Made by a program: the position numbers and the translations under genes
The notes under the pieces: model-generated
What the model saw: the letters and a program-made list of their open reading frames with translations, nothing else
Databases searched by the model: none
What the model was told of the DNA's origin: nothing
Shown: positions 1 through 20,000 of the stretch, in pieces
How the letters are laid out: each line of letters starts with the position of its first letter
How positions within the stretch are numbered: the stretch's first letter is position 1
Source: an uncultured virus (IMG/VR IMGVR_UViG_3300042509_001805)
Taxonomy: Duplodnaviria > Heunggongvirae > Uroviricota > Caudoviricetes
DNA length: 20,000 nt
IMG/VR virus record: IMGVR_UViG_3300042509_001805
Location: 57,534 to 77,533 of that record
Direction: 5' to 3' (one strand)

Positions 1-301
1 GTTTAACAGAGCCGCAAAAGAGGAAAAGGAATGGGCATCTTATTTGTTTAAGAATGGCTCGATTATAGGTCTAAACGAAACTGTACTACATCAGTACATC
101 GACTGGCTTGTAATGTCAAGACGCAAAGCGATTGGATTGCCCTATGAAAATGTTGGCAAAAATCCAATTGCAGGATGGACAGAACACTGGATGAATAGTG
201 AGGCTGTTCAAGTTGCTCCGCAAGAACATGAAATTACCTCATACAAAATAGGAGCTAGTAAAAATGATCTTGACGACATAGATTTTGGAGGCGTGTTATG
301 A
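1..301 (+). CDS. nrdB: Ribonucleotide reductase class Ia beta subunit, 3' end (begins upstream of window)
   Basis: Frame is open from base 2: FNRAAKEEKEWASYLFKNGSIIGLN...VQVAPQEHEITSY. This matches the NrdB C-terminus (EKxWAxYLFxxGSxIGLN; VQVAPQE...SY). Confidence 0.93.
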   Translation, partial: FNRAAKEEKEWASYLFKNGSIIGLNETVLHQYIDWLVMSRRKAIGLPYENVGKNPIAGWTEHWMNSEAVQVAPQEHEITSYKIGASKNDLDDIDFGGVL

Positions 302-918
302 AAGCTCTGCAAAGAACTGCGTCTGTTTTGTTTCTATCTCTTGTTTCCGTTTTTTTAATTTGTTCGAGTATTTATAGTCAAACATGTTTTATAAGGTGTG
401 AACCAGACAAGGAAACCGGAGGCGGAGCTTGCGGATCTGGCTTTTTTATTTCAAAAAATGAAATTTTAACTGCGGCCCATGTAATAAATGACGCAAATAA
501 TGTTAGAATTGAATTTGATGGAAAGTATTTTAAAGCTTTCGTTGTTAGACAAGATGCCACTAAAGATTTAGCCCTTCTAAGAATAGAAGAAGAGCATGAT
601 AAATTTTATAAACTTAGTGACTCTTTCGGTAAAGCTGACCAAAAAGTAACTTGTTTTGGTTTTCCTAGAGGTGTTTGGACCTTGTATAAGTCAAGTGGTG
701 TTATTAAGGAAGTTAATAGCGTTACAAGAGATTCTAGATATAAAGACAATCCGAGGATGGAATATGCTGTATTAATGGAAGTTACGAATGGAATGTCTGG
801 AGGACCACTTCTTACTGAAGATAAAACCGTAATAGGGGTTTTAAGCAGCAAGAATATTATTGGCGAACCAAGAGCTAATTTTATTGCTCTTGAAGATATA
901 AAAAAGTTTCTTGACTAA
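298..918 (+). CDS. Trypsin-like (S1) serine protease with N-terminal signal/TM segment
   Basis: Catalytic triad motifs LTAAHV, DLALL and GMSGGP; GSGF motif; hydrophobic N-terminus; GGAGG RBS; ATGA overlap with the nrdB stop. Confidence 0.9.
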   Translation: MKALQRTASVLFLSLVSVFLICSSIYSQTCFIRCEPDKETGGGACGSGFFISKNEILTAAHVINDANNVRIEFDGKYFKAFVVRQDATKDLALLRIEEEHDKFYKLSDSFGKADQKVTCFGFPRGVWTLYKSSGVIKEVNSVTRDSRYKDNPRMEYAVLMEVTNGMSGGPLLTEDKTVIGVLSSKNIIGEPRANFIALEDIKKFLD

Positions 919-928
919 GTAAAATAAA

Positions 929-1014
929 GCGCGGGCCAAGTGGTTGGCAGTATTTAACTTAAATGACGATTAATGTTAAATACAGCAGTGCTGGTTCGAC
1001 TCCAGCCCCTCGCC
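929..1014 (+). ncRNA. tRNA-like structured RNA (non-canonical or pseudo-tRNA)
   Basis: T-arm GCTGG-TTCGACT-CCAGC (990-1006); acceptor GCGCGGG/CCCTCGC (929-935/1007-1013, one C-U mismatch); D-arm-like GCCAA-GTGG-TTGGC (935-948); long stem GTATTTAAC/GTTAAATAC (950-958/975-983); no encoded CCA. Confidence 0.7.
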
Positions 1015-1048
1015 TTTTTAATTTTAATTTTGATTTGAGGGAAAATTT

Positions 1049-1732
1049 ATGCAAAATAAAGTTGAACTTATGAGCCCTGATGGATATTATGGAAGCGATG
1101 AAATTATTGCTTGCAGTGCGTGGACTTCTACTAGTCGCGATTTAAATGATGAAAAGCGTGGCCGTATTGGTAAACTAATTAAGATGTTGTGGGAGAATGG
1201 GCATGAAACGCCTTTTGAAAAGGGGATTGTTCACTTTCTTGTGGATACAGATATTGCTACGCACATTCATTTACTCAAACATCGCATTAGCAGTATCAAT
1301 GCTGAGTCTGCACGGTATAAAGAACTAAAAGAAGATAAGTATTATCTACCGGAAGACTGGCGAGGCATAATGGCTAAAACAAACGCATTAGTAATTGGGG
1401 ATTCTAATGATGATAAAGACTGGATAAAATTACTAGAACAATATACTAATATAGGAAATAAGTTGTATCACGATTGTTTAAAAGATTTATCGCCCGTTCT
1501 TGGTCGCAAGCGAGCCAAAGAATCGGCCCGTTTCTTCAAAACATACAACAGTCAGATTCAGAGCGACATTATGTTTAATATGCGTAGCTTTGCTAATTTT
1601 CTAAAACTAAGACTATCTCCAAACGCACAACTTGAAATCCGCGAAATCGCTCAACAAATGTTGCATTTGGTTAAGAATATTGAAGGTAATCCATTTAAGT
1701 ACACTTTAGAAGCGTGGGGATATCAACAATGA
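1049..1732 (+). CDS. thyX: Flavin-dependent thymidylate synthase
   Basis: GHETPFE, KHRISSINAESARY (ThyX RHRx7S-xRY-like), KESAR, NMRSFANFLKLR and AQLEIR motifs; GAGGG RBS. Confidence 0.92.
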   Translation: MQNKVELMSPDGYYGSDEIIACSAWTSTSRDLNDEKRGRIGKLIKMLWENGHETPFEKGIVHFLVDTDIATHIHLLKHRISSINAESARYKELKEDKYYLPEDWRGIMAKTNALVIGDSNDDKDWIKLLEQYTNIGNKLYHDCLKDLSPVLGRKRAKESARFFKTYNSQIQSDIMFNMRSFANFLKLRLSPNAQLEIREIAQQMLHLVKNIEGNPFKYTLEAWGYQQ

Positions 1733-1874
1733 GCTACAATGAATTAATCAAAGAGTTGCAATCGTAACTATGGAAATTATGATAAATTTGGTTACGATAA
1801 AAAATCTACTCAAGATAACCACGAACCAGATTGTTTGCATCGACTGGCTAGTGAACTTTTAGAAGGAAAAGAAA

Positions 1875-2324
1875 ATGGACAGAAGAACTTTTAATAAATC
1901 AATTGCTGCCACTTATGGATTGGTTGCATTTCCGCAACTAATAGAAGAAAATAAGCAACCCGCTCAGCCGACTCTTAAAAACTTTAATATTAAACTTTCT
2001 TATGGGTACGAATTTAATGCTCCAGATATCGATATGGTGTTGACATATGGAGATATTGAGTTAGAATTTTATGTGTATAGCGTCGAATATAAATTTCCTA
2101 ATGTAGAGCCATTGATAGAATCATCGCTGGGTAAGAATCGTATTTATTACACACTTTTGAGTATTGACTTTTATCTCGATGGAATGAAAATCGATCCGCT
2201 TGATATCAACGATAAAGAAACAAAATATGAAGTAGTATTAAATATAACGGAAGATATAACCAAGAGAAAATGTGCAGTACTTCTACACGAAGTTGTTTTA
2301 AAAGAAAGGCGGCAGTTATGCTAG
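1875..2324 (+). CDS. Hypothetical protein with twin-arginine-like N-terminus
   Basis: 149-aa ORF with GAAGGA RBS; begins MDRRTFNKSIAATYGLVAFP. Confidence 0.7.
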   Translation: MDRRTFNKSIAATYGLVAFPQLIEENKQPAQPTLKNFNIKLSYGYEFNAPDIDMVLTYGDIELEFYVYSVEYKFPNVEPLIESSLGKNRIYYTLLSIDFYLDGMKIDPLDINDKETKYEVVLNITEDITKRKCAVLLHEVVLKERRQLC

Positions 2325-2980
2325 TTGTTGGTGATGTTCACGGAAAATTCAACGAATACTACAATCTTGTCAAAGATGCAAGATCTTCGTTTCAAATTGG
2401 AGATTTTGGATTTGGGCAAGCTTGGAATGCGCTTAATTATTCTGAACTTGACCACAAGTTTCATAAAGTTGGTCAGGGAAACCACGACCCACATGACTCG
2501 CTACATGGTGATGTTAAATATTGGACTGGACGTTATGGGCCAGTTAATGTTGACGGTCACAATATATTCTGGATTGGCGGCGCATTAAGTATCGATTTGG
2601 TTTATAGAGTTGCTGATTGGGTAAACAATAATAGAAATCCAGCCAGTCGCTCTTGGTGGGCTAACGAACAGCTTACATATCAAGAAATGCGCGATTGTGA
2701 AAAAAAATGGAAAAACAAAAAACCAACCGTGGTATTTAGTCATACTTGCCCAAGCTCTATTATATTAAATCATTTCAATGGAAATAAGGGTACTAATATA
2801 ATGGATACTTACGGATGGGGTTCTGGCTATACCGATATGACCAGTCAATTCCTAGAGCATTTGTGGGGCATTCACAAGCCTGATTTATGGATCTTTGGAC
2901 ACTTTCATAAATCGTGGAATCAAGTTATAGACGGAACAGAATTTCGCTGTTTAGCAGAACTGGAAACTTTTAGTTTATAG
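2318..2980 (+). CDS. Calcineurin-like metallophosphoesterase
   Basis: GDVHG, GDFG, GNHD, SHTCP and GHFH motifs. Start moved to ATG 2318 (MLVVGDVHG), which follows AAGGCGG. Confidence 0.9.
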   Translation: MLVVGDVHGKFNEYYNLVKDARSSFQIGDFGFGQAWNALNYSELDHKFHKVGQGNHDPHDSLHGDVKYWTGRYGPVNVDGHNIFWIGGALSIDLVYRVADWVNNNRNPASRSWWANEQLTYQEMRDCEKKWKNKKPTVVFSHTCPSSIILNHFNGNKGTNIMDTYGWGSGYTDMTSQFLEHLWGIHKPDLWIFGHFHKSWNQVIDGTEFRCLAELETFSL

Positions 2981-2989
2981 GAATTTTAA

Positions 2990-3061
2990 ATGGAAATGAT
3001 AGTTGCTTTATTTTTAGTTTGTTTTATGTTTGAATTTTTTTGTATGATCACTGATCAATGA
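2990..3061 (+). CDS. Small hydrophobic peptide (23 aa, MEMIVALFLVCFMFEFFCMITDQ)
   Basis: Fills the gap between two genes; AGGA 7 nt upstream; too short for the ORF track. Confidence 0.45.
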   Translation: MEMIVALFLVCFMFEFFCMITDQ

Positions 3062-3068
3062 GGTAAAA

Positions 3069-3383
3069 ATGAACCCTTATGACATAATAACTAGTATTTT
3101 TTCAAAAGACGGTTTTTCAAATGAATTATTTTCTGTAAAGTTCAAAGACTCTATAAATGTAAAGATAGAGCAAAATAAAGAAGGCTTTTTAGTGTCCTTT
3201 ATTGATAGCAAGCCTACAATAAAAGTAAACAAATACGTTTCGTTGTCTTTGACTGTTAATTCAATCCTTCTAAGAAAAAATAGTGGAGTTTTTCAAATCG
3301 ATTATTTCCCAGATATTCCTTTTAGATACGATTGGATTTTTGGTGAAAATAACCCAGAAGGAGAATCAAATGAATTACAATAA
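3069..3383 (+). CDS. Hypothetical protein
   Basis: 104-aa ORF with GAGG RBS, in operon context. Confidence 0.7.
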   Translation: MNPYDIITSIFSKDGFSNELFSVKFKDSINVKIEQNKEGFLVSFIDSKPTIKVNKYVSLSLTVNSILLRKNSGVFQIDYFPDIPFRYDWIFGENNPEGESNELQ

Positions 3384-3678
3384 TTTGCACGATGAAATAA
3401 ATGCTAAATATGCAAATAGTCCTAGCAGGAAAAAATTAGCTGAAAAATGTTTAGAAAAAGCAAAAGAGTGGCTGGATAATTTTTCTGACGAAAACGACAT
3501 TTCAAATTTGACCAATGTCGATATCAAAAAAATGAAGCGCGAATGTACAGCTTATGTCAAAAAAAACGTTGATACAGGTGAAGAGCGTAAAATTTACGGC
3601 TCAGTTTTGCTTATGATTATTATGGGGGCGATTGTTTCTTGGTTAGTACAAAGACTTTTGGATGAACTTTTCGATTAA
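3370..3678 (+). CDS. Hypothetical protein with C-terminal transmembrane helix
   Basis: Start moved to ATG 3370 after GGAG; C-terminal SVLLMIIMGAIVSWLV is hydrophobic. Confidence 0.7.
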   Translation: MNYNNLHDEINAKYANSPSRKKLAEKCLEKAKEWLDNFSDENDISNLTNVDIKKMKRECTAYVKKNVDTGEERKIYGSVLLMIIMGAIVSWLVQRLLDELFD

Positions 3679-3689
3679 AGGTAAAAATA

Positions 3690-3992
3690 ATGAATAATCT
3701 TGAAGACTATATTTCTAAAGTTAAACAATGGCATTATGACAGAAATCTCATCGAAGGAAGCAGTGATAAAGATCAAACTTTGAAACTGCTACAAGAACTT
3801 GGAGAACTGTCCGATAGTGTTTGCAAGGGAAACGATATTCGTGACGATATTGGAGATATGTTAGTAGTTTTAATCAATATTGCTGAACGAAATAAGCTAA
3901 ATCTTGAGGAGTGTTTGGCTAAGGCTTGGGATGATATCAAGGATAGAAAAGGAAGAATGGTTGATGGTATTTTTGTTAAAGACGTTAATTAA
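3690..3992 (+). CDS. mazG: MazG-like nucleotide pyrophosphohydrolase
   Basis: KLLQELGEL...DDIGDMLVVL...CLAKAWDDIKDRKG...DGIFVK, typical of the short phage MazG-like family. Confidence 0.85.
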   Translation: MNNLEDYISKVKQWHYDRNLIEGSSDKDQTLKLLQELGELSDSVCKGNDIRDDIGDMLVVLINIAERNKLNLEECLAKAWDDIKDRKGRMVDGIFVKDVN

Positions 3993-4049
3993 CAATAAAA
4001 AATGCGTATAGTATTTTGTATCCAGTAATTAGAACTTTAGTACAACCAT

Positions 4050-5042
4050 ATGCCAAACCCATTTATACCCCCGAATAATAGAATTTTTTATGCTTGTCAA
4101 GCCATACTGTTAGATGGCGTATACTTTGAGGGTGTGCAAAGCGCTGGAGTAAACTGGGATTTAACAACAGAAATGCTGTTAGATAATACCAAAATAAGAC
4201 AGCAAAAACATAGGTTTGGAAAACAGTCATATACAGTTACCATTTCTAGGGTTATTCCTAGAAGTGGTTCTTTTTTTTATTCATCTGCAACCCATCCATT
4301 ATTGACAACCCTAAAAGGACCAATTCCTCCCACAAAAGATATATCTTTGATTTATGGTCCAGATAGTCAGTCTCATATAAGTAAAAATGACCAAACTATA
4401 TCAAAAATTACTTACAATGATTCAATACTGACCTCTATTTCATATAGCATAAAAATTGATGGTCCAATAACTGAAAATTTGACCTTTCAAAGTCATTCTT
4501 ACACCAAGTCTAATGATACTATAAATTTAAATTCTACGCTGCCACAAAATGGGGCAACTATAAGAAGACAGGATATTTCTTTTAGCGGTGGCTCGGCATC
4601 GACACTTCCAACAGAAGTTTTAAACGCTTTCAATATAGGTAATTCTATTGATGGAAAACCTGTGTATGGTCTTCAGTCAATCGAAATTAATATAGAAATG
4701 AATTACAGAGATTTGCTGGACAATGGAACTTGGAATAGAAGTAGCGGAACAAAACAATTCAAACTTGTAGAAGTTCCAATTTCTGTAACTTCTTCTTTTA
4801 TAGGTGTTATGCGATCACATTATGACGAAAGTCGCCCAAACATAGACCCAAGTTATTACGACACAAATAGAACTATAGATTTAAAAGCAGTTGTTGATGG
4901 ATCTGTTTTTAGATGGAATTTAGGAACCGACAATTATTTAACTGGTTTCGATTTCTCTGGTGGAGATACGGAGGGTGGAAATGTAGAAGCTACTCTTAGT
5001 TATCAGAATGACAGCAGTGATTTTTATTTTACAAAGTCATAA
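4050..5042 (+). CDS. Putative virion structural protein (tail-tube-like, internally duplicated)
   Basis: 330 aa, S/T/N/G-rich with alternating beta-strand patterns; internal repeat at aa 21-46 vs 200-225. The ORF is secure but the function is inferred. Confidence 0.5.
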   Translation: MPNPFIPPNNRIFYACQAILLDGVYFEGVQSAGVNWDLTTEMLLDNTKIRQQKHRFGKQSYTVTISRVIPRSGSFFYSSATHPLLTTLKGPIPPTKDISLIYGPDSQSHISKNDQTISKITYNDSILTSISYSIKIDGPITENLTFQSHSYTKSNDTINLNSTLPQNGATIRRQDISFSGGSASTLPTEVLNAFNIGNSIDGKPVYGLQSIEINIEMNYRDLLDNGTWNRSSGTKQFKLVEVPISVTSSFIGVMRSHYDESRPNIDPSYYDTNRTIDLKAVVDGSVFRWNLGTDNYLTGFDFSGGDTEGGNVEATLSYQNDSSDFYFTKS

Positions 5043-5061
5043 TTCCGTAAAGGAAAAATAA

Positions 5062-5730
5062 ATGGCGAAAAAAAGGCAGGCGCAAAAACAATCAGTAAGA
5101 CCTTCTCGTAAAACATTAAAACCAAAAACAAAAAATCAAGAAAATTACATTATAGCTATGGCAGAATCAGACATAACATTTTGTTCTGGTCCAGCCGGAT
5201 CTGGTAAAACTGCGGTTGCAGTTGGTTTAGCTTGTGAATATATTCTTGCAAATAAAGTTGAAAAAATAGTTATAACTCGACCTGTTGTTGAATCTGGTAG
5301 AGGTCTTGGGTTTTTACCGGGAACTTTAACCGAAAAAGTACAACCGTATTTAGTTCCAATAATCGAAGAAATGAAACTATATCTTGGTATAGACACATAC
5401 AATTTAATGCGGGCTTCAAATATAATAGAGATTTGCCCACTAGAATATATGCGCGGAAGAAATTTTCATAATACATTTATGATTCTAGACGAAGGTCAAA
5501 ATGCTACATTCGAGCAAATAAAAATGTTTTTAACTAGAATAGGAATAAACTCCAAGGCTATAGTAAATGGCGACCTAGATCAAACTGATTTAAGAGGCGG
5601 TGATTACGGCGGGTTACATGAATGCATGAAACTTTTAGATGACTTAGAGGGTGTAGCTATTTGCAAACTCGATTATTCAGATATTGTTAGAAACGGAATA
5701 ATATCAAGGGTTTTAAGTAGACTGCGTTAA
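5062..5730 (+). CDS. phoH: PhoH-family ATPase
   Basis: GPAGSGKT, TRPVVE, LGFLPG, YMRGRNF, ILDEGQN, TRIG, GDLDQTD and DIVR motifs. Confidence 0.95.
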   Translation: MAKKRQAQKQSVRPSRKTLKPKTKNQENYIIAMAESDITFCSGPAGSGKTAVAVGLACEYILANKVEKIVITRPVVESGRGLGFLPGTLTEKVQPYLVPIIEEMKLYLGIDTYNLMRASNIIEICPLEYMRGRNFHNTFMILDEGQNATFEQIKMFLTRIGINSKAIVNGDLDQTDLRGGDYGGLHECMKLLDDLEGVAICKLDYSDIVRNGIISRVLSRLR

Positions 5731-5753
5731 CATTAGATTTTTTGTGTTTTATG

Positions 5754-5794
5754 GGCTGCTTTGTATTACTATAAATACAGCAGCCTTTATTTTT
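5754..5794 (+). terminator. Intergenic hairpin plus T-tract (possible intrinsic terminator or regulatory site), containing TATAAATA
   Basis: GGCTGC-TT-TGTATT-ACTATA-AATACA-GCAGCC (5754-5785) followed by TTTATTTTT. Confidence 0.55.
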
Positions 5795-5807
5795 GATAGG
5801 ATGGAAA

Positions 5808-6161
5808 ATGCCAACTTACGATTTTGAATGCGAGCCGTGCGCCTATATCACGGAAATAAGACAAAGTGCCAGTGAACCAAATATATTGAAATGTCCAATT
5901 TGCGAACAGGAAACGCTTAAAAAAGTTTTTATCTCCGCTCCAACTGTATTCGTTCGCGGAGAACCAACAACGATAGGCCAATTAGCAGAACGAAATACAA
6001 GCAAAATTGGCAAATATGAGCTAGAAACTAAAAGAGAAAGTGATAAAATTCAAACCGCTGTAAGCGAAGAAGTAAAAAAGAAAAGAAAAGAACATAGAGC
6101 AATTCAGTCAATGACGCCAGAACAACAAGTTAAATATATAAAAACTGGGGAAATGCCTTGA
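5808..6161 (+). CDS. FmdB-family zinc-ribbon protein
   Basis: MPTYDFECEPC...KCPIC...LKKVFISAP matches the MPxYxYxCxxC...CPxC pattern; start set at ATG 5808. Confidence 0.8.
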   Translation: MPTYDFECEPCAYITEIRQSASEPNILKCPICEQETLKKVFISAPTVFVRGEPTTIGQLAERNTSKIGKYELETKRESDKIQTAVSEEVKKKRKEHRAIQSMTPEQQVKYIKTGEMP

Positions 6162-6457
6162 ATCCATACGAAGCAAAATTTACTGAACTACTGAAAAAAC
6201 ATTACGAGTCAGTAACTCAACAAATAACAGAAAAACCTAGAAAAACAAATCCTCATATTGCAGTTTTGACATTCAAAATTGATGTTCGCGAGCTAGATAA
6301 TCAAGGTATTATGGGAGAATCTATTTTGAGCAAGTCGGAATTATTGAAATATGGAATGAGTAATAAAGCACAAATTTTGATCAAAGGCGAAACAGAAGCT
6401 GATTGTATAAAAAAAGTAAAAGACATATTGGAGAATATAGATGCAAAATCCAGATGA
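6158..6457 (+). CDS. Hypothetical protein
   Basis: 99-aa ORF; TTG start overlaps the upstream stop (TTGA). Confidence 0.65.
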   Translation: MNPYEAKFTELLKKHYESVTQQITEKPRKTNPHIAVLTFKIDVRELDNQGIMGESILSKSELLKYGMSNKAQILIKGETEADCIKKVKDILENIDAKSR

Positions 6458-6803
6458 TGAAGTTTTATTTAAAGAAATGGGAATACCAGATCCAATACAA
6501 ACAAAAGTCACATTCTTTGGCAAGGCGGCAAAAGAGTGCGAAGAATACTCATCGCTTGCTAAAAAGGTTGAAGTTAAATATAGTGTAACTGATTTGCAAT
6601 ACCACTACTTCGTAAGGGTTGGTCGCGGAGAGTTAATAGACCCATATGAAGCAAATTCAAATTTAAGCAGAAAGCATGTTTCTGAAATGTTTTCCTATAG
6701 AAAAGTTAGTGAAAGAGTTTTCAACTCTTTTTTGAAATATTTGGAAACTAAAAACAGAATACATTTTACTACGGCACGAAGACTTTTATTATCGGAGAGA
6801 TGA
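6441..6803 (+). CDS. Hypothetical protein
   Basis: 120-aa ORF with GGAG RBS. Confidence 0.75.
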   Translation: MQNPDDEVLFKEMGIPDPIQTKVTFFGKAAKECEEYSSLAKKVEVKYSVTDLQYHYFVRVGRGELIDPYEANSNLSRKHVSEMFSYRKVSERVFNSFLKYLETKNRIHFTTARRLLLSER

Positions 6804-6804
6804 A

Positions 6805-7122
6805 ATGAAAAAGGGACCATTATCTGGAGAAGACAAAGAATATATCAAAACAAACTACAAAGGTTTGCAAGTTACTGTAATGGCCGAGAAGCTAAAACGG
6901 TCCTTGCCTATTGTTCAAAAATTTGTAGATGAACTATATTCCCAAGAGCCAAAAACCCCAGAAGCAACAGATGCCCAGAATCTTTACGCGCGCAAGCCAG
7001 AACGCGGAGTTGTTGTTTCAACTCAAGCGGCCTCTATGGCGGCAGATGAATCAAAAGAAAAGAAAGACCCCAGTAAAATTAGTCCAAGATACGATAAATT
7101 CATTCATAAGATAAAGAAATGA
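6805..7122 (+). CDS. Hypothetical protein with possible N-terminal helix-turn-helix
   Basis: LSGEDKEYIKTNY...VTVMAEKLKRSLPIVQKFV resembles an HTH; GGAG RBS. Confidence 0.65.
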   Translation: MKKGPLSGEDKEYIKTNYKGLQVTVMAEKLKRSLPIVQKFVDELYSQEPKTPEATDAQNLYARKPERGVVVSTQAASMAADESKEKKDPSKISPRYDKFIHKIKK

Positions 7123-7640
7123 GAACAGAAGTTTGTACAAATTTTGATGATTACATGCATTGTTTATGTCATGTAAAAATAAACATGAGTTGGACAGCCG
7201 AAATGCAAAATGGCTTGACAATTTACGGTGACTATGAACGCCCAGACTATCTCGACTGCTGGACAAGATTCAAGAACTATTGCGAAGAAAATAAAGTAGT
7301 TCCAGTTAGAATAAAACTGTATATGTTCGGCATGAAAGAGTTTATTTTTTTTGAAGACCCCAATGGACTAGATGGCTTTTCAATATGTAGGGGATGCTCA
7401 AGAGATCAATCTTTGAGTGGAGAGTTTAGAGATTTTCAGTTTTTAACAGTGTCGCTTTTGAGGGATGAGTGTGATTATATCAATGTCAGAAAGTTTGCTT
7501 GGCCGGAAACAGCTTTTGAAGAAGCTGAAAGCGTAAGGTTGATAACACAAAATAACATTGAACACATGATATTTAAACATGACTCAGAAAAAGCAAAACA
7601 CGAAGAAGTTCAGCAGTATCTCAACAGGGCAACCATGTAG
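7119..7640 (+). CDS. Hypothetical protein
   Basis: 173-aa ORF; ATGA overlap with the upstream stop. Confidence 0.75.
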   Translation: MRTEVCTNFDDYMHCLCHVKINMSWTAEMQNGLTIYGDYERPDYLDCWTRFKNYCEENKVVPVRIKLYMFGMKEFIFFEDPNGLDGFSICRGCSRDQSLSGEFRDFQFLTVSLLRDECDYINVRKFAWPETAFEEAESVRLITQNNIEHMIFKHDSEKAKHEEVQQYLNRATM

Positions 7641-8049
7641 TGCTGCGCAATACATTGCCGAGCTTGTATGTATAAGAAAATCGGAAAAGGATAACAAAGG
7701 AAGTTTAGCTTATAAGTTTTGGAATCAAACAGAAAGCTACGAAATACAAATTCGTGTAGCCAATAAACTAATAAATAAGTACGGAGAAAGAGCCGTGCTT
7801 CATTATTTAAATAGCCCTAGCGGATCGAATGTTTATTCGCTTGGGTTTTTGCATAAAAGTAAGAATTTTGTTTTACCGTTAGATTTTGTGAAAAAGGGTA
7901 TTGAAAATTCTAAGAAGATAACAGATGCCGAAGACGCAAAACCAAAAAAGATAGTAGAACAACCAACAGGCGAATACAAATCAAAACAATCATTACCAGA
8001 TAAAAAAAGTTTATTTTTCAAATTGAGGAAAGCAGATGGCAGTAACTAA
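7579..8049 (+). CDS. Hypothetical basic protein
   Basis: 156-aa ORF overlapping both neighbours. Confidence 0.7.
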   Translation: MTQKKQNTKKFSSISTGQPCSAAQYIAELVCIRKSEKDNKGSLAYKFWNQTESYEIQIRVANKLINKYGERAVLHYLNSPSGSNVYSLGFLHKSKNFVLPLDFVKKGIENSKKITDAEDAKPKKIVEQPTGEYKSKQSLPDKKSLFFKLRKADGSN

Positions 8050-10138
8050 AATACCTGATTATCTTAAAAAGTCAGCAAAAGATTATGGACAGATAATTAA
8101 AAGTGGTACAGAAGTATTAAAAGAAAAAAGCAGTTATGAAATTATTTCTGTGGGTCCAGCAATTGATATTGCTCTTGGAGGAGGAATAAAAGAAGGTAGT
8201 TGGGTTACTTTAACCGGCGATCCTAAGAGCGGAAAAGATCAGCCACTGACATCTACAGTTTATACACCAGATGGTCCTAAAACAATGGGATCATTAAAAA
8301 TTGGAGATTTGGTTTGTACTCCAGATGGCGACTTCGCGAAAATAAACGGTATTTATCCACAGGGATTAAAAGATGTTTATAGAGTTACATTTAATGATGG
8401 AACTTTTGCGGAGTGCGGGATAGACCACTTATGGAAAGTATGCAAAAATTATCACGGAAGAAATGACGAATGGGTAGTTTTACCATTGAGACAGATAATA
8501 GAAGAAGGCTTATTTTACAGCGATAGAGCAAAGTGGAAAATTCCTATATGTGAACCTGTTTATTTCGGCTGTAAAAATCTTGAAATAGATCCGTATATAC
8601 TGGGGTGCTTAATTGGCGATGGTGGGTTGTCACAAGGAACTCCTATTATTACCACATCAGATAATGAAATTTTAGAAGCTTTTAAATATTATGCAAAAAA
8701 TAATGGCTTAGAAATTCATCATAGATCAAGATATGATTATTCTATTGTTGGATATGAAAAAAATGTTAATAATTTAACTAATAAGTTAAGAACATTAAAT
8801 CTTATGGGTAAAAACTCTCATACAAAATTTATACCACAAAACTATCTTTATTCATCTATTAATGATAGATTTGAATTAATTCGTGGGCTGATGGATACTG
8901 ACGGATATAATGACAATGGTAAGTCTGCTGAATACAGCACTGTGTCATACTTATTAAGTATTCATGTGGCAGAGTTATTGCGTTCGCTTGGGTATATGGT
9001 AAAAACAAAAGAAAGAATGACAAAATGCAATGGTCAAGAATTTAAATCTTTTAGACTTTATATATCAGGCAATGATGTAAATAAGCTTTTTAAGCTTAGT
9101 CGTAAAATTTTCTATTCAAAAAGAAAAAAACCAAAATTATTCAAAACTATAAAGAAGGTTGAAGTTGTTAGAAAAGAAGAAACTCAATGTATCTTTATTA
9201 ACCACCAAGACCATCTTTATTTAACTGATAGTTTTAATGTTACTCACAATACAACTACAGCAATGCAGATAGCCGCTAATTGCCAAAAGCTTGGAAGAAA
9301 CATAATTTATATTGACGCAGAAGGAAGATTCAAGGATATGAATTTTCAAGTGGACGGACTAGATCCTGAAAAGATGCTTATTATGGCTCCAGAAGACAAA
9401 CCTATTCCAGCTGAGAAGTTTCTTGAATGGGCTTATATGATGATGAGTCACTCTGACAATTATGGGGCAGTATTGATTATTGATTCTATATCGTCGCTAA
9501 TACCAGAAAAAGAACTTGATGGAGATTTCACTGCTGGCCGCGCTGGATTACCAAAGGTTCTTTCTGTATTCACGAAGAAGGTTGGTCAGTTACTACCGAG
9601 GCAACGCGGTCTTGTTATTGCAATAACTCATTACATTGCGAATACATCCGGTTTTGGTAAAGCTAAAATGGCTGATGGTGGAAATAAAATTCAATATCAA
9701 GCTGACACAAGAATGGAAATTGCTGGCGGCGGAGAAAATACCCCGGCAGTTAAATTTTGGGAAGATGATGAAGGTAAACGAGTTGGTCAGGTAGTTAACT
9801 GGAAAATTATTTGTTCATCTATGGGACCACCGGGAGGACAGGTACAGAGTTATATCAAGTACGGCCACGGGATTGACCGAACGCAGGAAATTTTAATGCT
9901 TGCTTTAGATCTCGGTTTAATAGATAAATCCGGCGCTTGGTTTACTTGTTCTTTTATTCAACTTTATAAAGATTTAGCAAAACAAATTTTTCCAGATATA
10001 AATGTTGAAAATCAAGAAGAGTTGTTTTCAGTAAAAGGTTTTAAGTTTCAGGGGCAAAATAAACTATATGATTTTTTGAAATCTCATCCAGTTCTTGTTG
10101 ATACCCTAGAAAAGATGATAAAGGAAAACTTAACATGA
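8036..10138 (+). CDS. recA: RecA/UvsX recombinase precursor with intein (362 aa after splicing)
   Basis: IDIALGGGI; Walker A GDPKSGK|TT split by the insertion; YIDAE; Walker B IIDSIS; GGNKIQY; GIDR; KSGAWF. Confidence 0.93.
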   Translation: MAVTKIPDYLKKSAKDYGQIIKSGTEVLKEKSSYEIISVGPAIDIALGGGIKEGSWVTLTGDPKSGKDQPLTSTVYTPDGPKTMGSLKIGDLVCTPDGDFAKINGIYPQGLKDVYRVTFNDGTFAECGIDHLWKVCKNYHGRNDEWVVLPLRQIIEEGLFYSDRAKWKIPICEPVYFGCKNLEIDPYILGCLIGDGGLSQGTPIITTSDNEILEAFKYYAKNNGLEIHHRSRYDYSIVGYEKNVNNLTNKLRTLNLMGKNSHTKFIPQNYLYSSINDRFELIRGLMDTDGYNDNGKSAEYSTVSYLLSIHVAELLRSLGYMVKTKERMTKCNGQEFKSFRLYISGNDVNKLFKLSRKIFYSKRKKPKLFKTIKKVEVVRKEETQCIFINHQDHLYLTDSFNVTHNTTTAMQIAANCQKLGRNIIYIDAEGRFKDMNFQVDGLDPEKMLIMAPEDKPIPAEKFLEWAYMMMSHSDNYGAVLIIDSISSLIPEKELDGDFTAGRAGLPKVLSVFTKKVGQLLPRQRGLVIAITHYIANTSGFGKAKMADGGNKIQYQADTRMEIAGGGENTPAVKFWEDDEGKRVGQVVNWKIICSSMGPPGGQVQSYIKYGHGIDRTQEILMLALDLGLIDKSGAWFTCSFIQLYKDLAKQIFPDINVENQEELFSVKGFKFQGQNKLYDFLKSHPVLVDTLEKMIKENLT
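8237..9250 (+). mobile_element. Class 3 intein (338 aa) with LAGLIDADG homing endonuclease
   Basis: Block A DQPLTSTVYTPDG; block B ECGIDHLW; LAGLIDADG motifs LGCLIGDG and IRGLMDTDG; block F TQCI; block G VTHN followed by Thr+1. Confidence 0.92.
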
Positions 10139-11064
10139 ATTTTTGGAGTCTTCAAAAAGAAGGTAAGATTGATGGAAAATTTTTCTGCAATTTATACAAA
10201 TGTTGCAAGGAAATAAACATACAGGATTTAAAAAATGGAACTCGTAAAAACACTTACGAAGCAATGCAGAGTTATATCAATATCGATGAAAATTCTCCTA
10301 CTTTAGTAACACATGCTGGAGACTGGGGAATAAAGAAAAATCAATGTAGTATTACATCTAAAAACATATACGCTTATACTATTGAAGATGCAACTCACGG
10401 AGGAGTGTATCTTAATCTAGAAATAGATTCAGTTCTGCCAAATGTAAAAAGATGGTTCATGTCAAACATGGGTCAGCTTTTGCATGAAAAGATATACCCA
10501 GTTCCGTTGAACATCCTTAAAAAGGATTGGCAAGGAATAGATATAAATCAATTGAGACATGTCAAAAAAGAAAAACTATGCTACGCAAATTTTACAATCA
10601 CTTCTCCGTACAGAATACGGGTAGCTGAGTGGGCTTGGGGTGAAAAGTATATTGATTGCCATTTCCCGAAACGGTATGCAAATCAAGACATAGAACTTAG
10701 TATGCCAATCTTAAAAGAGCAAAGACTTTCTATGCAACAATTTACAGAAGTTTTATCTTCTTATCATTTTTGTATTGCGCCAACTGGAAACGGACTCGAC
10801 ACGTTTAGAACTTGGGAATGCATTTTATGCAATACAGTTCCAATAGTTCAAGACAATTGGATGAATAGAGTTTTCTCAAAAATATGGCCAATGATCATAG
10901 TGCAAAGATATGAATTTACCGATGTTTACAAAAAGATAAATGAATTTCATGAGCAATATGGGAAAGTAAACTACGATTATTCTTTGCTGCTAGAAGAAAA
11001 TTTTGATTTACTGCTAGATAGGATTGAATATGAAAGTAATAGGCTTAGACGGGAATACATATAA
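10135..11064 (+). CDS. Exostosin-like (GT47-type) glycosyltransferase
   Basis: YHFCIAPTGNGLDTFRTWECILCNTVPIV matches the exostosin-family FCxxPxGxGxDxxRxWE...xPIV motif. Confidence 0.75.
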   Translation: MNFWSLQKEGKIDGKFFCNLYKCCKEINIQDLKNGTRKNTYEAMQSYINIDENSPTLVTHAGDWGIKKNQCSITSKNIYAYTIEDATHGGVYLNLEIDSVLPNVKRWFMSNMGQLLHEKIYPVPLNILKKDWQGIDINQLRHVKKEKLCYANFTITSPYRIRVAEWAWGEKYIDCHFPKRYANQDIELSMPILKEQRLSMQQFTEVLSSYHFCIAPTGNGLDTFRTWECILCNTVPIVQDNWMNRVFSKIWPMIIVQRYEFTDVYKKINEFHEQYGKVNYDYSLLLEENFDLLLDRIEYESNRLRREYI

Positions 11065-11434
11065 GTGGAATCCAAAATCAGGCTCAGATTCAGCCAAAAG
11101 GTCAAAACTTCATGAAAAGGCAAAAATAATTCTTGACATATGTTTTCCTTATGATAGAATTCTACAAGAGGTTTCTTTACCCGGAACAAAAACACAAGGA
11201 AGAAAAGGAACTCTTCGGGCTGATTTTTTTATTCCGAATAGGAATCTTGTTGTAGAAATACATGGACAACAACACTTTAACTTTAACAAGTTTCATTTTA
11301 AAGATAAATTATCATTCTTTCGCGCTCAGGCTAGAGACAGGGATAAGCGCGAATGGTGTAATATAAACGAAATTAAGATAATAGAATTCAATTACAACGA
11401 GAGTGAAGATGACTGGAGAAGAAAAATTAGCTGA
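11030..11434 (+). CDS. Vsr/DUF559-like PD-(D/E)XK endonuclease
   Basis: QEV...LRADFFIP...VVEIHGQQH...RDRDKREWC...IKIIEF pattern. Confidence 0.75.
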   Translation: MKVIGLDGNTYKWNPKSGSDSAKRSKLHEKAKIILDICFPYDRILQEVSLPGTKTQGRKGTLRADFFIPNRNLVVEIHGQQHFNFNKFHFKDKLSFFRAQARDRDKREWCNINEIKIIEFNYNESEDDWRRKIS

Positions 11435-11888
11435 ATTTTTACAAGTCATAGAGGATTGGAAATTCTCTAAACATCTCAAGGAAGTGAAACCGCCAAAAGA
11501 TGAATCTACATTGAATGCCATTCTAAATGGAAATTCCGAATGGTTAAAAATGCTGAACGATAAAGAATGTATGATGTACGCTTATGAACTTTATGTTTAT
11601 GCTGAATATATTGAAACCATAAAAGCCAAAGAAAAAACAGTTTTAGAATGGGCGGATTCGTCTATTTGGTTTATAATAGGTGGAGTAATTAACCAGTACG
11701 GCAGTCAATACTCAAAGTGGCAAGAAAAGTATTACGCCGCTGTAAAAGAAAATCCACTCGCGTCAGAGATACTCAAGATTAAAAATCATGCAGAGGCTAG
11801 AGTAAGAATGCTTGATGGGAAACATGATAGATTGATGAAAATGGCGGACACTTTAAATAATTTAGCGAGGAGAAAGTATGGACAATGA
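11409..11888 (+). CDS. Hypothetical helical protein (possibly UvsY-like recombination mediator)
   Basis: About 160 aa, predicted all-helical, near recA. The function is inferred from context only. Confidence 0.55.
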   Translation: MTGEEKLAEFLQVIEDWKFSKHLKEVKPPKDESTLNAILNGNSEWLKMLNDKECMMYAYELYVYAEYIETIKAKEKTVLEWADSSIWFIIGGVINQYGSQYSKWQEKYYAAVKENPLASEILKIKNHAEARVRMLDGKHDRLMKMADTLNNLARRKYGQ

Positions 11889-12282
11889 ACATTTAAAAAG
11901 CATAGTAGATTCTTTGTCACCGGAACAGGTTGCGGATCTTTTACAACAAATACTTAAACAACAATCGGAAAAAAATGAGAAACCTACCTATAAAAGAAAT
12001 CCACAAACTAGCGAAAAAAATGACAACTCTTTTGTAATGAAGCAAGAACAAAGCAAAGTTAGAAAAACACCAGTCACAGAAGGCAGGCGTTTTAATAAGT
12101 TTAAAGACACTGGCGAACATCGTGACGAAGTAAACAAAACGCCAGAAGTTAATCTAACTGAAAGACGAAGACCAACTTTCAAACAAGTAGACCAAGTTTG
12201 TACACGTTGCAACAAAAAAGTTCAGGTTCATCCCCAACATGCTCGCGATTTTTATGTGTGTGACTCATGCCTAAGAAAGTAG
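11878..12282 (+). CDS. Hypothetical protein with C-terminal zinc finger
   Basis: C-terminal CTRC...CDSC; GAGGAG RBS. Confidence 0.75.
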   Translation: MDNEHLKSIVDSLSPEQVADLLQQILKQQSEKNEKPTYKRNPQTSEKNDNSFVMKQEQSKVRKTPVTEGRRFNKFKDTGEHRDEVNKTPEVNLTERRRPTFKQVDQVCTRCNKKVQVHPQHARDFYVCDSCLRK

Positions 12283-13739
12283 AAAATAAACTAGAAGACT
12301 TAGCTTCAGAAAGAGCCGTTCTGGCAGCACTTTGCCAACACGGTCTTGATGCATATCTAGATATAGATTTTATTGATTCTAGATCATTTACAGACCCCAT
12401 GAATCAATTGATATTTGATTGTATTTATAAGTCAATTTCTGAAAATACTCAAGTCGAACTATCGTCCATTCTTTCGGCAGCGAATAATCTTGGCGTTGCG
12501 GATCAAATAAACAACAAAGATGAAATAGCATTTATAAGATCTTTGTTTAATTTTCCAATACACAAATCAAATATTGGAACATACGCTACAAAAATAGCCA
12601 AGCTCAAATTGGCTAGAGATTTACTGAAAACCCTTCGAGCTTGTGAAACTGAACTTAATTCAGTGACAGGCGAAGAAGATATTATTGATATTATATCTAA
12701 AATAGAAGAGCCTCTACTTGACGCAACTAGCGATATATACCAATCATCAAGCAAAAAAACACAAACTCTTGGCGAGGGATTAGATGAATACTTAGAATAT
12801 CTTTCAAATAACGTATCTGATTTTGTTGGAATATCTAGCGGTTTTCCAGCTTATGATGCTGCGATTGGCGGAGGTCTTCGTAGAAAATCTGTTGATCTTG
12901 TCGCCGCAAGACCAAAAGTAGGCAAATCAATGTTTGGTGATGCGGTCGCTTTGCATGTAGCCAGCAAGTTGAATGTACCTGTTTTAGTTCTTGATACAGA
13001 AATGTCTAAAGAAGATCATTATAATAGAATTCTCGCGAACTTGTCTGGTGTTGAAATCAATAGAATTTCTACTGGAAAGTTTACTGAAAATGAAATAGAT
13101 AAAGAGAAGGTATTTAACGCTGCAAAAAAACTAAAAGAAATACCATATCATTATATTAGTATTTCTGGAGAGTCTTTCGAGAACATACTCAGTCAAACAA
13201 GAAAATGGATTTACCAGCATGTTGGATTTGATGAAAACGGAAAAACAAAAGATTGTTTGATAGTTTATGACTATCTCAAACTAATGGGATCGGAAGGCAT
13301 TAGCGCTGCTATGCAAGAGTATCAAGTGCTTGGTTTTCAAATTACTAAACTGCATAACTTTACAGTCAAGTATGATGTTCCATGTTTAGCTTTTGTACAA
13401 TTGAATAGAGATGGTATCACTAAAGAAAGCACAGACGCTGTTTCTGGTTCGGATCGTTTGATTTGGCTTTGTACTAGTTTTTCAATTTTTAAATTGAAAT
13501 CAGATGAAGAAAAAGCAACCGATGGTGTAAACAATGGTGACAGAAAACTTGTACCAGTTGTTTCTAGACATGGCGAAGGGTTGTGTGATGGTGATTATAT
13601 TAGTATGAAGATGCATGGTCGTTACGGAAGAATTGAACAGGGTTTAACGAGAAATGAAATTCACGAAAACAATAAAGTCAGACAAGAAGGTTTTGAAACA
13701 GACAACATTAACGAAGGAGAAGATCTCATCGTTATGTGA
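12267..13739 (+). CDS. dnaB: Replicative DNA helicase (DnaB family)
   Basis: SERAVLAAL N-domain, GISSGF, Walker A AARPKVGKS, DTEMS, VYDYLKL, VQLNR and SRHGE. Confidence 0.93.
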   Translation: MPKKVENKLEDLASERAVLAALCQHGLDAYLDIDFIDSRSFTDPMNQLIFDCIYKSISENTQVELSSILSAANNLGVADQINNKDEIAFIRSLFNFPIHKSNIGTYATKIAKLKLARDLLKTLRACETELNSVTGEEDIIDIISKIEEPLLDATSDIYQSSSKKTQTLGEGLDEYLEYLSNNVSDFVGISSGFPAYDAAIGGGLRRKSVDLVAARPKVGKSMFGDAVALHVASKLNVPVLVLDTEMSKEDHYNRILANLSGVEINRISTGKFTENEIDKEKVFNAAKKLKEIPYHYISISGESFENILSQTRKWIYQHVGFDENGKTKDCLIVYDYLKLMGSEGISAAMQEYQVLGFQITKLHNFTVKYDVPCLAFVQLNRDGITKESTDAVSGSDRLIWLCTSFSIFKLKSDEEKATDGVNNGDRKLVPVVSRHGEGLCDGDYISMKMHGRYGRIEQGLTRNEIHENNKVRQEGFETDNINEGEDLIVM

Positions 13740-14736
13740 TGAAGTCTTTTTGAAGATTGATGATTTATTAGAAAAGCTTGAAATTGACTATGTTAAATAC
13801 CCAAATAGACTAGCGTTTCCATGTCCAGTGCATGGAGGCGATAATCCAGAGGCTTGTTGTATTTTTACTGATGGAATTAGTAATCAGGGTAATTGGGCTT
13901 GTTGGACTCATTCCTGCCATGAAGAATATGTAAATAATCTTTTTGGTTTTGTTCGGGGTTGTTTATCATACAAACAAAACAAACCAGTTTCCATGATTGA
14001 AACATCTAATTTTTTATGCGACTTTATATCGAAAGATATCGACGAATTGGAAGTTAAGCAAGTAAGAGAATCTAAGAGTCTTGATATTTTCAATAGAAAA
14101 ATAACGAGAGCTACATCTAACATTTCTCGCGAAGAAATAAGAGATAGAATACAAATACCTTCTGAATATTACATTCGCAGAGGATACTCGTCTGAAATTC
14201 TTAATTTATTTGACGTTGGAGAATGTTTGACAGAAAATCAGCCAATGAGTGGTCGTGTAGTCGTTCCAATTTATGACGAGGGCTCTAACTATGTAGGATG
14301 CGTTGGAAGATCAATCAAAGAGCATATAAATCCAAAATGGCTACATAGTAAAAACTTCACTAAGAATGTTTTGTATGGAATGAATCTTGCAAAAGAATGT
14401 ATATTGAAAACAAGAACGGTCGCAATTGTCGAAGGACAGGGCGATGTATGGAGGGCGTTTGAAGCTGGATTAAACTTTACTGTAGGAATATTTGGATGTA
14501 GTTTAAATGACGATCAATTGATATTACTAGAGCAAAGTGGAGCTTTAAATGCCATAATACTAACAGATCAAGACGAAGCAGGAAATAAAGCGGCAGAGCA
14601 AATAATGCATAAATGCGGTCGTAGATTTAACTATATAAGACCAAACTGGTCAACAAAAGATATTGGTGATTTAACAGTCGAACAAATTAAAACAGAAATA
14701 TATCCTCAGTTGAAAGGACTTGTTGATGAAAACTAG
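13654..14736 (+). CDS. dnaG: DNA primase (zinc-binding plus TOPRIM; start uncertain)
   Basis: CPVHGGDN...WACWTHSC zinc site; GRVVVPI; GR; PKW; LYG; TOPRIM VEGQGD and DQDEAG; KDIGD. Confidence 0.9.
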   Translation: MKFTKTIKSDKKVLKQTTLTKEKISSLCDEVFLKIDDLLEKLEIDYVKYPNRLAFPCPVHGGDNPEACCIFTDGISNQGNWACWTHSCHEEYVNNLFGFVRGCLSYKQNKPVSMIETSNFLCDFISKDIDELEVKQVRESKSLDIFNRKITRATSNISREEIRDRIQIPSEYYIRRGYSSEILNLFDVGECLTENQPMSGRVVVPIYDEGSNYVGCVGRSIKEHINPKWLHSKNFTKNVLYGMNLAKECILKTRTVAIVEGQGDVWRAFEAGLNFTVGIFGCSLNDDQLILLEQSGALNAIILTDQDEAGNKAAEQIMHKCGRRFNYIRPNWSTKDIGDLTVEQIKTEIYPQLKGLVDEN

Positions 14737-15622
14737 AATTTTGGCATTTGCTGGAGCTAAACAAGCTGGCAAATCTACTTTTTCAAATTTTTTACATGGG
14801 TATCAGCTTCGCGCACAAGAAGTGGTACAAGATTTTGCAATTGCTGAAAATGGCAAACTTGTGGTTAAAACGGAAGTCATTGAAGATGGAAAAACTCAAA
14901 TTGGCGAAACATTTCTAGATACATCAAGAAAAGACCCTGATTTCGTAGAGTGGGCAATGTATAATATGTGGCCATTTGTAAAAAAGTATTCGTTTGCCGA
15001 TACATTAAAAGAAATTGGTATGACGTTGTTCGATTTGAGTTACGAGCAGGTTTACGGCTCGGAGGCGTACAAAAATCAATTAGTTGAACATCTTCGATGG
15101 GAAAATATGCCCGGAGTTCTCACGGATGAACTTTGTGATATTTATCAGGATGTGTGTAGTGCAAATGCAAATCCTAAAGATTGGCCCTTGGAATACTCTA
15201 AACTAACTTATCACGCCGCAGGCCCAATGACAGTGCGTGAATTCCTCCAGTTTTTTGGAACGGAAGTATGTCGTAAGATTTACTCGCCAATATGGGTAAA
15301 TCGAACCATCAAAGATATACAGCAAGAAGAGCCTTTGCTTGCAGTTGTGGATGACTGTAGATTTGAAAACGAGATACGGGCCATACAAAAAGCTGGCGGA
15401 AAAGTTATCGGTTTAACACGCAAGCCGTCTAAAGATGATCATGGAAGCGAACGTGTTATTGAGCAACATTCTGATATATTAGATGCTATTATCGATAACC
15501 AAAACATGGAAATTCTAGATGTTTGCAAATCTATCATTACTCAATTGGATGAGTGGGGTTGGCTTGGAGCGCAAACAATTACAAACAATACAAAAGGACT
15601 TCACACCATAAAGGGTAAATAA
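14726..15622 (+). CDS. Deoxynucleoside monophosphate kinase-like protein
   Basis: AGAKQAGKST P-loop, SFADTLKE, REFLQFFGTEVCR, WV, DDCRFENE and GG motifs of the T4 gp1-like dNMP kinases. Confidence 0.85.
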   Translation: MKTRILAFAGAKQAGKSTFSNFLHGYQLRAQEVVQDFAIAENGKLVVKTEVIEDGKTQIGETFLDTSRKDPDFVEWAMYNMWPFVKKYSFADTLKEIGMTLFDLSYEQVYGSEAYKNQLVEHLRWENMPGVLTDELCDIYQDVCSANANPKDWPLEYSKLTYHAAGPMTVREFLQFFGTEVCRKIYSPIWVNRTIKDIQQEEPLLAVVDDCRFENEIRAIQKAGGKVIGLTRKPSKDDHGSERVIEQHSDILDAIIDNQNMEILDVCKSIITQLDEWGWLGAQTITNNTKGLHTIKGK

Positions 15623-16644
15623 TGATAGTTACATACATCAGAAGTTCTTCGTATAACAATTACGATTACTGCGAAATGCAGTATTTTATAACTTACGTTC
15701 TTGGTCATACATCGACTTCTGGTAAAAAGGCACAGCTTGGCACTATTGTCCATAAAGTTATGGAGTGCCTTGCTTCCTGCAAAAAACATCTTCAAGATAA
15801 TCAAGATGAAAAAAGTTTGTTTATCAACGACGACGCTTTGGGCAAAATAAACTTTACTCCCAAAACTCTATTTACAAAAGCTTTTGTTTTTAAGTTACTT
15901 GATCAAAGCTATGAATACTATACAGCAAATTGTACTCATAAGTATATTACGGCAGATAAAAAGTTCTGTAAAGAATCAACTGATATTGCTTTGGATTACA
16001 ACGGGGGTCAATTTGATCCTAGAAATAGAAACATAATTCAAGCAGAGCCTCATTTTGATATACCAATCACTCAAGAGTGGGCAAAATTTAAGTACATGAT
16101 TGACGGAAAAGAAGTTGAAGGGCAATTAGCTATAAAAGGAACAATAGACCTTGTAACCAAGGTAGATGATGGTATAATCGAGGTGATAGACTGGAAGACT
16201 GGACAAAGAAAGAACTGGGCGACTGGCGAAGAAAAAACTTACGAAAAACTAATTGATGACCCGCAATTACTTTTGTATAATTATGCAATATCTCAACTTT
16301 ATCCTGAATATGAACAAGCAATAATGTCGATATTTTTCATACGAGATGGAGGCCCATTTAGTATGTGCTTCGACAAATCTGATCATGATAGATTTTTAGA
16401 GATGCTTGAAAAAAGATTTACAGAAATCAAAAATAACACAAGGCCGAATTTATGTTCTCGTAATCGAACAAGTTTTAAATGCACAAGACTTTGTGATTTT
16501 TATAAAAAAAATTGGCCCGGAACAAATGTTTCGATGTGCGAACATGTTGAAGAACATTTAAAAACTTTTGGACACGATACTACTATAGAGAAATGCACAA
16601 GAGAAGGACATAACATTGGATACTACCAAGCTCCCGGAGGTTAA
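15622..16644 (+). CDS. PD-(D/E)XK exonuclease, Cas4/RecB/AddB-like
   Basis: SSS...C, GTIVH, E, GTIDLV, IDWKTG, QLLLY and a C-terminal Cys cluster CSRNRTSFKCTRLC. Confidence 0.88.
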   Translation: MIVTYIRSSSYNNYDYCEMQYFITYVLGHTSTSGKKAQLGTIVHKVMECLASCKKHLQDNQDEKSLFINDDALGKINFTPKTLFTKAFVFKLLDQSYEYYTANCTHKYITADKKFCKESTDIALDYNGGQFDPRNRNIIQAEPHFDIPITQEWAKFKYMIDGKEVEGQLAIKGTIDLVTKVDDGIIEVIDWKTGQRKNWATGEEKTYEKLIDDPQLLLYNYAISQLYPEYEQAIMSIFFIRDGGPFSMCFDKSDHDRFLEMLEKRFTEIKNNTRPNLCSRNRTSFKCTRLCDFYKKNWPGTNVSMCEHVEEHLKTFGHDTTIEKCTREGHNIGYYQAPGG

Positions 16645-17392
16645 AATAGTTCTTTTAACTGAGTTTTATAAGTCAAAATTCGAAGAAAGAAACAAAGAGT
16701 TGCTGGACTCTTTGCAAAGAAATATTGATTGTGAACATATCAAAAAAATTGTTTTGTTTTATGAAAATAGTCTAGACGAATATCCAGATATAGCATTCAG
16801 CCCAAAGATTGAAATTGCTTATACAAAATCAAGAATGAAGTTTGCAGACTATTTTAATTACTACAATAGTAACCTATCTGGACATATTTGCATAATTGCC
16901 AACAGTGATATCTACTTTGATGATTCAATAAAACATATTCACAACATCAGAGAAAATGAATTTTTATGTATAACCAGATGGAATCGAAATGAGCTTCAGG
17001 GACATGACGAATATAGTCAAGATGTGTGGGTTTTTAGAAAACTAATACCGCAAAAAATGGTTGATTGTTCAGGTTTTTACCTTGGCAAACAGCAATGCGA
17101 TAATAGAATATCTTTTGTGGCGATGAAGAATGGATTTGATTTAATTAATCCGTGCCATTTAGTCAAATGTCAACATCTACATAAAGACCCAGATAAAATC
17201 ACTTACAACAAAAAAGAGAACTTTAAAAATTTACTATATTTGTCAACGGTTAAACCGTCTGATAAAATTGAATATACCGAGAATAATGTTTGTTCATATT
17301 GGGCAGATTCTGGTGGAACTAGGTATTGCGGATCATGGTATGTTAACTTTTGCAGGAATGAATTAAATGACTTGGAATCCAATCAATTGTAA
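16616..17392 (+). CDS. Putative GT-A-fold glycosyltransferase-like protein
   Basis: Hydrophobic strand plus DxxxD-type motif IIANSDIYFD, then SQDVWVF, CDNRI and a late HLH; TTG start after AAGGA. Confidence 0.55.
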   Translation: MDTTKLPEVKIVLLTEFYKSKFEERNKELLDSLQRNIDCEHIKKIVLFYENSLDEYPDIAFSPKIEIAYTKSRMKFADYFNYYNSNLSGHICIIANSDIYFDDSIKHIHNIRENEFLCITRWNRNELQGHDEYSQDVWVFRKLIPQKMVDCSGFYLGKQQCDNRISFVAMKNGFDLINPCHLVKCQHLHKDPDKITYNKKENFKNLLYLSTVKPSDKIEYTENNVCSYWADSGGTRYCGSWYVNFCRNELNDLESNQL

Positions 17393-18944
17393 AACACATT
17401 TTAGCTTGCAGCACGGTTTTTGCAAACCTGATAAACTTTCTAAAAAATGCGCTGATTATGGTTACACATCTTGCGGAATCGCAGATTTTGGAACCTTGTC
17501 TGGTGCAGTTGACTTTCATCAAAATTGCACTAAATATGGTATCAAGCCAATAATTGGGTGCGAATTTGATGGATACATTCTTTATGCTAAAAACAAAAAC
17601 GGATGGTTTGACTTGGTTAAATATGTATCAAACCAAACACTGGATGTTTTAAAAGAAATAGCAAAAAATGGAAATGTACTTTGTGTAACACCATCTGTAA
17701 ACGGTTTTGCTAATCTATTTAAATCAAACCATATTCAACTAGATTATCCAAGTGAAGCTATCTATTATGTGGAAAAAAATGATGCAGATTGTCATAGAAT
17801 TATGCTTTGTGGTAAGCTAAAAACAACACTAAAGAAAATTAAATTACTGGAAGTAAACGAGTACAGCCAGTTTTTTGATGATAATGACAGATGGTATTTA
17901 CCATCCAATGATGAAATTCTAGACAGGTCTAAAAATATCGCTAAAATAGTTGACGCTTGCGAAGCTTACGAGCTTGCTGGACCTCCTATGCTTCCTGCTT
18001 TTGAATGTCCAACTGGCTATGATGAAGACGAGTATTTGACTGAACTTTGTAGAAGTGGCTGGAAAAATAAATTAGTTCCATTCAAAAAAATATCAACAGA
18101 AGAACAAAAGAGTATTTACGCAGAAAGAGTAAAGCATGAACTTAAGGTTATATTCAAGGCTAAACTTTCTGGTTATTTCTTGATTGTTCAAGATATCATT
18201 CGATGGGTTAAATCAAAAGGTTGGCTTGCTGGTCCGGGACGAGGCAGTGCCGCAGGATGCCTTATTTCTTATCTACTTGATATAACTGAAGTAGATCCAA
18301 TAGAATATGATTTGATCTTCGAAAGGTTTTATAATGAAGGAAGAAACACCGATGGTAACGTGGCTATTCCAGATATTGATATGGATATACCAGCCGAACA
18401 CCGCGACGAAGTTATTGATTATATCAAACAAAAATATGGAGCGTCTAACGTATCTCAAATGATAACATTTGGAAGACTGCAAGGCAGAGCGGCCATAAAA
18501 GAAGTTCTTAGAATCAATGAGGCTGTGTCATTCGCAGAAATGAATGCTATAACAGATAGTATTCCTGACGAAGCTAAAATTTCTGACCAGTTAGAGCTTA
18601 TGGAAGAAAAGTCAATCATCAAGTGGGCGTTAGAAAATGAACCAGATAATTTAAGGAATTGGTGCTTCTATAATGACAATGAAAAGCTTGATGGTCCTTT
18701 GGCGAATTTGTTTGAACAAGCTATAAAAATAGAAGGAACAAATAAGTCTCAAGGTAAACACCCTGCTGGTGTTATTATATCGAAACACAAGCTAAATGAA
18801 GTTTGTCCAATGACAAGTGATAAGTCTGGAGATTCTATTGTTGCTTTTGAAATGAATGCTTTGGAATACCAAGGCCATATAAAATTTGATGTTCTGGGAA
18901 TTGATTTACTTTCTAAGATAATGGAGATTTGTGAAAATGACTGA
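17367..18944 (+). CDS. dnaE: DNA polymerase III alpha subunit, N-terminal part only (PHP plus palm/thumb)
   Basis: THFSL, IKPIIGCE, GYFLIVQD, GPGRGSAAG, LIFERF, PDIDMD, KHPAGVII and IKFDVLG; ends 14 aa after KFDVLG. Confidence 0.92.
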   Translation: MTWNPINCKTHFSLQHGFCKPDKLSKKCADYGYTSCGIADFGTLSGAVDFHQNCTKYGIKPIIGCEFDGYILYAKNKNGWFDLVKYVSNQTLDVLKEIAKNGNVLCVTPSVNGFANLFKSNHIQLDYPSEAIYYVEKNDADCHRIMLCGKLKTTLKKIKLLEVNEYSQFFDDNDRWYLPSNDEILDRSKNIAKIVDACEAYELAGPPMLPAFECPTGYDEDEYLTELCRSGWKNKLVPFKKISTEEQKSIYAERVKHELKVIFKAKLSGYFLIVQDIIRWVKSKGWLAGPGRGSAAGCLISYLLDITEVDPIEYDLIFERFYNEGRNTDGNVAIPDIDMDIPAEHRDEVIDYIKQKYGASNVSQMITFGRLQGRAAIKEVLRINEAVSFAEMNAITDSIPDEAKISDQLELMEEKSIIKWALENEPDNLRNWCFYNDNEKLDGPLANLFEQAIKIEGTNKSQGKHPAGVIISKHKLNEVCPMTSDKSGDSIVAFEMNALEYQGHIKFDVLGIDLLSKIMEICEND

Positions 18945-19167
18945 CAATCGAGACGTTTATAAGGCTGTAATTTTTGACGGTGCTATCATAGAATCAAACG
19001 GAGTGTCTTTGTGCAACCTTGAAGATGCTATGCGAGGAAATTCTTTTATACCGCGAGCAAAGTACCAAGTGTGGTCAGATCGGCACAAGTTTCATGAGTT
19101 GTTCTTTAGTATTGATGAAGCTGTAGAAAAATTCTTAGAACTCAAGTCTAGAAAGAATTGGAACTAA
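18937..19167 (+). CDS. Hypothetical protein
   Basis: 76-78-aa ORF with upstream GGAG, overlapping the dnaE stop. Confidence 0.65.
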   Translation: MTDNRDVYKAVIFDGAIIESNGVSLCNLEDAMRGNSFIPRAKYQVWSDRHKFHELFFSIDEAVEKFLELKSRKNWN

Positions 19168-19168
19168 T

Positions 19169-19591
19169 ATGGAAATAGAAGTTTCTAATGGTGAAGTAAT
19201 TGACAAATTAACTATTTTGAATATAAAGTCTGAGAAAATTAAAGATCAAGAAAAACTTGAGAATATCCATCGCGAATTGCATTTTCTAAGGATGAAGTCT
19301 ACCGAGTGGTGGAGTTATTGGGAAAAAGAGATACTTCCTTTATTTGATAGTTTACTATCGGTTAATCGGCAACTTTGGGATATTGAAGATAAAATACGCG
19401 AGCTAGATAATGAGGTATTTCTACCACGTTTAGATGCTGCTATACAATCTGTATACCGTTTTTCTAAAGTTTGTGAATATATAGAGTGCGCAAGAATGGT
19501 TTATACGTTGAATGATAAACGATCTAAAATCAAACGCGAAATCAATGAAATTACCAAGTCTGGAATAATAGAAGAAAAATCTCATTTTTAG
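19169..19591 (+). CDS. DUF6165-like protein
   Basis: EVSNGEVIDKLTILNIK...VNRQLWDIEDKIR...ARMVYTLNDKRSKIKREIN...EEKS matches this family as I recall it. Confidence 0.8.
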   Translation: MEIEVSNGEVIDKLTILNIKSEKIKDQEKLENIHRELHFLRMKSTEWWSYWEKEILPLFDSLLSVNRQLWDIEDKIRELDNEVFLPRLDAAIQSVYRFSKVCEYIECARMVYTLNDKRSKIKREINEITKSGIIEEKSHF

Positions 19592-19601
19592 AAAGATTTA
19601 T

Positions 19602-20000
19602 ATGAATCATCGGGATATAATCGTGTTTGATTTTGAAACGACTGGCAGGAATCCATTAAAGTGTCAACCAACACAAATTGCCGCTGTAGCTATACATGCT
19701 AGAAAGTTGACAATACAACCCGGAGGAGTTTTTGAAAGTAATATACGTTGCATAGTAGATGACGAAAAGGCTATAGCGGCTGGTTTTGACCCAGTAGAAG
19801 AAGGCGCTCTTGAAGTTACTAGAAAAACAAGAGATCAAATATCTAAAGGACCATCGCCAAAAGTAGTATGGCAAAAGTTCACCCAGTTTTGCGAAAAATT
19901 TAACTTCAACAAGACCTCATTTTCTGCCCCAATAGCGGCTGGTTATAATATCAATAGTTATGATATGCCGATTGTACAAAGAATGTGTGAAATGTATGGT
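19602..20000 (+). CDS. DEDDh 3'-5' exonuclease (DnaQ/epsilon-like), truncated by the window end
   Basis: Not in the ORF track because it has no stop. MNHRDIIVFDFETTG (ExoI) ... AGYNINSYDMPIV (ExoII). Confidence 0.88.
   Translation, partial: MNHRDIIVFDFETTGRNPLKCQPTQIAAVAIHARKLTIQPGGVFESNIRCIVDDEKAIAAGFDPVEEGALEVTRKTRDQISKGPSPKVVWQKFTQFCEKFNFNKTSFSAPIAAGYNINSYDMPIVQRMCEMYG

Follow-up and report, generated by a model that had tools for sequence, protein, structure and literature searches.

What is encoded between a protease gene and thyX in the genome of a freshwater phage, where the sequence folds like a tRNA and standard annotation tools call nothing: the remains of a tRNA gene, a signal for the neighboring gene, or an RNA with a role of its own? 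The window (the whole stretch of DNA analyzed here, 20,000 nucleotides) is the final 20 kb of a 77.5-kb virus record, and IMG/VR also contains a near-identical genome, complete at 148,313 bp and bounded by terminal repeats. Lake-water DNA metagenomes accounted for 24/24 of the listed sequencing runs that hold the window stretch. The phage encodes ribonucleotide reductase, ThyX, PhoH, MazG, RecA with an intein, DnaB, a primase, DNA polymerase III alpha, and two sigma factors. It also carries nine canonical tRNAs, mostly in one cluster (ARAGORN, default settings), and its own tmRNA (Rfam RF00023, 77.1 bits), which is separate from the element at 929-1014. A pilin-like protein (DUF1559 plus N-methyl) was observed in the genome; the DUF1559 family is linked to planctomycetes, which hints at a planctomycete host.

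The element is about 86 nt long and folds as a cloverleaf on the plus strand (Table 1). It starts 10 nt after the protease stop codon, ends 35 nt before thyX, and lies in an operon of nucleotide-metabolism genes (ribonucleotide reductase, protease, and thyX), so that its placement upstream of thyX in an earlier note on this DNA was correct. The same note had described an intact elbow on a 7-bp acceptor helix, without a U8-R9 linker and without CCA. The elbow was borne out: the T arm (GCTGG-TTCGACT-CCAGC) is perfect and a GG stands at the end of the 4-nt D loop, GUGG. Both absences were likewise found in the sequence. The D hairpin abuts the acceptor directly after G935, which leaves a 0-nt 8-9 linker, A14/R15 of the tertiary core are absent along with U8/N9, and no CCA is encoded at the 3' end. 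For the acceptor, the seven positions do line up, but the helix consists of six Watson-Crick pairs plus a C932·U1010 mismatch and is not a clean 7 bp. The locus thus encodes a non-canonical tRNA-like RNA with an intact elbow.

Table 1. Positions of the element's parts and of the flanking genes in the window
Feature	Position	Strand	Remarks
Trypsin-like serine protease, secreted or membrane, 206 aa	298..918	+	Pfam Trypsin_2, E 1.2e-20
Acceptor stem, 5' strand GCGCGGG	929..935	+	Pairs with 1007-1013
D-like hairpin CCAA-GUGG-UUGG, 4-bp stem	936..947	+	Minimum-free-energy fold, both copies
Linker CA (UG in L090)	948..949	+	Extends the long arm in the alternative fold
Long AU-rich arm at the anticodon-arm position	950..983	+	Base stem, optional TTAA/TTAA, loop ATGACGA (963-969)
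Variable-loop-like linker AGCAGU	984..989	+	5 nt in the first fold (985-989, A984 closes the arm); 3 nt in the alternative
T arm: stem GCUGG/CCAGC 5 bp, loop UUCGACU 7 nt	990..1006	+	Closing pair G53-C61; perfect
Acceptor stem, 3' strand CCCUCGC	1007..1013	+	Pairs with 929-935
Discriminator-position C	1014	+	C in both copies
U-rich trailer: UUUUU (1015-1019), then AAUUUUAAUUUU	1015..1032	+	Not conserved in L090
thyX, flavin-dependent thymidylate synthase	1049..1732	+	Pfam Thy1, E 2.1e-31

A long AU-rich arm occupies the place of the anticodon arm. Its base stem, GTATTTAAC/GTTAAATAC (950-958/975-983), is a perfect 9 bp. The arm of about 13 bp proposed earlier was therefore only partly upheld: the base is solid and, if T974 is bulged, the TTAA/TTAA extension with its 7-nt loop ATGACGA can be formed on paper, yet this extension is not part of the minimum-free-energy fold. 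At the other end, the U-tract described as following the element directly is indeed there, and position -1 is A. None of the phage's canonical tRNAs encodes CCA (0/9) and TT follows 8/9 of them; the missing CCA and the U-rich trailer are thus the local norm for tRNA genes.

With default settings, ARAGORN found 0 tRNAs or tmRNAs in the window, and Rfam at the gathering threshold gave no match for the element, which speaks against a decoding tRNA. When E values up to 10 were allowed, the top weak Rfam match, and the only one, was tRNA-Sec (RF01852) at 16.8 bits against a cut-off of 47; the copy in the related phage L090 had no Rfam match at E up to 1. The element does resemble tRNA-Sec in its short 4-nt D loop and its T loop UUCGACU. 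This assignment was rejected, since the element is 7/5 and not 8/5, has a 4-bp D stem versus 6 bp and a 3- to 6-nt linker versus a long variable arm, and carries no UCA anticodon loop.

Lowering the ARAGORN threshold to 80% returned a tRNA-Val(gac) with a score of 91.0, and the AUGACGA loop has a U at position 33, as would be expected if the locus encoded an aminoacylated decoding tRNA of unusual shape, e.g., tRNA-Val(GAC). However, the 80% threshold yields 50 calls in 77.5 kb, and this call is one of the 41 beyond the nine made by default, all with low scores. Moreover, the arm has about 13 bp compared with 5-6 bp, and the loop is neither conserved nor formed in L090, where ARAGORN made no call at 70% and, once introns were permitted, proposed only a tRNA-Ile model that is different and forced. 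The U33-GAC-G37 loop geometry pointed out previously is thus present in the window copy but not conserved in L090, and the idea of a meaningful anticodon failed with it, as neither the loop nor the distal arm is conserved there. A decoding tRNA is hardly credible on this evidence. A canonical tRNA was rejected for want of a 5-bp stem and 7-nt loop with a conserved anticodon, the arm being 9-13 bp. An intron-containing tRNA was also rejected: no splice of the arm, examined manually, gives a conserved 7-nt loop in both copies, and ARAGORN with introns reported nothing in the window copy and the forced model in L090.

Taken singly, the window copy exceeds shuffled sequences only modestly in folding (z = -1.9; in a separate run z = -2.2, with 6/200 shuffles equal or better). 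The L090 copy folds more distinctly (z = -3.8), with 0/200 shuffles as good. The real support for the element beyond chance, judging from the sequence comparison, is the L090 homologue, which keeps all four helices.

L090 is a 104-kb contig whose protease is 79-80% identical to that of the window phage. Its homologue of the element is 118 nt long and begins 12 nt past the stop codon of the orthologous protease; downstream, thyX of the window type is present only as an N-terminal remnant. The D hairpin is identical at 12/12 positions and the T arm at 16/17, the sole change being at loop position 59. The L090 acceptor, GCGAGAG/CTCTCGC, is a perfect 7 bp: pair 6:67 has changed from G-C in the window to A-U in a compensatory manner, and an A-U pair at 4:69 replaces the C·U of the window. 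Thus, the 7-bp acceptor, the 5-bp T stem, the T-loop consensus UUCRANY, and G18G19 are all present and conserved between the copies, with the one acceptor C·U mismatch in the window. The base of the long arm, GTATTTA/TAAATA, is also kept (identity 7/7 and 6/7). In the distal arm, the copies are separated by an indel of 32 nt and several substitutions; nothing in the L090 structure corresponds to the window's ATGACGA loop, and the arm there is a longer irregular rod.

Pairing holds in 46/48 pair cells (96%) across both copies, compared with 35-46% when the partners were slid (35-48% when a further comparison is counted). The stems differ at 4/46 positions; two of these changes make up the compensatory pair, a third leaves a G·U in place, and the fourth mends a mismatch into a pair. 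The linkers and distal arm differ at 14/29 (Fisher p = 1.7e-4 versus the stems). Four-fold sites of two upstream genes (40/63 and 67/100 identical) gave a neutral difference rate of about 35%, at which the probability of 4 or fewer differences in 46 is 4e-5. The canonical tRNAs common to both phages are identical at 74/74, 56/73, and 68/74 positions; in view of these values, the core of the element is conserved like a working tRNA.

These comparisons bear on the possibility that the element is a relic: what is left of a tRNA gene (possibly one of the compact-core type) after indels had destroyed its anticodon arm, now drifting or kept only by chance. Such a history would fit the lack of a usable anticodon, the 32-nt indel between the two copies, the C·U mismatch in the window acceptor, the absence of the element from the related lineages L007 and L091, and the occurrence of other odd tRNA-like genes in the phage, e.g., an aberrant tRNA-Arg(UCU)-like gene, while a canonical tRNA-Arg(TCT) is found in the relative. 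It does not fit the rate of change, since the stems, D hairpin, and T arm beat the neutral sites (4/46 differences versus about 35%), and the stem changes, though few, preserve or improve pairing. We consider a relic rather unlikely. The element is probably a working tRNA look-alike and not a dead tRNA gene, as far as the two copies allow this to be read. The pattern expected of a pseudogene, a canonical tRNA at this place in relatives and uncompensated indels in the present copy, was looked for and is not what the relatives show. The earlier argument against random decay likewise gained support, as L090, the only relative with anything at this place, has the same non-canonical element and the compensatory acceptor pair.

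The search for homologues and covariation proposed in the earlier note succeeded in part: it produced the L090 homologue, but with two sequence variants in existence the covariation rests on the single pair changed on both sides, and 253/500 shuffles reach the observed score in a formal test that has no power at this sample size. The variant of the window phage was found in three near-identical IMG/VR contigs and was unchanged in three lake runs; no population variation inside the element was seen in the three runs covering it. In general, the comparative support that a single relative lends to a selected tRNA mimic seems moderate.

Two core folds fit both sequences equally well when the two copies are compared. 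The first has a 0-nt acceptor/D linker, a 4-bp D stem, and a 5-nt variable loop. The second has a 1-nt linker, a 3-bp D stem, an arm three pairs longer, and a 3-nt variable loop; it is the alternative with a 3-nt linker that had been suggested earlier, and both sequences accommodate it as well as they do the first. A linker of 0 nt appears compatible with an L shape because compact-core tRNAs, as presented in PMC7609411, share this geometry. In the account given there, tRNA-Pyl of M. alvus is a functional tRNA with a 0-nt acceptor/D linker and a 4-nt D loop. The element resembles the compact-core tRNAs treated in that source (tRNA-Pyl, especially of the Methanomethylophilus alvus type, and mammalian mt-tRNA-Ser(UCN)) in its acceptor/D linker of 0-1 nt, its D loop of 4 nt (class range 4-5 nt), its lengthened helix at the anticodon position, and, in the alternative fold, its 3-nt variable loop. 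Like mt-tRNA-Ser(UCN), it keeps G18G19 and the T-loop consensus, whereas tRNA-Pyl is described in PMC7609411 as having neither GG nor TΨC. A further difference lies in the arm. The compact-core tRNAs of PMC7609411 decode with a 6-bp anticodon stem and a 7-nt loop, whereas the arm of the element, at 9-13 bp in the window and at least 19 bp in L090 and without a conserved loop, cannot reach a codon.

The topology of the element, with an acceptor, a short GG-bearing 5' element, a long helix, a short linker, and a T arm, also recalls the tRNA-like domain of tmRNA (RF00023), in which a tRNA top half is likewise carried by a long helix, the linker is short, and the interior is variable. A mimic of this domain could act on SmpB or on stalled ribosomes, and the phage, by encoding a tmRNA, evidently cares about trans-translation. 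However, pair 3:70 is G-C and not G·U in both copies, a tag reading frame and pseudoknots are absent, and the 5' element is a hairpin in place of the open D loop. Furthermore, there was no Rfam tmRNA match, the tmRNA mode of ARAGORN returned nothing in L090 even at 70%, and the element has no sequence likeness to the phage's own tmRNA. Such a mimic is therefore highly improbable. A tmRNA proper was rejected on the pair 3:70, the missing tag frame, and the lack of a tmRNA match in the window. The absence of a tag ORF and of G3-U70, stated from the beginning, was thus correct, and the tmRNA-type function entertained beside it was not sustained, given a separate genuine phage tmRNA.

Whether the element acts in cis on thyX was judged from its distribution. 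The protease gene is rarer than thyX as bait, and four lineages were identified with it. In L007 and L091, whose proteases are 72% identical to that of the window phage, an unrelated stretch of about 30 nt stands instead of the element and is followed by the same conserved thyX leader, TAATTTTAATTTTGA. Two related lineages with the same protease thus do without the element, which by this comparison is dispensable. A short contig from one lake-metagenome run diverges from the window exactly at 928, the 5' edge of the element, and may represent a further relative without it.

A terminator or attenuator, in which the cloverleaf on its GC-rich acceptor and the U-run stop or modulate transcription into thyX, would explain the C and UUUUU directly after the acceptor stem, and the tRNA-like elements B, C, and D of the phage likewise end in T-runs. 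Yet no terminator was called there by the consensus scan, L090 has CUUAUUAAAUUUG at the trailer position and no U-run, and L007, the nearest phage sharing this thyX, has the same conserved leader without the element. In addition, only 35 nt without a promoter separate the element from thyX, so that efficient termination would silence the gene. We regard this explanation as very unlikely, and the cis-attenuator suggested earlier was given up on the same grounds, as the L090 element, without a U-tract, stands before a truncated thyX remnant. A thyX riboswitch or leader was rejected, with no Rfam match and no element upstream of the same thyX in L007. Protein coding was rejected too, as no ORF of at least 50 aa covers the element on either strand. 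An antisense RNA with an obvious target in the phage was rejected: the longest runs complementary to the variable arm in the phage's own genome are 11 nt, which is at or below what shuffled queries gave (mode 11 nt).

Searches were also run beyond these lineages. Among 80 thyX-relative loci, the element was present only in an identical contig. A model search of 61 thyX-relative and other loci (312,770 bases) gave three weak matches and 0 homologues. Exact and degenerate DNA patterns run against IMG/VR recovered, among the matches listed, only the window phage and L090 as carriers; some of the degenerate-pattern matches were chance matches in coding sequence. A scan of 185,579 prokaryote genomes returned two loci, both ordinary tRNAs (Arg and Val). 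A metagenome scan by protease alignment found one locus, without the element, and blastn against GenBank phages gave T-arm-sized matches only.

The T-arm/acceptor 24-mer of the element is common to 15 IMG/VR loci. Four of these are the two phages themselves, seven have canonical tRNAs at the position of the element, and a further one, L250, is a tRNA-like gene in which the D arm is normal and a long insert is present. The other three (L261, L256, and L259), which are unrelated and GC-rich, show an acceptor, a small 5' hairpin, a long arm, and a T arm without an ARAGORN call. Their model scores of 22-33 bits come largely from the shared 24-mer, and an ordinary tRNA already reaches about 21 bits. 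A parent tRNA was not assignable: no phage tRNA aligns well, and the same 24-mer occurs in phage tRNA-Met, tRNA-Cys, and tRNA-Leu.

A further comparison concerned the bacterial and phage Y RNAs of YrlA type, which are described in PMC4201824 as non-coding RNAs with a tRNA-like module consisting of a T arm and a D arm. According to that source, the module of Mycobacterium smegmatis YrlA is cut by RNase P and receives CCA, and it is proposed to protect the RNA or to recruit tRNA enzymes. YrlA differs from the element in adjoining Ro60, in having a Ro-binding helix with the GNCGAAN0-1G motif, and, in the cases presented in PMC4201824, in mostly having its ends away from the acceptor stem. A YrlA or other Y RNA was rejected here, as no TROVE/Ro60 was found among 133 ORFs across 148 kb (ORFs above a 60- to 80-aa minimum, lying wholly within their loci) and there was no Rfam match.

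What the two copies share is what tRNA-handling enzymes recognize: the stacked acceptor and T stems (12 bp), a T loop of consensus sequence, and a D hairpin with a GG able to form the elbow. The place of the anticodon arm is taken by a long rod of variable length and sequence. We therefore favor, with a probability of roughly 45%, the reading that 929-1014 encodes a tRNA mimic that is under selection, has a compact core, and does not decode; it would be transcribed together with the operon and freed by RNase P and RNase Z. No sigma-70-like site was found upstream of the element on the plus strand; promoters are present on stand-alone small RNA genes of this phage (TTGACA-17-TATGAT for tRNA-Lys and TTGACA-17-TATAAT for element C). 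Having no promoter of its own, the element would be transcribed within the nucleotide-metabolism operon and would have to be cut out. The sequence prerequisites for RNase P and RNase Z are present, namely the 12-bp stack, the elbow, no CCA, and a U after the discriminator. Host RNase P would cleave at G929, an RNase Z-type activity or exonucleases would trim after C1014, and the host CCA-adding enzyme would complete the end, as it must for the phage's own CCA-less tRNAs. This predicted processing would sever the protease message from that of thyX in the operon mRNA and release a stable tRNA-shaped RNA of about 86 nt, or about 118 nt in L090.

tRNA top halves serve as RNase P/RNase Z handles in plant mitochondrial t-elements, MALAT1 mascRNA, and MHV68 tRNA-miRNA transcripts. 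The C4 RNAs of phages P1 and P7 and the CI RNA of P4 are matured by RNase P, and engineered tRNA scaffolds stabilize the RNA attached to them. We know of no such handle with this compact core in a tailed-phage operon. The known tRNA-like handles are unrelated to the element in sequence and host, and the processing of the element is a prediction. The literature on phage tRNA-like RNAs and non-decoding mimics yielded YrlA, plant-virus tRNA-like structures, and reviews, with no such element described.

The released RNA might instead act in trans as a decoy that titrates a host factor recognizing the top half or elbow of tRNA and not the anticodon. Candidate targets would be a defense toxin that attacks the acceptor end or a tRNA-modifying, tRNA-sensing, or ribosome-associated factor. 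That the acceptor, T arm, and D hairpin alone are conserved while the bottom half drifts agrees with this, as does the investment of the phage in translation RNAs (nine tRNAs and a tmRNA). On the other hand, L007 and L091 manage without the element, no tRNA-related enzyme, Ro60/TROVE, or SmpB was found by Pfam in the 133 ORFs of the phage genome, and the literature offered no phage precedent. We hold such a decoy to be unlikely. The selected mimic that we favor may have a wider setting. An undescribed class of phage RNAs that consist of a tRNA body (acceptor, T arm, and compact D hairpin) with a freely evolving rod for the anticodon arm, and that selection retains because they are processed and stabilized like tRNAs for a non-decoding role, is a tentative idea, and a doubtful one; its members may, for example, soak up host factors or defense toxins that read the top half of a tRNA. 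As leads in this direction, we note the folds of L261, L256, and L259 and at least two further tRNA-like genes in the same phage, B and C, which are conserved or promoter-bearing.

The element belongs to a known kind, the tRNA-derived non-decoding RNAs. Its compact core, with a 0-nt linker and a 4-nt D loop, is known from tRNA-Pyl and is found here in the phage of a freshwater bacterium together with an ordinary GG/T-loop elbow. Such genes go unseen by standard annotation tools here, so they are probably more frequent in phage genomes than current estimates suggest. With a short RNA and exactly predicted cleavage sites, the case is readily testable. The usual view of phage tRNA genes is that they aid codon usage or counter-defense. 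A conserved tRNA body unable to decode would point to another way in which phages exploit the tRNA fold, possibly as a built-in handle for RNase P/RNase Z cutting and stabilization within an operon, or by imitating the top half of a tRNA.

The phage from which the window derives has a tmRNA of its own, located outside the window. Compensatory changes are present in its T stem, no CCA is encoded, and ARAGORN did not call this copy. For the tmRNA of the relative G002, the tag was read by ARAGORN as GKNTLALAA. Downstream of the phage tmRNA lies a second tRNA-like gene, gene B, whose acceptor is GGGAAAG/CTTTCCC. Its T arm is perfectly paired, and the 6-nt loop UGAGUC caps a further stem of 5 bp. 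Its D arm is replaced by a region of 44 to 48 nt starting with UGAUGAUAAAGACGCU, and its score against the Rfam tRNA model was 28.6 bits, slightly below the cutoff of 29. Gene B is kept in a more distant phage (L036), where the stem GCUCC/GGAGC has become GUUCC/GGAAC, a compensatory change.

Small RNA gene C is preceded by a consensus promoter (TTGACA-17-TATAAT) that ends ~6 nt from the gene. Its terminal stem comprises 6 bp (GTGAGC/GCTCAC), and a T-arm-like hairpin with GTTCGATTC is present. The interior of ~95 nt is structured and is followed by A and TTTTTT.

Coordinates of the RNA and protein features
Feature	Location	Remark
tmRNA, window's phage	G000 39191-39479 (= L106:19191-19479), outside window	Rfam 77.1 bits
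tmRNA, relative	G002 22910-23199	Rfam 102.4 bits
tRNA-like gene B	G000 39556-39652 (L101:77-173)	~75 nt downstream of tmRNA
Homologue of gene B	L036:2007-2107	More distant phage
Small RNA gene C	G000 20336-20469 (L098)	
Aberrant tRNA-Arg(UCU)-like gene, 95 nt	G000 25859-25953 (L099)	Compared with G002 5321-5397
Interrupted tRNA-Leu(CAA)	G000 29372-29901 (L100)	ARAGORN, introns allowed
Cloverleaf RNAs, three GC-rich viral contigs	L261:346-425, L256:311-425, L259:400-512 (-)	
RecA gene with LAGLIDADG/Hom_end (intein-type) insert	Window 8036-10138	
DNA polymerase III alpha, two ORFs	Window 17367-18944 and G001 101362-102540 (L117:1362-2540)	
DUF1559 (SBP_bac_10) protein, N-terminal methylation motif	G000 38153-39190 (L106:18153-19190)	E 5.8e-49

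Two further ARAGORN calls in this phage are aberrant or interrupted. The tRNA-Arg(UCU)-like gene, which ARAGORN called only at the 80% threshold, has a good anticodon arm (AAAGC-CUUCUAA-GCUUU), but its D region is degenerate and its variable region long. In the relative, a canonical tRNA-Arg(TCT) is present, in a part where the two genomes cannot be aligned. The predicted tRNA-Leu(CAA) contains a 443-nt insert, within which three more T-arm-like hairpins were found, and the locus matched the Rfam group I intron model weakly (19.9 bits versus a cutoff of 50; E 0.048). At the syntenic spot, the relative has an intronless tRNA-Leu(TAA).

Cloverleaf RNAs were also found in the GC-rich viral contigs L261, L256, and L259, without an ARAGORN call for any of the three. 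Each has a 7-bp acceptor, a long arm, a perfect T arm, and a small hairpin adjoining the acceptor with a linker of 0 to 3 nt, and fold z scores ranged from -2.3 to -3.0. The L256 RNA sits 5 nt upstream of an odd tRNA-Cys(aca) call.

In the relative phage contig L090, the thyX locus downstream of its copy of the non-decoding tRNA-shaped element is remodeled (L090:2260-3300). A thyX remnant, consisting of 17 codons of the window-type thyX start (MENSVELLGYY...), is followed by a homing endonuclease-like ORF, identified by eye as GIY-YIG-type, and then by a different full-length thyX.

The intein-type insert interrupts the RecA gene of the window's phage; in this ORF, the endonuclease domains occupy residues 266 to 351 and the RecA domains residues 405 to 638. 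DNA polymerase III alpha appears to be split over two ORFs, with PHP and the polymerase core in one and HhH and the OB-fold in another ~3 kb downstream. The two ORFs are separated by a gene for an RNase T-like exonuclease, which starts at window 19602. The DUF1559 family is typical of Planctomycetes, and thus the DUF1559 protein hints at a planctomycete host for this phage.
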